Shown: positions 1 through 64,000 of the stretch, one piece after another
Position numbering within the stretch: the first letter of the stretch is position 1
Layout: every line of letters starts with the position of its first letter
Virus record (IMG/VR): IMGVR_UViG_3300038409_000069
Location: 6,377 to 70,376 of that record
DNA length: 64,000 nucleotides
Strand: one strand, 5' to 3'
Origin: a virus
The notes under the pieces: model-generated
Told to the model about the DNA's origin: nothing
The model's database searches: none
The model's input: only the letters and a program-made list of their open reading frames with translations
Position numbers and translations under genes: made by a program

Positions 1-1
1 T

Positions 2-304
2 GAATTGCCGCTTCCTGAGCCAGCCCCGCGCGTTTCTACGCTGGCTGAGACGGAAGCCCCTGCACGGAACGCTCCCACCAAGGAAGCCGTCCTCGCCGCA
101 GGCGATGCAATGTACGACGCAGGTTTCGACGTGAGCACCCATATCCTGGCTGAGGCGAAGAATTGGAGCCAAGCCACGGTGGACCGTCGCCTGCGTGGAG
201 CAGGCGAGACTTACGATCGGGACCTGAAGCAATGGAACCGCTGGCCGCGTAGATTCGCATCGGCTCCCCGGCAGAAATGGTCCCCGGCCCGAAGCGTGGC
301 TTGA
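2..304 (+). CDS. hypothetical protein, 5' end probably outside the window
   Basis: Frame is open from the window edge to TGA at 302-304; sequence looks like protein. Confidence 0.5.
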   Translation, partial: ELPLPEPAPRVSTLAETEAPARNAPTKEAVLAAGDAMYDAGFDVSTHILAEAKNWSQATVDRRLRGAGETYDRDLKQWNRWPRRFASAPRQKWSPARSVA

Positions 305-307
305 GCC

Positions 308-562
308 TCATCCATCCCGGCCCAAACGCTTCAGGGCGTCGTTGACGATGGTTCTCGCGGGCTCCTGAGCAAATGCATCGGCAAGGCGGCTGCCAACCAC
401 CACGTAGCAAGATGGCTCGGGCGTCTTGGTGTCAGCCATCACGATGTGGAGCAACCCGCATTTGCGACACCGGAACATGTCCTCGGCATAGACGTCCGGA
501 ACCAAGTCCCATTTGTGATAGCACTTCGCGACATAGTCCCAGTATCGTTTTGGCGGTTTCAT
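308..562 (-). CDS. small hypothetical protein with a CxxC motif
   Basis: ATG with GAGGGG RBS; CYHKW...CRKCG. Confidence 0.55.
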   Translation of the reverse strand: MKPPKRYWDYVAKCYHKWDLVPDVYAEDMFRCRKCGLLHIVMADTKTPEPSCYVVVGSRLADAFAQEPARTIVNDALKRLGRDG

Positions 563-697
563 CCCCTCACCCTACTCCGCTTCGCGGGGCAAGTGAAAGC
601 CGATTGAGTTTTCCGAAAATTTCGGATAGCTGAATCTCGCCTTCCTTCCGGTTGCCCGGGTCCAACGGGGCAGGCAAAAAGCGGTTAGCGGCTCGCG

Positions 698-958
698 TCA
701 GCGGGCCGCTTTCGTTTCGGACTCCCGTTGCATCGCTGCACGCAAGTCCCCGCCGACCTTCTGGAAGTCTTCGTGAAGGCCGTTCTGCCCGATGCGCCGG
801 CGCGCCTCGTCAAGCGTCGGAAACAGGCTCAACGGAAAACGCGGAGTGTATCGGCGCTCCCAATGGCTGAAGCCTCGCGCCAAAACGTAGCCCGCCATGA
901 ACAAACCAAAGAGCACAGTCGGAACGCCGACCAGCGCAACCAGGATAACGCCAAGCAT
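698..958 (-). CDS. hypothetical membrane protein
   Basis: N-terminal hydrophobic helix LGVILVALVGVPTVLFGLFMAGYV. Confidence 0.55.
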   Translation of the reverse strand: MLGVILVALVGVPTVLFGLFMAGYVLARGFSHWERRYTPRFPLSLFPTLDEARRRIGQNGLHEDFQKVGGDLRAAMQRESETKAAR

Positions 959-967
959 GCCGTCACC

Positions 968-1168
968 CTATTCCACTTTGTTGGGCAAGTGAAACCCGAT
1001 CGGATGCTTCTCCTGTTCGACCACAGGGCCGCGCTCGGCGCATTCGATGAAAGCTTGGGAGAGAGACTTGCAGCAGCGCAGATGGCGCTTCTCCCGAGGA
1101 GGAGCCGGCCCTACGCCGCTTGCAGAGCCGTTGCCGTAGAAGACGGGGTAGGACCAGTCGTCGGTCAT
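968..1168 (-). CDS. hypothetical protein
   Basis: ATGA overlap with the o-spanin stop; C-terminal PIGF motif. Confidence 0.5.
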   Translation of the reverse strand: MTDDWSYPVFYGNGSASGVGPAPPREKRHLRCCKSLSQAFIECAERGPVVEQEKHPIGFHLPNKVE

Positions 1169-1464
1169 TCAGCAGCCTCATTGTGCGCGTCGATCGCCTT
1201 CACCAGCTTGTCGGCGCGGTCGCGTTCGCAGGCGCCATGCTCGCCTTGAGCGAGCGAGAATTGCGACAAGGCGGTTTCGGTGAGCGGCGCGTCTGGCAGG
1301 GCTGGGACGGCGCACGGCGTCCTAAGCGCCTGATCCACATCCAGCCGGGAGTTGACCGTTCGAATCGGGGTAGAGGCACAGCCTACCAAGAGCGCTGCGA
1401 TAAGCGCGCTCGAGATCGGCGTCCAGGAGCTTTTCGACTTGCGGGGCTGCGCGGGTGATCTCAT
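1165..1464 (-). CDS. o-spanin (Rz1-like outer membrane lipoprotein)
   Basis: Lipobox ALIAALLVGC followed by Pro-rich LRTPCAVPALP and a further Cys; overlaps the 3' end of the i-spanin in another frame. Confidence 0.7.
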   Translation of the reverse strand: MRSPAQPRKSKSSWTPISSALIAALLVGCASTPIRTVNSRLDVDQALRTPCAVPALPDAPLTETALSQFSLAQGEHGACERDRADKLVKAIDAHNEAAE

Positions 1465-1735
1465 CTCTTCCTCGTTGAGCATTGGCGGCGATGCGCTCGC
1501 GGTTGACGGCGTGTTCGGTTCCGATGGCGGCGACTTCCTTCCGCGACTCCTCGCGGTGTTGGGCTGCGCGGCGATCGCTTTCAGCGTATTGATTGCGCAC
1601 CTCATGTCCGCCGTCCCTTCTTCCGTCTCGATAGCGCCATTCGGCCCAAGCGAGCGCAAACAGGATCGCAGCCAGATAGAGCGCGATGCGTTGCCAGGGA
1701 AAGGACGGAAACCCTGGCAACCGTGCAAAGCCCAT
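1322..1735 (-). CDS. i-spanin (Rz-like); the frame is open further upstream to 1936
   Basis: Single TM helix IALYLAAILFALAWA, then a coiled-coil periplasmic domain with C-terminal Cys residues. Confidence 0.7.
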   Translation of the reverse strand: MGFARLPGFPSFPWQRIALYLAAILFALAWAEWRYRDGRRDGGHEVRNQYAESDRRAAQHREESRKEVAAIGTEHAVNRERIAANAQRGRDEITRAAPQVEKLLDADLERAYRSALGRLCLYPDSNGQLPAGCGSGA

Positions 1736-1972
1736 TACGCCGGTCAAATTCTGATTAGGTCTCTGCCTCTCCGGACCGAAGCGGAGCTTATTCCCAAGGC
1801 GAATTATCGCGGATATTCCCTTCGCGAATAGGGCGCGGAGGATGCGCCAGACGAAAAGCGCTCCGGCTTTCAGGGCGCGCCCGATCTTCACTTCGCCCTC
1901 CAGCAATAGGCGGAGGTTCTGGGGGCTGGGGTCCATACGCCCATGTTCGCACGGCTGGCGGGCGCGTGGACT

Positions 1973-2395
1973 TTAGGTTGGCGGCTTCCAAAACTGATGG
2001 ACGTTCGACCAGCTCCGCCCGCCGTGGCGCGGACAAAATATGCCTTCCCGTCGCAATCGAGCCCAAATCTGGATTCGGCTTTCATTTTTGGGGTGCCAAG
2101 ATGGAGGCTCATACAGGCGCACCAGGGCCCAATTTCGGCAACGCACCCCTTTGGCGGTCATGGCACTGCATTGCAGCTCTTCGTGCCATTGTTCACTTCT
2201 CCAAGCGCGATAGTCTTCAACACTAACGCCTTCGTTCTTCGCCTCCATTGCGTCCCAATCATCTAGCCATTGCAAAACGTCCGTGTCATCGACATCCGTC
2301 TGCCATGCTGTAATTGACAGGCCGCTTTGTGAGAGCAGACGAACCACCGCTCGAATCTTGCGGCGCGATCTGTCGGAAAGGTGCGGCCCGCTCAT
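1973..2395 (-). CDS. hypothetical protein with a C3H zinc-finger-like motif
   Basis: QCSAMTAKGVRCRN...FCPRHGG; ATGA overlap with the upstream RHH gene. Confidence 0.6.
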   Translation of the reverse strand: MSGPHLSDRSRRKIRAVVRLLSQSGLSITAWQTDVDDTDVLQWLDDWDAMEAKNEGVSVEDYRAWRSEQWHEELQCSAMTAKGVRCRNWALVRLYEPPSWHPKNESRIQIWARLRREGIFCPRHGGRSWSNVHQFWKPPT

Positions 2396-2646
2396 TTCGT
2401 TCGTCCTCTCACCATGCGCTCAAAGACCCGCAGGGCCTCTTCCGGGGTCGGTTCGTTGGCGACGCCATTCGCCTGCAAAGACCTGAGCCCGGCGAGAATC
2501 GCGCCCTTGCGCCCACCGTGCGCGCCCTTCAATGCGTCGAGAAGCTTTATCTCATCCGCACGGAGTGCGACGGAAACGACTTTCGTTCCCGTGCGTTCGC
2601 GGCTCTTGGCCGTTGCCTCGGATGAGGTTTGCGCGCGCTTCGCCAT
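2392..2646 (-). CDS. ribbon-helix-helix DNA-binding protein
   Basis: KVVSVALRADEIKLLDAL...GGRKGAILAGL fits a beta-alpha-alpha pattern. Confidence 0.65.
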   Translation of the reverse strand: MAKRAQTSSEATAKSRERTGTKVVSVALRADEIKLLDALKGAHGGRKGAILAGLRSLQANGVANEPTPEEALRVFERMVRGRTK

Positions 2647-2652
2647 GAAATT

Positions 2653-2703
2653 TGCATAGCACGCTGCTTTTAGCTTGACAATAGCATGCTATAAGCTTAT
2701 CTT
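2653..2703. promoter_or_regulatory. back-to-back sigma70 promoters with a palindromic operator
   Basis: Plus strand TTGACA(2675-2680)-17nt-TATCTT; minus strand TTGTCA-17nt-TATGCA, 6 nt before ATG 2646; perfect palindrome ATAGCATGCTAT at 2681-2692 and a degenerate copy at 2656-2667. Confidence 0.75.
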
Positions 2704-2809
2704 GCCGCCTGTTCGGAGCGGCCCGAACATCCCAAATCACAGCCCTTTGCGCCCGGCGACTGAACCTCGCCGGGCGCTTCGCCGCAAAGGGCGCATCGGG
2801 AGCAATCCG

Positions 2810-3565
2810 ATGGCAAAGAATATCACCTCAGCGCCCCGCCGTTTCAAGCGGCTGAGCGTCGAGCTTCGAAACCTTCCGCTGGCCGTCCTGGTCGTCGTCA
2901 TCTCGATCTGCATCGAGGTCTACGCAACAGGCGGCATATTTCAGCAAAACACCGCTTCGGTTTCGATCTTCGGATTGGGCGTCGCGCTCGCGCCCGTCGA
3001 AGCGGCCATCTCCCTGGGGCTGGGTCTGCTCAGCCTCTGGTGTGCAATGACTGCCGCGGCTCTCAGGGCCGATCCGCGGTCCGATCAGAAGGCCCGGGCG
3101 TTCGGCGCGCAGGCTCTTGCGTTTGTCCTGCTCTGCGCTCCGATCTACTATGCTGGAAATTCGTTCGCATTCCAGCGTCAACTCGCGGACTATCGCGAGT
3201 ATTCAGGCTCAGAAGCTGAGCGCGCCGATCGAATGCTCGCGTTCGATGACGGCGCCGACAGCCGAGCCCGCGGCGACGCTGCGGAGAGCCTCAAGAACGG
3301 CGTCGAACCACAAGCCGCGCGGTTCGACTTTTTGTGCACGCTGTGGGCCGCGTTCCTTTACGTGGTGAACATGGCGGCGGCCCGCCTTGGTTGGCGCCCT
3401 CGTCCGGAAACGGACGCGGAGGCCAAGGCCCGGGAAGCGGCGGTCCGGGCGGCGAAGGCCGCTCAGACCCGCGAGCGCAACAAGAAGGCAGCCGACAAGG
3501 CCCGCCGCCAAGCCGAACGCGATGCAGCCCGCAAGGCCGGTCGCGGATTTCTCAGGGTCGTTTGA
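2810..3565 (+). CDS. multi-pass membrane protein (moron)
   Basis: GGGAG RBS and ATG 2810; about 4 hydrophobic helices and a basic Ala-rich coiled C-terminus; has its own promoter and terminator. Confidence 0.75.
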   Translation: MAKNITSAPRRFKRLSVELRNLPLAVLVVVISICIEVYATGGIFQQNTASVSIFGLGVALAPVEAAISLGLGLLSLWCAMTAAALRADPRSDQKARAFGAQALAFVLLCAPIYYAGNSFAFQRQLADYREYSGSEAERADRMLAFDDGADSRARGDAAESLKNGVEPQAARFDFLCTLWAAFLYVVNMAAARLGWRPRPETDAEAKAREAAVRAAKAAQTRERNKKAADKARRQAERDAARKAGRGFLRVV

Positions 3566-3569
3566 TCCG

Positions 3570-3606
3570 AAGCGCTCCGTCTCCTAACCGAGGCGGAGCG
3601 CTTTTT
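3570..3606 (+). terminator. rho-independent terminator
   Basis: AAGCGCTCCGTCTC-ctaacc-GAGGCGGAGCGCTT followed by a T-run, right after the stop codon. Confidence 0.8.
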
Positions 3607-3818
3607 GCGTCGCGGGCCGGGCGCTACTCCGGCTGCTCGCCATTCAACCCGCCAGCCAATATGGACGGGACCGAGCCTGTCGAAACTGGCATTCGACGCG
3701 TGTCTGCTTTCCACGCCGCCGCGACGCCTCCCTTATACGCTGCTTCGCGGCCCGGTGGAATCCTGTTGCGCCCGGCGGAGGGGGCGGTAGGGTGCGATCA
3801 AAATGCGTGGGGAGTGCA

Positions 3819-4622
3819 ATGTCGGTTTTGTTCGCCGAACCAGCCGTTAGTCGTGATGAGGCTGCGCGTCTGGTTTCGTCTGTTAAGTGGTTCCATCGGG
3901 TCGAGCCGATCGAGGGCATGATCGCTCCCGGATATGTTCCGCCCCAGGGCTCATACGACGCCGCCGGCTATGCGGATTCCCTCCAATTGGGAGACATTCG
4001 CGGGAAGCGCATCCTCGAAATCGGTACATGGGACGGCCCGATGGCCTACGAACTCGCCAAGCGCGGCGCCGACGTTGTCGCCAGCGACATTCAAGACCCG
4101 AAGCACACCGGATTCAATGTCCTGGGTAAGATCGGCGGCTTCAAGGTGCCCTATGTGCGGACATCGGTGTACGATCTGCACAAGCATTTCAAGCCCGCGA
4201 CCTTCGACATCGTCCTCTTCCTTGGTGTTTTTTATCACCTGAAGCACCCGCTCATGGCGTTCGAGAAAATCGCCTCCGTATTGAAACTCGGCGGGCAGAT
4301 TCGCTGCGAAGGCGCAGGGATCGGCCCCTATTTCGAGAACCTGTCGAGCGAGCCGGTTTTGCTGCCCGCGCATGTATTCGAAACCCTCAACGCGATGGAC
4401 GAGGCTGGTGTCCCTCTGGCGCTCTCATATCCCGGCACGTTTCGAAAGGGCGAGAACTGGTTCCTACCGAACAAGACCGCGCTCAAGGGCTGGATGCAGG
4501 CTGCGGGCTTTGATGTGGACGGCGTCTGGATGATGCTAACCGACGAGGCCCGCGGCGTTGTTCGGCTTGGCGGGCGCGCCACGAAGGTTGGACGCCCGAC
4601 CGAGGAGCACAAGATCGTTTAG
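3819..4622 (+). CDS. class I SAM-dependent methyltransferase (DUF1698/CmoB-like fold)
   Basis: GKRILEIGTWDG motif I; FDIVLFLGVFYHLKHP; GGAG RBS. Confidence 0.85.
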   Translation: MSVLFAEPAVSRDEAARLVSSVKWFHRVEPIEGMIAPGYVPPQGSYDAAGYADSLQLGDIRGKRILEIGTWDGPMAYELAKRGADVVASDIQDPKHTGFNVLGKIGGFKVPYVRTSVYDLHKHFKPATFDIVLFLGVFYHLKHPLMAFEKIASVLKLGGQIRCEGAGIGPYFENLSSEPVLLPAHVFETLNAMDEAGVPLALSYPGTFRKGENWFLPNKTALKGWMQAAGFDVDGVWMMLTDEARGVVRLGGRATKVGRPTEEHKIV

Positions 4623-7492
4623 CCGCCGAGCGCCTTCAAGCGCTGGTTCAATGTCTCGATGAGGACGGCCTGAGTTTCGACCGTCTCAATCAGCCGCTGG
4701 ATCCATTCGCCGGTCGCGAGTCCTTTGACCGGATCGAGCTTCGCCTCGTTCGGCAGCGCGGTTAGGTGGCCCTTCTCGCGCCAATGCTTTGCGTAGCCGT
4801 CCAGCGTGAGCGGATCGTGTTCCGTGCCGAGTCGCGCCTGGAATTTGCGAGCGCCCTCGTGAATGCGCGGCTCGATGCGGTCCGGCGTTGCGGAAACCTC
4901 CACCAGCACCGGAATGCGCGCGACCTTCTGGCGCTCGACGAGGATGGGATCGCCCGCCTCATCCTTCTCGCCCGTCGCAATCTGCTCCATGAGCGGCGCG
5001 CCAGCATCGTCGAATAGCGGCAGTTCGTCAAATACGGGTTCGTCGAATTCTACTTCGCTCTCGATCTGCACAGCGCGGCCGTCGCGTCGCTCAATCGAGC
5101 GCACGACCTTGCGCGCCCTGCGCGTGGCTTGAACTTGATGCGCCGGACTGCCAGCATGCACTCGATCCGGCGCTTTGCCGTCCCAGAACGTAAGGTCGAC
5201 GAGCTTCGCCGGGTCGACCTCGCCAGCCTCGCGCGCAACCGCAGCGGCGAGCGGGTAGCAGGTGAGCTGCGTGTTGTCGTCATAGACAGCCGTTGCATTG
5301 ATCGTTCCGGCGCCTTTCGCGCCGCCAGTCGCCGCGCCGACGACGATGCTGACGCCGGTCACATTCAGCGTTGTAGCCGAGTGATCGTATTGAAACCAAA
5401 CCGTGGAGCCAGCATATACTTCTATATCGGTCGCTTTGCTCGCATGCGAGCCGCCGTACAGAGCAAAATTAGCTCCGTCGTTGAACGCATTCCCGCCCGC
5501 GAACCTGACCGATTGGTCGGCCGTGGCATTTTTCAAGACGTAACCCACGCCAGATGCGCCGTATGTCAGATCAGAGTCCGCAATCTGAATGCGCTCAGCG
5601 GTGGCGTTGTCGTCGATGCCCGGAGACGTAAACGATGTAGTGGCAATCAGACTAGGAAAGGAATTATTCCCATCCAGCGTCAGAGTGCGGTCCGCGTCTC
5701 CAGTCGTGACGGTCAGCGTGCGGTTGGCGGTAAGGTTCGACCCTGGCTTGACAATGAGATTGTGGGAGCCGTCCGTATCGCGAAGATAGAGCCCCTCGTT
5801 GGCGAAAATGCGAAGTCCGTCTTCGGTTTCGTAGAGGGACGCGATTGCGCCCGCCTCCGCGGTCGGAACCGCAGAGCCGCTTTCCGCAATGATCGAAAAG
5901 AAATTGTCGGCCGCGTCGACTGTTCCGTTCTTGGACAGAATGGCGCCGGTCGATTGCACGCGAAACCACCAGTTCGCCCGGCAATTCTGGAGCGCGCCTG
6001 CGCCGGCCTGTAGCTCGATGCCATTCCCCGACCCGCTGGGCCGCTGCACCATCAGACCAAAAATCAGATTCGAATCGGAGTTACCCGCTTTCCAGCCGAT
6101 CCCGTCCGTGTGGCTGATTCGAATGCGCTGGTAATTGTTATGATTGATGTTGTTCGTTGCCGTGCCGGCGCCCCAGGTCCAGCCGTTCGCGGTACTGGAC
6201 GCCTGAACGTCGATGTCATCCCAAACGTTGAGCTGCACCGTGTCGTCGCCGGTGTTTACGTCCTCGTGGATTTGATCGGACGTGGCGCCGGTGCAGACGA
6301 GTCGTGCGAAATTGCCGCCCGTGTGTCCGCGCAAATCAAGACAGCGCGTCGCAAGGGAGTTGCCGTCCAACACAATATCTGCGATCTGGAGACCGGTGGT
6401 GTTCCCCGTTGCGCTGTCGCATAGGATCATGGCGGAGCTTCCGCCTGTCCACTTCAGCGTCGTTCCGTATTGACCGTTTGTCGCGCCGCCCGCGCCGCGA
6501 ATCTTGACGTTGTGCTTATCGGAGAGGTCGAGCTGGGCGCTGATTTCGATCGGATCGCCTTCCGGAGCATCCGGCAGCACGATCCACGGCCCGCCGCCGA
6601 CAGAATTGGCATAATCCGTCGCCGCATCGAGCGCGGCCCCATTCGCCGCCGCGGTCGCGGAATTGGAGACGCCCCACCACGCAGCCTGCCAATCGCCGTC
6701 GACAAGGCGCTGCCACGCCCCGCTAGATCCATCCGTATCGCTATTCGGCGCAACCCACATCCCAGCCTGCGGATCGGCCGTGACGTTCGCCGATTGATCG
6801 CCGCTGCGCCAGACGAAGACGCCCCCGCCACCATCTCCCGCAGTCGTTCTGGCGCGCATGATGACCGCATCGACGACGCCAGCGGTAAGCGCAGAAAGAG
6901 CGGCCTTCGTCGCGACTTCCAGCGTCGCATTGAGCGCCCCAACCGCTGCGTCTGTCGTGGACGCCGTCACCACAGTGGTTAAGGCGGCCGAGACGGAAGT
7001 GTTCGCTATCTGAGATAGGAGCGCGAAGCCGGTCGTGCTGATGCCGATGACGTAGCCAACGAAGGCGTCCAGGTCGGCGCCGTCGAGGTCTATCTCGGCG
7101 CTGAAGCCGTCATTCTGCAAGGCAGACAGCGGAAGGCGCGGAACGCCTCTTTTTAGCTGGAGATGCGTCTGATAGATGCGATCCCCAAAGGATTGCAGGG
7201 CGCTTGCTTGCGCTGAACTGAATCCCGCATTCGCAAAGACAGTCGCCTGGAAGGATTCGAAGTCAAGCGCGATGACGATGATCGAATCAACGGCTGGAGC
7301 GCTGTCGAACGTGACCGCGCCCCCGAGGTTCGAACTATTGAACGAAACGCTATATGCGGTAACGATCGCGCCATCGACCAATACGCTGAGGTCGTTCGCA
7401 CTCTGCACGTAAAAGTCAAACGTGAACTCGTCAGTGACCCCGTCGCCAATGAATGGGCCGCTGACCGTAATCTCTGAAGAAATGCCGCTCAT
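4619..7492 (-). CDS. tail fiber/tailspike: T7 gp17-like N-terminal anchor, beta-helix body, C-terminal chaperone-like region
   Basis: N-terminal GDGVTDEFTFDF...LSVLVDG; GDGGGGVFVW; WWGV...NGAALDAA pectate-lyase-like start; Asn/Gly/Thr-rich repeats; C-terminal coiled coil. Confidence 0.85.
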   Translation of the reverse strand: MSGISSEITVSGPFIGDGVTDEFTFDFYVQSANDLSVLVDGAIVTAYSVSFNSSNLGGAVTFDSAPAVDSIIVIALDFESFQATVFANAGFSSAQASALQSFGDRIYQTHLQLKRGVPRLPLSALQNDGFSAEIDLDGADLDAFVGYVIGISTTGFALLSQIANTSVSAALTTVVTASTTDAAVGALNATLEVATKAALSALTAGVVDAVIMRARTTAGDGGGGVFVWRSGDQSANVTADPQAGMWVAPNSDTDGSSGAWQRLVDGDWQAAWWGVSNSATAAANGAALDAATDYANSVGGGPWIVLPDAPEGDPIEISAQLDLSDKHNVKIRGAGGATNGQYGTTLKWTGGSSAMILCDSATGNTTGLQIADIVLDGNSLATRCLDLRGHTGGNFARLVCTGATSDQIHEDVNTGDDTVQLNVWDDIDVQASSTANGWTWGAGTATNNINHNNYQRIRISHTDGIGWKAGNSDSNLIFGLMVQRPSGSGNGIELQAGAGALQNCRANWWFRVQSTGAILSKNGTVDAADNFFSIIAESGSAVPTAEAGAIASLYETEDGLRIFANEGLYLRDTDGSHNLIVKPGSNLTANRTLTVTTGDADRTLTLDGNNSFPSLIATTSFTSPGIDDNATAERIQIADSDLTYGASGVGYVLKNATADQSVRFAGGNAFNDGANFALYGGSHASKATDIEVYAGSTVWFQYDHSATTLNVTGVSIVVGAATGGAKGAGTINATAVYDDNTQLTCYPLAAAVAREAGEVDPAKLVDLTFWDGKAPDRVHAGSPAHQVQATRRARKVVRSIERRDGRAVQIESEVEFDEPVFDELPLFDDAGAPLMEQIATGEKDEAGDPILVERQKVARIPVLVEVSATPDRIEPRIHEGARKFQARLGTEHDPLTLDGYAKHWREKGHLTALPNEAKLDPVKGLATGEWIQRLIETVETQAVLIETLNQRLKALGG

Positions 7493-7581
7493 GGGGTCGC
7501 ATTTTGCGGGCGTTTAGGGGGCGCGCGGGGTTGCGTGAGGGGAGGATTGGGGGCAGGGTCGGCCTCAAGGGAGGGGCCGAG

Positions 7582-8013
7582 GTGAAACGGCTATCCGGCT
7601 GGAAACGCCTTTGGATCGTGGGGGCTGTCGGTTGCTGGGCTTACGGAGCCTTTTGGCTGCCGCAGAACAGCGTTCTCATGGAGCCGCCCCCGACACGTGC
7701 AAACGCCGAAGTAGAATGTATGGCCACTTTGACCACTGAAGCGCCATCCGCTCAGCCACTGATGCCTGACGAGCAGCCGTCGTCCAACGAACGACTAAGC
7801 CAATGGTTGGACTCGCAACCTCTTAGAGAAGCCGATGCAGAGTGCGTGCGTCGCACCTTGCCGCGGCTACTCGGAGAGTACTGGAGCATGGCGGCTTTCG
7901 GAGTCCTCTCTGTCATTTTGTTTCCAATCATGGCCGGCCTGGGAATTCGGCTGGCGTTTCTGATCGGCCGTTGGGTTTGGCGCGGCTTCTTCCCGACGAA
8001 GCAGCGAGCTTAG
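7582..8013 (+). CDS. membrane protein, antisense insertion in the late region
   Basis: GGAGG RBS and GTG; GWKRLWIV N-terminal TM and C-terminal TM ending WVWRGF. Confidence 0.65.
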   Translation: MKRLSGWKRLWIVGAVGCWAYGAFWLPQNSVLMEPPPTRANAEVECMATLTTEAPSAQPLMPDEQPSSNERLSQWLDSQPLREADAECVRRTLPRLLGEYWSMAAFGVLSVILFPIMAGLGIRLAFLIGRWVWRGFFPTKQRA

Positions 8014-8158
8014 CATGCCCGTTGAAGCCGTCGCATTCCTTGGCGGACTGGGGCTCTTCGGCATTTTCTGCTGGGCCGCAATCCAAGACATGAACAGGCC
8101 GCGCAAGCGCCGCCGTTACCCTGGTCCGCCGGGCTCGCTTCGTCGCCATAAACGGGAG

Positions 8159-11100
8159 CTATCGGGTATCCTGGATGAGTAGCTCGCGCGCACTGTCCAG
8201 CGGGTCCTCGGTTACATCTTCCTCGCCCGTCGCAATGTCGGTGAGCGCCTCGCCTGTAATCCACATCTGCCTCGACGGCAGGCCCGCGGCATAGCCCGCA
8301 CTCATCAGGGCTTGCTTGACAACCTCTTCGCTATCGCCGCGCTGGGCTGCCTGCGTCAGCTTGATCGGCGCTTCGATAGCAGCTTGCGCAGGCGTGGCCT
8401 TGTAATCATAGCCTGTCACAGCCGCGTTGAGCGCATCGCGAACGATAGGGATACCCTGGAGCGGATAGAGCGCGACTTCCAAGGCGACGCGTGTGTTGCG
8501 CTCCTCATCGTCTTCATCGTCCTGCGGCTCGAGCCGGCCATAAAACCACATGGTAGCGAGCGCCGGCAGGAACCAGACGAAGGCCATGTTGGCCGCGAAG
8601 CGCGCCGGGCTGATCTTGCCGGCCAGCACGCCAGGGATTTGCTCGACGAACATCTGGTTATAAAACGAGTTCGCCCACGACATAAAAAGCGTGGCGAGGC
8701 GCCAGAACTGGTTGTCGTTGGCGAGGATCGATGCAAGGTCTTTCGGGGCGCCGCCGGACTGCGTAGTCCTGACGATGCTATCCGCATGCTCGACGGCAGC
8801 GGCTTCATCGCCTTGCTCAATTCCAGGAACCTTGCCGGCGAGAGCCGTTTCATAGCCAGCGAGCCACGCAGGGCCAGCAACCGCCATGTCCATGAGCTGA
8901 GACAGGATCATCATCTTGTCCTGCGCCGCCTTCGGGACCTGAGGCAGGATGCCGGGACGCTCGCCGAGTTTCGTCGCCATTGCATCGCGGACGTCCCGAT
9001 CAAAGTTCGCCATCCGATGCTTCATGAAGTCGGAGCGGTCGAAGATGAATTGGAAGCGGGCCGGCAGCGTCTCCGGGGCGCCGAACAGGCGCGCGGTCTG
9101 CCTCGCCAGGAACTCAGGATAGTCGCGCGCGATCGTTATGCCCTTCTGCTTGAGCATCGGCAGGATGCCAGTTCGTGGGATGGCGTTGAGCGCGCCCAGT
9201 TCTTGAATCAGCGCAGTCGTGATCTTGATGCCCATGGACACGACGGTCGCATTGTTGCGCACCTTGGCGACGACGCGCTCCCAGGAATCCATCACGCGCG
9301 GCTGGGGCTGCTCGACCTTCGAGACCCAATTGTCGAGCACCTTGACGCCCCATGGCCCGAGGACGCCGCTCACCGCAGCCGCCACGCGCTCCGAGGCAAT
9401 CAACCTGCGGGCGTCGATGATGAGCTCGCGATGCGTCAGATCGTGGACGGTTTCCTCGACGTGCTCGGAAATAACCGAGATGGGATCGAGGCGGAACGCT
9501 TGACCGGCCGTGCCGCGGCGCTGCTTGAGGCGCCCGCGCTTGGTTCCGATCTGGCGATAGGAGCCGCCCGATATTTGCTCGACGGCTTCCTTCGCCTCGC
9601 GCTTGGCTGCTCGCCGCGATCGCGTTGCATCGAACTTGACCGGAAAATAGCCGCCGCGGAACGTTCCGAAGCGCGTTTGAACGGGGAGCGGCTCCACTTC
9701 CTCCGGGCGCACGCCGCGGACGCGCTCGTCGAGCGCGAAGCTCTCGGCCTTGAACGATTCGAGGAAGTCCCACACGGACTGCACGAAATTCCAGTCACGC
9801 TGATCCAAGCGCCTGAGCACAGCTTGAAGCTGATCTTCCGACCAGTTGAAGCCCTCCATCATGTGTTCGCGGTTGTAGGCGTTTCCGACGTTCAGCGCGA
9901 CGCCGATCTGTTGCAGCTTCGTCAGGTTGTCAGCGATCTCCGGGATGAACTCCTTTTTGAGGAGCATCCGGCCAAGCTCTTTCTTGGAATAGACCGACAG
10001 GATGTCCTTGAAGCGCTGCGTCTCTGTAACCAGGCGCTCGGTCTTGGCCGACTCGGCGCGCTGTGCGGCGGGAATGAATGCCGAGAACCACGGGCCGTTG
10101 GCCTTGAGTCCGTCCATGAAGCGGAAGAGCTGTTCGGCCTTCACCATGGATCCGTGAATGTCCATGACGAGATCGACAGCCCGCTCGAAGCGCGAGCGGG
10201 AGGCGAGCGACCGCACGATATGAGCGCGCTTCGGGTATTCCTGTTCAGCCTGGACGACGAGCCCTTCGATCACTTCGTTGAGCTGGCGGTTCTTGCGATC
10301 GGTCAGAACCTTGTTCCAGCGACGCCCGAGCTGGTCGAAGTTCGACACAACATCGCGCAAGCCGCGAACCTCTTCCATGCTGAGCGAATTGAAGGGCCGG
10401 CGCCTGATGGCTTCGAGAAAAGCCGGGTCCATCTCGACGATGTCGTCAACGTCGATGCCTTCGTTTTCCAGTTCAGTCAGGTAGTCCCGGAACGAAGCGC
10501 GGGCGCGCGCGCCAGGATAGGGCTTCGCGCGCAAGTCCACCGCTTCGAGAACCTGATCGATCTGGTCGAGATGGCGACCGCCGCCGGGCAGGAACGCCTT
10601 GCGGGTTCCCTCGTTGTCAAACTTGCGCAGGTAGCGCCGAATCCGGTCGGCTTCATCCGCTGCGGCCCGCGCCAGCCGATACATCCAGAAGCTCGCCAGT
10701 TGCCGCGATTTATGCAACGACGCCTGCGCGTGATCGCCCTTTGCAAGGGCTTCCATGGCATTCCTCGCGGCCCGCCGTTCGCCCGCCAAGAACTTGTCAT
10801 ACGAGCGAACTTCACGCACGCTCATATTATTGACGGCGCGCTCTGCAAACTGTCTTGCGGCCCTGTTCGCCGGCGTCACCCGTCCGCCGGCGGCCTGTTG
10901 GATCGCGGCGAACTCAAGTTCAAGGACGCGGGCCTGGGCCTCTGTATTCGCCGCCGCGCGCGCCGCTTCGGCGATGGTTCCATCGCGTAGCGGATCCCCA
11001 TACTCTGCCTCGAGGCGGGCGTCGATGCCTTCTTCGATCGCCTGCGCCCGCGGCTTCAGGCCGCGCAAAGCTTGGATGAGTTCGTCGCCCGATGAAAACC

Positions 11101-14100
11101 CGAACCAGGTCGCCGCGAGATCGGCCGAAACCGAATCCCCGCTCTCCGCCTCCCGGTCGAGCGCCGCCGCGATCTGCTCGCGGATTTCGTCCTTGTTCTT
11201 GGTGAGATCGATCCCGCGGCTTTCGAACCATCGGCGCATGTCGTCGCGTCTCTGGTTTTGCTCAACCGCAGCCTCATCGTCTACCGAATAGACGGCTCTC
11301 TCTCCCTTTATGTCGGAGATGAGGGTCTTGATGAATTCTTCCAGGGTTGGGCGTTCAGGGCCGGCAAACAATTCGTCTTGCGCCAGCTCAACCGGGTCGT
11401 TGATGACAAGCGTCCCGTTGCTCCGGCGCATGAAGTTCTGCGGACCAAGGTCGAAGAAGTAGCGCGGGGCATCCGCTGGCAGAGTCTCGCGCAGGTATGC
11501 GCGCAGCGCATCCATCGCCTGAAGGATGGACTTGCGTTGCGGATCGTTCTCCGCCAAGCCTGTGATAAAGAACCGGCCGTTCTCAACACCCACGCGGGCG
11601 CGTGTTTGGTTCTCTTCCAGCCGTTCAGTGCTGAAGCGGATGCCGGACTCCATCGAAGCCGCTTCGCCAGGGTTCGGCAAATGCTTGGCGTAAGGGGCGC
11701 CCTCGGCATGAGCTTGACGCGCGAAGTCGAGAAATGCACCCGTCACCATATCGGGGCGCATTTCAACGAAGACCGAGCGAGGGTCATTCGGATCAGCGAA
11801 GACGGATTTGGATCGCCCGCGCCCGATCCGTTCGGGGCCGGCGAATAGTTCGTCTTGGGAGAGTTCTTGGGGGCCGACAACTTGCAGGCCGCGTCCTTCG
11901 AGGATTTCCAAGGCCCGCTCGTGGTTTGCAATTTCCCGTTGGCGAGCGCCGTAGGAACTGGACTTCGGGTTCTGTGCCGTAGACCGCGATCCCAGCCATT
12001 CGATCTGCGCGCGCATCGCTTCTACGGCGGCAGTTCTGTTGCCATGATCGTCCAGGTATTCGCGCACAAGGTCGGCCGGACGGCCCAGCATGCCCTTGTT
12101 CTTCTCGACGAACTCGCGCAGCGTTTGGTCTGTGATTGCAGCCTCGTATGAGGTGCGGATCGGTTTCTGCGTGGCCTCCCTTGAAGCCGTTTGTTCGGTG
12201 CGCCGCGGAAACGGGATGACATTCGAATCGTCGCCCTCTTGGAAAAGTCGCCCCCCCTTCGCCGGCTTCACCCCAAAGTACCCAGCCTCAAACGCTCTTT
12301 CTGCAAGAGCATCCGGATCGAGCCCGCTTTCGTTGTTGATGAGGCCCGGCCTTGCGCGAGGATCGCCGAGGGCTTGCCTGATTTCTCCGCCGGTGTCTTT
12401 GATGCCGCCTTGGGCGCGGACCCATGCTCCAAGTCTGAGGGCCGTCTTGCGCTTGCCTTGCTTCTTCAGAGCCATTGCATCGGCGAGGACTCTTTCGATG
12501 TCCTCAGGACGTGCAGGACGCAATGCGGGCGGCAATTCATTCAGGATGTTTTCGCCGTAGTCGTCGACGAGAGCTTGCGCGGAGAGCTTCATCGGCGGAA
12601 GGTCTTCGGGCTTCGCTTCCTCTCCGGTCGGGGCGACGACGTTGCCGTCTTCGTCCGTCTCTTGCGGAAGATCGCGCCATTCGCCAAAGGCGAGCCAGTC
12701 ATGCGCTCGGCGCGCCGGATCGCTGTCCACCTCCCGCTCAATCGCCGGACGAATGCGCGCCCGTTCTGAGCGCCACCAGCGCTTTTGCTTTCTGGTATAT
12801 GTCTCCATGACGCGGGCGCGAAGTTCTGCCTCTTGGGCTTCTCTGGCGCCTGCGATGGCGTTCTGATAGTCTGCCCAAGCCGCTTCGCTCAATCCGCTTT
12901 CTTCGCGCGTTGCGAAGATCGGACGATCGACGCCGGCCGCTGCTCTCGCCTCCGCCATCTCTTGTTCGGTTGCGAGAAGCCTGTCGAATACATCCCTGAT
13001 CTGGGGATTGAGGTTCGCATCAAGGCGCATCACCGAGCGGTAGATTTGCAGGAGCCACGCCTTGAACGCGGCGAAGGCTTCGCGCAAGCCGAGGCTTGGC
13101 GCTTTGCCTTCCATAAGGTAGGCTTCGAACGTGCGCGCCCACAATTCGTGGTAGTCGCGCCGCTGTTCGAGCGTCATGCTCTCCCACTGGCCCGGCTGCA
13201 AACCGAACCAGTTCTGTGTCGATGCCCACATGTCCTTGAGTTCTTGCGGGGCTTGCTCATCCAGAGAAACCGCCTGCAATATCTCGAGGAACAGGTGGCC
13301 GGATTCGTGCAGGAAGGTCGAGAGATCGGAGGCTTCGAAAAGGTTGATGGTCGCTTGGCGGAGGCTTCCGTCTGTGGCGAAGCGGTCCAGCAAGATAGAG
13401 CCCCTCTTCCCTTCCTGCGAGCGGGACTGAAACAGCGGCATCCCCTCTTTCAGGACGCGCTCTTTCATTTGGGGGGTGAGGTCGAGGACGTAGGCGGAGG
13501 CTTGAGAACGTTCCTCGGGCCCTCTTACATAGCCATCACGGAGCCGGCCTCTCCCCTGGATATCGCGCAGCGTCGCGGCGGCCTCCTCGCGCGTCGCAAA
13601 GTTCTGACCATAAGCCGGGCCCTGCGTATCCCAAATCGCGAAAGGCGCTCCCGGATCATTGGTCGCATTTCGATCTGTCCGACCGAATTGAACGCTCCCC
13701 TCCCTCACCTCCCCGCCCATCGCATGCGCCACTTTCTTCACAGCGCCAAGGACGTTCGTGTCATAGTGAGATGCGGCTGAGTCGTTGCCCTGGATCAGCT
13801 TTGAAGTTTCACCAGTCGGAAACGACACACTATCGAACCCATCCCTTGCGGCTCTATAGATGATCGCTCTTACGGCTGCGCCGGTCCAGGCTGAGGTTTT
13901 GGAGGCGAGGGGGGCGCGGACGAATTCCGAGCTTCTCCATTGCTGCAATCGTGCTTCAAGTTCCGCGCGAGTGTTGCTATGCGGCTGCTGCGCGGCCTCG
14001 TCCGCAGTTAGAGGCTTGAAGGTGCCGCTCTCGAAAAACTGCGTAGAGGGGTTGTCGGCAAGGACTTTCTGCAAGGTTTCGATTGTGTCCTTGACGGCCC

Positions 14101-17100
14101 GCGCCTGCTGCCCCAAATCGCTTTGCACCTCCCCCCCGAACAGCGTCCTTTGTCCCTTGTCGTCTATACGCTCTTCGCCTCTTACTGAGACCAGGACGCC
14201 TAGGTCGTTTGAGGGGGGGCGGGACCAGTGGGATTGGAAGTCGGAGCCGGGCATCTTCGGAAGGTTCCGCAGCTCTTCGTAAATCTGCGCGCTGCGCTCG
14301 GTGAGTTCCTTGCTCGGCGGCTTGTCGGCATTCTCCGCCAACTCGCGCAAGAGCGCCGCTTGTCGTTGCTCTGTCTCCCCACTGAACTCCGGAATCTTCA
14401 GCCTCAGCTCAAACACCGGCTCATCCCCAGGAAGACGGAGATCGCCGGGGCCGCGGCGGATGCCTGCTTCTTGGAATGAGCGGATTTGTTCGGCAGTGCG
14501 AGGCCCGGCAAAATTGAAGCCCATGTCTTCGGGGGCCAGGACGTCGAACATTTCCTCTTCATAGTCCGCCTGTTCGATGGCGTCGCGATTGCGCGGGTCC
14601 ACGTACTCCTCAAGCGTCATCGGTTCGCGTCGGGTTTGCGCCCTCGGATCAAACCGATTAAACGCCTCATTGAGCACAAGCCTATTTGCGCGTATGTGAT
14701 AGAGAAGTTCTTCTTTCGTGACGGACTTCCGCGAGCGGAATTCATCCAGCCCGAGGAACTTCATTTCATCCGCTACGCGACCCGTAAAGCCTGTGACGCC
14801 TCTCGCCTTGGCGATCCTGTTCAGGGCCTCCTCTCCACGCATGGCGCGATCGGGAAGCGCTTTCGCAGCCTCAAGGGCTACGGACATGAAGCCTAGGGCG
14901 TCGAGTTCCCGCTGGGTTTGGAAGAGTTCGCCGCCTTCTGTTCCTGGGCCTCCCTCTCCCACCGATCCGCCAGTTCGTTGGCCTCCTCCTCGGTCAGAAA
15001 CCCGAGCGGGTCGGAGCGCCTCGACCTTTTCGTAGAAGGCGTTGTCTCTGGCGGCGAGTTGCTTGTCACTAGCCCGCTCCTTCTCGAAAGTGTCCGATGG
15101 AAGGTTTCCAAGATACAGGATTTCGCCGTTCGGCGATACGTCCACGTCATCGCGAAGGATGTAGATGGAATCCTCTTCCGGAACGTCCTTGATGTGGTAG
15201 CCTTCCGGCAACGGCCTGCGGCCCAGGAATGCGAGGTAGGCCCGGCGGTGAGCCTCAGTCTGTGGAGTGAAGACATAGGCGCCGCGTTGCATATCGGCCA
15301 TGTCCTGCAAGAGGATGTCAGCAACGCCGTCGAAAATCGCCTTGAGTCCGCTCAAGCCGAACTTTTCCGCGCCCCGCTCGTACATCCGCTCATGGCGGCG
15401 CAGGCGCCCCAGGAACGTCCAGTCAACAGCAGCAGCGTGGCCGTTCTCAGGCTCGGGCGCAATCTGAACGATGACGTGCTCGTTGCCAACCGCAAAGCCA
15501 TAGCGGCGGGCCGTCTTGGCTTCTCCCGGAATCGGCTCGGAAACGACATCCTCCGGCGCAAGCGCGGCTTGGTCAAGTTCCCCGCCTTCTTCGTTCATAA
15601 CGCCGCGCAGAACGCTGTCAGCCGGCCCTACGTTGCCGGCTTCAGCCTGCCTTGCCCGGGCCTCCTCCTCCCGCGCAAAGCGCACCAGGGCGCGCTGCAC
15701 CGGCGTGCGCTCGGTATGCGGCGTCGCCAGAGCCTGCTGTGTCGCGGCTTCCCATTCTGGCGTCTCAGGCTCCGGCAATTGCGCCGGCGGCTCTGTGCGG
15801 CCCGTGCTGAATTGGCGGCGCGCATCGGCCGGGGCGCCGCGCTCCAGCGTCCGCTCCTGAATTTCCCGCATCGCTTCGCCGGCGCGCTCGGCGGCGGAGC
15901 GGACGCGTTCGGATTCGTCAAAGTCGGCCTGCTCCAGTTCCTGCGCGTCGGCGGCTTCCTCTTCGGCGAGGATTGCATCGAAGCGCTCGCGGGGCGTCGG
16001 CTCCGGGCGCATCGGCTGCGCGCCTTTCAGCGCGGGAGCCGCTTCGTCTTCCTGCGCCGGGCCGCGGACATTGAAGCCCTCTCCGAACAGGGTTCGCAAG
16101 AACTTCTCGGTCCGCTGCGCATAGTCGCCCTGCCCTTTGCGAGAAAGCGCCTGGATGGCGCGGGCCAGAGCGCCGTACATTTTCGCGTACCGTGCATTGA
16201 CTTGCGGGCTGGTTCCGCCTTCACGGTAGGCTTGATCCAGAAGTTCGCGGACTCGGGCTTCGACGACGGCGCCAATCTCGTCGTCGCTCTGCGCGATCTG
16301 GGCTTCGTTGGCAATATCCTCAACGCGCTTGCGGATCACTTCGATTTGGGCTTCGCGTTCGGCCGGCGTCGCCTCGTTCGGCGAGCGCCGAGCGAAGTTC
16401 TGAAGCGATGCATGCGCGGGAACGCGCAGCACGCGCGCCGCGAATGTTCCGCTCGGCATCGAGACTTGGGCGTGTGCGGCAAGCGCCTGTTCAAGCCTTT
16501 CGGCGCCGATGCCGAGTTGATCGGCGACGGTGAATGGATCGGCGCCCGCCGACTGGAAGTGCTCGACGAAGCGGTCCGCATCGATGAACACTTCGCTCGG
16601 GTCCATCTCATTGACGGCGCCTTCGAGCGCGGACGGAAGCCGCTGGCCAAGTGCAGACTTGCGCGCCGCTTCGGTCTGCTGTTCGAACAGCGCGGCGTTG
16701 CGGTCAGCCGCGGCGACTTCGCGAAGGTCGAGCCCGAGATTGACGCTCGACGGGATTGCCGCAAAGCCTATGCCGCCCTGCGCGCCGATATAGCCGGCGC
16801 GCAGAATTTGCTCGATCGCTTCGGGCGTGAAGACCTTGCTCCACGCCGTCGCCGCGTCGCCCTCGCCTGCGCCCCGCTCCGTCTCCTGCTGGGCAAGGTC
16901 CTGGTGGATGATTTGGGCAAGCTGTTGCGAGGCTTCCTCGACGCCCTGATCGACGGACGTGGCTGCAACGTCCGCCAGCGCCCGCCTGTAAGCCGGCGCA
17001 GCGCCCGGGCGGACGATGCCGCGTCCGGCGATCGCGCGCGCCCCGAGCCGCCCAAGGCCTGATAGGCGCAGCCCCAGCGCATCGCCGACGAATTCGAGCG

Positions 17101-18061
17101 CCGTCGCCCAGGCGCCATAGGCTTCAGCCTGCCTCGCCGCTGCGTCAGGATCAGCGCCGGCGCGCAGAAACTCGACGTAGGCCTGTCCCGTCTCCTGCTC
17201 GTTTCCGAACGACAGGTAGCCGCCGGCGAAGCCGCCGAAGCCTCCGATGGCGGAGCTGACGCCGGCGATCGGCGCGACCAGAGCGGCCCTTCCTGCTTCG
17301 CCTGCATCTCCAGCCAGCACCTTGCGCGCAATCTCGCGGCGCTCGGCTTCGTTGCCGTAGGAGCCGGAAAACGCTTCGTCTGTTCTGCGGGCCGCCTGCC
17401 GGCCAGCCCGTTCGAGCGAACCGAGCACCTGCGGCGCGAGCCGTGCGGTCGGCCCTAGGATGAACGGACCCCAATCGTCGCCGCCCTCGCGGGCCTGGAG
17501 TTCGTCAAGCCTCGCTTGCTCTTCGGCCGTGAGCGCCGGCCCCCTGCCGCGCTGCGCCTGATACGAGCGATAGCCGAGCTTGCCGAGCTCGACGTCGAGC
17601 TGGCCTTGGCGGAATTGCGGACGCGGATCAATCCCGCCGCGGCGCAGCGGCTCAAGAACCAAGCCCGGCGAGAACAGGACGCCAGCTTGCAGCGCGATTT
17701 GCTGCGCCGTTGGATCGCGCGCAAGCCTTTCGAAGATCGACAGCGTTTCTACGTCATCACGGGCGACTGCAATGTTGTTCTGGTTTTCAAGCCAGCGCCG
17801 CAAGCGCGGACTAGTCTCTGTCTGTTGCTCAATGCGCTGCGCTTCGGCGGCGCGCGAGAAGACATCGCGATATGTCGTGACGGCTTGCCGCGGCTGACGC
17901 ACGATTTCGCCGATTTGCGCATCGACGGCGGCCTCGTCAGGCGTTTGCACTTCCTGCGTCAGATTGCGATGGATGGGCGACGGCAAGGCGCCCTCGCGGT
18001 CCTCGCGCTCTTCGTCGGATTCGAGCGGATGCGTGTCGAGCCATTCCGAGAGCGTCGTCAT
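8159..18061 (-). CDS. giant internal virion/DNA-ejection polyvalent protein (3300 aa)
   Basis: Sits after the tail tubular and internal proteins; HExxH metallopeptidase motif STFLHESGH...HELWARTFEAYL; embedded kinase-like domain; Gly/Ala-rich membrane-like segments. Confidence 0.85.
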   Translation of the reverse strand: MTTLSEWLDTHPLESDEEREDREGALPSPIHRNLTQEVQTPDEAAVDAQIGEIVRQPRQAVTTYRDVFSRAAEAQRIEQQTETSPRLRRWLENQNNIAVARDDVETLSIFERLARDPTAQQIALQAGVLFSPGLVLEPLRRGGIDPRPQFRQGQLDVELGKLGYRSYQAQRGRGPALTAEEQARLDELQAREGGDDWGPFILGPTARLAPQVLGSLERAGRQAARRTDEAFSGSYGNEAERREIARKVLAGDAGEAGRAALVAPIAGVSSAIGGFGGFAGGYLSFGNEQETGQAYVEFLRAGADPDAAARQAEAYGAWATALEFVGDALGLRLSGLGRLGARAIAGRGIVRPGAAPAYRRALADVAATSVDQGVEEASQQLAQIIHQDLAQQETERGAGEGDAATAWSKVFTPEAIEQILRAGYIGAQGGIGFAAIPSSVNLGLDLREVAAADRNAALFEQQTEAARKSALGQRLPSALEGAVNEMDPSEVFIDADRFVEHFQSAGADPFTVADQLGIGAERLEQALAAHAQVSMPSGTFAARVLRVPAHASLQNFARRSPNEATPAEREAQIEVIRKRVEDIANEAQIAQSDDEIGAVVEARVRELLDQAYREGGTSPQVNARYAKMYGALARAIQALSRKGQGDYAQRTEKFLRTLFGEGFNVRGPAQEDEAAPALKGAQPMRPEPTPRERFDAILAEEEAADAQELEQADFDESERVRSAAERAGEAMREIQERTLERGAPADARRQFSTGRTEPPAQLPEPETPEWEAATQQALATPHTERTPVQRALVRFAREEEARARQAEAGNVGPADSVLRGVMNEEGGELDQAALAPEDVVSEPIPGEAKTARRYGFAVGNEHVIVQIAPEPENGHAAAVDWTFLGRLRRHERMYERGAEKFGLSGLKAIFDGVADILLQDMADMQRGAYVFTPQTEAHRRAYLAFLGRRPLPEGYHIKDVPEEDSIYILRDDVDVSPNGEILYLGNLPSDTFEKERASDKQLAARDNAFYEKVEALRPARVSDRGGGQRTGGSVGEGGPGTEGGELFQTQRELDALGFMSVALEAAKALPDRAMRGEEALNRIAKARGVTGFTGRVADEMKFLGLDEFRSRKSVTKEELLYHIRANRLVLNEAFNRFDPRAQTRREPMTLEEYVDPRNRDAIEQADYEEEMFDVLAPEDMGFNFAGPRTAEQIRSFQEAGIRRGPGDLRLPGDEPVFELRLKIPEFSGETEQRQAALLRELAENADKPPSKELTERSAQIYEELRNLPKMPGSDFQSHWSRPPSNDLGVLVSVRGEERIDDKGQRTLFGGEVQSDLGQQARAVKDTIETLQKVLADNPSTQFFESGTFKPLTADEAAQQPHSNTRAELEARLQQWRSSEFVRAPLASKTSAWTGAAVRAIIYRAARDGFDSVSFPTGETSKLIQGNDSAASHYDTNVLGAVKKVAHAMGGEVREGSVQFGRTDRNATNDPGAPFAIWDTQGPAYGQNFATREEAAATLRDIQGRGRLRDGYVRGPEERSQASAYVLDLTPQMKERVLKEGMPLFQSRSQEGKRGSILLDRFATDGSLRQATINLFEASDLSTFLHESGHLFLEILQAVSLDEQAPQELKDMWASTQNWFGLQPGQWESMTLEQRRDYHELWARTFEAYLMEGKAPSLGLREAFAAFKAWLLQIYRSVMRLDANLNPQIRDVFDRLLATEQEMAEARAAAGVDRPIFATREESGLSEAAWADYQNAIAGAREAQEAELRARVMETYTRKQKRWWRSERARIRPAIEREVDSDPARRAHDWLAFGEWRDLPQETDEDGNVVAPTGEEAKPEDLPPMKLSAQALVDDYGENILNELPPALRPARPEDIERVLADAMALKKQGKRKTALRLGAWVRAQGGIKDTGGEIRQALGDPRARPGLINNESGLDPDALAERAFEAGYFGVKPAKGGRLFQEGDDSNVIPFPRRTEQTASREATQKPIRTSYEAAITDQTLREFVEKNKGMLGRPADLVREYLDDHGNRTAAVEAMRAQIEWLGSRSTAQNPKSSSYGARQREIANHERALEILEGRGLQVVGPQELSQDELFAGPERIGRGRSKSVFADPNDPRSVFVEMRPDMVTGAFLDFARQAHAEGAPYAKHLPNPGEAASMESGIRFSTERLEENQTRARVGVENGRFFITGLAENDPQRKSILQAMDALRAYLRETLPADAPRYFFDLGPQNFMRRSNGTLVINDPVELAQDELFAGPERPTLEEFIKTLISDIKGERAVYSVDDEAAVEQNQRRDDMRRWFESRGIDLTKNKDEIREQIAAALDREAESGDSVSADLAATWFGFSSGDELIQALRGLKPRAQAIEEGIDARLEAEYGDPLRDGTIAEAARAAANTEAQARVLELEFAAIQQAAGGRVTPANRAARQFAERAVNNMSVREVRSYDKFLAGERRAARNAMEALAKGDHAQASLHKSRQLASFWMYRLARAAADEADRIRRYLRKFDNEGTRKAFLPGGGRHLDQIDQVLEAVDLRAKPYPGARARASFRDYLTELENEGIDVDDIVEMDPAFLEAIRRRPFNSLSMEEVRGLRDVVSNFDQLGRRWNKVLTDRKNRQLNEVIEGLVVQAEQEYPKRAHIVRSLASRSRFERAVDLVMDIHGSMVKAEQLFRFMDGLKANGPWFSAFIPAAQRAESAKTERLVTETQRFKDILSVYSKKELGRMLLKKEFIPEIADNLTKLQQIGVALNVGNAYNREHMMEGFNWSEDQLQAVLRRLDQRDWNFVQSVWDFLESFKAESFALDERVRGVRPEEVEPLPVQTRFGTFRGGYFPVKFDATRSRRAAKREAKEAVEQISGGSYRQIGTKRGRLKQRRGTAGQAFRLDPISVISEHVEETVHDLTHRELIIDARRLIASERVAAAVSGVLGPWGVKVLDNWVSKVEQPQPRVMDSWERVVAKVRNNATVVSMGIKITTALIQELGALNAIPRTGILPMLKQKGITIARDYPEFLARQTARLFGAPETLPARFQFIFDRSDFMKHRMANFDRDVRDAMATKLGERPGILPQVPKAAQDKMMILSQLMDMAVAGPAWLAGYETALAGKVPGIEQGDEAAAVEHADSIVRTTQSGGAPKDLASILANDNQFWRLATLFMSWANSFYNQMFVEQIPGVLAGKISPARFAANMAFVWFLPALATMWFYGRLEPQDDEDDEERNTRVALEVALYPLQGIPIVRDALNAAVTGYDYKATPAQAAIEAPIKLTQAAQRGDSEEVVKQALMSAGYAAGLPSRQMWITGEALTDIATGEEDVTEDPLDSARELLIQDTR
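11351..11866 (-). repeat. direct repeat pair (EL[S/A]QDELFAGPER) flanking the kinase-like domain
   Basis: Copies at 11351-11389 and 11828-11866 encode nearly identical 13-aa peptides with synonymous differences. Confidence 0.85.
11390..11827 (-). other. protein-kinase-like domain (T7 gp0.7-like) inside the giant protein
   Basis: IGRGRSKSVF Gly loop; FDLGPQNFM catalytic loop; VINDPV metal-binding motif. Confidence 0.65.
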
Positions 18062-19677
18062 CGGGCCTCACTCGCAAGGAAGCGCGCATAGGTGGCTTCG
18101 ACGTATCCGACTGTCGGCTGCCTGCCTCCATGCGTATTCTGATAGCGCAGCACGATCTCGCGGCGCGCATCCCGCGGAATGAGATCGAACGGCACGACAG
18201 CGGCTGGCGTTACTCCTTCGCCAAGCGCTCGAAAGCCTTCGCGCCGCCCCCTGCTTTCCTGCACGCGCAGCGGCGCAACCACTCGTTCGCGAGGAAGCCG
18301 CACGACCGCGCGTCCGATCATCTCCTGCGTCTCCAAGGCGTTCGGAAGCCGCCGCTGGCTCTCGACAAACGGTACAACCTCTTGAAGGAGGGCGCTGTTA
18401 AAGGCCGACGACGCCGCGCGCGCTGCATCGCCCTCGCGTCCGCGTCTGTCGCCCGGCGTCAAATCGAAACGGTCGCCGAGCATCGCCTCGGCGATGTTCC
18501 GCACGGCGCCGTAGGCCTGCGACTGGAGATCGACGGCGCCGCCGTTCGGACCGCCTTGAAGCGACTGTCTGCGCTCCAGTAGCCGCGCAACGTCTCCGCC
18601 GCTGATCTGCGTCGAGTCCGCATCCGCAAGGATGCTTTCAAGCCAGCCTTGCCGTGTGAATTGTCCCGGTTGTGTCAGCGCAACGTGCAGGAGCCCGAGA
18701 TAGGCGGGGGAATTGTCCTTGGCCCTGCCCGCACCGCTTGCATACGACTGCGCCCGCGTCCGGTAGGCTTCGGTGAGTCGCGCATAGGATTGGCCAAGCA
18801 GCGGGTTTGATGTGAGTTCGCGAAACGCCGCCGGATCGAGCGAGGAAAGCGGACGCCCTGCGGCAAACGCCTGCCAGCCCATCCCCTCCACCTGATCGAT
18901 ATACTCTCTCTGTGCGGCGCGCATGGTAGTGCGCAATTCGCCGGCGGCTTGTGCATCAAGGCTTGGACGGATGCGCTCAAACAGCGCTTCGGCTTCGGTC
19001 GGACTGGAAACCGCCATTTGCTGAATGACGGACGTGTAGATGCCCGACTGAATGGCTCTCACCCGGGCCTGCGTCTGTTCAGGCGACCAGCCATTGCGGC
19101 GCGCCACGTTCTGAGCCTCGCCGATCGCTGTTGCGATGTTGGCGCGCACCGCCGCTTCATCGCCCCACGCGGCGACTGCGCCGCTTTGGGCCTCCAAGAT
19201 GCGCGCTTCGCTCTGCTCGTTCTGATAGGTGTTGGACTCGCGAGCGAGATGGGTCGCCACGGAATTGAGCGTGTCAGTCGCATGCTGCGAGAGCGCTTGG
19301 CGAGCCAGAGCCGCGGCGCGTGGCGAGCGCGCCCGAGAGACGATCTCGTCAAGGTCTTGTTGGATCCCCGTTTCGATTTCCTGGCGCCGTTCGAGCGCTC
19401 CAGCGCCCCGCGCCGTGCTCAGGTATCCCGTCTCCGGGTTGTAGAGCCGGTCTCGGGTGCGCGCCCTGAATTCCGCGTCGAGTTCTCGGGCGTTCGCCTC
19501 GTTGAACTCATCGTCGACTTTCTGCGCTGTCTGGGCGACCGTTTCGAGCCCGTGCGCTACGCGCGCAGTCGCCCGCGCTTCGAGCGCGCCAAACGCATCT
19601 TCGTCAGCCTGCACGCGCAATCTCGCGCCTGCGGGCTGAAGCTGGGCTTGATCCTGTATGACGGGAACCGACGCCAC
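18058..19677 (-). CDS. internal virion protein (ejected core protein)
   Basis: GGAG RBS and GTG 19677; Ala/Gln-rich helical sequence; LYNPETGYL motif; synteny. Confidence 0.75.
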   Translation of the reverse strand: MASVPVIQDQAQLQPAGARLRVQADEDAFGALEARATARVAHGLETVAQTAQKVDDEFNEANARELDAEFRARTRDRLYNPETGYLSTARGAGALERRQEIETGIQQDLDEIVSRARSPRAAALARQALSQHATDTLNSVATHLARESNTYQNEQSEARILEAQSGAVAAWGDEAAVRANIATAIGEAQNVARRNGWSPEQTQARVRAIQSGIYTSVIQQMAVSSPTEAEALFERIRPSLDAQAAGELRTTMRAAQREYIDQVEGMGWQAFAAGRPLSSLDPAAFRELTSNPLLGQSYARLTEAYRTRAQSYASGAGRAKDNSPAYLGLLHVALTQPGQFTRQGWLESILADADSTQISGGDVARLLERRQSLQGGPNGGAVDLQSQAYGAVRNIAEAMLGDRFDLTPGDRRGREGDAARAASSAFNSALLQEVVPFVESQRRLPNALETQEMIGRAVVRLPRERVVAPLRVQESRGRREGFRALGEGVTPAAVVPFDLIPRDARREIVLRYQNTHGGRQPTVGYVEATYARFLASEAR

Positions 19678-19681
19678 GGGG

Positions 19682-20014
19682 CTACTCCAGAAAATCGTAA
19701 CCGCTGCCGCCGGAGCCGCCGCCGCCCGCGCCGCCGCCAAAACCTCCGCCCCCTCCGCCTCCGCCGCCGGCCACGCTTGCGGACTTTGCTTCGCCCTTCG
19801 TCGCGCGCGCCCACCGCGCCACGCTGGCAAAGCTCGACGAATCGAGCGCGAAGAAGTCAGCCTTCGCCACTTCCGTATCCGCCTTCGCCTTTGTCGTGAC
19901 GACCCTCGGAACAGGCTTGGAATTTGCATTGTAAATCGGGATAGAGCGCGTCAGCAGATCAAGCCGCGGCGTGCGCCCGATAATGCGCGGCGCAGGTTTG
20001 GGGGATCGAGCCAT
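19682..20014 (-). CDS. small basic protein with a poly-Gly C-terminal tail
   Basis: MARSPKPAPR...GGGGGGGGGFGGGAGGGGSGGSGYDFLE; preceded by the late promoter motif. Confidence 0.55.
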   Translation of the reverse strand: MARSPKPAPRIIGRTPRLDLLTRSIPIYNANSKPVPRVVTTKAKADTEVAKADFFALDSSSFASVARWARATKGEAKSASVAGGGGGGGGGFGGGAGGGGSGGSGYDFLE

Positions 20015-20066
20015 GCGCATAGAATACGCTTGCCCAGAGGCTCGGGGGGCTTGATCAGTGACGCAG

Positions 20067-20648
20067 TCACACAACCGGGATGTTGTAGCGTCTGACCGGC
20101 GCGATGGCCGCCCCTGTGCGCGGGTGATAGCCGGCCGGCGCCGCCGGCATCATCCAGCGGCTCGATATCGTCGATGCGCTGTCGAGCAGAGAGCCGAAGG
20201 CGGCGATGTTGCCGGCGTTCGCCGCGCTTGCGCCTTGGGTGCGCAAAAGCTGCGCCTGATTCTTGAGGCCGGCGCGATCGTAATCCAGCCTTCGGATGTC
20301 GGCCTCTTCGTTCTTGGTCAGAATCGAGCGATCGATGCGATAGGCCTGCTCAATGTCGCCGATCAGGTCGGCCGGCGAGCCGAAGCCGGGATCAATGCCC
20401 ACCGCAGCGGTGCGCGCCACTGCTTCGCCGCGCTCTGCGCGAACGCGCGCGCCAAGTCTGCGCCGTTCGATCGCGGCGCCCTCTCGGATGGTGTCCTGGT
20501 CCTGCGCGATGAGCTTCGCGTTGATGTCGGCGACCTTGGCCTGATACTCGCCGGCCGCCTGCTGAGCCCGCCCCTGCTGCACCATGGAATAGGCGCCGAG
20601 CGCGGCTGCGCCTATTTGGGCAATGAGGAGTACCGCCGGGTTGCACAT
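20067..20648 (-). CDS. internal virion protein (T7 gp14-like)
   Basis: MCNPAVLL start; Ala/Gln-rich; GIDPGFGSP motif; synteny. Confidence 0.75.
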   Translation of the reverse strand: MCNPAVLLIAQIGAAALGAYSMVQQGRAQQAAGEYQAKVADINAKLIAQDQDTIREGAAIERRRLGARVRAERGEAVARTAAVGIDPGFGSPADLIGDIEQAYRIDRSILTKNEEADIRRLDYDRAGLKNQAQLLRTQGASAANAGNIAAFGSLLDSASTISSRWMMPAAPAGYHPRTGAAIAPVRRYNIPVV

Positions 20649-21106
20649 CAGGCGTTTCCTCTCGCCAGTTCGAACGGCAGAAACGGATGGCCCTGCACCT
20701 CAATCCCCTCGCCGAACGCAAAGCCCAGCCACTTGAGCCAGCGGATCGACAGGCGATTATGCGCATGCACGACATTGAAGAGGCGTTCGAAGCCCAAACT
20801 CACGTCCTCGACTTCCCCCTTCGACACCTTTAGAAAGGCCCGCGCATGTTCTTTGATGCTGTCGCGGCCCAGAAGCCAGATAGAAGCTTCATCGCTAAGA
20901 AAGCTGACCGGGGCGCAGCCATACAGGCATTGCACGACGCCGCCGACTTCCCATGCCTTTGCTCTCGAACTTACGTCGAGCGCGTTCTCCAGCGCCTCCC
21001 TTGGTTCATGTCCGCCTACCAGCTTGCATTCGAGCGCATCGATTGCGCGCATGTGCGGCGCGAGCGCGTCGATGTCATCGGTGCGGGCCTCGCGGAACAG
21101 CATCAT
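20648..21106 (-). CDS. T7 gp13-like/GNAT-fold virion assembly protein
   Basis: MRAIDALEC; IWLLG; NVVHAHNRLSIRWLKWLGF. Confidence 0.8.
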   Translation of the reverse strand: MMLFREARTDDIDALAPHMRAIDALECKLVGGHEPREALENALDVSSRAKAWEVGGVVQCLYGCAPVSFLSDEASIWLLGRDSIKEHARAFLKVSKGEVEDVSLGFERLFNVVHAHNRLSIRWLKWLGFAFGEGIEVQGHPFLPFELARGNA

Positions 21107-23478
21107 TGCGTCACCGCCGGTTCGCCGTAAAGGCCCAAGAGCTCGAAGGGATACGGCGCCGATTGGCGGATGATCGTCACGCCGTCGAAATCCCAGCCGC
21201 CGTCCGGTTTCAATGGTATGGTGTCGCCGGAAACGGGCGTGGTTCCGTCCCAGTTTTCGACATCGTCGTTCACAAGAGTCGCCAGAAGGGTCGTGTCGGT
21301 GGGATTGCCGTACTGGATCCCGATGGTGGCGCGAAGCTTGAGCACGACGCTTGTGATCTTCTTGCGCCGGCCCTGCGCTGCGCCTCTGTCGGTGCCCTGC
21401 CACACTGGCAGCGGAACGATGTCCGTATCATAGGGCAAGCCGACGCACACTTCCGCCGCATCGAACGGCAGCGTCACGCGCCCATCCGATACCGTCAGGT
21501 CCTCCAGCGCCGAACCGTCGGCAATGGCGTTGACGGTCTGCCCCTCGAGATGCCAGAGCCCCGTAATCGTGTCCGTCGCCGTATCGTCATAGACGATGTG
21601 ACTGTCGAGAAAGCGCGCCTCCGAGAGATTCGTGACCACGTCGCTGCTATTGAACGTAGGCCGCCAGCGCGGGACGATCAATTCAATATAGCGCTTCGTC
21701 GCCCCGTTGATGGTGCGCTTGACGAGGAGATAGACTTCATCCTCAGTCGGGCCTTCGATGCTGGCGCAGGATTCGACGACGCCAAAGCCTGTTGCGCTCG
21801 CGCCTGAGCCAAACGTCCCGCCGATGTAGCAATCCGTCCAGGCGAAAACATTCTGGTCTTCGAGGAACGTGAGGCAGAGCAGGACGCCGTCATCTCTCAC
21901 GCACCAGACGATCGAATGCGGATCCTGCTGATAGCACCAGTCGACGATCGAATGGCCTTCGAAGAAATGCGGGGCGAGAAGCGTGAGGTCGTTCGAGCGA
22001 AACCCGTCCTTCTCGAAGGAATAGCCGAAGGCGCGGATGACGGCGCCCTGGCGCTGTGCGAAGAGCACAATATCGCCAACCACGATTGGGCGAAGGGCGG
22101 CAGAGCCGCGCGCGCTGTGGCGAACCGGGACGATCGACGAGGGCGTAATGAACTCAGTGACGCCGCCGCCCTTGACCGTGTATTCTGCGTCCCGCGTCAG
22201 GACGGCCAGTTGCTTTAACGACGCCAGCCCGACAACCGCATTGACGCCCGGCGTCAGGCGGAAAGACACGGCGTCGTCGGCCTTTGCCGGACTGGAGACG
22301 TTCAGGTTGTCGTAAATGTTGGAGACAGACGACCATACTGCGGCGGGATTATTGTAGGTCTGGGCAAACCAGAGGCGGCCTTCATGGAACTCGCACACGC
22401 TGGGGAACGAAGACGCCGCCGAGAACGGATTGCGCGAGCCTGGCGGCGTATTGCCCAGATCGGGAACGATGTTGTTGTCGATGAAGTTCGAGCCTTCGGT
22501 GCCGCCGATGAAGCCGAAGACGCCGGCCTCGTTCTTGTAGACGATGTACCGCTCCGCGCCCGCGGCCGTCGTCCATGATACGGTGTTCTTGGTTCCGGAA
22601 ATGGTGAGGTCGTTGGTTGCGCTCGCCGCAGTCGTCGGCAGGCTTTCTTCGCCGGTGTCCTCGTCAATCGCCGTGATCTTGTAAGAATAGGTCGTGAGGC
22701 TCGTCACGTCCGTCGTCGTCGTGGCCGAAACAGTCGGGGACGTAGGCGACGCCTGGACCGGTCCGAACGTCACGCTTGTGAAGGTCCAGGCCGAATGCGC
22801 CGTCCGCGTGAGCTTGCGCACCGCATAGCCTAGGTGCGTCAGATACATCGTATCGGCGCGTTGGGCGTAGCCCAGCGTGAAGATGTCGGCCTGATCGTAT
22901 GGCGAAGTCTGTTGGTAGAGGCGGGAGAAGGTCCCGCCGGATGTGAAGGCCGTGTAGTCGGTGGTGTCGACCGCATCGCCCCACATGTCCACGAGCGTGA
23001 ACGTGTTGGTCGCGACATTGGCGAGGGTGAATACGCGGCCGTCCTCGAGCTCCACCATGCCGCCGACTGAATCCGGGAAGACCTTGTCGCCGTTCGACCA
23101 GCCGTGCCCGGTGATTTCGACGACGCCGGGGCTGTCTTGCGTTATGGAGACGATGTTCTTGGCGGTTTCGAGGATTTGACCCCTTGCGGTTCCGGAGAGA
23201 TGCGCCGCGATCGGGCGCATGACCTCATCCCCGAATTCGAGGATGTAGGCTTGCTCGGCGTTGAATTGGAAGGGCAGTATCCTGGTTGTGTCGGCGCTGT
23301 CGCGCGCCTCGCCGATGAATTGAGTTCCCGGGCGATTGATGATCGCGCCGCTCTTCTTGATGAGGGCGTTCTTCGCGGTCTTCAGGCATTCGCCGTAGCG
23401 ATCGAGGTTCGTCCTCGCGAAAAGCTCTGGCGAGATGACGCCGCCGGCGAAAGAGTTCTGGGCAAGGCGCAGACCCAT
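21103..23478 (-). CDS. tail tubular protein B (nozzle)
   Basis: QNSFAGGVISPELFARTNLDRY...RPGT; FHEGRLWF; VGLPY; 791 aa. Confidence 0.9.
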   Translation of the reverse strand: MGLRLAQNSFAGGVISPELFARTNLDRYGECLKTAKNALIKKSGAIINRPGTQFIGEARDSADTTRILPFQFNAEQAYILEFGDEVMRPIAAHLSGTARGQILETAKNIVSITQDSPGVVEITGHGWSNGDKVFPDSVGGMVELEDGRVFTLANVATNTFTLVDMWGDAVDTTDYTAFTSGGTFSRLYQQTSPYDQADIFTLGYAQRADTMYLTHLGYAVRKLTRTAHSAWTFTSVTFGPVQASPTSPTVSATTTTDVTSLTTYSYKITAIDEDTGEESLPTTAASATNDLTISGTKNTVSWTTAAGAERYIVYKNEAGVFGFIGGTEGSNFIDNNIVPDLGNTPPGSRNPFSAASSFPSVCEFHEGRLWFAQTYNNPAAVWSSVSNIYDNLNVSSPAKADDAVSFRLTPGVNAVVGLASLKQLAVLTRDAEYTVKGGGVTEFITPSSIVPVRHSARGSAALRPIVVGDIVLFAQRQGAVIRAFGYSFEKDGFRSNDLTLLAPHFFEGHSIVDWCYQQDPHSIVWCVRDDGVLLCLTFLEDQNVFAWTDCYIGGTFGSGASATGFGVVESCASIEGPTEDEVYLLVKRTINGATKRYIELIVPRWRPTFNSSDVVTNLSEARFLDSHIVYDDTATDTITGLWHLEGQTVNAIADGSALEDLTVSDGRVTLPFDAAEVCVGLPYDTDIVPLPVWQGTDRGAAQGRRKKITSVVLKLRATIGIQYGNPTDTTLLATLVNDDVENWDGTTPVSGDTIPLKPDGGWDFDGVTIIRQSAPYPFELLGLYGEPAVTQ

Positions 23479-23479
23479 G

Positions 23480-24079
23480 TCAGCCCCTCGCCAGCATCCA
23501 GTCGGGTTGGCCCTGCTCGGCCGTCAACTGGACGATCTCTTCCGCCTCGTTCATGGAGATGGCGCGCCGGACGGCTGCGGCGTAACCTTCAATCGTGGTT
23601 CGCAGGTAGGCGTCGCTTTTTTCGAGCGGCTGGACCAGAAGGTGCGCCAGATACCACGAGAGCGCCGCGACGAAATGCGGCCCGAACTTGGACGCGTCCG
23701 TCTCCTGCTTGATGTAGAAGATGCGCGCGCCGGACTCGTCGGTATAGATATTGTCGCCGATGCCGATATGCTTGATCGGACTTTGCGGCTCGAACCATCC
23801 CCTCTCCGGGAGGAGATAGACAAGCCTCAGGCAGTCGCTTGGGCGCTCATAGGAATACTGCCAGTCGTCTTCGAGATCGTTCGTGACGTTCTCGTTGAGC
23901 GCCGCGACGTTACGGGCATGACGCCAGATCGCCTCGGCCGTCACCACATCGCGCGCGTGCTCATAGAATTCGTTGCACCAGCGCGCCTCGGCGGTCTGGT
24001 CCGTTATCGTCGTGATGCGCCTCTGTCCCGCAAGCCGGGCTCCAAGGGCGAGGTTGCAGATTTGCGTGACGGAGGCCAT
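23480..24079 (-). CDS. tail tubular protein A (head-tail adaptor)
   Basis: MASVTQICNLAL...WQYSYERPSDCLRL. Confidence 0.88.
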   Translation of the reverse strand: MASVTQICNLALGARLAGQRRITTITDQTAEARWCNEFYEHARDVVTAEAIWRHARNVAALNENVTNDLEDDWQYSYERPSDCLRLVYLLPERGWFEPQSPIKHIGIGDNIYTDESGARIFYIKQETDASKFGPHFVAALSWYLAHLLVQPLEKSDAYLRTTIEGYAAAVRRAISMNEAEEIVQLTAEQGQPDWMLARG

Positions 24080-24094
24080 GCCCGCCTCCGTTCA

Positions 24095-24490
24095 TCAAGT
24101 CGCCGCACGACGGCGGCGCGGCGCCGGGTGCATGGGCGAGCTGTCGGCCGGAGCAGGCAGCATGCCTTGCTCGCGCTCTGGAAGGACCGAAAGCGTCTGG
24201 TTGACGGTCTTCGGCGCCGACATGCCAGAAGACGCCATCTGGTTCATGATCGCCTCGGGAAACGGACGGGTGGGCAATCGCCGATCGCCCACGCCGCCCG
24301 GCCCGCGTTCGCCTCGAGCCAGCAACGCTTCCGTGCGCTCGTCGATCATCGCTTGCGCGTCGGGGTCCGCCGCCTCGACATGCCAGCCGATGATCGATTT
24401 AACATTCGCAGGCAGATCGAACTCCTGTCCCGCCTTGACAAGACCGAGCGCCGACGCCTGCAAATCCTTGAGGGCACGAAAGCGCGCCAT
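24095..24490 (-). CDS. hypothetical virion-associated protein
   Basis: AGGAG RBS; located in the structural operon. Confidence 0.6.
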   Translation of the reverse strand: MARFRALKDLQASALGLVKAGQEFDLPANVKSIIGWHVEAADPDAQAMIDERTEALLARGERGPGGVGDRRLPTRPFPEAIMNQMASSGMSAPKTVNQTLSVLPEREQGMLPAPADSSPMHPAPRRRRAAT

Positions 24491-24501
24491 GAGGGCTCCT
24501 A

Positions 24502-24990
24502 TCAGTTGAACACAGAGGCGTCCTGATCGAACGCCGTGAAGCGGCCCGGCTCATCGGCGAGCACAGCGATCACGGAACCCGCCGTGATGATGTGCGTGGC
24601 GCCGGTGAAGTGGAGGCGCGAATAGCGGCCGTAGTCCGCCTTTGGGAAGGGCACGGAATATTCCTGCCCTGCCGCCCAGCCGACCGATGCAACCGCTGCG
24701 GCCACCGGCGTAAACGCCACGGACGAGCCGGTGAAGGCCGTATCGTTGGCAGTTACGAACGTCACCGCCATCGTGCCCACGTTCGTCGAAACGAGCGCAT
24801 CGACGACGCGGATGTTGAGCCAGAGATTGGCCCGGTCCAGGTGATGAACCGAGTTGCCCGAGGCGAGCGGCCCGTGATCCTTGTAGTTGGTCGACGCAAA
24901 CGTGTGCGCCGCCGCCGACGTGGAGATCACCTGCGCGTGGCTGCCCGAAGCGCTCTGGAACGTGTAGAGGTCCTTGAGATCGTACATCAT
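24502..24990 (-). CDS. capsid cement/decoration protein (Bbp16-like)
   Basis: Beta-rich; STNYKD, RYSRLHF and TAGSV motifs; directly follows the capsid gene. Confidence 0.7.
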   Translation of the reverse strand: MMYDLKDLYTFQSASGSHAQVISTSAAAHTFASTNYKDHGPLASGNSVHHLDRANLWLNIRVVDALVSTNVGTMAVTFVTANDTAFTGSSVAFTPVAAAVASVGWAAGQEYSVPFPKADYGRYSRLHFTGATHIITAGSVIAVLADEPGRFTAFDQDASVFN

Positions 24991-25004
24991 TGCTGTTCGC
25001 CCCC

Positions 25005-26012
25005 TTACGACACGGTGGCTTCGGAAGAGAGGATCGAATCGGAGCGCCGCACCGGAATTCCGTCGAGCATCATCGCCATTTTACCGGCGTAGTTCTCGAA
25101 GGTGATCCCGCCGCCGTTGCTCACGGTTTGGATAATCCCCTTGCGCAGGGCCGTGCGCGTCTTGCCGTTCATGTAGAAGACCGGCGTCACCCCGCCCCGG
25201 CTGGGGAGAAGTTCCGTGGCTTCGACCATGAGCGAGACGAGCGTGGCCTGATTTGCCGTCGACGTGAGCGTGCCGGTCTTGATGTTGGCGATGCGAACGC
25301 CGTAGCGCCAATCCTTGACCGCAAGGCCCGCCTTCCACTCGTAACGGTCCATGTAGGCGCGGAAGCGCTTGTTGTTCACATCGAACGCGTCGCCGAGCCC
25401 GAGGTCCTCGTGCTGGAGGCCGGCCTGCGATCCGCGGGGATAAATCCCGCAGACCGTCTCTTCGCTCCAGCCGACGAGCCAGACAGACGTGTTGTCCGAG
25501 TCCGTGCCGCCCGCATCGATGATGTTGTCCTTCGAGTTCGCGGTCGTGTCGTCCTTGTAGTAAGCTGCAAGACCGGGAAACTTCGGGACATCCGTCGACG
25601 GATTGGCGGTCGGATCGCCGTACCAGAGCGTCGTGCAGAACTCGTTGGCCATGCCCATGATGTGAGCCTGGGCCTCAGAGAACCGCGCGCCGTTCACGTC
25701 GCCGCCGAGTTCGGCGAGGTCCTTGTCGATTTCGCTGCGGTCTTCGAGCATCCCGCAGGGAAACGTGATAGGCGTGGTCGTCGACTTGGTCGCCGAAACG
25801 CCTTGGTTGAAGAGCCGCCAGGTCGGCGTCGGCAAGCCGATGCGCAAAACGGCCTGGTGACCGGTGAGAAGATTGCCTTCGCGGAAGGGGATGTCCTCGT
25901 AGACTTCGTCCTGCCGCTTCAGGATTTCGATGATGGTGGCGATCCGCTTGTTGGACACGTCGTAACGAGTCTTCAGGTCTGCAAGCGTGAGAGCGCCCGA
26001 TAGCTCTGCCAT
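25005..26012 (-). CDS. major capsid protein (BPP-1 Bbp17-like)
   Basis: LTLADL; IPFREGN; GLPTPTWRLFNQGV; GLAVKDWRY; GIPVRRSDSIL. Confidence 0.9.
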   Translation of the reverse strand: MAELSGALTLADLKTRYDVSNKRIATIIEILKRQDEVYEDIPFREGNLLTGHQAVLRIGLPTPTWRLFNQGVSATKSTTTPITFPCGMLEDRSEIDKDLAELGGDVNGARFSEAQAHIMGMANEFCTTLWYGDPTANPSTDVPKFPGLAAYYKDDTTANSKDNIIDAGGTDSDNTSVWLVGWSEETVCGIYPRGSQAGLQHEDLGLGDAFDVNNKRFRAYMDRYEWKAGLAVKDWRYGVRIANIKTGTLTSTANQATLVSLMVEATELLPSRGGVTPVFYMNGKTRTALRKGIIQTVSNGGGITFENYAGKMAMMLDGIPVRRSDSILSSEATVS

Positions 26013-26017
26013 GAGGC

Positions 26018-26788
26018 TTAGTCTCCGTACATGATGTCAGCGGCGCGCGTCGGCGCTTTCGGCTGCGAGGAGCCGCGCGCATCGACGAACGCGTCTTCGG
26101 AAAGCTTCGAGCGAACGCGGTGCAGGAAGCGGATGAATTCGGGACTGTTCTCCCAACCCCATTCCTTCACCTGAGAACGAAACTCAGGCGTTGCGAATGT
26201 GCGGAGCACTTCCTTGGCGCCGCCGAGCTTCTGGGCGAGGACGGTCTTGTCCCCGTTTCCAAGTTCGGCGTCGGCCAGGGCCGCGCTCTTCCATTCGGTC
26301 TGGAGTTGGGCGAACCCGTTGCGCGTCTGTTCGACAACGCCGTTCACCGCCTGCTGCATTCGATCCGCGACGATCGAAACCAGCTCTTGCGCGTCTTCCT
26401 GAGAGACGTTTAGCCTGCGAAGAACGGGGGTGGCTTTCGCCACCATATCCTCGTCGAGCTGCATGCCTTCAGGAAGCGTGAAAGGCTGATACGCTTCCGA
26501 CTCGCCGTCCTTCTTGGCGTCGCCAGGGGCGCCCGCCTTTTTGTCCGGAGACTTGTCGTCTTCGTCTTCGCCAAGAAGCGACTTGCCTTTGTCCGCCGTC
26601 GCGGATTCGGACTTGTTCGCTTCCTCCTCGCCCTTCGCCTCGGGCTTGGATTCTGTAGGCGCCGCATCGGGCGCTTTGTCTTGTGCGGACGTATCGGCGC
26701 CGTTCGGCGCGGCCTTGTCGGCCGGCGCGTCGTCGCTCAGAAGCGGTGCGTCGTTTGTTTCAACGGGAGCTGCTTCGCCGTCCGCCAT
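26018..26788 (-). CDS. capsid scaffolding protein
   Basis: Acidic disordered N-terminus; YQPFTLPEG; NSPEFIRF...KLSED; AADIMYG C-terminus; upstream of the capsid gene. Confidence 0.8.
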   Translation of the reverse strand: MADGEAAPVETNDAPLLSDDAPADKAAPNGADTSAQDKAPDAAPTESKPEAKGEEEANKSESATADKGKSLLGEDEDDKSPDKKAGAPGDAKKDGESEAYQPFTLPEGMQLDEDMVAKATPVLRRLNVSQEDAQELVSIVADRMQQAVNGVVEQTRNGFAQLQTEWKSAALADAELGNGDKTVLAQKLGGAKEVLRTFATPEFRSQVKEWGWENSPEFIRFLHRVRSKLSEDAFVDARGSSQPKAPTRAADIMYGD

Positions 26789-26857
26789 GAATTCCCCTGT
26801 CTGCGCGAATGCGCATCAGGGGTATTTTCACACGGGGATTTCGCGCGCGGGGTTTAG

Positions 26858-27094
26858 CTACCAGCGGAGATCGTAGATCAAGAATCTGGGCTCGAATGGC
26901 CTCAGCGCCAGATAGCGTCCAGTTGGAATAGCGTTTTCCGGAACAAGCACCCAAGGCCCCTGCTCCGAAGGCCCTTCGTAGAGATCGGCGCCCGAATCCA
27001 CTTCGCGCATGAAATCCTGCGCCGGCTCACTAGGATCAGGCGAACCTTTGGTCATGGACAGGATCAATTCTGAGCGTGTCGGCTGTCTCGTCAC
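26858..27094 (-). CDS. hypothetical protein
   Basis: GTGA overlap with the glf stop. Confidence 0.55.
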   Translation of the reverse strand: MTRQPTRSELILSMTKGSPDPSEPAQDFMREVDSGADLYEGPSEQGPWVLVPENAIPTGRYLALRPFEPRFLIYDLRW

Positions 27095-28176
27095 AGTTCC
27101 AACCTCCGAAACGCCGCCATAGCCTGCCCCACCACCTGGTGCATGTCCATGTACTGGTAGGTTGCGAGTCGGCCTATAAAGATGACATTCTCTTGCTGGT
27201 CGGCGAGGTCGCGGTAGCGCTCATAGAGTTCTCTATTGGCCGGCGCCGGGATTGGATAGTATGGCTCGCCCTCCCCGCTCGGGAACTCTGTCGTGATCGT
27301 GGTGTAATCGCACTCTTGGCCCGTGATGTGGCGCCATTCGATTGTCCTTGTGAACGGCTGCCAGGATGCGGGATAGTTGATCTGGGCGCAGGGCTGGCGC
27401 AATCCGCCCGGGTAGGTTTGATGGTGGAAGGTGAGGGAGCGGTAGGGGAGCGGGCCGAACTGATGCGAAAAATATTCATCGATTGGGCCAGTCCAAGCCA
27501 TGCGCGGGTAGCGCTCTTTGGCGTGCGGCCCATTCTGCCAGCGGTAGAGGAACTTGCCGCGGTCGTCGCGTAGGCGAACCTCAATGCCCGGATGATCCAG
27601 CATCCGCTCAAACATCTTCGTATAGCCATCCTTTGGGACGGCTTGGTATTTGTCGCGGAAGACTCGGTCGTCTGTGTCGTCGGGGCGGAACGGGATGCGC
27701 GCCGTCACGCTGGGGTCGAGTTCAGTTGCCGCCCTCCCCCAATGCTTTTCGGTGTAGTCCCTGAAGAAGATTTCGTAAAGCGTAGCGCCCACGGTGTTGA
27801 TGGCTTGCTCTTCGGCGTTGCGCGGGTTCGGGAACTGGCCGGTCTCGCCCCAAGCGTACTCAATCATGCACATCGTATCGCGGTTGATCGGGAATGGCAG
27901 AAGGTGGCCGTTCACGCTCGCCTTCACCCGGTGCTCGTATGGCGTCCACTCGGTGAATCGGGAGAGGAAATCGAAAACCACGTCGGAGTTGGTATGGAAA
28001 GCATGGACCCCGTATTTCTGGACGAGAACGCCGTATTCGTTCACATAGTCATAGGCGTTGCCGCCGATGTGGTCGCGCTTGTCGATGATAAGCACACGTT
28101 GGCCAGCCTCTGCCAAAAGGCGAGCCATGGTGCTTCCGGCAAATCCGGCGCCGACGATGAGCCAGTCATAGGACAC
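27091..28176 (-). CDS. glf: UDP-galactopyranose mutase
   Basis: IVGAGFAG FAD motif; DKRDHIGGNAYD; KYGVHAFHTN; LPYRSL; EPYYP; GRLATYQYMDMHQ. Confidence 0.95.
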   Translation of the reverse strand: MSYDWLIVGAGFAGSTMARLLAEAGQRVLIIDKRDHIGGNAYDYVNEYGVLVQKYGVHAFHTNSDVVFDFLSRFTEWTPYEHRVKASVNGHLLPFPINRDTMCMIEYAWGETGQFPNPRNAEEQAINTVGATLYEIFFRDYTEKHWGRAATELDPSVTARIPFRPDDTDDRVFRDKYQAVPKDGYTKMFERMLDHPGIEVRLRDDRGKFLYRWQNGPHAKERYPRMAWTGPIDEYFSHQFGPLPYRSLTFHHQTYPGGLRQPCAQINYPASWQPFTRTIEWRHITGQECDYTTITTEFPSGEGEPYYPIPAPANRELYERYRDLADQQENVIFIGRLATYQYMDMHQVVGQAMAAFRRLEL

Positions 28177-28254
28177 TCAGTAGCGCGGCGTCTTGCGCGG
28201 CGGCTTCGCCGGCGGGCGGGCGACCTTCTTAGGCGGGGATGGTTTCTTGGGCAT
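28177..28254 (-). CDS. 25-aa Pro/Lys-rich peptide
   Basis: AGGAG RBS; MPKKPSPPKKVARPPAKPPRKTPRY; stop abuts the glf start. Confidence 0.45.
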   Translation of the reverse strand: MPKKPSPPKKVARPPAKPPRKTPRY

Positions 28255-29227
28255 TGGCTCTCTCCTGGTTTAGGGCGGTGAAGACTTTGCGGGTTTCGGC
28301 GAAGAACGTCGTGCGCTCTTTTGCGATGTGACCGAACCCGATATAATCCAGGTTCGGCTCGGCGATCTGGAGGCGCTCGACAACCAATTCGGCGGTGGAG
28401 CGCAGCGCTGGGTCGTCTCGCCACGGGCGAGGGCTGGGATCGTCGCGCCAACCGTAAACCTCTTCGCACGCGCCGAAACAAAGTCCCGTGACGACGTCGC
28501 ACCCCATGCTCGCCGCCTCTCTCGGCAGTCTGTCCTTCCCCGGAAACGTTCCAAGATCGACATAGACGCGGGCCTGCGCGAAGAGCTTGGCGATCTCAGC
28601 ACGAGGGACTCCGCCGCCGATCGCGGCTATCTTGATCCCAGGGTCAAGGCGTTCGATCTCCTGCGCAATGGCCGGCAAGTCGGCAATGACCTTGTCCGGC
28701 CGGGCGTTGAAGGCCACGAGCTTTGGCCGCTCTTCCATCGGCATAGGCTGAGCGTATTCGGTCAGGTCGACCGTGTAGTCCGAGAGCATGCCGAGCGAGT
28801 TGAATTGAAGCGCCTCGATGAAGCGCTCGGCATATCGAGACTGGCAGGCGTGAAAGACGTTCGGCTTTCGAAGGTGGTTCAGGTTGACTTGGCTTAGCGC
28901 CCCGAAGGAATTGTCGACGCTGAGCCACCAGACGAGAACCTTGGCCTTGCGCCAGGCTTGAACCAGAGGCGCCGCAGTCTCGGGGATGACGACCACGTCG
29001 CCCTCTTGATCCGGGATCGAGTGGGCGAGGTTGGCCTTGTAGCGATCGTATTCCGGGGCGAACGGCGCATAGGCGGGGAACTCGCGCACCCCGTTTTTGA
29101 GATCGTCCCACTTGAAATAGACGAGCCTTGCATCGAACCCCTGCTCTATCAGAGCGTCGGAGAGTTGATGCGTCGCCTCGGGGCCGCCGGTGACGATGCC
29201 GTGGAGGGCCAGAATAAAGATGGTCAT
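28229..29227 (-). CDS. putative glycosyltransferase (GT-B-like)
   Basis: TGGPEATHQL; VVIPE; WWLSVDN; QSRYA; VYVDLGTFPGKDRLPREAASMGC. Confidence 0.75.
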   Translation of the reverse strand: MTIFILALHGIVTGGPEATHQLSDALIEQGFDARLVYFKWDDLKNGVREFPAYAPFAPEYDRYKANLAHSIPDQEGDVVVIPETAAPLVQAWRKAKVLVWWLSVDNSFGALSQVNLNHLRKPNVFHACQSRYAERFIEALQFNSLGMLSDYTVDLTEYAQPMPMEERPKLVAFNARPDKVIADLPAIAQEIERLDPGIKIAAIGGGVPRAEIAKLFAQARVYVDLGTFPGKDRLPREAASMGCDVVTGLCFGACEEVYGWRDDPSPRPWRDDPALRSTAELVVERLQIAEPNLDYIGFGHIAKERTTFFAETRKVFTALNQERANAQETIPA

Positions 29228-29424
29228 GCCGTCGGCGCACTCGGCGCGGCCTCGTCTTGCCTCATTTCTTCGGCGACAACCGACAGATGCCCTAAACATT
29301 CCGCTATGTACGGAGGGTCGGCAAAAGTGTCTTGGTTCTCTGGCAGAGCCGCGTTTTCCCTGAGGGATTTCGCGGTTCGCTCGGCTGCTTCGGCGATAAT
29401 GTCGAGCACTTCATCGCGCGTCAT
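29224..29424 (-). CDS. hypothetical protein
   Basis: ATGA overlaps at both ends. Confidence 0.6.
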   Translation of the reverse strand: MTRDEVLDIIAEAAERTAKSLRENAALPENQDTFADPPYIAECLGHLSVVAEEMRQDEAAPSAPTA

Positions 29425-29774
29425 GATTCAGACTCCTCAGTCTCTTCAACCGCATCTTCCTTCGGCTCTTCCCGCCGCCCCGGCCCATCATGCTCTCTCA
29501 GCATCAAAAGCCAGTTATCGTGATGAACCCGTTTGCAGCGCTCTTCAAGAGTCAGGGAGGCGGCGTGCTTGCCCAATGCGCGGAAAGTCATGTGCGTGTC
29601 GGATGCGCCGCCCTGCGTCTGCATCGTGAGCGGATCGCGTGAGCCGCATTCAACATAGGCCCACCACAGAAAATCGCGGCCAAGCGGACTGGCGAGGGTC
29701 TGGGCAAGCCAAGTGTTGATGTTCTCCTCGCGGATGCGGATCGCGTTCTGCGCGTCGCGCTCGCGCCTGCTCAT
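29421..29774 (-). CDS. Bbp19-like phage protein
   Basis: LASPLGRDFLW...TFRALGK; position between portal and scaffold. Confidence 0.65.
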   Translation of the reverse strand: MSRRERDAQNAIRIREENINTWLAQTLASPLGRDFLWWAYVECGSRDPLTMQTQGGASDTHMTFRALGKHAASLTLEERCKRVHHDNWLLMLREHDGPGRREEPKEDAVEETEESES

Positions 29775-30718
29775 GCGGGATCCTTCTCAGGCTGCGCAAA
29801 CAGCCCGCACTTGCGGGCGAGATGCGCGCAGATGGCGTCCACCCGTTCGGCCCATATGACGTAATGGGGTTGGGCGCCGGGTTGCTGCGAGGCTTGACGG
29901 TAGGACGCGGCGATCTCAGCGAGCATGGCGACGTCTGCGCTCATCTCGTGAGGCTGCGGCAAGCGATACGGATAGGCGCCGTAATGGTCGATCTGGAGCG
30001 AGAGCCTGGCGTCGAGCCATATCTTGAAGCCGCAGGTCCGGGACCGGGAGCAGAACGTGTAGTCGCTTGTCCTTGGGATCGGTCCCTCGCCGGTGGCGGC
30101 GATGTCGGAGTAGAAGGCTGGGAGGCGGCCGTATTCCTTCGCCCAATCCGGGATGCATTGATGTTCGATGACGTCGAACACGTTCATGCGGATGAGCAGC
30201 GCCCCGATGGGCAGGCCCGCGACTTCGCTGAGTTCCGGGCGGGTATAGAGGGAAAGCCAATCGATCGGCGTCCCGTCGAGCTCAACGCCCATGACCTCGA
30301 TGCGATCCGGCTTCTTGAAGCAGTACGTGGCGCCGACGATGTCGACGTTGTGGTCGACGAGGCGGGCGATCGCGTCCTCTGGATCGCGGATCCCTTCGTC
30401 AGTTTCGTAAAAGAAGATGGCGTCGACCGGCGGATCGCCCGCGTCGACCAGCTTCTTGTTTACGTCGCGCGCGGCCTTCAGGATGTTGTTCTGGTTGTGC
30501 GAGAGATGCGAGCCGGAGCATCTCGCCGGGATGAGCCGGACGCCGTGTCCATGCATTGCCGCCTGCATTCGGAACATGGTCTCGTTGAACTCGTCATTGA
30601 CCATGCCGCCAGAAGGCGTGCCGATGATGACGGTTGCGCGCGGGAGGCGCTTGACGATCGCCGGCGCGCTCAGATCGAGAGCGTCGGCCGGGGTTGGGAG
30701 TGTTTCAGTGTCAGCCAT
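29771..30718 (-). CDS. glycosyltransferase-A-fold protein
   Basis: IIGTP; FFYETD at the DxD position; VDIVGATY; GALLIRMNVF; SDYTFC...GFKIWLD...HYG. Confidence 0.7.
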   Translation of the reverse strand: MADTETLPTPADALDLSAPAIVKRLPRATVIIGTPSGGMVNDEFNETMFRMQAAMHGHGVRLIPARCSGSHLSHNQNNILKAARDVNKKLVDAGDPPVDAIFFYETDEGIRDPEDAIARLVDHNVDIVGATYCFKKPDRIEVMGVELDGTPIDWLSLYTRPELSEVAGLPIGALLIRMNVFDVIEHQCIPDWAKEYGRLPAFYSDIAATGEGPIPRTSDYTFCSRSRTCGFKIWLDARLSLQIDHYGAYPYRLPQPHEMSADVAMLAEIAASYRQASQQPGAQPHYVIWAERVDAICAHLARKCGLFAQPEKDPA

Positions 30719-30752
30719 GAGTACAATCTATGGGCTGATTTGCGCGCGCGGG

Positions 30753-32612
30753 CTAGCGTTTCGCCGGCGGTTTTGCGGCGGGCGCAGCGGCCGGCGGCTG
30801 TTCGGACGATCCGCCTTGCGGCGGAGGCGCAACGCCCATGTTGGCGAGGATCGTCTCGAGCGCCGTGTTGCCGCCGCCCACGTTCGTTTCTCCGAGATTC
30901 TTGAGCGCCGCGCTCGCTTCCTTGAGCGGAGCTGCAGCCGCAGCCGCCTGCGCGGCCATTTCCTGTTGCTGGCGGACCTTGCGCATCTCGACGACGGCGT
31001 CATCGGAGCGGACGATCGTCGGAGGCGCGCCCGAAGCATCGGCGTATTCGTCAATGGCCTGGTCGGCGTCGAACTTGTCCGCAGCCGACGTGAACCCGGA
31101 GCCGACGAGCCCGGCGACGAACTGAGCCACGCGCTGAATCCCGCCCGTCGCTGCGGCCTTCTGAGCCTGAGCCAAAAGCGAGATGTAATTGACCTGGATG
31201 TCCATGCCCTGCAATTCAGGCGGAGGCGGCGGAAGCGCGCCGGTGTTTGAGAGCCCCATCCAGTAATCGATGCTCGCATCGATGAGACGCGCGACCGTTC
31301 TGTCGATCAGCGGCCCGTGCATTTCGTTCTGCGAACGCTCGACCACAGGACCGAGTTCGGCCAGCTTCTCTTCCTTGCGCTCGACCAGCTCCAGCTCGTT
31401 GCGCGGCTGGACGCCCTCCATCTGCGATATCGCGCGGAAGAGGTCGGCGTAGAAGGCTTCTCTCACCCGTTCCTGCGTCGCGTTGATGTCTTCGAGAAGC
31501 GCAGCCACATCCGGCTTCACTTCATAAACCGGCTTGATGCCGCCCGAGGCGAGATCGGAAACGACGTTCTTGGCGCCCGGCAGCGTCGAAATCCAGCGGT
31601 CCATGCCGTTGGATTGATGCTGGGTCGGGGGGTTGACGAGCTTCTCGATCGCCTCGCCCTTGCGCTTCTGCTGGATCTGCAATTGCCGAATGTCGGCGAG
31701 CGCATCCATGCCGGGAGATGAGCCGTAGATGTCGTTTCCGACCACGTCCCAGCGCGGGGCGATGATCGGGTTGTGTCGATATCCGCTCTTCCTCAGGAAC
31801 TTTTTGCGGTCGTCGCAGGATTGCTCCCAATAGATGGAGCGAAACTTCATGTTGCGATTGTCGACCTTGCCGCCCATGCGTTCGGTGTTCGGCTCGATCG
31901 CATGCATGACGTTTACCCACTGGTCGTAGTTCGATCGATCCCAAGCGGTTTTGACCTGGATCGACGCTTTCGACCAGTCGGGCTCGGCGAACCGGTCATT
32001 CGGGTCCGCCAGAAAGTCGCCGACGAGCTGCATCACCGTCATCTGCATTTCGCGATAGAGCGTGTCGACGACGCGGCGATTGTTGAGGGCGAGGGCGTAT
32101 TCCCCGATCGTGAGCGTGTTGAGGCGAATCACGTCATCGAAGTCGTCGTCGACGATCGCGCAGCCCGTACCGAACACGCCCATTTCCCGGTAGATCGTGG
32201 GCAGGCCCTGATAGACGTTCGATGCGTGGAAGACTTGCCTCACCCGGCGCTCGAGGAATGAGAGCCAGACCTTCACCGGGCCGAATTCGTTCAAGTCGAG
32301 GTCGTGGGTTTCGAGCTTGAACCACGGCCGCGCCGGCGATGACATGCCGCTCATCATGCCGTTGGCGAGCGTCCGGCTTGCGACGGTCCCGGTCGAGTCT
32401 ACAATGTTCTGGTTGCGCTTGTCGCCCTTGTTCGTCTTGGTGATGAAGAAGCGGGAGCGCCTGGGCAAGATGTAATCGGAGAGGTCGCGCCAATGCTGCT
32501 CCCAGGACGAGCGCTCGAGCTTCATCGCGCCCCAGCGACGGTTGAGGCGGTCGCGCAGGTCAAGCGGCTGAGAATTGCCGCCGTCGATGGTGGCGAGGGC
32601 TGCGAGGCTCAA
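30753..32612 (-). CDS. portal (head-to-tail connecting) protein
   Basis: ERSSWEQHW; MSSPARPWF; FGTG; PRWDVVGNDIYGSSPG; LGPVVER. Confidence 0.93.
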   Translation of the reverse strand: MSLAALATIDGGNSQPLDLRDRLNRRWGAMKLERSSWEQHWRDLSDYILPRRSRFFITKTNKGDKRNQNIVDSTGTVASRTLANGMMSGMSSPARPWFKLETHDLDLNEFGPVKVWLSFLERRVRQVFHASNVYQGLPTIYREMGVFGTGCAIVDDDFDDVIRLNTLTIGEYALALNNRRVVDTLYREMQMTVMQLVGDFLADPNDRFAEPDWSKASIQVKTAWDRSNYDQWVNVMHAIEPNTERMGGKVDNRNMKFRSIYWEQSCDDRKKFLRKSGYRHNPIIAPRWDVVGNDIYGSSPGMDALADIRQLQIQQKRKGEAIEKLVNPPTQHQSNGMDRWISTLPGAKNVVSDLASGGIKPVYEVKPDVAALLEDINATQERVREAFYADLFRAISQMEGVQPRNELELVERKEEKLAELGPVVERSQNEMHGPLIDRTVARLIDASIDYWMGLSNTGALPPPPPELQGMDIQVNYISLLAQAQKAAATGGIQRVAQFVAGLVGSGFTSAADKFDADQAIDEYADASGAPPTIVRSDDAVVEMRKVRQQQEMAAQAAAAAAPLKEASAALKNLGETNVGGGNTALETILANMGVAPPPQGGSSEQPPAAAPAAKPPAKR

Positions 32613-33022
32613 ACGCGACTCACCCAGCTTCTATTGCCGCCGAAGCCGAAGCGCGGGCGGGTGGCGACATAGGCCGGTATGGGCAACGGCGGCGGAGGAG
32701 GGGGCGGAGAAACCGGCGCTGGCGCGGCGGGCGCGGAGACAGGCCCGGCCTGGTTCATGACCACCTGACCCGTCGTGCTCGCCGGACCTGTTATCCCTCT
32801 GGCGCTCGTTGCAATGCCTGCGATCAGGCGCTCTCTTCCGCTTGTGGAAAGAGACGAGAACGGGACGGGTTCGCGGTAGGGCTGGCGTCCGGGCGGGGTT
32901 TCGGGTTCAGGAAATTCCGGTGTCTTGGGTTTCAGCGCATTTTGCGGAGCATCGTCGCCGAGAAGCCACCCGGTCGGCGAAAGCGAGACGCCGAGAATGT
33001 CCTTTGACGTCGGGAGGCACAT
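32609..33022 (-). CDS. Pro-rich small virion protein
   Basis: MCLP start; lies between TerL and portal as in related podoviruses. Confidence 0.6.
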   Translation of the reverse strand: MCLPTSKDILGVSLSPTGWLLGDDAPQNALKPKTPEFPEPETPPGRQPYREPVPFSSLSTSGRERLIAGIATSARGITGPASTTGQVVMNQAGPVSAPAAPAPVSPPPPPPPLPIPAYVATRPRFGFGGNRSWVSRV

Positions 33023-33029
33023 GCCCGCA

Positions 33030-33935
33030 TTATGCGGGCGTGTTCACCCTTGCGGCGTTCACCACCTCTCTCACGCAATCGCGCAAGGGCCTGTGCCGAT
33101 AGCCAAACGTCTCCGCGAACTTTGTTGAATCAAGGCAGGCGTTCTTGGGGCGCTTGAAGGATTCGCCTGTTTCGTCGGATGAGATCGGCTCAATCGGCGT
33201 ATCAAGGCCAGCCTCTTCCAGGATCATGCGCGTCCAGTCGGCGAAACTCAGGCATTCGGGGCCGGCGAAATGATAGATGCCGGTGTATTCGTTCCTGTCC
33301 TTGATTAGCTTCTCGGTTGCGATGAGAATGGCGCGGGCGAGTTCTCTAGCGTCCGTTGGCGTCGTGATCCGATCAGACACGACGCGGTGACTTTCGCCAC
33401 GCTCGGCCTGACGCAGGCGAGCGTGAAGGAACGTCTCTTTGCAGGGCGAGAAGAGCGCCGTGGTGCGGATGACCATCCATCCTGTCCAGTGTTGGCTTGC
33501 AAGGCGCTCACCCAGCCTTTTGGTGTAGCCATACCAGTTGACAGGTGTCTCGTCGTCGTCTCGCTCAGTCCACGGGCCAGGCACATCACCGCCGATGCCC
33601 CCGAACACGCAGTCTGTCGATATATGCACGAGCGGAATGTTACGCGACGCGCAAGCCCTCGCAAGCCTCCCGGGAGCGTAGCCATTGATATCTAATCCCT
33701 CGCCTTGCCGAACCTGCGTTTCAGCGAGCGATAGCGCGGCGCAGTTGATGACGGCCGCGGGTTTCACCTCGTCCAGGCGCTGCGCGACTTGCTTTGGATT
33801 AGTGATGTCGAGCGAAGCGCGGTCGAAGAAATGCAGGTCGTGCGTCCATGCCTCGAACGCCGACCAGTCGCAGCCGACTTGATTGATGCACTGAGCGAGT
33901 TCGCCCGGCCAGCCGGTGACGAGGATGGGGTTCAC
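33030..33935 (-). CDS. rmlD: dTDP-4-dehydrorhamnose reductase
   Basis: VINCAA; VHISTDCVF; YGYTKRLGE; TPTDARELA; GIYHF; RPKNACLD. Confidence 0.88.
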   Translation of the reverse strand: MNPILVTGWPGELAQCINQVGCDWSAFEAWTHDLHFFDRASLDITNPKQVAQRLDEVKPAAVINCAALSLAETQVRQGEGLDINGYAPGRLARACASRNIPLVHISTDCVFGGIGGDVPGPWTERDDDETPVNWYGYTKRLGERLASQHWTGWMVIRTTALFSPCKETFLHARLRQAERGESHRVVSDRITTPTDARELARAILIATEKLIKDRNEYTGIYHFAGPECLSFADWTRMILEEAGLDTPIEPISSDETGESFKRPKNACLDSTKFAETFGYRHRPLRDCVREVVNAARVNTPA

Positions 33936-33987
33936 AATATCGGGTCCATTACGCCGCCCTCTCTATTCTCGCGCCGAAGGCGCCCAC

Positions 33988-34122
33988 TCATGCCAGTTTG
34001 AAGTCTCGGCGGCAGCGCCGACAGCGGTTCACCCTGGCCCTATTGTTCAGGGCGTCGAACGTTATGCCCTCTTCAAGATCGTGGAATGTCAGGCAGCACA
34101 GGAGCCAGCCAATCAACTTCAC
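33988..34122 (-). CDS. 44-aa Cys/His-rich protein
   Basis: GTGA overlap with the SDR stop; LLCCLTFHD...CRRC. Confidence 0.4.
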   Translation of the reverse strand: MKLIGWLLCCLTFHDLEEGITFDALNNRARVNRCRRCRRDFKLA

Positions 34123-35093
34123 GCCGCCCTCTCAACCTTCGCGCCAAACGCGCCCACGCGCCTGTACCAATCCAATGTGATGGTGTTCGCGCTGCGGGTC
34201 AAACCGTCATGGCGGATGGCGGATGAGATTTCGTCAACCCCGTTGCGGATCGTGCGCATTGGGCGCCAGCCGAGGGAGCGTATCTTCGCGAAGTCCACCG
34301 AGTAGGAGCGATGGTCGACGACGCCCTGGCGCTCAATCTCGCGGGCGCCTGTGGCCCGCTGGATCTTGCCGGCAAGCTCTGCAATGGTCAGATTGCGCAT
34401 GCCGACGTTGAAGATGTGGCCGGAGACGTTGCGGGCCGTGAGCATGGCGATCTGAGCCGCCGCCGTGTCACGCACATGCACAAAAGGCCGGGACTGAGAG
34501 CCGTCGCCGCCGATGTGGATTTTGCCCTCGACAACCGCGTCATGGGCCATGGTGTTGACGCTGAGGTCGAAACGCATGCGGGGCGACAGGCCGAAGACCG
34601 TAGCCTGCCTGAGGACCACAACCTCAAAGCCCCCAAACCCGCAAGCGAGCGCGCCCTGCTCTGCCAACGCATTCGCCTTGGCGTAGGCCGTGAGAGGATT
34701 GATCGGGCTCGTCTCGTCCACCATTTCGGGGTTAAAGCCATACACTGCGCATGAGCTGGGCAGGATGTAGCGGCCAACCCCTGCCCGCTTCGCCAGCCCG
34801 CAATTCCGAACCCGGGCTTCATGGTTGATCTCGTAAGTCTCTGATGCAAAGGCCTCGCCAGCCGGGTCGTTCGAGATCGCGGCCAAGTCAATGACTGCAT
34901 CGATCTGCCTGAAATGCGACCTCGTGAGATTCCGCACGTCGTCGGTGATGCAGAACAGCCCCTCATGAGACTTGAGCTTATCCCTGCCGAACCAGAACCG
35001 ATCTATTGCCCTGACTTCATGTCCGTCTGCAAGAAGCATCGGGACGAGGACTGAGCCGATGTAACCGCCGGCGCCGGTGACGAGGATTCTCAT
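34119..35093 (-). CDS. NAD-dependent epimerase/dehydratase (extended SDR)
   Basis: ILVTGAGGYIG; DLAAISNDP; SSCAVYG; LRQATVFGLSPRMRFDL; RPFVHV. Confidence 0.9.
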   Translation of the reverse strand: MRILVTGAGGYIGSVLVPMLLADGHEVRAIDRFWFGRDKLKSHEGLFCITDDVRNLTRSHFRQIDAVIDLAAISNDPAGEAFASETYEINHEARVRNCGLAKRAGVGRYILPSSCAVYGFNPEMVDETSPINPLTAYAKANALAEQGALACGFGGFEVVVLRQATVFGLSPRMRFDLSVNTMAHDAVVEGKIHIGGDGSQSRPFVHVRDTAAAQIAMLTARNVSGHIFNVGMRNLTIAELAGKIQRATGAREIERQGVVDHRSYSVDFAKIRSLGWRPMRTIRNGVDEISSAIRHDGLTRSANTITLDWYRRVGAFGAKVERAA

Positions 35094-35113
35094 ACACCGG
35101 ATTTTGCCTTCGT

Positions 35114-35632
35114 TTACAGCAGTGGGGCGTTCCGGTCCCTCTCGCTCATGATGGCGTCGGCCTGGGATACGGGCCATTCAATTCGGAGCTTTGGGTCGAA
35201 CGGGTTGAAGCCCATCTGTGCGTTGGGCGCATACCGCTGATTTACCTTGTACAGGACACGGGTGTTGTCCTCACAGGTGCAGAACCCATGGGCCCACCCC
35301 TTAGGCACGAAGAGCGAGCCCGATGCGGGGATGAGACGGAAGGTGCGCACTTGGCGCGTTTGAATCTGGACGCAGACGTCCAGAATGTCCCCATCCAGAA
35401 CACGGACGACCTTCACTTGCATCGGCTCCTGCCAATGCAAGCCGCGGATTGTCCCCGCCTTTCGGCTCAGACTCTCGTTCTCCTCGGCGACGTGGAAATT
35501 GGCAACGAGCGTCGTCGGACGCTCATAGGTTCGAGCAAAATAGCCGCGCTCATCCTGGGAAAGGTGCGGGGTCGGAATGATGACCGGCTCAGGTACGATC
35601 ACATTCGACACTACGAAGAGAGATTCGCTCAT
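35114..35632 (-). CDS. rmlC: dTDP-4-dehydrorhamnose 3,5-epimerase
   Basis: DERGYFAR; GTIRGLH; LFVPKGWAHGF; YKV; IEWP; MSERD. Confidence 0.92.
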   Translation of the reverse strand: MSESLFVVSNVIVPEPVIIPTPHLSQDERGYFARTYERPTTLVANFHVAEENESLSRKAGTIRGLHWQEPMQVKVVRVLDGDILDVCVQIQTRQVRTFRLIPASGSLFVPKGWAHGFCTCEDNTRVLYKVNQRYAPNAQMGFNPFDPKLRIEWPVSQADAIMSERDRNAPLL

Positions 35633-35820
35633 ACCCGCCGCCTCGACGTTCTGATAAGGTCCTCGCGGCTGGATTGGAAGAGCCGCTTCTTGCCCCGCGC
35701 GCAGGCTCGGGTCACAGCGTCAACGCTCGTGAGCCAAGCTTCCATGCCGGCTTCGGTCAGGGTTTGCGGCGCGCCGCCGGATTGCTGCAGGCCGTCTTCG
35801 TCGATGTCAGGAACGCTCAT
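35629..35820 (-). CDS. hypothetical protein
   Basis: ATGA overlaps at both ends. Confidence 0.5.
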   Translation of the reverse strand: MSVPDIDEDGLQQSGGAPQTLTEAGMEAWLTSVDAVTRACARGKKRLFQSSREDLIRTSRRRV

Positions 35821-37331
35821 GTTCGCCCCATGGCTGCGTCTGAATAGGGGTTGTACTCAGATTCCTTGCGCGCCTGTTCCTGGCGCACAATCTCGGTCTG
35901 TTCGCTCTTCAATGCAACAGGTTCGGCGAAGGTGAGCGCGAGCGCGTCAGCCACGTCTGTTGATGCAAGGCCTCGATCCATCATATCTTCCTTGCTTTCA
36001 AGGATGATTTTGTCATCCGCCCCACGGTAACCGTATTCAATTCCCGTGAGGTCGGTTTCAAGTTCATGGTCATCCGGAATCGAGCCTCTCGGCAGCCAGT
36101 CCTTCATCATCAGCCAGCATTCCGCCCGCTTGTTATAGGCGCGCGCAATCTTGGTATCTTTGCGCCCCACCCTGCCGGACGGAATGACCTCGAACACTGG
36201 GCGCTGGAGCTTCGCAAGTCGGTCAATCACGCCGGCGCCAACCGAAGCGGCGCCTTCTATGAAAATCGCATCCACGCCTTCGCGGTCGCTCAATTCAGCA
36301 ACCTCAGCGGCGAGGGTCATTGTGTCGATACCTCTGTATTTCTTCCAAGGAATCGTACACGCATCGCGCCCCCGGCGGAAGGCTATGACCGTCTGGCATG
36401 CGCCATACCGCGCCACATCCACGCCCATGATGAGGGGTTCCCAGAGGAAGCATTGCGGCTCGCGCGCCATGGCATTCTCGACGGTCTCGCCATCAATGAA
36501 TTGCATGTCGCCGGCGCGCGGCGCCTCGCCTTTAACTCTGACGCGAAAGAAGTCGCTGTCCTCCCCGTAATCTTCCTCCCACTGCTTGATCTTCTCTTTG
36601 TTCGTGAACGAGACCGTGCGGGCATCTATGGTGCGCGTGATCCAGCGGTGACGAAGACGGCCGAAGCACTCGTGGAACTTCCCGTTGTTGCGCGTCCGAT
36701 TGCCCCGCGCGAACCAGAAGATTTCCGTATTCGCGTCGGTCAAAGCGCCTTCGGCCGTCTCCCATATGATCGGCGGTATCTGCGACGCTTCATCCATCAC
36801 GAGGACGATGCGCTTGCCTTGGTTGTGAAGGCCGGCGAAGGCTTCCGGGTTCTTCTCGTTCCAGGGGATGAAGTCGGCGCGCCAACTCTTCTCGTTGCGC
36901 GGGTCATTGGCATAGATGGCGGTCGCGGTGATCGTGAACAGCGGCGCCGTAATCGACATCCGAAACCATTTGCCTACCTCTGGGGCCGTCTTGGTTCTGA
37001 GCTGCGTGTCCGTGCCCGCCGTGATGACGCAGCGCGTGTCCTCGTGCGTGGACATCGCCCAGTTCAACACCATGCCTATGTCCGCTGACTTCCCTATCCC
37101 GTGACCCGAGCCTATAGCCTCAAGGACAGGCATATGTGGATTGGCCTTTAGGCGCGCACCGATCTCTTTCAGGTGGTCGACTTGCCAAGGCTCAGGCCCC
37201 GAGAACCGCTCAAGGGGAGAGCCCTTCTCACCCCAGGGGAACGCCACCATGATGAACCCGAGCGGATCGTGGTGATAGTCCGCCAGTTCGATCAGGGGCG
37301 CTAGGCGATCAGTGGACGTTTTCCGCTTCAT
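35817..37331 (-). CDS. terL: terminase large subunit
   Basis: Walker A SGHGIGKS; Walker B LVMDEAS; nuclease domain MGVDVARYG and DVADALALTFA. Confidence 0.95.
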   Translation of the reverse strand: MKRKTSTDRLAPLIELADYHHDPLGFIMVAFPWGEKGSPLERFSGPEPWQVDHLKEIGARLKANPHMPVLEAIGSGHGIGKSADIGMVLNWAMSTHEDTRCVITAGTDTQLRTKTAPEVGKWFRMSITAPLFTITATAIYANDPRNEKSWRADFIPWNEKNPEAFAGLHNQGKRIVLVMDEASQIPPIIWETAEGALTDANTEIFWFARGNRTRNNGKFHECFGRLRHRWITRTIDARTVSFTNKEKIKQWEEDYGEDSDFFRVRVKGEAPRAGDMQFIDGETVENAMAREPQCFLWEPLIMGVDVARYGACQTVIAFRRGRDACTIPWKKYRGIDTMTLAAEVAELSDREGVDAIFIEGAASVGAGVIDRLAKLQRPVFEVIPSGRVGRKDTKIARAYNKRAECWLMMKDWLPRGSIPDDHELETDLTGIEYGYRGADDKIILESKEDMMDRGLASTDVADALALTFAEPVALKSEQTEIVRQEQARKESEYNPYSDAAMGRT

Positions 37332-37851
37332 TGGCGCGCGTGCGTCTCTGGCGGATCAGTTCGGCCAAGCCTTCCTTCAGCGCTTCGTCGCCTTCGGATG
37401 AGAACAGTTGCAGGCGCCGCCCCAGAAGCTCAAGCGCGCCCTGTTTGCTGGCCAGCTTGAACTTGGTGCGGACGATGGGGGCCTCTTTGCCGCCGCCTAC
37501 AGATTCGACGGTGACCTCTTGGATTGCCGCAGCCTGGTCTCGATCGATCGCCGAAAGATCAACGCGAGCCTCGCCGCCTTCAATGCTCACGTAGTCGAGC
37601 ATGTTGGAGAAGCCCATCAGAGCAAGCTCACGAACGATGCGGTCAGCGGTCACTTCGTACCGATCGAAGAGCTTCTCCTGCTTCGCCGCGATGGCCGCTG
37701 CAATACTAACATTTGCTAACAGGCGCGCGCCTTGTTCATTTGCGGTCTTCGCTGAGTAGCCGGCCCGAATGGCAGCCTGCGTCGCGTTCAGGTCGATGAG
37801 GTATTCCTGAACGAACCGCTCCTGCTTTGGGGTAAGACCGCCTTTCGCCAT
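37309..37851 (-). CDS. terS: terminase small subunit
   Basis: LTPKQERFVQEYLIDLNATQAAIRAGYSAKTA. Confidence 0.95.
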   Translation of the reverse strand: MAKGGLTPKQERFVQEYLIDLNATQAAIRAGYSAKTANEQGARLLANVSIAAAIAAKQEKLFDRYEVTADRIVRELALMGFSNMLDYVSIEGGEARVDLSAIDRDQAAAIQEVTVESVGGGKEAPIVRTKFKLASKQGALELLGRRLQLFSSEGDEALKEGLAELIRQRRTRANEAENVH

Positions 37852-37857
37852 GGGTTT

Positions 37858-37888
37858 AGGATAGCCTCACGCGACCTTTAGCGGGGTT
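37858..37888 (-). promoter_or_regulatory. putative late promoter (representative of a 7-copy motif)
   Basis: AACCCCGC-17nt-TATCCT-6nt-ATG; similar geometry before ORFs starting at 38487, 33022, 30718, 26788, 20014 and 7492. Confidence 0.6.
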
Positions 37889-38487
37889 GCCTTGTACCAG
37901 CGTTCGAGGACGATCTTGCGCTTGTCTTCCGGCAGGCCTTCGAGGGCGCGGATCACGGATTCAGGCGGGCATTGCTTGGGTTGCTCTATCGCCCTCTCAT
38001 GCGTTTTGCGGGCCTGGCGGATGGTCTGGAGGGCTTGGGCGGCTGCTCTGTCTGCTTCGAGTTCGGCGAGGCAGATATTGACGAATGCGCCGGGCTCGAC
38101 GCGCATGTAGGCGTCCGTGCCTTCGATAATGCTGTCCATCATCGTGTCGAAGTCTTCGTCATCGGCGACAATGCGCTGGATGAATTGCAGGTCTTCGGTC
38201 ACCGTGCCGCGATCGATATCGAATATCTGCGCCAGCATCCATATGGGATAGTTCTTGCCCTGGAGATAGTAGAGGATGGTCCTGCGGACAGAAAGCGCAT
38301 CATCGCCGCTCCTGGGCTTGAGGGCGCGGCGTTCGCCGACCTTGAGGCGCTTGGCAATGAGGCCGGCCGCGTCTCTGGCATGGACCAGAAGCTCGCGATC
38401 GATTGGGCGCGGCGCCTTCTTGGGCTTGGCGTCGTCAGGACACCCATTGTCGGTCTTGGAGACGTAGCGGTCTGAGGCTGGGATCAT
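37867..38487 (-). CDS. HTH protein, candidate late transcription regulator
   Basis: YPIWMLAQIFDIDRGTVTEDL HTH-like segment; immediately upstream of terS. Confidence 0.6.
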   Translation of the reverse strand: MIPASDRYVSKTDNGCPDDAKPKKAPRPIDRELLVHARDAAGLIAKRLKVGERRALKPRSGDDALSVRRTILYYLQGKNYPIWMLAQIFDIDRGTVTEDLQFIQRIVADDEDFDTMMDSIIEGTDAYMRVEPGAFVNICLAELEADRAAAQALQTIRQARKTHERAIEQPKQCPPESVIRALEGLPEDKRKIVLERWYKATPLKVA

Positions 38488-38524
38488 GCTTTGCACTGTA
38501 AGTGATTTACAGCGCGCGCGGGTT

Positions 38525-38803
38525 TCACTCCAGTGTCTGCTTTGGTTCGCCGTCAGGAGGAAGGATCAAATCCTTGCGCATGAGCAGGTAGGAGCCGCAG
38601 AATGCGACGGCCATCTTGATCGCGAGAACGACAAGGCCGGGAAGCGCGACGCTGGTCTTGAGCCCTTCGAAAATGTGAAGTTCGACCCGCTGAGGGTCTT
38701 CAAAGTCGAAGCGTGTGGAGACGGCCAGCGCAAGGATGAGCGCTCCGAGGATCATTTGCGCGCTGACGGCGAGCCGGCGGCGTAAGGCGGGAGAGCGGAT
38801 CAT
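38525..38803 (-). CDS. two-TM membrane protein, possible holin
   Basis: 92 aa with two hydrophobic helices and a charged C-terminus. Confidence 0.5.
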   Translation of the reverse strand: MIRSPALRRRLAVSAQMILGALILALAVSTRFDFEDPQRVELHIFEGLKTSVALPGLVVLAIKMAVAFCGSYLLMRKDLILPPDGEPKQTLE

Positions 38804-39246
38804 ACAGCTACCGACAATTCAGGTTGTGCGGTCCGCGCCGCTCGTCTGGCCCGGGGCTTCTGGGCTTGCGCGGCGGACGCGCCGAGCCGTTCGTTAAAAA
38901 ACTTCATCATCAGGTCGAGCTTTTCGTCAAGCCGTTTCTCAACCTGCTTGAGCTGCTCGACGAGGGTTGTGACGCTTTCGCCCTTGTCGGTCAGCGTCTG
39001 GCGCAATTGCCCGTGTTCGGTCTTGAGGGCGTTATGGTCTTTCTGGTACTGCTCGGCGTGCTCGGTGATGCGCTGATTGATGCCCTCCAGCTCCGCCCTG
39101 AGCATGTCCTTGAGCGCGTCAAGCTTCAAGTCCTGCTTGGCTTCGAGCCAGCGCACCGCCATGTGCAGGGCGACCCAGCCGCCGCCGGCGAGAAAGGCCG
39201 CGACAATCAATTGCCAGATAAAGCCCGGATCGATCGTGAACGTCAT
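38800..39246 (-). CDS. single-TM coiled-coil protein (holin/antiholin-like)
   Basis: IWQLIVAAFLAGGGWVAL followed by a long coiled coil. Confidence 0.55.
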   Translation of the reverse strand: MTFTIDPGFIWQLIVAAFLAGGGWVALHMAVRWLEAKQDLKLDALKDMLRAELEGINQRITEHAEQYQKDHNALKTEHGQLRQTLTDKGESVTTLVEQLKQVEKRLDEKLDLMMKFFNERLGASAAQAQKPRARRAARTAQPELSVAV

Positions 39247-39396
39247 GCATGCCGGTTCCCGTCCGTCGCCTCAAACGCTCCCCGATCCCCTGACGGCCAC
39301 ATATCCTGTGATCGTGATAGCCCGCGGGTCGGGGTGTTGCGCTTGGGAAGCAACGGAGGGGATATTGACATGGATCAAGGCTTGTGCGGGCTTGGT

Positions 39397-39798
39397 CTAC
39401 GCCGTGCGACGGCCAAGGTGATCACTCAACATCTTTGCCGCCGGCGCCAAGTTCCCGCTTCGCCAAGCTCGCCAGATCGCCTCGCCCTCGTTTCCACCTT
39501 TGAACAGGTACTTCGAATCGTACCAGCCTGACTCGTCGCGCTGGGCGCGACCCAACCAGAGCTTCAGCGCGTATCCTTCGTTCGCCAGCCACAAAGTGAT
39601 GTCGAGTTTTTCGCAGTACATCACGTACTGGTCGCCGACCCAATCGCTTGGTTCGGTCTGTCGGATGCGGGCGGCCAGCTCGCGGACCGGTTTGCTCACG
39701 AAATGCGAGCGCGCCCAGCCGAACCACAGCGGCGCGGTGCAAAGCCCGATGAGTCCGGCGCCGAGGCCAAACACAAATGCCAGGAAGGGGTCGATCAT
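39397..39798 (-). CDS. hypothetical membrane-anchored protein
   Basis: N-terminal TM; GAGG RBS. Confidence 0.6.
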   Translation of the reverse strand: MIDPFLAFVFGLGAGLIGLCTAPLWFGWARSHFVSKPVRELAARIRQTEPSDWVGDQYVMYCEKLDITLWLANEGYALKLWLGRAQRDESGWYDSKYLFKGGNEGEAIWRAWRSGNLAPAAKMLSDHLGRRTA

Positions 39799-40004
39799 AT
39801 CGTTTCCTCGTGCTTGGCCTCGGGGAGACTGCCGCCATAGCCGTAAAGGACGCGGCGCAGCCGCTTGTGCTTCTCAAAGCTCTCCGGGTCCTTCGTGCGC
39901 CAAATGTCGTCGTTCCAAACCATCTTGCCCGTCTCGCGGTCGATGGTCGTTGTACGTCATACGAGCGTTGTACCGCTCGGCGGCGCGTTGGACGGCGTGG
40001 GCGG

Positions 40005-40229
40005 TCATGCGTCGGCGCCTCCATCTTCGTCGAACTTCCACCGCTCGGTGGCGATAGCTTGGTAGAGGTCGTGAAGCTTCTCGCTGACCTCTTCGGCGAG
40101 CGCCTTTAGGTGCGGCGTCTCGTCGACCGCGCGGTGCTCGAGAACGAACAGGTCGAACGTCTGCTCGACCATGCACGCGCGGTCCATGGCTTCGTGAAAG
40201 TTCCAGGCGTCGAGAGGTTCGTCGCTCAT
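40005..40229 (-). CDS. hypothetical protein
   Basis: ATGA coupling; helical FHEAMDR...LYQAI. Confidence 0.6.
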   Translation of the reverse strand: MSDEPLDAWNFHEAMDRACMVEQTFDLFVLEHRAVDETPHLKALAEEVSEKLHDLYQAIATERWKFDEDGGADA

Positions 40230-40495
40230 GGCCCTAGCCCCACGGATGTCGACGAGCAGCAGAACGGACGACGCGGAGGCAAGCCAGCTTCCTGCCTGCT
40301 GATGGCGCCGGTCTTTTCCCAGCAGGCATAACGCCAACCGAAGCACCACAGGGCATGAGCGCGAGAGCCTGTGTAATGCGGGTTCGCCCAGACAGACTTG
40401 CCGGCGCGAAACGCGCGTTCGCCTTGCTCGGCTTCGGCCGTGAACAGCAATGCGCGTTGGGCTTTTGTCGGGGCGGGGATTTTGCGCGCAGTCAT
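40226..40495 (-). CDS. Rmf/CrpP-fold-like small protein
   Basis: GERAFRAGKSVWANPH...WCFGW. Confidence 0.5.
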   Translation of the reverse strand: MTARKIPAPTKAQRALLFTAEAEQGERAFRAGKSVWANPHYTGSRAHALWCFGWRYACWEKTGAISRQEAGLPPRRPFCCSSTSVGLGP

Positions 40496-40707
40496 AGCGG
40501 CTTTCCGACAAGTTCGTTCGGGCCGTCCCACGAAAAGCGCAATTGTTGCCCGCGAGCCTGCGCGAGCCCGGATGCGACTTCCGGCAACCGTTCCGCCACA
40601 CGCTCTCTCGTCTTGTCGAAGATGAGCAGGCCCGGCATGTCGATGCTCGAGCCCTGCCAGATGCCCGAATCCAGGTCCAATGCGATTTGAATGCGGAGAC
40701 GGGTCAT
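40492..40707 (-). CDS. HicB-like (DUF1902-type) small protein
   Basis: GIWQGSSIDMPGL...TRERVAERLPEV. Confidence 0.55.
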   Translation of the reverse strand: MTRLRIQIALDLDSGIWQGSSIDMPGLLIFDKTRERVAERLPEVASGLAQARGQQLRFSWDGPNELVGKPL

Positions 40708-41537
40708 GCTTCCTCCAGCATGCGGATGAGTTGGGCGCGTTCTTTGGGCGTGAGGAGATGGCCGCGCTCGCCGATCTTTTTCGCGAGCGCTTTGAAGGGG
40801 CTCTTTGGGGGGCGCGCTTGTTTCTTGCGGCGTCCGGCGGCGACCATGCCAGCGTTGGGCGTTAGTTCGCCTGCGAGAACCTTCGCGTGGATTTCTTTGT
40901 GGTTCTCGCGAAGGACGCGGAGGGCACGAGCAGATGAAGTTCCCGTTGGCGCCGGGATACAACCTTGTATCTCCTCTTTCTGTGCGATACAAGGTTGTTT
41001 TTGTTTGGAGGCGTTCTTGTTCCCTTTCGGGGCACCGCCTAGTGGCGCATCGCGCAGTCTCTGAAGCTCCACATCCTCCGCGTTGATCCTGTTGGCTCTG
41101 TTGGCGCGCTCCCTCGATTTAGCGACGCGCCGCTCCGCCTCATCCCTTGAAATCTCGTGGCGAGTGAAGCGGTCATATGTGTCCTTCAGCTCGTCGTACT
41201 TACCGAGCCACGGCTCGATGAGCTTCGAGTACATGGCCTCAAACGAGCCGTAGTTTACCACCTCACAACGGGCGGCGCTGTCCACGGGCGCAACGAGGTC
41301 CTTATTCCAGTCCAGCTTTTCGGCGCGCTCCAGCATTTCACAGAGCACTGGGAACATGCTGGTATGCGCATCGCCGATGCCTATGAATCGGCCCAGGAGA
41401 TATTCCTGACTTTCCGGATTTTTGCCGCGCAGATGTTTGCCCATGACCGTATCGAGCGGACCGTAGGCATCATCCCGAGCGCGCCCGCGAGCCTTCAGGC
41501 TCTCCGGCACTCGCATAAGCGGCATCTGCTTATTCAT
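40704..41537 (-). CDS. hypothetical DNA-binding phage protein
   Basis: GGAPKGNKNA; GTSSARALRVL...VLAGELTPNAGMVAAG. Confidence 0.65.
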   Translation of the reverse strand: MNKQMPLMRVPESLKARGRARDDAYGPLDTVMGKHLRGKNPESQEYLLGRFIGIGDAHTSMFPVLCEMLERAEKLDWNKDLVAPVDSAARCEVVNYGSFEAMYSKLIEPWLGKYDELKDTYDRFTRHEISRDEAERRVAKSRERANRANRINAEDVELQRLRDAPLGGAPKGNKNASKQKQPCIAQKEEIQGCIPAPTGTSSARALRVLRENHKEIHAKVLAGELTPNAGMVAAGRRKKQARPPKSPFKALAKKIGERGHLLTPKERAQLIRMLEEA

Positions 41538-44184
41538 CGCCGTACAACCTTCTCAGCTTCAACCGACGCAGAAATATTAGGATCAGCTTCTTGACCTGCT
41601 GCTTGGTGTCGGGATGCTGAATCAGATACTGGACGCCGCCGTTATTAAGATCGCTGGCGTTATTGACCTCGTCCACCTCGAACAAGTGGCACAACGCCTT
41701 GTTCAACAAGCTCATGACTTGGGCAACGGCTTCGCTGCGGTCCTGAAAAATGCCGCGACCTAGCAGCTCGTTCGCGAAGCGCATCCCCTCCCTACTGAGA
41801 ATGCCCGGATTGTCCTTGGATTTGTAAAGATCATAGAGTTTGCTCAGCGGCGGATAGAGGCGCATCTTTTCCGCGTGCATCGCCTTGGCTGGCGCCAGTT
41901 TGAGATTAGCGTTCACACATTCGAGGAATTCCGCCCGCTCGGCCTCGTCCAGCGAATTGGTTTCGTATATCCACTGGCGTAATTCGTCGGCGGTTATGTC
42001 CTTCGCATCCTTGGGATGTTCCTTTAGAATTGCGCGCAGGGGCGCGATAGTTTCCGGAAGCGCAGTAAGGTCGCGCCGGTAATCTGGATCGGTTATTACG
42101 GCCTTAGCGTGCCGCTTGGCCCTCTCGATAAACTTCCCATCATTCTCGGGAAAAGTGTCCGACACAAGCTTACCGAGCCACGCGTCGTCATCGACATCCA
42201 AGGGACCGTCGCTTTCAATCCGCTGCTCGATAACGTGCTCAAGCTGAAACTTATCATGCTCCGTAAATGGCGATCCCTGTGGGTCAATATCCGGATCTCC
42301 CGGCTGGCCTACATCTCCTCTTAGGAGGTCGCCCCAGGTAGGAAGCGCGGCCTTGCTAAGAAGGTCGTCCATCCCATGCAACCAATCGCGTGCGGTCCGC
42401 ATCGAATGGTCTGTTTGTCCGCGTTTCGGTCCGCGCTTCGGAAAGAGATACCGAGTCGTCACAAACTCTGCGAGAGAGCGATCGCCCAGAAAGAACTTCA
42501 GGTGCGATGGAAGGCGGCTTCCCCTGCCGTCCAATTGCACTTGCCAGGATATTGATTGCTCCTGCCCGATATCCACGATGAGAAGACACGGCCAATTATT
42601 GAGACCACGAACCCCCATATCGACAATGAACTGAATGCGGGCAGACAAGTCGTCGCATCGGCCGCCGTTATGCTTCGCGCGGAACCATGGATGGATCAGT
42701 CCTCGTTTGGCGGAGAATGAGCGCTCCTCCTCCGGAAGTTTTCGCTCCTCAAAGGAATATCCATTCCAGGAGAGGCGGCTCTCGATCTGGCCGTACATGA
42801 TCGCGGTGCGCCAACCCGCACCGGAGAATGACTCTCGCGCTAAAGAGTTCTCAACGTGAGCAGCCAGTTGATCCGCAAGTTCACAACTTTCGTGGCGCAC
42901 GAGAATGTGAGGGCTGTACCAATGGTCAGGGGCACGCGCCTTCATCCGCTCTTCGAGATCACGCGCAATATGGATTGCATCCATCACTGCGGCGAGGTCG
43001 CTTGCGGCGCTTACCGATTCATCATGGGCGCCTGTATAGCTAACTACACGCCCGCGCTCGAAGGCATCATAGGCGCCTGGGATACACTCTCTGATATATC
43101 CACGATCTATGGAATCTTGGCTCCATGGCGGAATGATTTTAAGGCACTCATCCGCTGCTCGAACATCTTCATAGCTGGCGGCATACCCGAGCACGAAATA
43201 GGGAGGGAGCTTGCCGAGCCCGAATTGTTGCAGAAACTGTCCCTTTGCGTCGGTGGGCGACGCTGTGACGCCAAATTTCAAAGCGTCGCCGCCAAGTCTC
43301 ACGAGACGCGATGTCTGCTCCGCAGCAAAATCGCACTCATCCCAAATAATGACATCAAATTGAGACAGCGTGGCCTTAACAGCATCATCGCTACGGTTCT
43401 CGTTATCAGACTCATCCTTCCAGAGAGATTGTGGGCACGCCACGAGAATATCGTTGAATCCGGGGCCTCTTTGAAGTTGGGCAGATCCGTTTGCAATGGC
43501 GACCTGCGGCGCGCGAGTATGTAGACCTAGCTCAACCACTTCCGCGCGAAGTTCGCGCATCAACTGCTTTGCGAGTTCTCGCTCGGGCACGAGCCAAAGT
43601 ACGCGCCGCGCCCGCTTGCGCCGACCGACCGTCTTTAACACACCCTCATTTAGCGCCAGCAGCAGCGCAATCATAAGCATCGTTTTGCCGCCTCCTGGCG
43701 GTAAAACGATCAAGGACAAGTATCGCGAAAGGATGCTTCGCTTCTCAGGGTCCGTGAATAATTCGAGGAACGTCTCAACATTCTGCGGCCCCGCGAGCAT
43801 TTGAGTCACGCGAAGATTATCGTATGAAGCGCGCGAATCGAACCAATTCTCCTGAGCGTACCGGTCGTCTGGCTTGGCGCCGTAATTTCTATTTGCATTC
43901 GGGCCGCCGGAGCGACAGGTCAGCTTGCTATTCGAGAACGTGAACGGTCCGCCATCGGACCGCGGTGTCCGGTGGCTAGTATCTAATGGGATGCGTCCAT
44001 TTTCGCATGGCGCCCCACAAACCTCGTTACACACCCCCTCCACAAGGTTTTCGCAGACGTCGCCATTCTCATGGAAACGCAGGCACAAAAGACGCCAATC
44101 GTCCGCCGACATATCGCTTGGTTTATTGAGTGGCAGCTCAAATTCCGGCTGCGAGTCAAAAAGCTGCTTTTGTTCATTGCTCAT
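41530..44184 (-). CDS. SF2 (DExD, ResIII-like) helicase/ATPase with an N-terminal HNH-like domain
   Basis: Walker A LPPGGGKT; VLWLVP; WDECD; TAS; GVRGLN; QLDGRGSR; N-terminal Cys cluster and SHRTPRSDGG...NSKLTC. Confidence 0.8.
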   Translation of the reverse strand: MSNEQKQLFDSQPEFELPLNKPSDMSADDWRLLCLRFHENGDVCENLVEGVCNEVCGAPCENGRIPLDTSHRTPRSDGGPFTFSNSKLTCRSGGPNANRNYGAKPDDRYAQENWFDSRASYDNLRVTQMLAGPQNVETFLELFTDPEKRSILSRYLSLIVLPPGGGKTMLMIALLLALNEGVLKTVGRRKRARRVLWLVPERELAKQLMRELRAEVVELGLHTRAPQVAIANGSAQLQRGPGFNDILVACPQSLWKDESDNENRSDDAVKATLSQFDVIIWDECDFAAEQTSRLVRLGGDALKFGVTASPTDAKGQFLQQFGLGKLPPYFVLGYAASYEDVRAADECLKIIPPWSQDSIDRGYIRECIPGAYDAFERGRVVSYTGAHDESVSAASDLAAVMDAIHIARDLEERMKARAPDHWYSPHILVRHESCELADQLAAHVENSLARESFSGAGWRTAIMYGQIESRLSWNGYSFEERKLPEEERSFSAKRGLIHPWFRAKHNGGRCDDLSARIQFIVDMGVRGLNNWPCLLIVDIGQEQSISWQVQLDGRGSRLPSHLKFFLGDRSLAEFVTTRYLFPKRGPKRGQTDHSMRTARDWLHGMDDLLSKAALPTWGDLLRGDVGQPGDPDIDPQGSPFTEHDKFQLEHVIEQRIESDGPLDVDDDAWLGKLVSDTFPENDGKFIERAKRHAKAVITDPDYRRDLTALPETIAPLRAILKEHPKDAKDITADELRQWIYETNSLDEAERAEFLECVNANLKLAPAKAMHAEKMRLYPPLSKLYDLYKSKDNPGILSREGMRFANELLGRGIFQDRSEAVAQVMSLLNKALCHLFEVDEVNNASDLNNGGVQYLIQHPDTKQQVKKLILIFLRRLKLRRLYGDE

Positions 44185-44831
44185 GCGATTGCCATTGCTC
44201 CATTCAAAAGCCCAAGGTCCGCCAACGCCTGAGGCGATGGCAGCCGTTTCTTCCGTTCCACCTTTCGGGAGGGAGCGCGCTGCTGCTGCCCTTGGGTAGC
44301 AAGCAGCGGCGCGCGACCGAGGCACGGCGCCGCCGGAGAAGACTCTTCTTTCTTTGGTTCTGGATCTGGATATGGTTTAGCAAAAAGCGGCGCTTGATTT
44401 TCCGAGACTTTTTCGTTTTGGCTTGGCAAGTCACTTTCGAAGTCACTTCCAGAGTCACTTGCCAAGTCACTTGCGAAGTGGCGCGCGGCGGCGCCCTTTT
44501 TCCCCTGCTCCGAATACTCTTCCCAACGGCGCTCCATCTTGCCCAATTCGACGATGGCGCGGCCGTTCGAAATCATGCCGCCGGCGATCGTGATCTTCTT
44601 CGCCTCGACGAGTTCGCGCTTGATCCGCTTCCACCGTTGCGTGGTCGTGTTGGCCTGGCGCGCCAGCCAAATGTCGTCGTCGGCGATCGGCCCGGCTTCC
44701 TCGTAAATCAGGTCGAGGATGAGGTTATAGGCGCCGCGCTGCTCCAGGTTCAGCTTCGCCATTCCGCGCAACGCATTGGCCTGATACCGTGGGTAGTAGG
44801 GCATCTTGTGAAAGACTTCCGGAGATGTCAT
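44181..44831 (-). CDS. replication initiator (DUF1376/YdaU-like)
   Basis: GAGGAG RBS; MPYYPRY...LEQRGAYNLILDLIY; GKKGA; internal iterons. Confidence 0.8.
   Translation of the reverse strand: MTSPEVFHKMPYYPRYQANALRGMAKLNLEQRGAYNLILDLIYEEAGPIADDDIWLARQANTTTQRWKRIKRELVEAKKITIAGGMISNGRAIVELGKMERRWEEYSEQGKKGAAARHFASDLASDSGSDFESDLPSQNEKVSENQAPLFAKPYPDPEPKKEESSPAAPCLGRAPLLATQGQQQRAPSRKVERKKRLPSPQALADLGLLNGAMAIA
44428..44480. repeat. iterons of a lambdoid replication origin
   Basis: AAGTCACTT-type units at a 12-bp period (44428, 44440, 44452, 44464, partial 44476) next to a T-rich tract at 44345-44425, inside the initiator gene. Confidence 0.8.
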
Positions 44832-44865
44832 ATTCTCCTCGTTCAACGTGTGAGTGATTGGAATA

Positions 44866-44905
44866 TCGGCGGCTCGGCGGTGACACGCCGGCCGCCGAAT
44901 TTTTT
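44866..44905 (+). terminator. antisense-strand terminator (oop-like geometry)
   Basis: TCGGCGGCTCGGCG-gtgaca-CGCCGGCCGCCGA followed by ATTTTTT. Confidence 0.55.
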
Positions 44906-45152
44906 AGGGTAAGCCCTTCTCCGGCAGCGTGGACTTGGATGCCCTCGGATAGTGCCTGATCACGAGCGCGAGCTTTGAATCCTCGATCTCGCCGAGGACT
45001 TGAAAGAAGGCTTCCGGCAATGCCGGGCCTTCCGCGTCCCAGGTGATTTCGATGCAGCAGCGCTTTGGGGCTGTCTCCATCCGGCGTCTGAATTCAGCCA
45101 TGTTGAGGCTGGAGTCGGGGCCGAGGATGCGGCGGGGGAGGCCGGTGCTCAT
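44904..45152 (-). CDS. hypothetical protein
   Basis: ATGA coupling; GAGGAG RBS. Confidence 0.5.
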   Translation of the reverse strand: MSTGLPRRILGPDSSLNMAEFRRRMETAPKRCCIEITWDAEGPALPEAFFQVLGEIEDSKLALVIRHYPRASKSTLPEKGLP

Positions 45153-45403
45153 GTCGTCTCCTCGAATTTCTTGCGGTAGACGGGAGGGGACTTGATGCGC
45201 TGGTCTGGGCCGGCGGCGCGCTTCACGTAGGTGCGCGCTTTCATCGGCCCGTGAGTCGAAGAGACGCGCTCGAGTTCGACGACCTTGCCTTCCCTCTTGA
45301 TGAGGGATTCAGCCGGGACGCGGACGATCTCCGCGCTCGGAGCCGCCAAGGCGATGAGGTAGAGCTTGTCCTTGGGGACGGGCGCGAGGTTGTCGAACTT
45401 CAT
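45149..45403 (-). CDS. hypothetical protein
   Basis: GGGAG RBS; ATGA coupling. Confidence 0.55.
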   Translation of the reverse strand: MKFDNLAPVPKDKLYLIALAAPSAEIVRVPAESLIKREGKVVELERVSSTHGPMKARTYVKRAAGPDQRIKSPPVYRKKFEETT

Positions 45404-45774
45404 TCTCCCTCTCCCTTTTCGCTGGGGTTGGGAGGAAGAGGGACCGGTTGCCAGAAGAGCGGCTCCAGATATGGAGCCGGGACGTTTGGGTCCATGCACG
45501 AAACCCAACCCTGCTTACCCCCAAAGCGCCAATACCCCTCACACGCAAACGGATCTTTTCCGCCATAGCAGGCGAGCAAGATGCGAACCGCCATGCCGAA
45601 GCGGTCCGGCTCCTTCGGCGCCGTCTCGATCGGTTGCCAGCCTTCGGAGATTGTGAAGCCGGCTACCTTCGCGGCAAACATCACGTCGTCCGTCATGCGC
45701 GCTGCATCGCGTTCGCTCAGATTGTCGTCGCCTTCGAGAAGGGAGCCGATCAGAAGTTTTCTCACTTTGCTCAT
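45400..45774 (-). CDS. DUF551-like phage protein
   Basis: GWQPIETAPK...WQPVPLPP. Confidence 0.65.
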   Translation of the reverse strand: MSKVRKLLIGSLLEGDDNLSERDAARMTDDVMFAAKVAGFTISEGWQPIETAPKEPDRFGMAVRILLACYGGKDPFACEGYWRFGGKQGWVSCMDPNVPAPYLEPLFWQPVPLPPNPSEKGEGE

Positions 45775-46259
45775 GCCGCCCTCCGTCCCTGATGCTTGTC
45801 GACGACGATTTTGAGGTGTTCTTTGCAGTACGGGCGGTTTGCTTCGTTCTGTGCGATCGGCTGGCCGCAGCAGGGCGAATGCGCGTTTACGGGGCCAAGG
45901 GCCGGGCCGAAGATGAAAGCGCACTGAGACGGTTTGCGCTTCGAGAACGGGATCGGGTCAGGCGGCGGGACGCGCTCGGGCGGGGCCTTGCATCGGGGCG
46001 GATGCGGGATGGCCGCGGGGTTGCGCTTCGCCTGCATCAATTGCTTGGCGTGCTTCGAGAGCTGCGCCTGTTTGGACGTGGGCGTGCCGATGCGAACGAG
46101 TTTGCCGATTACGGCGTTGCGCGTGACGTTCGCGCCTGGCTCCGCAAGATTGATCGCATTGGCGATCTGACTTGCAGACATCCCGGCCACCTGGAATTGT
46201 CGCAGGAGGCGGACGCGGTCGTCGGTCCAACGGTTCGGCTGGTTGTCGCCTCTAGGCAT
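45771..46259 (-). CDS. gcrA: GcrA-family cell-cycle transcriptional regulator
   Basis: WTDDRVRLL...GMSASQIA...VTRNAVIGKLVRIG; C-terminal QCAFIFG...CCG...PYCKEH. Confidence 0.88.
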   Translation of the reverse strand: MPRGDNQPNRWTDDRVRLLRQFQVAGMSASQIANAINLAEPGANVTRNAVIGKLVRIGTPTSKQAQLSKHAKQLMQAKRNPAAIPHPPRCKAPPERVPPPDPIPFSKRKPSQCAFIFGPALGPVNAHSPCCGQPIAQNEANRPYCKEHLKIVVDKHQGRRAA

Positions 46260-46605
46260 CGAACACCCCCGGATGCGCGACCTCGTCGATAAGGCGCAGC
46301 ATGTGTCTTCGCGCTTTGTTGCTGACCCGACGCGCTCCGCGGCCTCGCTGTGAAGCTTGCGGATAGGCGATGAGAGCGTAAGCTGCTTCGCACCAGGCGA
46401 GACGCTCGCGTTCCGAACCAAACACCGCGTCGTTGCGCTCAGACGCGCTGTGGGCGCGCAGAACCGCCAGGGGCGGCATCCGTAGGCCCTTCGGGTTCAG
46501 CGGGGTTTCTGAGGCAGTCTGTGCAGATTGTGCGCCAACTGGTCCGGCTTGCGCCGGCGCAGCCCCGAAGACGACGGCGCCGAGAGCGGCGAAGAGGCTT
46601 TTCAT
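46252..46605 (-). CDS. hypothetical protein
   Basis: Coupled ORF in the Cro-side operon. Confidence 0.55.
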   Translation of the reverse strand: MKSLFAALGAVVFGAAPAQAGPVGAQSAQTASETPLNPKGLRMPPLAVLRAHSASERNDAVFGSERERLAWCEAAYALIAYPQASQRGRGARRVSNKARRHMLRLIDEVAHPGVFDA

Positions 46606-46871
46606 GAGCGCCCTCCGAACATGTCGGGCGTGTCTGGGCAGCGCTCAGGCTTGGGCGCATCCTCGTCTTCGCGCTCGTCGAACTCGGGGCAGCCTCGACA
46701 ATCGCTCTCGTTGACGCGGTGTGGCGACTTCCGATCGATCAGGTCATGAACCCATTGAGGGGCCTCGATGTAGGCGTCCCATACGCTGTCATGGTCGCCA
46801 TTGTCGGCGCGATAGGGCCAATGGCAGCTAGTGCCGTCGCCGTAGATGCAGGTTGCGCAGGTCTGGCTCAT
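46602..46871 (-). CDS. Cys-rich hypothetical protein
   Basis: CATC...C...CRGC; RCPDTPDMF C-terminus. Confidence 0.6.
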   Translation of the reverse strand: MSQTCATCIYGDGTSCHWPYRADNGDHDSVWDAYIEAPQWVHDLIDRKSPHRVNESDCRGCPEFDEREDEDAPKPERCPDTPDMFGGRS

Positions 46872-47443
46872 GTCGTCTCCCCTCCGCGCGAAAGATGTGC
46901 GGGCGGCTGTTCGCCAAGGGACGGTTCGCCGCCCGCAGTTTGGGGTCGAGGGAAGGAAGAAAGGGCGGGAGACGCGCTGGTTCTGGCGTCTCCCGCAGTG
47001 TCGCCAGCCGCGGGAGGAATGTGTGCCGGCGAATTCACGTTCGTGTTTTCCGCGCGCTTCTGCGCGAGTCGCAGCGACTCGGCGGCGATCGCGAAGATGG
47101 TTTCGTAGTGGCCGCGTCCGCGCTCTTGGGCGCGGTTCCAGGCGGCGCAGAGCGCGTCACGCTCTGCTTCGCTCCAAACGCGCGGGACTTCGATTGCCGC
47201 GCTCAGCGACGCATTTAGAGCGACGATGCGGCGGACCTGATCGGCAAGGCGATCCTCAACGCAGCCGCCTACAATCCCGCACAGTTCGGCCAGCACACCG
47301 AGAGCAAACTGCGAATCCCGGTGCGTCCATTCGAGGAAGTTGGCCGCCGTATGGTCGAGGTCGCAATTGACCTTCGCGCTATCTCCTACCCACGTAGGCG
47401 CGCGCGTGCGCAATCGCTCAATGATGCGTTCGACGTTTGACAC
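46868..47443 (-). CDS. hypothetical protein
   Basis: GTG start; coupled to the downstream ORF. Confidence 0.55.
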   Translation of the reverse strand: MSNVERIIERLRTRAPTWVGDSAKVNCDLDHTAANFLEWTHRDSQFALGVLAELCGIVGGCVEDRLADQVRRIVALNASLSAAIEVPRVWSEAERDALCAAWNRAQERGRGHYETIFAIAAESLRLAQKRAENTNVNSPAHIPPAAGDTAGDARTSASPALSSFPRPQTAGGEPSLGEQPPAHLSRGGETT

Positions 47444-47498
47444 TGAACCCCCAAACTCCGTTTGCGGAGCACCCCAGAAAAACCCAAGCCTTGCGGCG

Positions 47499-47740
47499 TC
47501 AGAACGCCCTGACGTGAGCGTCTTTGCGCGCCTCCTCCTGTTTGTAGTCGGCGCAATCGATCATGAGCGCGACAATCAGCGCGAACGCGCACAGGATGAT
47601 GAAAACTGCGATCTGCTCGTTCACGGCTCATCCTCCGGATGGTTCGCGACCGTCCAGATCGCGATCGGGCCGACGATCGGGACGAAGATGCCGAGGAAGA
47701 CGAAAAGCATCTCGAGAGCGGTGAGGCTGGGTTCGTTCAT
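47499..47740 (-). CDS. two tandem ~40-aa single-TM peptides (47621-47740 and 47499-47624)
   Basis: MNEPSLTALEMLFVFLGIFVPIVGPIAIW... and VNEQIAVFIILCAFALIVALMI..., each with a 4-nt start/stop overlap. Confidence 0.45.
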
Positions 47741-47946
47741 GCGCGCTCTCCCGCGCGTTGCTGCTCGCGCCAGCGCTTGAACGCGGCGCGGTTGGCTGCA
47801 TATTCCCGCTGGCTGCGATCGACGTAGCGGCGCGCGAGTTCCTCGGTCGCTTCCTTGAGCCGCTGTTCAACGACGACGCGTCGCGCCTTTAGCTCTTCGA
47901 TCAGGGCGCTCAGCGTGGCGCTGTCCATGTGCGCGAGGTTGCTCAT
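47737..47946 (-). CDS. small coiled-coil protein
   Basis: Helical sequence; coupled to the downstream ORF. Confidence 0.55.
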   Translation of the reverse strand: MSNLAHMDSATLSALIEELKARRVVVEQRLKEATEELARRYVDRSQREYAANRAAFKRWREQQRAGERA

Positions 47947-48182
47947 GCGCACCCCCGTTCGCCATTCGGTCGCGAAGTATTCTCGCTGAGGTCATCGAAT
48001 CGATGAACGCCCGTGCGTTCGCTCTGCGCACGGCGCGCGCGGGAGTGAGGTGAATTCCTCATTGTCAGGTTGATGCGAGGAAGAAAACCAAGTCCCCAGT
48101 CGTTATTTGCTTGAACTGCCGGCGATGATGACGGCAGTGTAACGAAACAAAACGTGGGTCCCAAGGGACGGGGGAGGTGGGC

Positions 48183-48386
48183 ATGAAGCGCACAAAAGGC
48201 GCGCTGCGAAACTGTGCGCTCTACACTCAGATCGAGCTGACCATCTGCCACGGGAATGTGTATTTCACGATGAGCAACGAGCGCGGCGCGACTATTTCCG
48301 GCTACGTGCCGGTCGATGTTTGGCGCGCCTCGGTGAGGGCTTTGCCGCCGCCGGACAACAAGGTGCCGTTTCGGGCGCGTCATTGA
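48183..48386 (+). CDS. small antisense ORF downstream of cro
   Basis: GGAGGT RBS and ATG; KVPFR C-terminus. Confidence 0.45.
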   Translation: MKRTKGALRNCALYTQIELTICHGNVYFTMSNERGATISGYVPVDVWRASVRALPPPDNKVPFRARH

Positions 48387-48652
48387 GCGGCCTCCAAGGC
48401 AGGCTCGCGCTCCTTGTCGGGCTCAGGCGATTTCATGCGTTTGGCGCGCATGCGCGGCTCGGCGATTTGATCCCGCGTGAGTTCGGTGACGGCGATAATC
48501 CGCTCTTCGACGGCAGCGCTCGGCGGGCTCGCGCCCCGTTCGATGCGCGAGAGCTGCGCGTCTTTGATCCCAAAGAGGGGGGCCGCCTGATGGAGGTCGA
48601 AGTTCTTCTTCTTCCGCCAAAGCCGGAGCGGCGAATCATATTTCTCGCTCAT
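48380..48652 (-). CDS. Cro-like XRE HTH regulator
   Basis: LRLWRKKKNFDLHQAAPLFGIKDAQLSRIERG; divergent from the repressor. Confidence 0.8.
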   Translation of the reverse strand: MSEKYDSPLRLWRKKKNFDLHQAAPLFGIKDAQLSRIERGASPPSAAVEERIIAVTELTRDQIAEPRMRAKRMKSPEPDKEREPALEAAQ

Positions 48653-48662
48653 CGCCGGTAGG

Positions 48663-48679
48663 CTTGCACATGGTGCAAG
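48663..48679. promoter_or_regulatory. operator (OR-like)
   Basis: Palindrome CTTGCAC-ATG-GTGCAAG between cro and the repressor. Confidence 0.8.
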
Positions 48680-48747
48680 TTCGGTCAAGACGGATGGTTA
48701 ACCCATTGCTGCCATTCTTGCTTTCCGGGCGATGGGGGCCCTGAGGG

Positions 48748-49128
48748 ATGGCCCGTATGCTGCCTTCTATGGCGTTGAGGGCCCGAAAGAAAGAAGCCGG
48801 GGCCATACCCCGGAATTTCATACGGGAATGGCGGGAAGCGGAGGGCTGGACCCTCCTAGAGCTGCTCGACCACCTGGCGCCCCTGCATGTCCGGATGACG
48901 GAGGGCAATCTGTCCAAGATGGAGCGCTCGAAAACCCCCGTCGATACAGGCACTTTGCACGCCATGGCGGTTGTCTTCAAGACGAGCCCGATAGCCCTTA
49001 TGCTGGGGCCGCCCGGCGATCCGCTGGTCATGGCTATCGACGCCCTAGGGCCACTGGACAAAGAGGACCGCGCCGACGCCGTGGCGTCCCTCCTCTCCAT
49101 GCTGAGGCTCGCCAAGCGGGCCGGCTGA
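48748..49128 (+). CDS. CI-like XRE repressor without an S24 peptidase domain; exact start uncertain
   Basis: FIREWREAEGWTLLEL...TEGNLSKMERS. Confidence 0.8.
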   Translation: MARMLPSMALRARKKEAGAIPRNFIREWREAEGWTLLELLDHLAPLHVRMTEGNLSKMERSKTPVDTGTLHAMAVVFKTSPIALMLGPPGDPLVMAIDALGPLDKEDRADAVASLLSMLRLAKRAG

Positions 49129-49156
49129 CGGCCTAAGCCTCTGAAATCGCGGGCGA

Positions 49157-49240
49157 CTTGCACTAGGCGATATTTTTTCTTGCATATGGTGCAAGTTTGG
49201 CTTGCCCTTAACCAAACTTCGTGCTTGCCTGTAGTGCAAG
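49157..49240. promoter_or_regulatory. operators and promoter of the early operon (OL-like)
   Basis: CTTGCATATGGTGCAAG at 49179-49195 and CTTGCCTGTAGTGCAAG at 49224-49240, plus CTTGC half-sites at 49157 and 49201. Confidence 0.8.
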
Positions 49241-49293
49241 TTCAGGCCGCGATTCGGCGCCCCCGGCGCAGACGCGGGAATGGGAGAGGGCAA

Positions 49294-49860
49294 ATGGCCG
49301 TACAGGCGACAGCGACACTTCGGGCGATCAGCCCTTACTCGCAATCACGGGCGCACGAGACGCCGAAGAAAGAGAAGGAGACGCCGGACGCCTACGAGGT
49401 TCGGACGTGGCCTGAGAAAGCGCACTTCGACGACAAGGGCGCCGTCTTCATCCCGCCGATGTCGTTCAAGATGAGCCTGGATGCGGCGGCGAAGTATCTG
49501 TCGATCCAGATCCCGGGCAAGGGCAAGAGCACCTACACGAAGCACTTCGCCAGCGGCGTGCTCGTTCTCAACCCCGTCTATGTCGGGGTGAAGAAGAGCG
49601 AGCTTCGCTACGATCGCATTCACGCCAACGCGGATGGCGTTCGCGGCTCCGGCAAGCGCGTCTGGCGCTACTTCCCGCGCATCGAAGATTGGAAGGCCGA
49701 CGTCGAGTTCAACATCTACGACGAGGCCGTGACGCGGGACGTGTTCACGCGGGTTCTGGAAGAGGCCGGGAAGTTCATCGGGATTGGCCGCTTTCGTCCT
49801 CAGAACGGCGGGTTTTATGGCCGCTTTGCCGTGGAGGGCGTGAAGTGGCAAGAGATTTGA
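49294..49860 (+). CDS. stand-alone RAMP/Cas7-like RNA-binding protein (188 aa)
   Basis: N-terminal strand ATLRAISP; VFIPPMSFKMSL (RAMP IP..S.K motif); thumb-like loop; C-terminal Gly-rich loop GKFIGIGRFRPQNGGFYGRF; no other cas genes nearby. Confidence 0.75.
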   Translation: MAVQATATLRAISPYSQSRAHETPKKEKETPDAYEVRTWPEKAHFDDKGAVFIPPMSFKMSLDAAAKYLSIQIPGKGKSTYTKHFASGVLVLNPVYVGVKKSELRYDRIHANADGVRGSGKRVWRYFPRIEDWKADVEFNIYDEAVTRDVFTRVLEEAGKFIGIGRFRPQNGGFYGRFAVEGVKWQEI

Positions 49861-50386
49861 TCCACCTCGCGGCGCGGCTCAACACCGCACACCGCCTCAC
49901 GGCACAACACCCCACTCCGCAACGCACCTCTACGCGACACCGCGCAACGCGCCTCTATGCCTCGCCCAGCGACACAACTCCGCGCAACCCAACGCGACGT
50001 TTTCCTGTTCGCTCATTATCCCGCGCTGCTCGGCGTCTCGCCTCGCAACGCGCCACGTCACACCACGCCGCAACGCGACGCAGCGATTTCCTGTTTTTGG
50101 CTACGCTGCGCACCGCGTCACTGCGCTGCGCACCGCGACACCGCGCAACGCGACGTTTTCGGTTTCTCCCTTTCCGCAGCGCGTCGCTACGCAACTTCGC
50201 GCTCCGCGCGACGCGATGCAACGTTCGAGTTTTCAGCGCACCTTGCCGCGCCGCTGCCCGTCGCAGCGCGTCACGTCACAGCGCCCCACGCCGCAACGCT
50301 CATTCATCCAGTTTTCAGCGCCGCACTGCGCAGCACATCGCCACACATCGCACCACTGCACGGCACAGCATCCCGCAACGCAACGC
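49861..50386 (+). repeat. pentamer array (NN-CNC)n in six segments; putative guide ncRNA(s)
   Basis: Strict 5-nt periodicity of CGC/CAC/CTC triplets separated by variable dinucleotides; segments end in CGC-AA-CGC-like units followed by pyrimidine-rich linkers. Confidence 0.9.
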
Positions 50387-50400
50387 CCTTGGAGTCCTGA

Positions 50401-50922
50401 ATGCTTAACCTGACCGCCAGCCCTAAGCGCGCCGTCCAGATCGACCGGCTCACCGAGGCGCTTACCGCCCTCTCGATTGGCCAAGTCATCTCATACGAGA
50501 CGCTGTCCAAGATTGCGGGCGAACCTATGGGCAGCACGTCTTACGCTGTTCGCCGCGCCCTTTCGCGCGCCGAGAAAGAAACAGGCGCGCTCTTCGGCAA
50601 TGTCCGGAATGAAGGCTTTCAGCGCCTCCGCGCCGAGCACGCCCCCGGCGTTGGCGGCAAGGCCAACGATCACATCCGCCGCCACGCTCGCAAGACTGAG
50701 CGCCGCCTTGGCTCATGGCGCCCGCCGAATGACGCGACGCAATCCCAAATCGCCGAAGTCGCCGCCTACCGCGCACACATGGGCATGGTCGCGAGCATCG
50801 CCACCAAGAACATCATCAAGTCACTGACCAAGAGCATCGAGGAAGCCGCGCCGATCTCACCAGAAACGATGGCGCAGCGCCTTGCCGAAACGATGGGCAA
50901 GAGCCGTGACAAGGCCCGGTGA
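50401..50922 (+). CDS. winged-helix-like protein associated with the RAMP/array locus
   Basis: GGAG RBS; GQVISYETLSKIAG...FGNVRNEGFQRL wing. Confidence 0.7.
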   Translation: MLNLTASPKRAVQIDRLTEALTALSIGQVISYETLSKIAGEPMGSTSYAVRRALSRAEKETGALFGNVRNEGFQRLRAEHAPGVGGKANDHIRRHARKTERRLGSWRPPNDATQSQIAEVAAYRAHMGMVASIATKNIIKSLTKSIEEAAPISPETMAQRLAETMGKSRDKAR

Positions 50923-51116
50923 TGCTCTCCGACGCCTTCGTCGCCGCCCTCACCATAGCGATGTGGGAATGGATCAAGGCTGTAGTCCGCGCAGTCGCGC
51001 AGGCTCAGAGGGATTTTCAGCTTCGCCGCAAATCCCTTCGTTTTCCTTGCGGCGAGGAAGCGCCGGCCGGTCACCCAACGCATGTGCCGGCCGGCGCGAA
51101 GATTGGAGAGGCGTGA
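50919..51116 (+). CDS. hypothetical protein
   Basis: Coupled start/stop overlaps. Confidence 0.45.
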   Translation: MMLSDAFVAALTIAMWEWIKAVVRAVAQAQRDFQLRRKSLRFPCGEEAPAGHPTHVPAGAKIGEA

Positions 51117-51436
51117 TGCCTGATTTCACACCAGGGCCGCTTGAGGTCATCGCCTACACAGACGAAGCCCCGCGCGTCAATTATGAAATCTGGACGCATC
51201 CGGGAACCGATGAGGGCGACCAGACTGCCATTGTTTTCACGAGGGCCGATGCCAATTTGTACGCCGCGGCACCTGAGATGTACGACGCGCTGAAGGGCGC
51301 GCACGCAGCAATCGACATGCTCTACGCCCGCCTCATTGCAGTTGAAGGACTCCGGTTCTTGCCGAGCAAGGACCCGACGTGGCCCAAGATGGTCGCGGTT
51401 TTTGAGGCGATCAAAAAGGTCGATGGAGACGCGTGA
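51116..51436 (+). CDS. phage protein (TPGP...AAAPE family)
   Basis: FTPGPLEV...ANLYAAAPEMYDAL. Confidence 0.7.
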   Translation: MPDFTPGPLEVIAYTDEAPRVNYEIWTHPGTDEGDQTAIVFTRADANLYAAAPEMYDALKGAHAAIDMLYARLIAVEGLRFLPSKDPTWPKMVAVFEAIKKVDGDA

Positions 51437-51783
51437 TGTCCGCCCATCCCGAACCAATCCCGCTTCCAGATCGCCGCCCCGATGGCTGGTGGCTCGGCAG
51501 GCGCGGGCCGTTCCCGACCCTGATAGACGCGCACGCCGCCCGCCGGGACATCGTAGTCTGCAAGTATTGCGGCGGCATGTTCGGGATCCATTTGCCGAGC
51601 TGTTATCGGCCAAGGAAGGGCGTCGAGAGCGCCCCGCGTCCTGACTATCTCGCCTATTGCGAAGCGGCGATGCAGCAAAGCGACGATACTCCTGTTCTCG
51701 GTCCGCCCTCTGTCTTCAAATTCTCCGAACCTCCGAAGCGTCTCGACGGAAACGGCAACGAGATCCGCGGGAGCAAGTCATGA
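51433..51783 (+). CDS. hypothetical protein
   Basis: CKYC...H...C; coupled. Confidence 0.5.
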   Translation: MMSAHPEPIPLPDRRPDGWWLGRRGPFPTLIDAHAARRDIVVCKYCGGMFGIHLPSCYRPRKGVESAPRPDYLAYCEAAMQQSDDTPVLGPPSVFKFSEPPKRLDGNGNEIRGSKS

Positions 51784-52028
51784 CGCCATACGTCAAAGGT
51801 GACACCGCGAATCTGATTGTGCGACTGCGTGAGGCTCGAGATGAGGCGCGCGTTCGCTTGTCTCAGACCCAAGAATGGATCGCCTATCAACGCTTCGGCG
51901 CGCCAAGCGAAACCGACGCGGACTGGACCGTAGCAGCGCAGGTTGAGGTGTTGTGTTCGCGGCTCAGCGAGGCTGCGGATGCACTTGAGCGCGGCCCGGC
52001 GCAAGCAGAGGGAGCGAAAGATGGCTGA
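51780..52028 (+). CDS. hypothetical protein
   Basis: LIVRLR...EAADALE; coupled. Confidence 0.55.
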   Translation: MTPYVKGDTANLIVRLREARDEARVRLSQTQEWIAYQRFGAPSETDADWTVAAQVEVLCSRLSEAADALERGPAQAEGAKDG

Positions 52029-52290
52029 CGTCATCCCCTTAATCCGCGACGCCCAGGCCCGGCAAGCCATAGTCGGCAGCCCCGTCATCGCCAACAAGAC
52101 AATCGCGACCCTCCTACGCGATCGCGCCAACCAAATCCTCAACGATGCGCACGACTTCGCGCAAGGCCCGGCGATCCACCCGGAAGGCCGGCTCACCGAA
52201 ATCATGTGCATCTGTCACCGCCTGGACGCCATCGCTCGTGAATACGAACGGGCGGTCAATCCGCAGCCGCCAAAGGGAGATGCAGCATAA
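52021..52290 (+). CDS. hypothetical protein
   Basis: GGGAG RBS; MADVIPL. Confidence 0.6.
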   Translation: MADVIPLIRDAQARQAIVGSPVIANKTIATLLRDRANQILNDAHDFAQGPAIHPEGRLTEIMCICHRLDAIAREYERAVNPQPPKGDAA

Positions 52291-52625
52291 TGGAGAAGAA
52301 ACTCGCAGAGGCGCTCGCGGGCGCGGCGCTGAAGGCGGTTGATGCGGTGCTTCTGAAGGCCGCCGAGCCGCTCTTGAAGTTGCCAGACGACGCACTGGAT
52401 CGCTTGATTGAACTCATGAAGGACGCCGAGAGGCCGGAATCGAAGGCAAGGTTCGAAGCGACAATCGGCAAGCCGTACTCAGAGACACACGCCACGGCGT
52501 CGCGCGTCTACATCGATGTGCTGTTGACGGCGCGCTCGTTTCGCTCGGCAGCCAACGCCTACGTGCTTTGGATGGCCGAGTCCATGATCGCCTCAATGAA
52601 GGCGAAGGAGGAATCCAAGCCATGA
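52290..52625 (+). CDS. hypothetical protein
   Basis: TAATG overlap with the upstream stop. Confidence 0.6.
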   Translation: MEKKLAEALAGAALKAVDAVLLKAAEPLLKLPDDALDRLIELMKDAERPESKARFEATIGKPYSETHATASRVYIDVLLTARSFRSAANAYVLWMAESMIASMKAKEESKP

Positions 52626-52903
52626 CATCTCTCGCCAAATCCCCCACCAGCGTCCGCCCGAACCAAGAGGCGATAGACCGCCTCGCCGACTTCAAGGAGT
52701 GGGAGAACGACCTCGACGCATTACTTGAACGGCATCTCGAAAAACTTGACCCGTTGCTGCTTGAACATTGGCGCTATATCGGCCGCCTCAGTCGCCGCGA
52801 CGCCGTCAAGTACGCCCGCGACGCTGCCAAGCAATTCATCCTTCAAGACGCCATCAGCGCCCAGGATGCGCAGAAGATGCGGGAAGAGGCGCAAGACCGA
52901 TGA
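52622..52903 (+). CDS. hypothetical protein
   Basis: GGAGG RBS; ATGA overlap. Confidence 0.6.
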   Translation: MTSLAKSPTSVRPNQEAIDRLADFKEWENDLDALLERHLEKLDPLLLEHWRYIGRLSRRDAVKYARDAAKQFILQDAISAQDAQKMREEAQDR

Positions 52904-53157
52904 GCCGGAGCCGCACACAATACGTCACCGTTCAGGTCGATCTCGACGAGTTCGCGACCGAAGACCTCGTTGCCGAACTCAGGGAGCGCGAGGACTTCAA
53001 CGACAATCCCGGCTTCTGGGCGCCGTCGATCGCCGACCATTGGACCGACGTTGAATCGGCCCTGCTCCGCAAGGACTTCGACTGGTTAGAGCGCTGGCTG
53101 TGGCCGCAAGTCAAAGCCCAATACCCGAAACTCAAGTTCGTCAAGAGCGCCGCATGA
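52900..53157 (+). CDS. hypothetical protein
   Basis: VQVDLDEFATEDLVAELRER. Confidence 0.6.
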   Translation: MSRSRTQYVTVQVDLDEFATEDLVAELREREDFNDNPGFWAPSIADHWTDVESALLRKDFDWLERWLWPQVKAQYPKLKFVKSAA

Positions 53158-53232
53158 CCCGCGCGCAGCGCGCCCATCGAGATCGAGCCCCGCTCCGAAG
53201 CGCGCTTCTCCTACCGCGAGCAGCGCGAGATA

Positions 53233-53565
53233 TTGGAGCGCCAGTCCGATGCGGAAGGCGTCGTCCGCTGCGACGAATGCAACACGCCGATCGCCGAGCT
53301 GAAGGACCGCGGATGGGAGCGCCTCCGCGCCTTCGCGTTCGACCATGTCCTTGAACGCGCCATGGGAGGCAAGACGATGGTCGGCAACGGTCGCGCCATC
53401 TGCGACGGCCCTAAGACCTGCCATGCGATCAAGAGCGCCAAGCGGCAAGCCGTCATCGCGAAATGCAAGCGGCTCTCTGGGGAGACGCTGAGTCAGTACG
53501 AGCGCCGAAAGAGATTCGGCCCAAGCCTGAAGGGCAATTCAAGCTTCCAACGGAGAGGACGATGA
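53233..53565 (+). CDS. HNH endonuclease; 5' end possibly frameshifted
   Basis: CDEC...FDHV...GG...N...IC...CHAIKS. Confidence 0.7.
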   Translation: MERQSDAEGVVRCDECNTPIAELKDRGWERLRAFAFDHVLERAMGGKTMVGNGRAICDGPKTCHAIKSAKRQAVIAKCKRLSGETLSQYERRKRFGPSLKGNSSFQRRGR

Positions 53566-54323
53566 CCGGCCAAGAAATCATCCCGCCGAACGGCTCCGCA
53601 GTGATGCAGGCGCCGGAAAGGCAGGCGCTCACGCCGATGGAGCTTCTGAGCAACGCCATCGAGCGCGGCGTCGACCTGCCGATGCTCGAAAGGCTCATGG
53701 ACCTCCAAGACCGCCACGAGCGCGCGCAGGCTAAGAAAGCTTTCGACCAAGCGCGCGCCGACGCCAAACGGAAAATCCCGGTCATCAAGAAGAACCGAGA
53801 GGGCCACAACAAAAAGCGTTACGCTGATTACGCCGCCTATGCTGAGGTCGTCGACCCGATCCTCGCCGAGCATGGACTCAACGCCAGCTTCCGGCCGGAT
53901 CAGACCGACACCAAAATCAGCGTCACGTGCATCCTCTCGCATCGCGACGGACACCGGGAGGAAAGCACTCTCTCCGGGCCGCCGGACAACACCGGGAACA
54001 AGAATGCGATCCAGGCCATTGGCTCGACGCTGAGCTATTTGCAGCGCTACACCCTTTGCCTTGCCTTGGGTCTCGCCGCCACGGAAGACGATGACGGCCA
54101 AGCGGCGGGAAACGATCTGCCGATCGCCGAAGAACAGCTTCAGGCCCTCCTAAAGCGCGTCAGCGACACGCACGCAGACGCCGAGAGGCTGTGCAAGTAC
54201 ATCGGCGTTTCGTCTCTCGCGGAACTCCCGCAGAGCAAACTCGCCGAAGTCAGCGCCATCCTGGACGACCGGCAGCGCAAGGCCGACGCCAAGGCGAAGT
54301 CCAAGAGCGGAGCCGCCGCATGA
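53562..54323 (+). CDS. ERF-family single-strand annealing protein
   Basis: YADY; ILSHRDGH; QAIGSTLSYLQRY...DDDG. Confidence 0.88.
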   Translation: MTGQEIIPPNGSAVMQAPERQALTPMELLSNAIERGVDLPMLERLMDLQDRHERAQAKKAFDQARADAKRKIPVIKKNREGHNKKRYADYAAYAEVVDPILAEHGLNASFRPDQTDTKISVTCILSHRDGHREESTLSGPPDNTGNKNAIQAIGSTLSYLQRYTLCLALGLAATEDDDGQAAGNDLPIAEEQLQALLKRVSDTHADAERLCKYIGVSSLAELPQSKLAEVSAILDDRQRKADAKAKSKSGAAA

Positions 54324-54946
54324 TGATCCTGCAATCCGACCCGAATTGGGCGACGGCGCGCCTGGGCTGTCTCACCGCGTCGCACATCGCCGATATGATG
54401 GCGCGCACGAAGAGCGGCTGGGGCGCGTCGCGCGGGAATTACGCGGCTGAATTGGTCGCCGAGCGCCTGACCGGCGTTCCTGCATCGCGCTTCGTGAGCG
54501 CCGAGATGCAGCACGGCATCGACACCGAGCCGCTCGCGCGCGCCGCGTATGAATTCCACACCGATGCGACGACCGGCGAGGCCGCGTTCATCCTGCATCC
54601 GACGATCGAATGGTCCGGCGCATCGCCGGACGGGTTTGTCGGCGAAGACGGTCTCGTCGAGTTTAAGTGTCCGAACACGAGCACGCATATCGACACGCTC
54701 TTGGGCGGCGCGATCCCGGAGAAGTACCGCCTCCAGTGCATGTGGCAAATGGCATGCACGGGCCGGCAATGGTGCGATTGGGTTTCATTTGACCCGCGGC
54801 TGCCGGAGTCCATGCGCCTCTTCGTGCGCCGCCTGGAGCGTGACGCGGCCAAAGTCTCGGAAGTCGAGCGCGAAGCGGAACTCTTCCTCGCCGAGATCGA
54901 CGACACCATCAAGCGGCTACGCCGCACCTACCTGGAGGCCGCCTGA
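54320..54946 (+). CDS. lambda exonuclease/YqaJ-family nuclease
   Basis: WATARLGCLTAS; MQHGIDTEPLAR; GASPDG; EFKCP; QCMWQM. Confidence 0.92.
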   Translation: MMILQSDPNWATARLGCLTASHIADMMARTKSGWGASRGNYAAELVAERLTGVPASRFVSAEMQHGIDTEPLARAAYEFHTDATTGEAAFILHPTIEWSGASPDGFVGEDGLVEFKCPNTSTHIDTLLGGAIPEKYRLQCMWQMACTGRQWCDWVSFDPRLPESMRLFVRRLERDAAKVSEVEREAELFLAEIDDTIKRLRRTYLEAA

Positions 54947-55083
54947 TGTTCGGCTCCGGCCTCACCTATCCAGACGAAGACGAAGACGATTGGACGAACC
55001 CTTTCGACGATCCGGAAGAGGAAGAGGACGACGAGATCGAACCTGAGTTCGACGACGACAACGCGCTTGAGGAGGAGTTCTGA
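54946..55083 (+). CDS. 45-aa extremely acidic peptide
   Basis: GGAGG RBS; TGATG overlap; 23 of 45 residues are D/E, none are K/R. Confidence 0.6.
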   Translation: MFGSGLTYPDEDEDDWTNPFDDPEEEEDDEIEPEFDDDNALEEEF

Positions 55084-55085
55084 CC

Positions 55086-55637
55086 GTGGGGACCGTTGTC
55101 CATCTCATCAAGCGTCTCGGCTCACTCGTTCCGGCGGACAGTGAGGGCGAGGAAGCCCTGCGGGCGATTGCGCACGGCGTCGAAGTAAAAGCCGAGATCA
55201 CTATCCCGGTGAACGCCCCCTTTAGGCGCAAATTCTTCGCACTCCTGGGAGTGGTCTATCCGCACGTCAAAGAGACATGGCCGGAGCGCGAAGACTTCCG
55301 CGAACAGGTGCTCATTTCGCTTGGCTTCTCCCGAACGGTCAAGCGCATGGACGGAACGACGGAAACGCGCGCCGTCAGCATGAAGTGGCACAAGATGAAA
55401 GAGCCGGAGTTCAGGACTCTCTATGAAAGCTTTGTGGATCTGTGCGTCACCAAGCTCTTGCCTGGCGTTGGCCGCGAGGACGTAACGCGGGAGTTCGAAG
55501 AGGTTTTGGCAGGATATCAGAACAGTCTCGCATCCATCGAAACACATCTTCGGGGGGATGCGAAGCGCGACGCGGGCGGGGTAAGGGGGCTTACCGGATC
55601 GCCCGCGTCGCAACGTGCTTCAGGAGCCTCCCGATGA
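55086..55637 (+). CDS. DUF1367-like (NinB/Orf-related) recombination accessory protein
   Basis: RRKFFALL...SMKWHKMKEPEFRTLY. Confidence 0.7.
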   Translation: MGTVVHLIKRLGSLVPADSEGEEALRAIAHGVEVKAEITIPVNAPFRRKFFALLGVVYPHVKETWPEREDFREQVLISLGFSRTVKRMDGTTETRAVSMKWHKMKEPEFRTLYESFVDLCVTKLLPGVGREDVTREFEEVLAGYQNSLASIETHLRGDAKRDAGGVRGLTGSPASQRASGASR

Positions 55638-56014
55638 GCCAAACCTGGAAACTCAAAAGGCTCCGCCAATGCGAAAAGTGTCCGTGGAAGAAATCCACGG
55701 ACCCGCATGACATCCCGAACGGCTACAGCGTCGAGATGCATGAGGGATTGCGCCAGACGATAGCGGATCCCGGATCGCTGCGCGCGCCGGCGGCCTCCAT
55801 GGCCTGCCACGAACACCCGCCCGGCGATGAGGTGCATTGCGTTGGCTGGCTCGCGCATCAGTTGGGGCCCGGCAACAACATCGGCCTGCGGTTGCGCATG
55901 CTGAGCTGCGAGAACGCCCGGCATATCCAGCTCGACGGCCCGCAACATGAGACTTTCGAAGCGACATTGCCGCGCAGGAAGCGCAGGCCGAAGCGCGCAG
56001 GGGCCTCCCGATGA
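55634..56014 (+). CDS. Cys/His-rich zinc-binding phage protein
   Basis: CEKCPW...MACH...CVGW. Confidence 0.7.
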   Translation: MSQTWKLKRLRQCEKCPWKKSTDPHDIPNGYSVEMHEGLRQTIADPGSLRAPAASMACHEHPPGDEVHCVGWLAHQLGPGNNIGLRLRMLSCENARHIQLDGPQHETFEATLPRRKRRPKRAGASR

Positions 56015-56415
56015 TGCACAAAGTTCATTTCGGCAATCCCGCCGGAACCGGCGCCCGCTCAAAGCCCGAACCCAATGGGGCGGGCGCCGCCCTTCCCTTC
56101 CAACCGTTCGCAACTGTTGTCCAGCGCAAGCGCTCATGGGCGTGGTTCGCACTGCATAACCGCGCCCTCGGGCGCGTCCCGTCCATTATTCAGGCTTACA
56201 CGCCGCCGTCTCTGTTCGGCAAGGCCCTTCCGCTTCCGCTTCCGCTTCCGCTGTTGCTCACGCGCGAGCGCGACCCGCTGCCCGCGCGCCGACTTGAGCC
56301 GACGATCATTCAGCAGACATGGGAACTCTTTCTCGCCTATCCGCTCAGCACATGGGCGCTCTTCGGCTCGGTCGTGCTCTCGGCTTGGTTTCTCTATCTG
56401 GGTTTCACCAAATGA
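56011..56415 (+). CDS. hypothetical protein with a C-terminal TM helix
   Basis: Coupled start; contains (CTTCCG)4 encoding LPLPLPLP. Confidence 0.4.
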   Translation: MMHKVHFGNPAGTGARSKPEPNGAGAALPFQPFATVVQRKRSWAWFALHNRALGRVPSIIQAYTPPSLFGKALPLPLPLPLLLTRERDPLPARRLEPTIIQQTWELFLAYPLSTWALFGSVVLSAWFLYLGFTK

Positions 56416-56472
56416 ACGTTTCCGCCCAACAAGCCGCAGTCGAATCCTATTGGAAAGAGCGAGGCTACGGCG

Positions 56473-56832
56473 ATGCGTGACCTTAAAACAATTCGCGCCG
56501 CCGCCGAAATGGCGGCGAAGTGCAGCGGCATCGGCCGAAACATGTGGGGCGAGTGGGAGGATAATCCCGCTATCGTCGCTTTCGACAAGGTGTGTCCGCC
56601 AAATGCCGTCATCGAATTGTTGGACCGCATCGCCGAGCTTGAGGCGGCGCTAGAGCCGTCACGCGTCGCGCTCACTCTCGCCGCCCGGACGTTCGACACC
56701 TACGCGATGGTCCACCGCGCAAAGGGAACGAACGACAGCGCCGAGAAGGCTGAAGCGAATCGGGTGATGGCGCTGCGCATGTACGAGGCGCTCGAGCAGT
56801 TCCCATCCAAGATCGCAGGGGACGCTTCATGA
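56473..56832 (+). CDS. Ead/Ea22-like protein
   Basis: PNAVIELLDRIAELEAAL. Confidence 0.6.
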   Translation: MRDLKTIRAAAEMAAKCSGIGRNMWGEWEDNPAIVAFDKVCPPNAVIELLDRIAELEAALEPSRVALTLAARTFDTYAMVHRAKGTNDSAEKAEANRVMALRMYEALEQFPSKIAGDAS

Positions 56833-57071
56833 CGGAAACGCTGTTCGACAAGCACCCGCAGCAAGCCGCCGAAGAGGAAGGCTATTACTTCGACGGCACC
56901 CACGTGTGGGATGCGGACGATGTGCTCTTCCACGTCGGTCGTGTGCGAGACGGCGCCGAGATGCACGCCATGATCTATGCGTTCCGGCAGGGCCGCACGG
57001 CCGGAGAAAAACTCGGACGCGCCAAGCTTCAAGGCGAGATCGCCGCGCTGCTGTGCGTTCAGTCTTCATAG
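56829..57071 (+). CDS. hypothetical protein
   Basis: ATGA overlap. Confidence 0.6.
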   Translation: MTETLFDKHPQQAAEEEGYYFDGTHVWDADDVLFHVGRVRDGAEMHAMIYAFRQGRTAGEKLGRAKLQGEIAALLCVQSS

Positions 57072-57093
57072 GTCCACAGCCAACGAGGGGAAA

Positions 57094-57558
57094 ATGAGCA
57101 CCTACCGCGAAGAGCGAGCCCAGAAATCGGACGATGAGCTGTTCGCCGAATATCCGAGCATCGAGCCAGAATACACCCGCGGCAACCTTGTCGCCGAGCG
57201 GGTCATGGCTCAGTTCAAAGAGGAGCACTTCCAGCCGCTAGCGAAACTGGTTGGCGACTTCATCGCGGACAAGCTCTGGGACATGCTCCGGGATCATCTC
57301 CTAAGCGACACGGAGCTGAACCTCGAAACCGCGATGCGCGGTCGCGTCGAGTCAACCGTTCAGGCTCTCCTCGGCGGTCACCAATGGGCGCTGCAAAAAT
57401 ACGTCCTCGGCGAGCGCTATGACTGCGAGCAGATCCGCGCGGCGATCGCGAAGCACATTCCCGCCGAACTGCAAGACAAGCGCGTGGCCGATCTGGAGGC
57501 CGAACTCGCGCAGGCCAAAAAGGATTTGAAGTTCTACCGCGAGGACCGCCGATGGTGA
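57094..57558 (+). CDS. hypothetical protein
   Basis: GAGGGG RBS; helical sequence. Confidence 0.7.
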   Translation: MSTYREERAQKSDDELFAEYPSIEPEYTRGNLVAERVMAQFKEEHFQPLAKLVGDFIADKLWDMLRDHLLSDTELNLETAMRGRVESTVQALLGGHQWALQKYVLGERYDCEQIRAAIAKHIPAELQDKRVADLEAELAQAKKDLKFYREDRRW

Positions 57559-57592
57559 ACCCACTCTATCCCCGCGAGGCAGCGTCCGACTG

Positions 57593-57958
57593 ATGGCTTG
57601 GGAACCTTACAAAGCGCCCTTTCGATTGGCAGGGCTGTGGCATGGAGTTGATATGGCCAGCAACGCAGGACCGCCGTCACGTGACGCGGGAGCGCCGTCC
57701 CAAAAGCGTGGATGGCAGCGCGGTTTCCCGCCGAAGAGCGGGATGTATCTCGTCGAGCTTGAAGACGGCGAACTCTGTGTCACGCCCTGGAGCGACGGCC
57801 ACGACTGGTGCGAGGCGGATCAAGAATATCGGGCCGGCGGTTGGAAGTGCCTTACGGACGCGTGCGCGACCGTACAGCGCTGGTGCCACGTAAACGACGT
57901 GAAGGCTGCGCTCGGCGTTTCTCCACGTGAGACCCCTGCTGAAGGAGCAAAGTCATGA
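57593..57958 (+). CDS. hypothetical protein
   Basis: PPKSGMYLV...VQRW. Confidence 0.55.
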   Translation: MAWEPYKAPFRLAGLWHGVDMASNAGPPSRDAGAPSQKRGWQRGFPPKSGMYLVELEDGELCVTPWSDGHDWCEADQEYRAGGWKCLTDACATVQRWCHVNDVKAALGVSPRETPAEGAKS

Positions 57959-58140
57959 TCGAGTATGAGCACTACGCGATCGTCAGCAACGATACCAACG
58001 AGATTCTCTGGACGGTCAGCATCGAGCCAGGAACGCTGACTCCTGCGCCGCAAGGCATGAGGGCGGAGCGCTGCAAGCGCGGCGTCAAGCGCGGGCAGGT
58101 CTGGAACCCGACCGAACACGCGGCGGAGACGGAGGATTGA
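57955..58140 (+). CDS. hypothetical protein
   Basis: AGGAG RBS; coupled. Confidence 0.55.
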   Translation: MIEYEHYAIVSNDTNEILWTVSIEPGTLTPAPQGMRAERCKRGVKRGQVWNPTEHAAETED

Positions 58141-58379
58141 AAATGGAGCGAGTAACCAGCGGCCCCAAGATCGACGCGCTCCAGGACGTGATGAGCGGCA
58201 TGATCGACGACATCAAGGCGCTTTTTGCGACGCCTACGCAGGTGCTTATCGTCGTCCTCACGCCAACTCTCGCACAAGGGAACGTCGTTATCGGCGACGC
58301 CGACCACGAGAAGACGGTCGAAGCCATCCGAGTGCTGCGTCAGACCGGCGTTGTGACGCCAGCGCGCACGGTCCCGTGA
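58137..58379 (+). CDS. hypothetical protein
   Basis: GGAGG RBS. Confidence 0.55.
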   Translation: MKMERVTSGPKIDALQDVMSGMIDDIKALFATPTQVLIVVLTPTLAQGNVVIGDADHEKTVEAIRVLRQTGVVTPARTVP

Positions 58380-58404
58380 AGATGAATCGCATCGAGGAAA
58401 CGAA

Positions 58405-58758
58405 ATGAGCGAAGACGAAATCATGGCCGCAAGGCAGAAGTTTGCGGAGGCCGTGCTCAATGGCTTCACGCTAGTCAAGGGCCATCCACTTCCGTTCGGG
58501 ACGCCAACAATTTCGGATTGGTTCGCGGCGCGCGGCATATATGATCCCGAAATCGTTTGTCCGGTGATTGCAGCGTGTGCGGCGAACGACGCGCGCATCG
58601 CCGAACTTGAGGCGGCGCTGCGCCTCGCCTACCCGTTTGTAGAGCTTGCATGGCTCGGCTCCGGCGACAACGACACTCGTCAAAGGGAAGCGCTACAGGC
58701 AGCCCGCACCGCGCTCAACATTCATCCGGTGCAGGCACGTGTTGAGGGCGGCCAATGA
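58405..58758 (+). CDS. hypothetical protein
   Basis: GAGG RBS; RIAELEAAL. Confidence 0.55.
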   Translation: MSEDEIMAARQKFAEAVLNGFTLVKGHPLPFGTPTISDWFAARGIYDPEIVCPVIAACAANDARIAELEAALRLAYPFVELAWLGSGDNDTRQREALQAARTALNIHPVQARVEGGQ

Positions 58759-59006
58759 TCGAACTCGAATTGATGCGGGAAGCGTGCGCGCTTCTAATCG
58801 AGGACATGACGGCGACGCCCATTTCGATCGAAGGGCTCGACGACATGGAGCCTTATCCGTTGTCGCCTTCAGAGGCGGTGCAGAAAGCTCGGAGCGAGTT
58901 CGCTGCCGCTATCCGCAAGATGTCGTGGGAAGAGGCTCGCGAAATCTACTGGCTCAACCGCGACGAGCGGCGCCCGGCGAAGACACATTCCGAGGATGGA
59001 CAATGA
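58755..59006 (+). CDS. hypothetical protein
   Basis: MREACA...AAAIR; coupled. Confidence 0.55.
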   Translation: MIELELMREACALLIEDMTATPISIEGLDDMEPYPLSPSEAVQKARSEFAAAIRKMSWEEAREIYWLNRDERRPAKTHSEDGQ

Positions 59007-59317
59007 GCGAACGCGTGCATGAGCTGAAGACGTGGCCGACCTATTGGGACGCGGTCGAGCGCGGCGAGAAGACTTTCGAGGTTCGCCGCAACGATCGGTT
59101 CTTCCAGGCTGGCGATATTGTCGAATTGGTGCGCATGGACCGGGACGCGCCGGGCGCATGCTATGACGACAGTGTCCAGCAATGTGAAAAGCGCAAGCTC
59201 CGCTTTCGCATTGGGCCAATCCTGCAAGGCGGTCAGTTTGGCATTGAGTCGGGCTTTTGTGTTTTCTCGCTGCTTCCGCTTGGTCCGCCGCAGGCAGCAG
59301 GGGCAAAAGAGCCATGA
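59003..59317 (+). CDS. ASCH/DUF3850-domain protein
   Basis: HELKTWPTYWDAVERGEKTFEVRRNDRFFQAGD. Confidence 0.8.
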   Translation: MSERVHELKTWPTYWDAVERGEKTFEVRRNDRFFQAGDIVELVRMDRDAPGACYDDSVQQCEKRKLRFRIGPILQGGQFGIESGFCVFSLLPLGPPQAAGAKEP

Positions 59318-59568
59318 GCTACAGCGTTTCCGAGATCGCTGCGCTCTATGCAGAGCTTGAGGCCGATGTGGACCGGCTCGTGAAGCGTTGCGTCTTCCGC
59401 CTGCAAGAAGTCGGTGCCGAGCCCTCGGCTCCATCCCTTTTCGAAGGCATGCGCGATCAACTCTATTGGGCCACGCTCGACGCGATCGAGAAGCCCGACG
59501 AGAAGGCGCTCATGGAAGCGATTGAGCGGCGCCTAGCAAAGATGGAGGGGAACAATGGCCGAGATTGA
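59314..59568 (+). CDS. hypothetical protein
   Basis: Coupled. Confidence 0.55.
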   Translation: MSYSVSEIAALYAELEADVDRLVKRCVFRLQEVGAEPSAPSLFEGMRDQLYWATLDAIEKPDEKALMEAIERRLAKMEGNNGRD

Positions 59569-60004
59569 GATTGTCGAGCGGCGCAAGGTCGAGGTCTGCT
59601 ACATCGAAGCGCGGTGTGGGGTCCGCTATTGGGAGGATGCCCAAGTCAACGGCTTTACCGACTCTGACGGCTCGCGCATCCCGTTCCGCATCGGCGATGA
59701 ATGGCAACCAACGATCGAGTTGGAGACGGGAATCGTTCTGGCGTGGCCGAAGGGAACGACCGCAGACATTCACTACAAGGTCTGCGACGCTGGGACGTAC
59801 CTTCTGTTGGACGCGACGCAGCGCGAGGTCGCGCGGATTGACGGCTACGTGCCGAAGATCATGGCCCCAGGCGACGAGGATCACGGCTTTGGCGACTACA
59901 TCGTCATGACGATCGACGGCGACGGCAAGATCGACAATTGGAATGCCGACTTGTCCGACTTCGCGCGGCGCCTCCAGAAGACAGAACGGAGCGACAATGG
60001 CTGA
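59555..60004 (+). CDS. conserved phage protein
   Basis: GVRYWEDA; HYKVCDAG; YVP; GDYI...IDGDGKI. Confidence 0.7.
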   Translation: MAEIEIVERRKVEVCYIEARCGVRYWEDAQVNGFTDSDGSRIPFRIGDEWQPTIELETGIVLAWPKGTTADIHYKVCDAGTYLLLDATQREVARIDGYVPKIMAPGDEDHGFGDYIVMTIDGDGKIDNWNADLSDFARRLQKTERSDNG

Positions 60005-60209
60005 TCGAATTCATTACGAGTTTTGCAACGAGTGCGGGACGGCCGTCTTTGTGACCGTCGTCGAGGCCGGTCCGCTCGTGTCGATCGAGATCGGCAGTTC
60101 GACCTCCCAGGACGAGTGGAAGGTGACACGAATGGAGGCGACCAAGCTGCACCGCGCGCTGACGGAATTCTTTGCGCGCCATCCTGCGGAGGCAAAGCCC
60201 GATGTCTAA
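59997..60209 (+). CDS. hypothetical protein
   Basis: GGAG RBS; coupled. Confidence 0.5.
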   Translation: MADRIHYEFCNECGTAVFVTVVEAGPLVSIEIGSSTSQDEWKVTRMEATKLHRALTEFFARHPAEAKPDV

Positions 60210-60519
60210 ACTCCCGCCCATGGAACGATCCGAGACGTGCTTGATCGGTCGCGCCGGCGCCATCGCCAAGATGCGACTGCCGAAGGGGCGCCGCTTCGTG
60301 GTGATCCAGTACGACAGCGCGCCGCACGTCGTCCCGATCGATGATCCTGGTCACTATGAGATTGACGTGACGCCCTTTGTCAAAGAGGCGCGCTTCCCGG
60401 TCGCCATCATGGTCGTTAAGGCGAAGCACTGCGCCGCCTTTACAAAGGTCTCGCCGGAACACGTGAACAAGATTCTTGATGCCTGCGTCTCGACCGTTCG
60501 CAGGAGCATCCTGCAATGA
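60202..60519 (+). CDS. hypothetical protein
   Basis: GGAGG RBS; coupled. Confidence 0.55.
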   Translation: MSKLPPMERSETCLIGRAGAIAKMRLPKGRRFVVIQYDSAPHVVPIDDPGHYEIDVTPFVKEARFPVAIMVVKAKHCAAFTKVSPEHVNKILDACVSTVRRSILQ

Positions 60520-60728
60520 CGGACGATGAACTCGCCGACGAACTAGAGCGGCGCGCCAAGGTGCTTTTCAGTGACGGCGACCGTCATTGCGAGGACGCCC
60601 GGCGCGCACGCGATCCTGATGAGCGACAGGCGCTTCTCACGGAGGTGCGCCGCTGTGACCACCTCGCCGACATCTTCGCCGCTGCGGTGCGCGGCCTTCG
60701 CCCTATCGAGAAGCGCGGCGAAGAATGA
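60516..60728 (+). CDS. hypothetical protein
   Basis: AGGAG RBS; coupled. Confidence 0.55.
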   Translation: MTDDELADELERRAKVLFSDGDRHCEDARRARDPDERQALLTEVRRCDHLADIFAAAVRGLRPIEKRGEE

Positions 60729-61138
60729 GCAAACACCCGCACTTCGCGGAACGGCTGCGCGTCGCGATGGCGAAGCTCGATTGGAGCGGCGCCGATCTAG
60801 CGCGCGCGCTCGGCATCTCGCGCGCCTCGACGAATCCCTGGTTGCGTGGCGAAGCGGAGCCTCCTCCCAAACAAATGATGGCTGCGGCGCGCGCGCTCGG
60901 CGTTGACGTTTCCTGGCTCGTCTCGCCCTACCCTGTCGATCTGCACGGGCCGGCGACGGATCACATGCGCGACACACTCGTCGGGCTCTTCGTCGCTGGA
61001 GTTCTGAGCGAAGGGCAAACTGCCCGCGCGACCGGGCTGGACCGCGTTGAGGTTCGGCGCCGCGCTCATCAGCGCATCGACGAACTGTATGGCGAGTGCC
61101 CAATTGAGATAGGCGAGGCGAAAACCGATGCCGTATGA
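60725..61138 (+). CDS. XRE HTH protein with a second C-terminal HTH-like segment
   Basis: FAERLRVAM...SGADLARALGISRAS...W; LSEGQTARATGLDRVEVR. Confidence 0.75.
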   Translation: MSKHPHFAERLRVAMAKLDWSGADLARALGISRASTNPWLRGEAEPPPKQMMAAARALGVDVSWLVSPYPVDLHGPATDHMRDTLVGLFVAGVLSEGQTARATGLDRVEVRRRAHQRIDELYGECPIEIGEAKTDAV

Positions 61139-61358
61139 GATTCCTGACTGCGCCGGCGAGCCATACCGTCCGAGCAACGGCAGCGAGGGCGACGCTTTCA
61201 TCGGCCAGTTCTGTCGCCACTGCGTTCGCTACGAGGAGCCCTGCCCCATTCTTGGGGCCACGCTGTTCAACGATATCGGCGAGCCAGGCTATCCGAAAGA
61301 GTGGACGCACGACGACAAGGGGCGGCCGACGTGCACGGCATTCCAGGCTGCGCCGTGA
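61128..61358 (+). CDS. Cys-rich phage protein
   Basis: YRPSNGSEG...FCRHC...CPI...PTCTAF. Confidence 0.7.
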   Translation: MPYEIPDCAGEPYRPSNGSEGDAFIGQFCRHCVRYEEPCPILGATLFNDIGEPGYPKEWTHDDKGRPTCTAFQAAP

Positions 61359-61678
61359 ATCCGCCAGAGCCCCCCTATTCAGCTTCCCGCGGTGAGGTTG
61401 ATGAGCCGGACTTTCTGCTCACGCACGCCGAATGGCATCCGTCGAGCATGCACGGGATCGACCGAGGTTGTCCTGAGACCGGCGTGCGTCGCAAGGTCGA
61501 TGGTCAGATCGTCAAGGGCTCGTTCGAACTCATCCAGCACGGCTGGTGGAATTTCGACGCAGCCGGCGCGCTGATCCTGCGCGCGTTGCGCAAGGGTTGG
61601 GACACCTACCGCATTTCCGCCCTCATGAACTGGATGCGCGAAACGCGTCGCCACCTTCCGAGAGGAAGAACTCTATGA
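61355..61678 (+). CDS. hypothetical protein
   Basis: GTGA overlap. Confidence 0.5.
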   Translation: MNPPEPPYSASRGEVDEPDFLLTHAEWHPSSMHGIDRGCPETGVRRKVDGQIVKGSFELIQHGWWNFDAAGALILRALRKGWDTYRISALMNWMRETRRHLPRGRTL

Positions 61679-62169
61679 AAATGACGGATTTGCTTCCCTG
61701 CGCTGTGTGTGGCGGCGCCATGCGGCTCGGCACCCAGCGTATTTCCGTCAACCGAAAGCGCGGTGTCATCCATTGCATTGAACACATGCTCCCGAAAGGC
61801 TGTCGAGCCAATGAAGGACTTTGCGTCGTCATGCTTAAGCCCTATCCGAAGCGCGACGAGGACAAGGACTCGTTCAAGTTGATCCAGCAATGGAACGCCG
61901 CGCAAGAAATGAGGACAGAAATGCAAGCCGACGCCAAAGCCAAGTTACAAGCCCTTCTGAACAGGTTTGTGAATCACCCGGACGGTTACGTCTCCATTAG
62001 CGCCGAAGAGTGCGCAATTCTGGAACGCGCACTACAGCTCATCTCCGATCTTGAAGCCAAGTTGCGCGTGGCTGGGCGCGCCGCAGATGCTGGCGACCTT
62101 GCTGCCGTCCGCGGCGCTCTCGGCGGCGGGCGCCCTCCAGAGATAGACGGGGCAAAAACCGATGGCTGA
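61675..62169 (+). CDS. Lar-like (LLPCxxCGG) protein
   Basis: LLPCAVCGG...IQQWN. Confidence 0.5.
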   Translation: MKMTDLLPCAVCGGAMRLGTQRISVNRKRGVIHCIEHMLPKGCRANEGLCVVMLKPYPKRDEDKDSFKLIQQWNAAQEMRTEMQADAKAKLQALLNRFVNHPDGYVSISAEECAILERALQLISDLEAKLRVAGRAADAGDLAAVRGALGGGRPPEIDGAKTDG

Positions 62170-62413
62170 CGCCAGAACCGTGATCCGCGCCTTTTTCGAG
62201 CTGTACCACAGCGAGTTTCCCGCTGCGGCGACCGAGCAATTGTTGGGCGCTCTCTCCGCCGCCGGCCTCGTGATCGTTCCGATCGCCGAACTCACGCGTA
62301 TCGGAGACGGCTTGTTCGAGGAGATGAGCGCCTGGAATGTGGACGTTCGCGCCCTTCTCGATAGCAATCCCATGCAAACTGCGGCCAACAATGCTCAGGA
62401 GGAGCACAATTGA
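62162..62413 (+). CDS. hypothetical protein
   Basis: ALSAAGLVIVP. Confidence 0.55.
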   Translation: MADARTVIRAFFELYHSEFPAAATEQLLGALSAAGLVIVPIAELTRIGDGLFEEMSAWNVDVRALLDSNPMQTAANNAQEEHN

Positions 62414-62754
62414 GCGACGCAATCGAGATCGAAATCAAGGACCCGCTGCACGCACACCGCATCGGGCAAATGTACGGGCAAGCGGAGATCGTCGCCGCTC
62501 TTCATGCCGTGCCTGATGCGCTGAAACTTCCGGGCTTCCATCTCGCGCTCGCCATCGCGGAGAAGGAACTGTCCGAACTGAAAAGCCAGACGGTCGCCTT
62601 GAATATGCGCTTCGCGGCCAAGGCCGGACACGATCTATCGCGGAACGGATCGATGACGCTTCGCGGCCTGAAGCTTGTCCTTGAACCGCTCGACCTCGTC
62701 GACATGGCGAACGATCCATGCGGTCCAGATCAGGCAGGCGGGGACAAAACGTGA
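62410..62754 (+). CDS. hypothetical protein
   Basis: AGGAGGAG RBS; TTGA overlap. Confidence 0.55.
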   Translation: MSDAIEIEIKDPLHAHRIGQMYGQAEIVAALHAVPDALKLPGFHLALAIAEKELSELKSQTVALNMRFAAKAGHDLSRNGSMTLRGLKLVLEPLDLVDMANDPCGPDQAGGDKT

Positions 62755-63347
62755 GCAGCATCCCGCCCTACCCTCTCCATTGGCCCGAAGGCCATCCGCG
62801 CACGCCGCCAGAGAAACGGCTCACGTCGCAATTCAAGACGACGCTCGCCGGCGCGGTGAAGAACGTGGCGGACTCGCTCCGCAAGTTCGGCACCGACAGC
62901 GGCCAGCCGGTCAAGAACATCGTCGCCACGACGAACGTGGGCGGCATCAACCTTTCTGCGTCCGAGCCGAAGGATTCCGGCGTTGCGGTCTGGTTCGAAT
63001 GGGACGGCGCGACGCGCTGCATCGCCGTGGATCGCCACCGGAAGCCCGAAGAGAACCTTCAGGCGATCCACCACATTCTTGAGGCGCGCCGCACAGAGGT
63101 GCGCCACGGCGGCATTGTGATCGCTCGCACGGCGTTCCGCGGCTTCATCGCGCTCGCGGCGCCCGGCGCAAAGCCGTGGTGGGACGTGATGGGCGTAAAG
63201 CGTGACGCGACGCTCGACGAGATCAACGCCGCCTATCGGACGCGGGCAAACGTCGCGCACCCCGACAACGGCGGAACGCACGAGGCCATGACCGAATTGA
63301 ACGCGGCGCGCGCGGCGGCGCTGCGCGAGCGCGGGGCGAACCAGTGA
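62751..63347 (+). CDS. J-domain (DnaJ-like) phage protein
   Basis: YPLHWPEG N-terminal domain; C-terminal WWDVMGV...AYR...AHPDNGG. Confidence 0.85.
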   Translation: MSSIPPYPLHWPEGHPRTPPEKRLTSQFKTTLAGAVKNVADSLRKFGTDSGQPVKNIVATTNVGGINLSASEPKDSGVAVWFEWDGATRCIAVDRHRKPEENLQAIHHILEARRTEVRHGGIVIARTAFRGFIALAAPGAKPWWDVMGVKRDATLDEINAAYRTRANVAHPDNGGTHEAMTELNAARAAALRERGANQ

Positions 63348-63387
63348 CCGACGATCACTTCCTCTACAAGACCGACGGGGAAAAGGC

Positions 63388-63711
63388 ATGAGCGCAGGCG
63401 AGAACTTCGACGCGGCGGCCTTCGCCAAGCGCATGAAGCACTATCGCGTCCTGCGGGATATGACGCTTCAGGATGTCGCCGACGCGGCCGGGATCACAAA
63501 ATCTCACGTATGGGAGCTGGAGCAAGGGCGCTCCACGAACCCGAGCGTCTCCGCAATCTGGGGCATTGCCCGCGCGCTCTCCATCTCACCGGCGACGCTG
63601 CTCGGTATGAATACGGACGTCCCGCCGCTGCATCCGACTGCGCTCAAGATCGCAGGCATTGTGGACCGGGAATTGCGCGCGGCCAAGCCCGCGAAGGGGA
63701 AGGCCCGATGA
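63388..63711 (+). CDS. XRE HTH regulator
   Basis: MTLQDVADAAGITKSHVWELEQG...NPS. Confidence 0.85.
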   Translation: MSAGENFDAAAFAKRMKHYRVLRDMTLQDVADAAGITKSHVWELEQGRSTNPSVSAIWGIARALSISPATLLGMNTDVPPLHPTALKIAGIVDRELRAAKPAKGKAR

Positions 63712-64000
63712 AAACTGACCAATCGGTGAAGTGGAATTGCGCGGCGCGTCGATCAACGCTCCCCGAGCCAGCCGACTGTGATTGGCCGTTCTGCGGCTGC
63801 GATCCGGACGCAGACAAGGTCCTCGCCGCGCTGGATGAGTGCGGATGGCTATCGCCGAAGGACGTTAGCAAGCTGTCTGACGCGCTCGCGACGCTCGCCC
63901 GAGCGCACACGCTGGACGATTCCGAGACAGGCTATGTCGTGACGCAGCACTCCGGCGTTTACGTGAGCCGCGCCGAATACGTGCAAGCATGGGGCGTCGT
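63708..64000 (+). CDS. hypothetical protein, runs off the window
   Basis: ATGA overlap; PADCDWPFCGCDP motif. Confidence 0.6.
   Translation, partial: MKTDQSVKWNCAARRSTLPEPADCDWPFCGCDPDADKVLAALDECGWLSPKDVSKLSDALATLARAHTLDDSETGYVVTQHSGVYVSRAEYVQAWGV

Follow-up and report, generated by a model that had tools for sequence, protein, structure and literature searches.

A probable phage-borne VIPR system with C-R-C-N-N pentamers, whose first guide matches a conserved motif in tail-fibre-like genes of other phages

VIPR systems, first described in preprints of 2026, combine, according to their accessible text, one Cas7-like protein with guide RNAs built in five-base steps (10.64898/2026.04.26.720920, 10.64898/2026.04.26.720927). 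In the accessible parts of the same sources, VIPR type II includes Escherichia phage SUSP1 and a Pseudomonas fulva prophage (10.64898/2026.04.26.720920, 10.64898/2026.04.26.720927), and the SUSP1 arrays were detected as RNAs (10.64898/2026.04.26.720920). The canonical fixed triplet is GGY, the available text of the discovery paper also allowing "a related consensus", and a structured pseudoknot 3' tail is described in that text for the SUSP1 clade only (10.64898/2026.04.26.720920). From what is accessible of the cryo-EM preprint, the guanines are read in SUSP1 by two residues of the G-loop, D177 and W178. A later preprint, in the sections available, reports non-canonical VIPR arrays found via entropy periodicity and names GAC/NN and CAC/NN (10.64898/2026.10.21.760802). 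An earlier note on the DNA analysed here had mentioned a report of VIPR with GGY-NN units, which does exist as the 2026 preprints. It had also held a CNC-NN version to be a distinct variant; the kind is not new, and non-GGY triplets are already published in the accessible text of that later preprint (10.64898/2026.10.21.760802).

Here we present a computational analysis of a 64-kb stretch of phage DNA, hereafter the window, in which a VIPR locus stands at the head of an early operon. Its features are as follows:

48380-48688, - strand: upstream HTH gene (HTH_31)
48748-49128, + strand: upstream HTH gene (HTH_31)
49179..49242, + strand: operator-like palindrome, two copies of 19 nt (CTTGCA-N5-TGCAAG type), between the upstream HTH genes and vipr
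49294..49860, + strand: vipr, 188 aa, stand-alone RAMP/Cas7-like protein with G-loop GIGRFRPQNGGFYGRF (PDB 36pp, tblastn, AF2, Foldseek, PHROG)
49861..50400, + strand: putative vrRNA array, 94 C-R-C-N-N pentamers in about six blocks, the terminal 14 nt containing the RBS of the next gene
50401..50922, + strand: vap-like accessory gene, 173 aa, with a predicted winged-helix-like N-terminal half followed by long helices

The 188-aa frame opens with an ATG at 49294 and closes with a TGA stop at 49858-49860, the 526-nt array (49861-50386) begins one base past this stop, and a 14-nt spacer containing GGAG (50387-50400) leads to the 173-aa gene. The three tightly packed elements reported previously were thus recovered at the same coordinates, as two frames (49294-49860 and 50401-50922) with the 526-nt tract between them, head to tail on the + strand. 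Upstream, the palindrome copies (49179-49197 and 49224-49242) are 84% alike, with an extra inverted arm at 49156-49165, and the pair probably forms the control region of the operon. The phage itself is of temperate type, with a CI/Cro-like switch and Erf, exonuclease and NinB early genes. In a second DNA sample, the array pieces were identical and the vipr piece was a variant. A search of RNA runs returned none that contains the locus. The lack of cas1 and of a CRISPR repeat-spacer array, remarked upon before, held in our searches: Cas1 (PF01867) had no match across the whole 70-kb virus record, in a search whose control was positive in 7 of 14 known genomes, and Tandem Repeats Finder detected no CRISPR-like array in the window. 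Rfam models gave nothing close to gathering score between 48900 and 51100, and no hammerhead between the blocks of the array.

The 188-aa protein is a Vipr with a predicted RAMP/Cas7 fold. Using a profile built from 16 clade members, the closest PDB match was 36pp_D, "SUSP1 Vipr protein" (E 3.8e-7), all further matches having E >= 0.38. By tblastn, the protein was related to LESphi2 (E 7e-12) and to SUSP1 gp039 (E 2e-4), with an overall identity to SUSP1 Vipr of only 23%, and it matched phrog_4652 (E 4e-16); Pfam held no family for either the 188-aa or the 173-aa protein. The AF2 model (pLDDT 90, pTM 0.84) had its best Foldseek matches in type VII Cas7, Csm3 and Cmr4 (E 9e-8 to 1e-4, TM 0.46-0.59), so that the RAMP/Cas7 assignment, for which a fold comparison had been advised, agrees with both the model and the sequence kinship to SUSP1 Vipr. 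The two peptides originally quoted as hallmarks, VFIPPMSFKMSL and GIGRFRPQNGGFYGRF, are both present in the translation. Identity to the nearest relatives is 76-80%, and of 3399 candidates, 3331 proteins match at E <= 0.001. The residues listed for SUSP1 in the cryo-EM preprint (H17, K33, E71, M72, R138, C173, D177, W178 and R179) carry the same numbering in the SUSP1 ORF, allowing D177 to be aligned to R166 and W178 to F167 in the G-loop of the 188-aa protein. Because these two G-loop residues are replaced, the RNA grip is not transferable from the solved structure. Replacement of D177 by arginine was considered as the cause of a switch from G to C in the fixed triplet and was ruled out, since R166 is invariant in the 16-sequence clade alignment and is kept in 75 of 76 G2-type proteins, GGC-type members among them.

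The tract between the two genes has a clear period of five. Its self-identity reached 0.47, 0.45 and 0.46 at lags 5, 10 and 15, against 0.17-0.19 at lags 1, 4 and 6, and positions 49861-50366 contain exact NNCNC runs of 19, 5, 9, 10, 4, 11 and 10 units. In the remainder of the 64-kb window no NNCNC run exceeded 4 units (two such runs on the + strand, six on the -), and 20 shuffles each held 4-19 NNCNC runs of at least 4 units. A Viterbi/EM segmentation resolved 94 units with the profile C90, G59/A26, C88, N, N, upholding the initial reading of three fixed and two variable positions, and CAC is the second commonest unit of the array. The units are arranged in about six blocks with short T-rich segments between them, block ends being marked by conserved CGCaa CGCga-type units and a T-rich stretch. 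These short tails folded no better than shuffled sequences (z 0.0 to 1.3). The segmentation gave the following parts:

49863..49922, + strand: guide 1a, 12 units, NN = CT GG GG AA CG AC CT GG AA CC TC AA
49923..50023, + strand: guide 1b, about 15 units of which the last three are CGCaa CCCaa CGCga, T-rich tail at 50003-50023; no target match
50024..50098, + strand: block 2, some 9 guide units followed by CGCaa CGCga CGCag, with a T-rich tail; no target match
50099..50174, + strand: block 3, some 9 guide units followed by CGCaa CGCga, with a T-rich tail; no target match
50175..50236, + strand: block 4, short, degenerate in part, with 6 + 3 units and a T-rich tail
50237..50318, + strand: block 5, some 11 guide units followed by CGCaa CGCtc, with a tail; no target match
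50319..50388, + strand: block 6, some 11 guide units followed by CGCaa CGCaa CGCcc; no target match

What is new here is the exact match of the first guide to a conserved motif in tail-fibre-like genes of other phages. Read with a one-base skip, units 1-10 of guide 1a gave 76 exact matches in viral contigs, all 76 in frame and coding LGGNRTLG[NK]P towards the C-terminal end of tail-fibre-like proteins, and the same dinucleotides with a two-base skip gave none in these contigs. The NN letters of the guide are the first two bases of the codons for LGGNRTLGNP(S)N, and the skip falls on the wobble position of the target codons. Units 11-12 also match fully in two of the target loci (L134 and L190), whose target region codes LGGNRTLGNPSN; altogether, block 1 matches the target in only 12 of its 27 units. 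The matched sites comprise 63 distinct 36-mers, in which most skipped positions show all four bases, and the GC content of the matching loci ranges from 42 to 72%; being homologues of one protein domain, the 76 matches count as one target family and not as 76 independent events. The target ORFs match tail-fibre PHROGs, and the motif lies 76-82 codons (about 78) before the stop in 70 of the 72 ORFs whose stop is in the locus. The earlier proposal that the variable dinucleotide reads the target is therefore borne out for this guide, which matches other phages' genes by the published one-base-skip rule. Since the guide has the sense of the target mRNA, pairing is possible only with the template DNA strand and not with the transcript. 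No homologue of the target protein was detected in the phage itself, and the guide 1a pattern was absent from the three cellular genomes holding related loci (0/3, up to one mismatch) and from 401 sampled genomes of one bacterial class (0/401, exact).

Target reading with a one-base skip was observed for guide 1a only. The exact one-base-skip patterns of blocks 1b, 2, 3, 5 and 6, each with 18-22 fixed bases and searched by exact match only, had no match in viral contigs, nor did longer patterns of blocks 1b and 6 in metagenome contigs. Within the phage's own 70 kb, no guide exceeded shuffled-order controls at skips of 0-3; the same was true, against shuffled controls, of the array's guides in 124 related loci (716 kb), where no rival-vipr target was found for the guides of the 49861-50386 array, and of the other guides near the 76 tail-fibre sites. 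The silencing of host defence genes, suggested at the outset, found no evidence here.

The 173-aa gene is, as judged by comparison of sequence profiles, the accessory gene of this clade and an apparent distant relative of vap1. Its homologues adjoin vipr in 45 of 124 other loci (tblastn, E <= 0.01), and hhalign against an alignment of the SUSP1 and LESphi2 vap proteins gave 85% (E 6e-6, 94 columns), the link to vap coming from this profile comparison only, as BLASTP gave no similarity to SUSP1 gp038 or LESphi2 P21_8; PHROG held no family for the protein. The AF2 model (pLDDT 92) has the order a1-b1-a2-a3-b2-b3, and its top Foldseek rows were wHTH proteins, with a best E of 0.014. The wHTH label given initially is thus plausible as a description of the gene, its support from the fold search being weak. 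A vap1-like relation and a predicted DNA binder would fit VIPR types II, VI or VII as described in the accessible part of the discovery preprint (10.64898/2026.04.26.720920).

The association between protein and array extends across the clade, answering the proposed check for arrays beside homologues: pentamer arrays were called in 120 of 122 related loci, adjoining vipr on its strand, with an array unit within 200 nt of the vipr gene ends in 116 of the 120. Position 3 was at least 80% pyrimidine on the vipr strand in 117 of the 120 loci. SUSP1 and LESphi2 have GGY-NN arrays on the vipr strand. Within this single Vipr clade the fixed triplets, or handles, are diverse (CGC 41, GGC 39, GAC 10, CTC 8 and others), the third base being nearly always C. 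On a tree of 106 proteins, at least 36 handle changes were counted, for a minimum possible of 14 and a shuffled-label mean of 58, and sister pairs may bear unlike handles, as for L085 (GGC) and L112 (GTC) at 79% identity or L050 (CGC) and L068 (GAC) at 74%. Raw mutual information associated N112/A111 with position 1 (N112 with C1) and R166 with position 2 (G2); under phylogenetic control on supported branches, an underpowered comparison with 1 and 6 independent pairs, these associations were lost (p about 0.5 to 1), and both were rejected as evidence for triplet-setting residues and retained only as a lead. In sister-pair comparisons, merely generally variable columns stood out. In L031 and L076, with CGC and GTC handles, a guide spells the G-loop codons of rival vipr genes; for instance, the CGC-type guide of L031 spells the RPRNNGYYGRF codons, from which its own gene differs at three Arg codons. 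One might tentatively see in the handle a fast-evolving lock, switched many times among CGC, GGC, GAC, CTC, GTC and CAC within a Vipr clade of 45-80% identity while the one-base-skip code stayed constant, an idea that we regard as possible and rather doubtful. If true, handle switching would make a phage's Vipr deaf to the guides or decoy vrRNAs of rivals and satellites, and the clade would constitute a natural set of mutually orthogonal protein-handle pairs.

Altogether, the locus is very probably a phage-borne VIPR system made of a Vipr protein, a vrRNA array and a vap-like accessory gene. This reading builds on the homology and fold of the protein, on the array and its register, on its conservation beside homologues and on the one-base-skip match to natural targets. 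By analogy with described systems we infer how it would work, from the transcribed strand and RNA processing to filament formation, repression and the part played by the accessory protein. On the model of SUSP1, the + strand of 49861-50400 would be transcribed as part of the operon and then processed into about six to seven vrRNAs. Cas7 polymerises on guide RNA with a fixed footprint; by analogy, Vipr protomers would polymerise along the vrRNA, one per pentamer, gripping the fixed C-R-C triplet and presenting the two variable bases. These would pair with DNA, every third target base being skipped, so that the guide would read codon positions 1 and 2, and the filament on the target would block transcription. 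As guide 1a would be aimed at the conserved LGGNRTLGNP[ST]N motif in other phages' tail-fibre-like genes, the likely role of the system would be to cripple competing phages.

Other readings of the same data deserve weighing. The guides of a VIPR system might come from the - strand, reading G-Y-G-N-N with guanines in the fixed part: the - strand of the array is G-rich, the fixed motifs published in the available texts (GGY, NNNGG, YNNNG, NNNNG) all contain G, and DNA targets cannot separate the strands, a pattern and its reverse complement matching one site. We nevertheless consider this very unlikely, as the array fills the gap between co-directional genes, from the base after the stop to 14 nt before the next start, and a promoter scan of both strands returned no site. 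Moreover, relatives 50-60% identical have canonical GGC-NN arrays at equal positions on the vipr strand, and the pyrimidine at position 3 on that strand, kept in 117 of 120 loci regardless of positions 1 and 2, would become a purine in a - strand reading. Judging from these related clade loci, the RNA strand of the array is probably the + strand.

It is also improbable that this is a VIPR remnant, decayed or idle, which kept the protein and array and whose guides have ceased to function or lack living targets, even though five of the six blocks lack a detectable target and block 4, besides being short, is degenerate. Both vipr and vap retain intact, conserved frames, with nearest relatives 76-80% identical, conservation at the fixed positions is about 90% across the 94 units and guide 1a is perfect over 10-12 units in living target genes; absent targets are, besides, expected where competitors are unsequenced. 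Open frames of 147 and 239 aa do cross the tract on the + strand, and the neighbouring gene is a predicted DNA binder, which would suit a coding region or a DNA-level element (repeats serving replication or recombination, or sites bound by the winged-helix-like protein) in place of a guide RNA array. Such an origin seems hardly credible: coding sequence does not accommodate a 5-nt period, the dinucleotides in units 1-12 give the codons of a foreign gene at a one-base skip and match nothing at a two-base skip, as not expected of a protein-binding repeat, and like architecture is found around homologues of a protein that has a relative solved together with its RNA.

Read as a VIPR system, the locus bears on a concept that is only months old and whose rules were derived from GGY-type systems of two clades. 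The code of two bases read and one skipped also fits a guide with a C-G/A-C triplet, and a protein motif that many phages conserve is within the reach of such guides; as the skipped base is the wobble base, the target does not escape by synonymous change. The diversity of handles inside a single clade points to natural and possibly orthogonal Vipr-handle pairs, which would be useful if VIPR becomes a programmable DNA binder. For phage ecology, the locus offers the case of a temperate-type wetland phage that may disarm its competitors by silencing their tail-fibre genes.

Compared with SUSP1-type VIPR, the locus shares a lone Vipr RAMP, pentamers on the vipr strand with three fixed and two variable bases and a position-3 pyrimidine, the one-base skip at the wobble position of coding targets without self-targeting, and a phage-borne setting that includes a small accessory gene for a predicted DNA binder, a distant relative of vap. 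Unlike in SUSP1, the triplet is C-G/A-C and not G-G-Y, a departure from the canonical motif that leaves family membership intact, the G-loop carries R166-F167 in place of D177-W178, and the short, T-rich tails lack a predicted fold, in contrast to the SUSP1 pseudoknot. The entire array lies between vipr and vap, unlike in published VIPR type II, one block has 27 units against the 9-16 given in the accessible reports, and the target is a tail-fibre gene, whereas the targets in those accessible reports are a satellite and a lysis-lysogeny regulator.

As with the non-canonical arrays of the later preprint, a Vipr-like protein stands beside a 5-nt non-GGY array, and both GAC and CAC occur in the present clade (10.64898/2026.10.21.760802). 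CGC/NN or C-R-C/NN is not among the triplets named in the available text of that preprint, although it may be in its figures, and the non-canonical arrays come there, in that text, without a target or skip-rule test, whereas one natural target family is identified here (10.64898/2026.10.21.760802). The L031 and L076 guides against the rival vipr G-loop resemble the vipr-targeting vrRNAs of SUSP1-family phages; unlike those, as far as the accessible text goes, they belong to a different, environmental clade with CGC and GTC handles, and the encoder's own vipr differs at Arg codons (10.64898/2026.10.15.759431).

Finally, the protein resembles the Cas7 subunits of class 1 effectors (type VII Cas7, Csm3, Cmr4) in its RRM/RAMP fold, glycine-rich loop and thumb. 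Unlike class 1 CRISPR effectors, it comes without a CRISPR repeat-spacer array (in the window) and without Cas1 (in the 70-kb record), its guide is read at two bases in five versus two in three of the target, and the VIPR footprint is 5 nt against 6 nt for the Cas7 of class 1 effectors.

Re-deriving the open frames and the repeat tract from the sequence of the window, we recovered a compact locus in which a putative Vipr, the lone Cas7-like protein of the CRISPR-related VIPR systems, is followed by a pentamer-coded guide array and an accessory gene, all with the coordinates, lengths and peptide motifs that the earlier note had reported.

Features of the vipr locus and its surroundings
44181-44846, - strand: primosomal-like gene
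Upstream of vipr: two divergent HTH genes
49156-49242, in the gap separating vipr from the Cro-like HTH gene: a pair of operator-like palindromes (CTTGCA-N5-TGCAAG, 19 nt each) spaced 45 nt apart, accompanied by a third inverted arm
49294 (ATG)-49860, + strand: vipr, 188-aa open frame
49861-50386, + strand: C-rich pentamer array with a 5-nt rhythm, starting at the base after vipr and ending 14 nt before the next ATG
50401-50922, + strand: accessory gene, 173-aa open frame
53463-55637, downstream in the vipr operon: recombination module (Erf-like annealing protein, RecE-like exonuclease, NinB/Orf-like mediator)

The virus record (70,376 bp, rated complete by CheckV) originates from a wetland metagenome. 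With the HTH genes and palindromes upstream of vipr and the Erf-like, exonuclease and NinB-like genes downstream, the VIPR system therefore heads the early operon beside the phage switch region, a helicase and the primosomal-like gene lying on its other side. The latter gene contains 4.3 copies of a 12-nt tandem repeat, AAGTCACTTGCG, at 44428-44479, possibly origin iterons. A weak Rfam match to PtaRNA1 at 51043-51098 (24.7 bits, E 0.046; gathering score 47) is probably due to chance.

The 188-aa protein had no Pfam match, and its sole PHROGs match was phrog_4652 (E 4e-16), of unknown function. Searching phage records with tblastn linked it to a hypothetical protein of the Pseudomonas phage LESphi2 (E 7e-12) and, over the C-terminal 80 residues, to gp039 of Escherichia phage SUSP1 (E 2e-4), the type phage of VIPR systems according to the text of bioRxiv 10.64898/2026.04.26.720920. 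This gp039 carries, at exactly those numbers, the Vipr residues H17, K33, E71, M72, R138, C173, D177, W178 and R179 named in the text of the companion cryo-EM preprint (bioRxiv 10.64898/2026.04.26.720927). Against the PDB, a profile of 16 clade members matched chain 36pp_D, "SUSP1 Vipr protein", at E 3.8e-7, and beyond it nothing under E 0.38. The RAMP/Cas7-like fold proposed in the earlier note was borne out by an AlphaFold model (pLDDT 90, pTM 0.84), for which Foldseek returned type VII Cas7, Csm3 and Cmr4 (E 9e-8 to 1e-4, TM 0.46-0.59). On sequence profiles and predicted structure, the 188-aa protein is a Vipr.

The 173-aa accessory protein belonged to no Pfam or PHROG family, and 45 of 124 other loci have a homologue next to vipr. 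BLASTP found no link to the accessory proteins of SUSP1 and LESphi2; profile comparison did join them (85% probability, E 6e-6, 94 columns). Its model (pLDDT 92) follows the winged-helix order a1-b1-a2-a3-b2-b3, then long helices, with weak Foldseek matches (best E 0.014), the top-ranked of which are winged-helix DNA binders.

The array tract is rich in C (234 per 540 nt) and strictly periodic, with identities of 0.45-0.47 at lags 5, 10 and 15 versus 0.17-0.19 at lags 1, 4 and 6. It holds exact NNCNC runs of 19, 5, 9, 10, 4, 11 and 10 units; runs of more than 4 units are absent from the rest of the 64-kb window. Viterbi/EM segmentation called 94 units (C90 / G59-A26 / C88 / N / N) in about six blocks, the longest of 27 units, each closed by conserved CGCaa CGCga-type units and a short T-rich stretch. 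In a second wetland sample, contig pieces were identical to array parts 50044-50207 and 50317-50515 (0 differences), and a vipr piece within the 49472-50515 span had 19 differences in 433 nt. Guides may be common to related strains whose protein gene has diverged, the pieces being short and at low depth.

The Vipr family is a large one: of 3399 candidates, 3331 proteins matched at E <= 0.001. We examined 122 related loci, of which 42 came from genomes and 80 were taken from the 331 in viral contigs; near-copies reduced the proteins to 108 distinct out of 123. Consistent adjacency of such arrays to homologues, another point raised in the earlier note, held in 120 of the 122 loci (at least 8 units), both exceptions (L038 and L044) being cut at a contig end, and a unit lay within 200 nt of the gene start or stop in 116 of these 120. 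Every array shares its strand with vipr, as do the GGY-NN arrays of SUSP1 and LESphi2, and the third fixed position was at least 80% pyrimidine in 117 of 120. Mainly on this ground, we infer that the + strand is the RNA strand of the array and that its units read C1-R2-C3-N4-N5, parallel to G1-G2-Y3-N4-N5.

The first two letters of the fixed triplet, or handle, vary between loci (CGC 41, GGC 39, GAC 10, CTC 8, nGC 5, GTC 4, CAC 3 and ten others). A 106-protein tree requires a minimum of 36 handle changes, against a shuffled mean of 58. The window's Vipr falls in a 36-member clade with good support; C occupies handle position 1 in 35 members, and in the remaining one no base exceeds the calling threshold at that position. 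Sister proteins differ in handle at 79% identity (L085, GGC; L112, GTC) and at 74% (L050, CGC; L068, GAC): switches of handle can occur across short evolutionary distances. Handle-setting residues were sought and not found, raw associations failing phylogenetic control for want of independent contrasts and sister pairs being too diverged to read.

NN pairs have been shown to read DNA in a gapped manner, each unit passing over one target base (text of bioRxiv 10.64898/2026.04.26.720920). Applying this rule to units 1-10 of block 1 (20 fixed bases), within guide 1a (its first 12 units, 49863-49922), yielded 76 exact matches among the viral contigs searched, all in frame and encoding LGGNRTLG[NK]P. 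Units 11 and 12 had full matches in target loci L134 and L190, most other loci agreed with them at 3 of 4 bases, and the match stopped past unit 12. The matches comprised 63 distinct 36-mers with all four bases at most skipped positions; thus the skipped base is the wobble base, and synonymous variation is accommodated. Chance would not be expected to produce a match over 20 fixed bases, and the controls gave none: 0 matches for these dinucleotides when two bases are skipped and for each of five patterns from other blocks (18-22 fixed bases) in the same collection. Two longer patterns had 0 matches in the metagenome collection, and the guide 1a pattern was absent from a sample of 401 genomes from one bacterial class. 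Being akin to one another, the 76 matches count as one target family.

Target ORFs matched the tail-fibre PHROGs phrog_36707, 24210 and 9017, together with phrog_4757 (unknown function), with no informative Pfam match. The motif lay 76-82 codons upstream of the stop in 70 of the 72 ORFs whose stop fell within the locus, and target loci spanned 42-72% GC. The window's phage contains neither a homologue of the target protein nor a self-target of the guides. Because guide 1a has the same sense as the target mRNA, the template DNA strand is its only possible pairing partner, in keeping with targeting of DNA and not of RNA.

When all 443 guide runs (7285 units) in the related loci were searched against these loci with spaced seeds, a one-base skip gave 53 seven-unit seed matches, versus 27, 34 and 21 for skips of 0, 2 and 3. 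Matches of 10 and 11 units occurred solely under the one-base skip; skip 2 reached 9 units twice. The best came from guides of L031 (CGC type) and L076 (GTC type), spelling G-loop codons (RPRNNGYYGRF) of vipr in other loci. The first guide after vipr in L031 (3574-3688) spells codon positions 1-2 of this peptide and matches vipr of L120, L084, L103, L059 and L091 over 9-11 units; its own vipr encodes the same peptide with three different Arg codons (AGG, CGG, CGA versus CG, AG, AG in the guide), an apparent self-avoidance through synonymous codons. The L076 guide (3544-3648) spells G-loop codons (NNGYYGRFKV) of L120 and L091 vipr, whereas the vipr of L076 itself departs from the guide at the Arg codon and the one after it. 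Rival vipr genes as targets are already reported for SUSP1-family phages in the text of bioRxiv 10.64898/2026.10.15.759431.

VIPR has already been published in three 2026 preprints. The methods text of bioRxiv 10.64898/2026.04.26.720920 mentions alternative repeats (NNNGG, YNNNG, NNNNG), and a later preprint, bioRxiv 10.64898/2026.10.21.760802, describes 21 clusters whose triplets are not GGY, giving GAC/NN and CAC/NN by name; the locus therefore belongs to a known kind. A CGC handle was not found named in the main text of the VIPR preprints. Unlike the described systems, this one has a C-R-C handle instead of GGY, R166-F167 in the G-loop where SUSP1 has D177-W178, short block tails without predicted fold, and a 27-unit block. 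What it adds to them is a natural target and a test of the skip rule for a non-GGY guide, together with a view of handle diversity inside one Vipr clade.

What the first reader, a model, noticed from the sequence alone, without database searches (positions are those of the whole stretch)
49981..50400. Conserved segment ends and U-rich linkers suggest processing into six separate small RNAs
Seen: segments end with a stereotyped tail: CGC-AA-CCC-AA-CGC-GA-CGT, CGC-AA-CGC-GA-CGC-AG-CGA, CGC-AA-CGC-GA-CGT, CGC-GA-TGC-AA-CGT, CGC-AA-CGC and CGC-AA-CGC-AA-CGC. Each is followed by a pyrimidine-rich linker (TTTCCTGTT twice, TTTCGGTTTC, AGTTTTCAG twice). The shared linkers suggest growth by segment duplication then NN diversification. 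Inference: the AA/GA tail is a constant handle, and the U-rich linkers are unprotected cleavage sites, for example for host RNase E. Seg1 is twice normal length and may be two fused units.
Basis: partly seen in the sequence, partly recalled or inferred. Interest (0 to 1): 0.7.

Follow-up and report, generated by a model that had tools for sequence, protein, structure and literature searches.

The report
Phage VIPR guide-RNA array, six units
The stretch is the guide-RNA array of a phage VIPR system, a CRISPR-like DNA silencer first described in 2026; it holds six blocks of five-base repeats, each ending in the same short tail and separated by short U-rich spacers, but whether these spacers are cut is untested.

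Summary
Window 49861-50400 is a 540-nt non-coding array of about 83 five-base units (C-N-C plus two free bases). It forms six in-phase blocks. Each block ends in CGCAA-CGC-type units and is followed by a 12-26-nt, 50% T, unstructured linker.

It is a vrRNA array of a VIPR system (bioRxiv 10.64898/2026.04.26.720920).
- The upstream gene matches the solved SUSP1 Vipr protein (profile E 9e-11) and folds like Cas7.
- 72 of 88 related loci carry such arrays next to this gene.
- This scan has already found VIPR arrays on other DNA.

New here is a family-wide 3' handle written in the repeat code. AA fills 53/49/35% of the last three units against 7% inside, in 185 blocks. There is no structured tail like the one described for SUSP1.

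One block (S2) matches a conserved DUF932 gene motif in four other phages under the published "read two, skip one" rule. Controls show that this match could be chance.

The idea of six separately acting guides with a constant handle is supported by comparison. Cleavage at the U-rich linkers by RNase E is plausible, since all 9 RN|WUU sites lie at linkers, but it is untested because no RNA data were found. U-richness after the blocks is not family-wide.

The parts
48663..48679 (+). Operator-like 17-bp palindrome CTTGC-N7-GCAAG, copy 1, between the cI-like and cro-like genes.
   Evidence: Exact match.
49179..49240 (+). Two more exact copies of the same palindrome (49179-49195, 49224-49240) upstream of vipr. 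They suggest repressor control of the vipr-array-vap unit (inference).
49294..49860 (+). The vipr gene: a 188-aa single-RRM RAMP with G-loop GIGRFRPQNGGFYGRF.
   Evidence: phrog_4652. PDB 36pp_D 'SUSP1 Vipr protein' E 2.7e-6, profile E 9.1e-11. AF2 pLDDT 86.8. Best Foldseek hits are Cas7/Csm3, E about 1e-7.
49863..49997 (+). Block S1: 27 units in one phase, ending cgcAA cccAA cgcGA (+CG). Internal tail-like CGCAACGC + CCTCTA at 49918 and 49943, so it may hold 2-3 fused or staggered guides.
49998..50023 (+). Linker 1: CGTTTTCCTGTTCGCTCATTATCCCG.
   Evidence: junction fold z +0.88.
50024..50086 (+). Block S2: nine guide units (50024-50068), then the tail cgcAA cgcGA cgcAG cga (50069-50086). [quoted passage not shown]
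50087..50100 (+). Linker 2: TTTCCTGTTTTTGG.
   Evidence: fold z -1.08.
50101..50155 (+). Block S3: 10 units from 50104, ending cgcAA cgcGA (+CG).
50156..50174 (+). Linker 3: TTTTCGGTTTCTCCCTTTC.
   Evidence: fold z -0.12.
50175..50223 (+). Block S4: about 9 units with a 2-nt slip, ending cgcGA cgcGA tgcAA (+CG).
50224..50235 (+). Linker 4: TTCGAGTTTTCA.
   Evidence: fold z +0.84.
50236..50299 (+). Block S5: 12 units from 50237, ending cgcAA cgc.
50300..50318 (+). Linker 5: TCATTCATCCAGTTTTCAG.
   Evidence: fold z +0.72.
50319..50386 (+). Block S6: 13 units, ending cgcAA cgcAA cgc.
50387..50400 (+). Spacer holding GGAG, the ribosome-binding site of the next gene.
50401..50922 (+). Candidate vap accessory gene: 173 aa, winged-helix-like N-terminal domain followed by helices.
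   Evidence: No Pfam or PHROG hit. Relatives beside vipr in 31 of 88 loci by tblastn. AF2 pLDDT 81.5 with H-E-H-H-E-E topology. Only weak Foldseek hits, best 1t6s_A at E 9e-3, then MarR/GntR/PurR-type winged helices at E 0.1-1.

Best explanation
The stretch is the vrRNA array of a phage VIPR system. It lies between the Vipr gene (49294-49860) and a winged-helix-like accessory gene (50401-50922), in the repressor-controlled early region of a temperate phage.

It encodes six guide units, possibly eight if S1 is compound. Each unit has three parts:
- a tract of pentamers C-N-C/NN (mostly CGC/NN), whose NN dinucleotides carry the target information;
- a constant 3' handle written in the same code (CGCAA-CGC, often followed by GA or AA units);
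- a 12-26-nt U-rich, unstructured linker that also resets the 5-nt phase.

Shown by sequence, fold, comparison and the published work: the identity of the system, the block grammar and the family-wide AA handle.

Inferred: the array is transcribed with vipr and vap as one early transcript, because no promoter-like or terminator-like site lies inside it and vap needs read-through. One Vipr protomer per pentamer then coats each block, as in the SUSP1 cryo-EM structures. The naked linkers are cut or trimmed by host RNases, giving RNAs of about 50-70 nt (about 135 nt, or shorter products, for S1). RNase E is one candidate enzyme.
For: Identity:
- Vipr match in the PDB; Cas7-like fold.
- Period-5 arrays beside the homologous gene in 8 of 8 genome loci and in 72 of 88 loci overall. 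Four of the 16 loci without a called block were inspected, and all four have degenerate arrays.
- The published description of VIPR.

Units:
- Six in-phase blocks with phase resets.
- Block sizes fit the family: median 14 units, quartiles 12-18. The published range is 9-16 repeats.

Handle:
- Terminal AA/GA/AG enrichment in the window and AA enrichment in 185 blocks of relatives.
- The S2 candidate target matches only the nine units before the tail.

Linkers:
- 50% T.
- No fold better than shuffles, z -1.08 to +0.88; whole array z +0.34.
- No Rfam family, so no ribozyme.
- 9 of 9 RN|WUU sites lie at linkers.
- A median 21-nt gap between neighbouring blocks in relatives.

Single transcript: 0 promoter-like sites in 48000-51500 and no terminator-like site inside the array. 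The linkers are too short for a sigma-70-type promoter.

Precedent for cutting multi-guide vrRNA precursors: the staggered and hammerhead-interspersed arrays in the legends of Figs S18-S19.
Against: - There are no RNA data. No listed run is RNA, so neither the transcript nor any end has been seen.
- U-richness after blocks is not a family trait. If cutting is general, its signal is not simply U.
- The studied SUSP1 vrRNAs carry a structured tail of about 40 nt, which is absent here. Assembly and end definition may therefore differ.
- The papers I read say nothing about vrRNA biogenesis in arrays without ribozymes: 'RNase' and 'terminator' have 0 occurrences in the discovery paper.
- Linker 1 holds a CATTAT that recurs as TATTAT in a linker of L012. 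An internal promoter cannot be excluded by a consensus scan.
- The only candidate target is not statistically secure. Two reordered control patterns gave 0 and 2 hits against 4 hits in one gene family. Four other guide patterns gave none: S6 and S5 (11 units each, tail units left out) and S3 (all 10 units).
Confidence: 0.6

Rival explanations
1. Each block is its own small transcription unit. The T-runs after the tails act as terminators and a promoter sits in or across each linker, so no endonucleolytic processing is needed.
For: - Published SUSP1 vrRNAs are discrete transcripts of about 100 nt, and their biogenesis is not described.
- The tails of S1 and S3 can form a 4-bp CGCG/CGCG stem a few bases before UUUU (read).
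- Linker 1 holds CATTAT and a linker of L012 holds TATTAT.
- In cyanobacterial relatives each block is followed by a hairpin and preceded by an AT-rich TTAATATTAA stretch.
Against: - The scan found 0 promoter-like sites and no terminator-like site in the array.
- Linkers of 12-19 nt (4 of 5) cannot hold a -35/-10 promoter.
- Junction folds are no better than shuffles.
- vap and the downstream early genes have no promoter-like site of their own in the scanned stretch, so they need read-through.
Confidence: 0.15
2. The array is not cut. It stays one long RNA, as the leader or intercistronic part of the early mRNA, on which six Vipr filaments assemble side by side. The linkers serve only as phase-resetting hinges.
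For: - No RNA evidence for cutting exists.
- Phase resets between blocks would suffice to end each filament.
- S1, with 27 units in one phase, shows that long tracts are tolerated, as do 13 of 186 long blocks in relatives.
Against: - All experimentally examined VIPR RNAs are short discrete species, and 'processed vrRNAs' are described for staggered and ribozyme arrays.
- A U-rich single-stranded linker inside an mRNA is a typical RNase E substrate (PMC5222698).
Confidence: 0.15
3. The region is not an RNA-guide array at all. It could be a C-rich Rho-utilisation tract, a set of DNA iterons, or a coding region.
For: - C 43% against G 23% and no structure would suit a rut site.
- Two long ORFs span it.
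Against: - The same gene-plus-array pairing occurs with G-rich (GGC, GAC) triplets in relatives, which no rut site explains.
- A 5-nt period is incompatible with coding, and low-GC relatives have stops in all frames.
- The neighbouring gene is a Vipr homologue.
Confidence: 0.03

Closest known systems
Type II VIPR systems of Escherichia phage SUSP1 and a Pseudomonas fulva prophage (bioRxiv 10.64898/2026.04.26.720920; structures 10.64898/2026.04.26.720927)
   Same: - A phage-borne single small RAMP (Vipr).
- Guide RNAs made of pentamers with three fixed and two free bases.
- Several vrRNAs per locus and an adjacent accessory gene predicted to bind DNA.
- An invariant 3' end after the repeat tract.
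- The Y3-pocket arginine of the G-loop is kept: SUSP1 GDWRP against GRFRP here (alignment; residue roles).
   Different: - The fixed triplet is C-N-C (mostly CGC), not GGY. The G1-contacting Asp of SUSP1 aligns with Arg here.
- There is no structured (pseudoknot) tail of about 40 nt. The handle is 2-3 terminal CGC-AA/GA units, and junction folds are no better than shuffles.
- All six blocks sit between vipr and vap.
- Only 32.6% or lower identity to Vipr homologues in named phages.
VIPR arrays with non-canonical repeats (NNNGG, YNNNG, NNNNG in 10.64898/2026.04.26.720920 Methods; GAC/NN, CAC/NN, WGT/NN, TGH/NN in 10.64898/2026.10.21.760802)
   Same: - Pentamer arrays beside Vipr-like folds whose fixed triplet departs from GGY.
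- CGC/NN fits YNNNG.
- Relatives of this locus use GAC and CAC.
   Different: - 'CGC' does not occur in the text of the second paper (0 occurrences). Its Fig. S10 and the supplements of both papers were not visible to me and may list it.
- CTC/NN and GTC/NN, seen in relatives here, are not named in the passages I read.
Staggered and hammerhead-ribozyme-interspersed vrRNA arrays (legends of Figs S18-S19, 10.64898/2026.04.26.720920)
   Same: A multi-guide precursor is resolved into individual vrRNAs. S1, with internal tail-like motifs in phase, resembles a staggered arrangement.
   Different: - No ribozyme: the linkers are 12-26 nt, and Rfam finds nothing in the array at E up to 1.
- Blocks S2-S6 are separated by out-of-phase linkers and do not overlap by 1 nt.
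CRISPR pre-crRNA processing, including host RNase E-dependent maturation in a cyanobacterial type III system
   Same: One long transcript is cut into protein-bound guides. Each mature guide keeps a constant handle.
   Different: There are no 25-40-nt repeats, no Cas6 and no cas operon. The guide is read discontinuously.

Membership tests
VIPR system (Vipr + vrRNA + vap) | A Vipr protein: a small single-RRM RAMP with glycine-rich loop and thumb, related to published Vipr. | tested here: met
   188 aa. phmmer hit to PDB 36pp_D 'SUSP1 Vipr protein' at E 2.7e-6 over residues 110-181; 9-sequence profile at E 9.1e-11. AF2 pLDDT 86.8. 106 Foldseek hits at E<=1e-3, led by type VII Cas7 and Csm3.
VIPR system (Vipr + vrRNA + vap) | A non-coding tract beside vipr made of tandem pentamers with three constrained and two hypervariable positions. 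| tested here: met
   Lag-5 autocorrelation 0.47 against 0.17-0.19. About 83 units with C at positions 1 and 3. Arrays beside the gene in 72 of 88 related loci.
VIPR system (Vipr + vrRNA + vap) | The canonical GGY/NN (YNNGG) repeat. | tested here: not met
   The units are CGC, CAC or CTC plus NN. CGC/NN fits the published alternative YNNNG. Relatives of the same protein clade do use GGC (63 of 185 blocks).
VIPR system (Vipr + vrRNA + vap) | 9-16 repeats per vrRNA. | tested here: met
   S2-S6 have 9-14 units. S1, with 27, is outside the range. The family median is 14.
VIPR system (Vipr + vrRNA + vap) | An invariant 3' tail after the repeat tract (about 40 nt and structured in the SUSP1 clade). 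| tested here: inconclusive
   A constant 3' end exists (CGCAA-CGC...), and AA-ending blocks are family-wide. However, it is short, written in repeat code, and unstructured (z -1.08 to +0.88).
VIPR system (Vipr + vrRNA + vap) | An adjacent vap accessory gene with a predicted DNA-interaction function. | tested here: inconclusive
   A conserved neighbour in 31 of 88 loci. Winged-helix topology in the AF2 model. The best Foldseek E is only 9e-3. It was not compared with published vap1-6, whose sequences I did not have.
VIPR system (Vipr + vrRNA + vap) | Discrete small RNAs that co-purify with Vipr. | not testable with these tools
   No RNA run holds the stretch. The contigs laid cannot show RNA ends.
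VIPR system (Vipr + vrRNA + vap) | Natural targets under the 1-nt skip rule, with the skip at the codon wobble position. | tested here: inconclusive
   The S2 core matches 18 of 18 bases in 4 phage contigs, all in the DUF932 motif WGLLNAVT(A), with skips at wobble positions. Two reordered controls gave 0 and 2 hits. S3, S5 and S6 gave 0. There is no self-target.
Hammerhead-interspersed vrRNA array | A self-cleaving ribozyme between guides. | tested here: not met
   No Rfam match in 49861-50400 at E<=1. The linkers are 12-26 nt.
Staggered vrRNA array | Adjacent vrRNAs overlap by 1 nt with no linker. | tested here: inconclusive
   Not so for S2-S6, which have linkers. It is possible inside S1, where tail-like CGCAACGC at 49918 and 49943 keep phase.
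CRISPR array | Direct repeats of about 25-40 nt alternating with spacers, with cas genes nearby. | tested here: not met
   The repeat searches find only pentamer-derived families. No cas operon was seen among the ORFs listed for 40000-64000; ten of these were scanned against Pfam and PHROGs.

The most novel reading that the evidence does not exclude
In this large Vipr clade (176 relatives in IMG/VR alone) the vrRNA has no separate structured tail. Its 3' handle is written in the pentamer code itself, as two or three terminal xxC-AA units. This handle could be the nucleation or capping site for 3'-to-5' Vipr assembly. Multi-guide arrays embedded in an early mRNA would then be resolved by host RNases acting on naked linkers. 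That would be a route to mature guides needing neither Cas6, nor a ribozyme, nor a pseudoknot. The same clade tolerates at least six fixed triplets (GGC, CGC, GAC, CAC, CTC, GTC) with a nearly unchanged G-loop, so triplet choice would be set elsewhere in the protein.
Probability: 0.35. Interest if true: 0.55.

Novelty: new member of a known kind. Interest (0 to 1): 0.35.

Why it matters
VIPR is a months-old class of RNA-guided DNA silencers. How its guides are made from multi-guide arrays has been described only for ribozyme-bearing and staggered arrays.

This locus and about 70 relatives give a compact, testable case of a third layout: short unstructured linkers, and a handle written in the repeat code. 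If the AA handle and the linkers prove sufficient for maturation and loading, they define a minimal design rule for multiplexed vrRNA arrays.

The candidate DUF932 target also offers a concrete reporter test of the skip rule in a CGC-type system.

Tried and rejected
- RNA evidence: no RNA holder was listed. Laying the contigs of two DNA runs gave only fragmentary cover and no information on RNA ends.
- Known RNA families: none in 48000-52000 except a sub-threshold PtaRNA1-like match outside the array. None at gathering score in 20 related loci. No hammerhead at E<=1 in L004, L019 or L034.
- Structure: the whole array (z +0.34) and the six junctions fold no better than shuffles.
- Self-targeting: the best matches of all six guides in the phage's own 70-kb genome do not exceed those of shuffled guides at any skip length. 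The same holds in 524 kb of related loci.
- Exact 1-nt-skip patterns:
  - S6 and S5 (22 specified bases each) gave 0 hits in viral contigs and 0 in metagenome contigs.
  - S3 (20 specified bases) gave 0 hits in viral contigs.
  - S1 and S4 were not scanned in the collections.
- Convergence: the other guides do not hit the four DUF932-bearing phages better than shuffles.
- Skip rule across the family: 180 guides from relatives were run against 836 kb. Skip 1 gave nine matches of 17 or more out of 18; six of these are the S2 hits that were built in. Skips 0, 2 and 3 gave 1, 1 and 4, so there is no clear enrichment.
- Protein-RNA covariation: the G-loop (GRFRP) and thumb segments are nearly the same in loci using GGC, CGC, GAC or CAC, so no simple code emerged.
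- Phage records: the array DNA has no blastn match in the 'phages' collection.
- Supplements of the four VIPR-related preprints are closed. Type assignment (I-VII), repeat logos (Figs S17, S10) and vap sequences may bear on the novelty call.

Full report
**What is there.** The window is an IMG/VR virus record of 70 kb, rated complete by CheckV. The finding lies in a lambdoid-style early region with these genes:
- a cI-like HTH gene (48380-48688, minus strand);
- a cro-like HTH gene (48748-49128);
- a 188-aa gene of PHROG 4652 with no Pfam hit (49294-49860);
- a 540-nt gap;
- a 173-aa gene with no family hit (50401-50922);
- then ERF, a YqaJ exonuclease and NinB.

Three exact copies of a 17-bp palindrome flank the cro-like gene, and two of them precede the 188-aa gene.

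**The observation.**
- The gap has a strong 5-nt period: autocorrelation 0.47 at lag 5 against 0.17-0.19 at lags 4 and 6.
- It is 43% C and 23% G.
- It resolves into six blocks. Each is internally in one phase, and the phases differ between blocks. The blocks hold 27, 14, 10, about 9, 12 and 13 units of C-N-C plus two free bases.
- All six blocks carry AA within their last three units (77 of 20,000 shuffles reach this).
- 14 of the 18 terminal units are AA, GA or AG (1 of 20,000 shuffles).
- CGCAACGC occurs eight times in the array. One copy (50044) is internal to a block, so the octamer alone is not an end mark.
- The five internal linkers are 12-26 nt and 50% T, against 9% T in the blocks. 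They hold all eight T-runs of three or more.

The array begins at 49861, not at 49981.

**What it is.**
- The 188-aa protein hits the solved 'SUSP1 Vipr protein' (PDB 36pp) at E 2.7e-6. A nine-sequence profile hits it at E 9.1e-11.
- Its AF2 model (pLDDT 86.8) matches Cas7/Csm3 chains at Foldseek E of about 1e-7.
- Homologues in eight genomes from at least five phyla all carry period-5 arrays beside the gene.
- Of 88 loci in all, 72 have at least one array by a conservative caller. The four 'empty' loci I inspected have degenerate arrays.

This is the VIPR system described in bioRxiv 10.64898/2026.04.26.720920. I read its Results, Discussion, two Methods sections and figure legends. A Vipr RAMP polymerises on vrRNAs made of GGY/NN pentamers. 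The NN bases read double-stranded DNA with one skipped base per unit.

The cryo-EM preprint 10.64898/2026.04.26.720927 (one section and passages) shows one protomer per repeat and a 3' pseudoknot cap.

Earlier entries of this scan had already filed similar arrays on other DNA as VIPR. That look-up and my own literature search reached the same paper.

**How this array differs.**
- The fixed triplet is CGC, CAC or CTC rather than GGY. CGC/NN fits the published alternative YNNNG. GAC/NN and CAC/NN are reported in 10.64898/2026.10.21.760802 (passages).
- Within the same protein clade, relatives use GGC (63 blocks), CGC (61), GAC (30), CAC (10), CTC (8) and GTC (2). The G-loop is nearly unchanged across them.
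- There is no structured tail. The junctions and the whole array fold no better than shuffles, and Rfam finds nothing in the array.
- Instead, the 3' end of a block is written in repeat code. Across 185 unique blocks, AA fills the last three units in 53, 49 and 35% of cases against 7% inside.
- Neighbouring blocks are separated by a median of 21 nt (n=47).
- The closest relative (L012, 76% Vipr identity) has six upstream blocks and one downstream block. Each ends in CACAA-CGCAA-CG or a close variant of it; five of the six upstream blocks are followed by a 15-20-nt linker, and two of these linkers share CAGTT(T/C) with the window's linkers.

**Are the six blocks separate guides?** Block sizes match the published 9-16 repeats, except for S1.

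- All four matches lie in the DUF932 motif W-G-L-L-N-A-V-T-A.
- The free dinucleotides fall on codon positions 1-2, and the skipped base falls on the wobble position.
- Neither the 5' degenerate units nor the AA/GA/AG tail units match.
- The phage itself has no DUF932 gene, and the four target phages have no Vipr.

This fits a guide-plus-handle reading and the published wobble logic. It is not secure, however. Two reordered control patterns gave 0 and 2 chance hits, one of them in frame. The four real hits are one gene family, so they count as one event. The guide patterns scanned for S3, S5 and S6 found nothing, and no convergence was seen.

**How the RNAs are probably made.** No promoter-like site lies in 48000-51500 and no terminator-like site lies in the array. 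Four of the five linkers are too short for a promoter, and vap needs read-through. I therefore infer one early transcript. Vipr would coat each pentamer tract, and host nucleases would remove the naked linkers.

All nine matches to the RNase E core motif RN|WUU (PMC5222698, passages) lie at linkers. That makes RNase E a reasonable candidate, but this is compatibility and not evidence.

Two points weigh against a universal U-rich signal. T after blocks is only 0.23-0.27 in relatives, against 0.21 background. Some relatives also carry hairpins or a conserved two-hairpin element between blocks.

No RNA data could be found.

**S1.** Two internal CGCAACGC + CCTCTA motifs (49918, 49943) keep phase. 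This would fit two or three fused or staggered guides. On the other hand, 13 of 186 blocks in relatives are also 25 units or longer, and some of them have no internal AA pair.

**Verdict.** The locus is a further member of the published VIPR kind, with a CGC-type repeat and a linker-separated, tail-less array layout. The cleavage mechanism remains an inference.

Noticed in passing
L004:2740-2800 and 2860-2920; L019:3480-3560; L034:3590-3670: In three related loci, a conserved element of about 60 nt with two hairpins (...ACGCAGCAATCAGC...GCTGACYGATGCGAAAGCATT...) sits between vrRNA blocks. It could be a processing signal or a self-cleaving RNA. Rfam finds no hammerhead or other family at E<=1.
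   Followed up: partly
L008:4270-5200; L009:4140-4620; L088: Cyanobacterial relatives use CTC/NN units. Each block is followed by a hairpin (HIP1-type GCGATCGC stems, or CAGCTT/AAGCTG) and an AT-rich stretch. This is a different way of punctuating the array.
   Followed up: no
L092:3646-4725(-); L095:9375-10415(-); L093:178-203; L094:788-813: DUF932 genes (phrog_1221 and phrog_1362) of four Vipr-less phages carry an exact 1-nt-skip match to guide S2 at the motif WGLLNAVT. This is a candidate natural target of unknown significance.
   Followed up: partly
L001:2480-2790 (Pseudomonas phage vB_Pae_LESphi2, OQ594955.1): This named phage encodes a Vipr homologue (32.6% identity, annotated hypothetical). 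Upstream lie three canonical GGC/NN blocks, each followed by GGGCTG and a hairpin-like tail. That looks like the published type II layout.
   Followed up: partly
window 51042-51101 (+): A sub-threshold match to the Rfam family PtaRNA1 (antitoxin RNA): 28.1 bits against a gathering score of 47, E 0.012.
   Followed up: no
L024-L029 (prophages in isolate genomes), about 2680-2990 and 3550-3660: These arrays are degenerate (mixed GGC, GAC and GGN units) and were missed by my block caller. They still end in GACAAGACAAGG + TTTC. The figure of 72 of 88 loci with arrays is therefore a lower bound.
   Followed up: partly
88 related loci: The fixed triplet differs between loci (GGC, CGC, GAC, CAC, CTC, GTC) and is consistent within a locus. 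Yet the G-loop (GRFRP) and thumb segments barely change. What sets the choice of triplet is unexplained.
   Followed up: partly
window 48663-48679, 49179-49195, 49224-49240: Three exact copies of CTTGC-N7-GCAAG, likely repressor operators. Two of them lie between the cro-like gene and vipr.
   Followed up: partly
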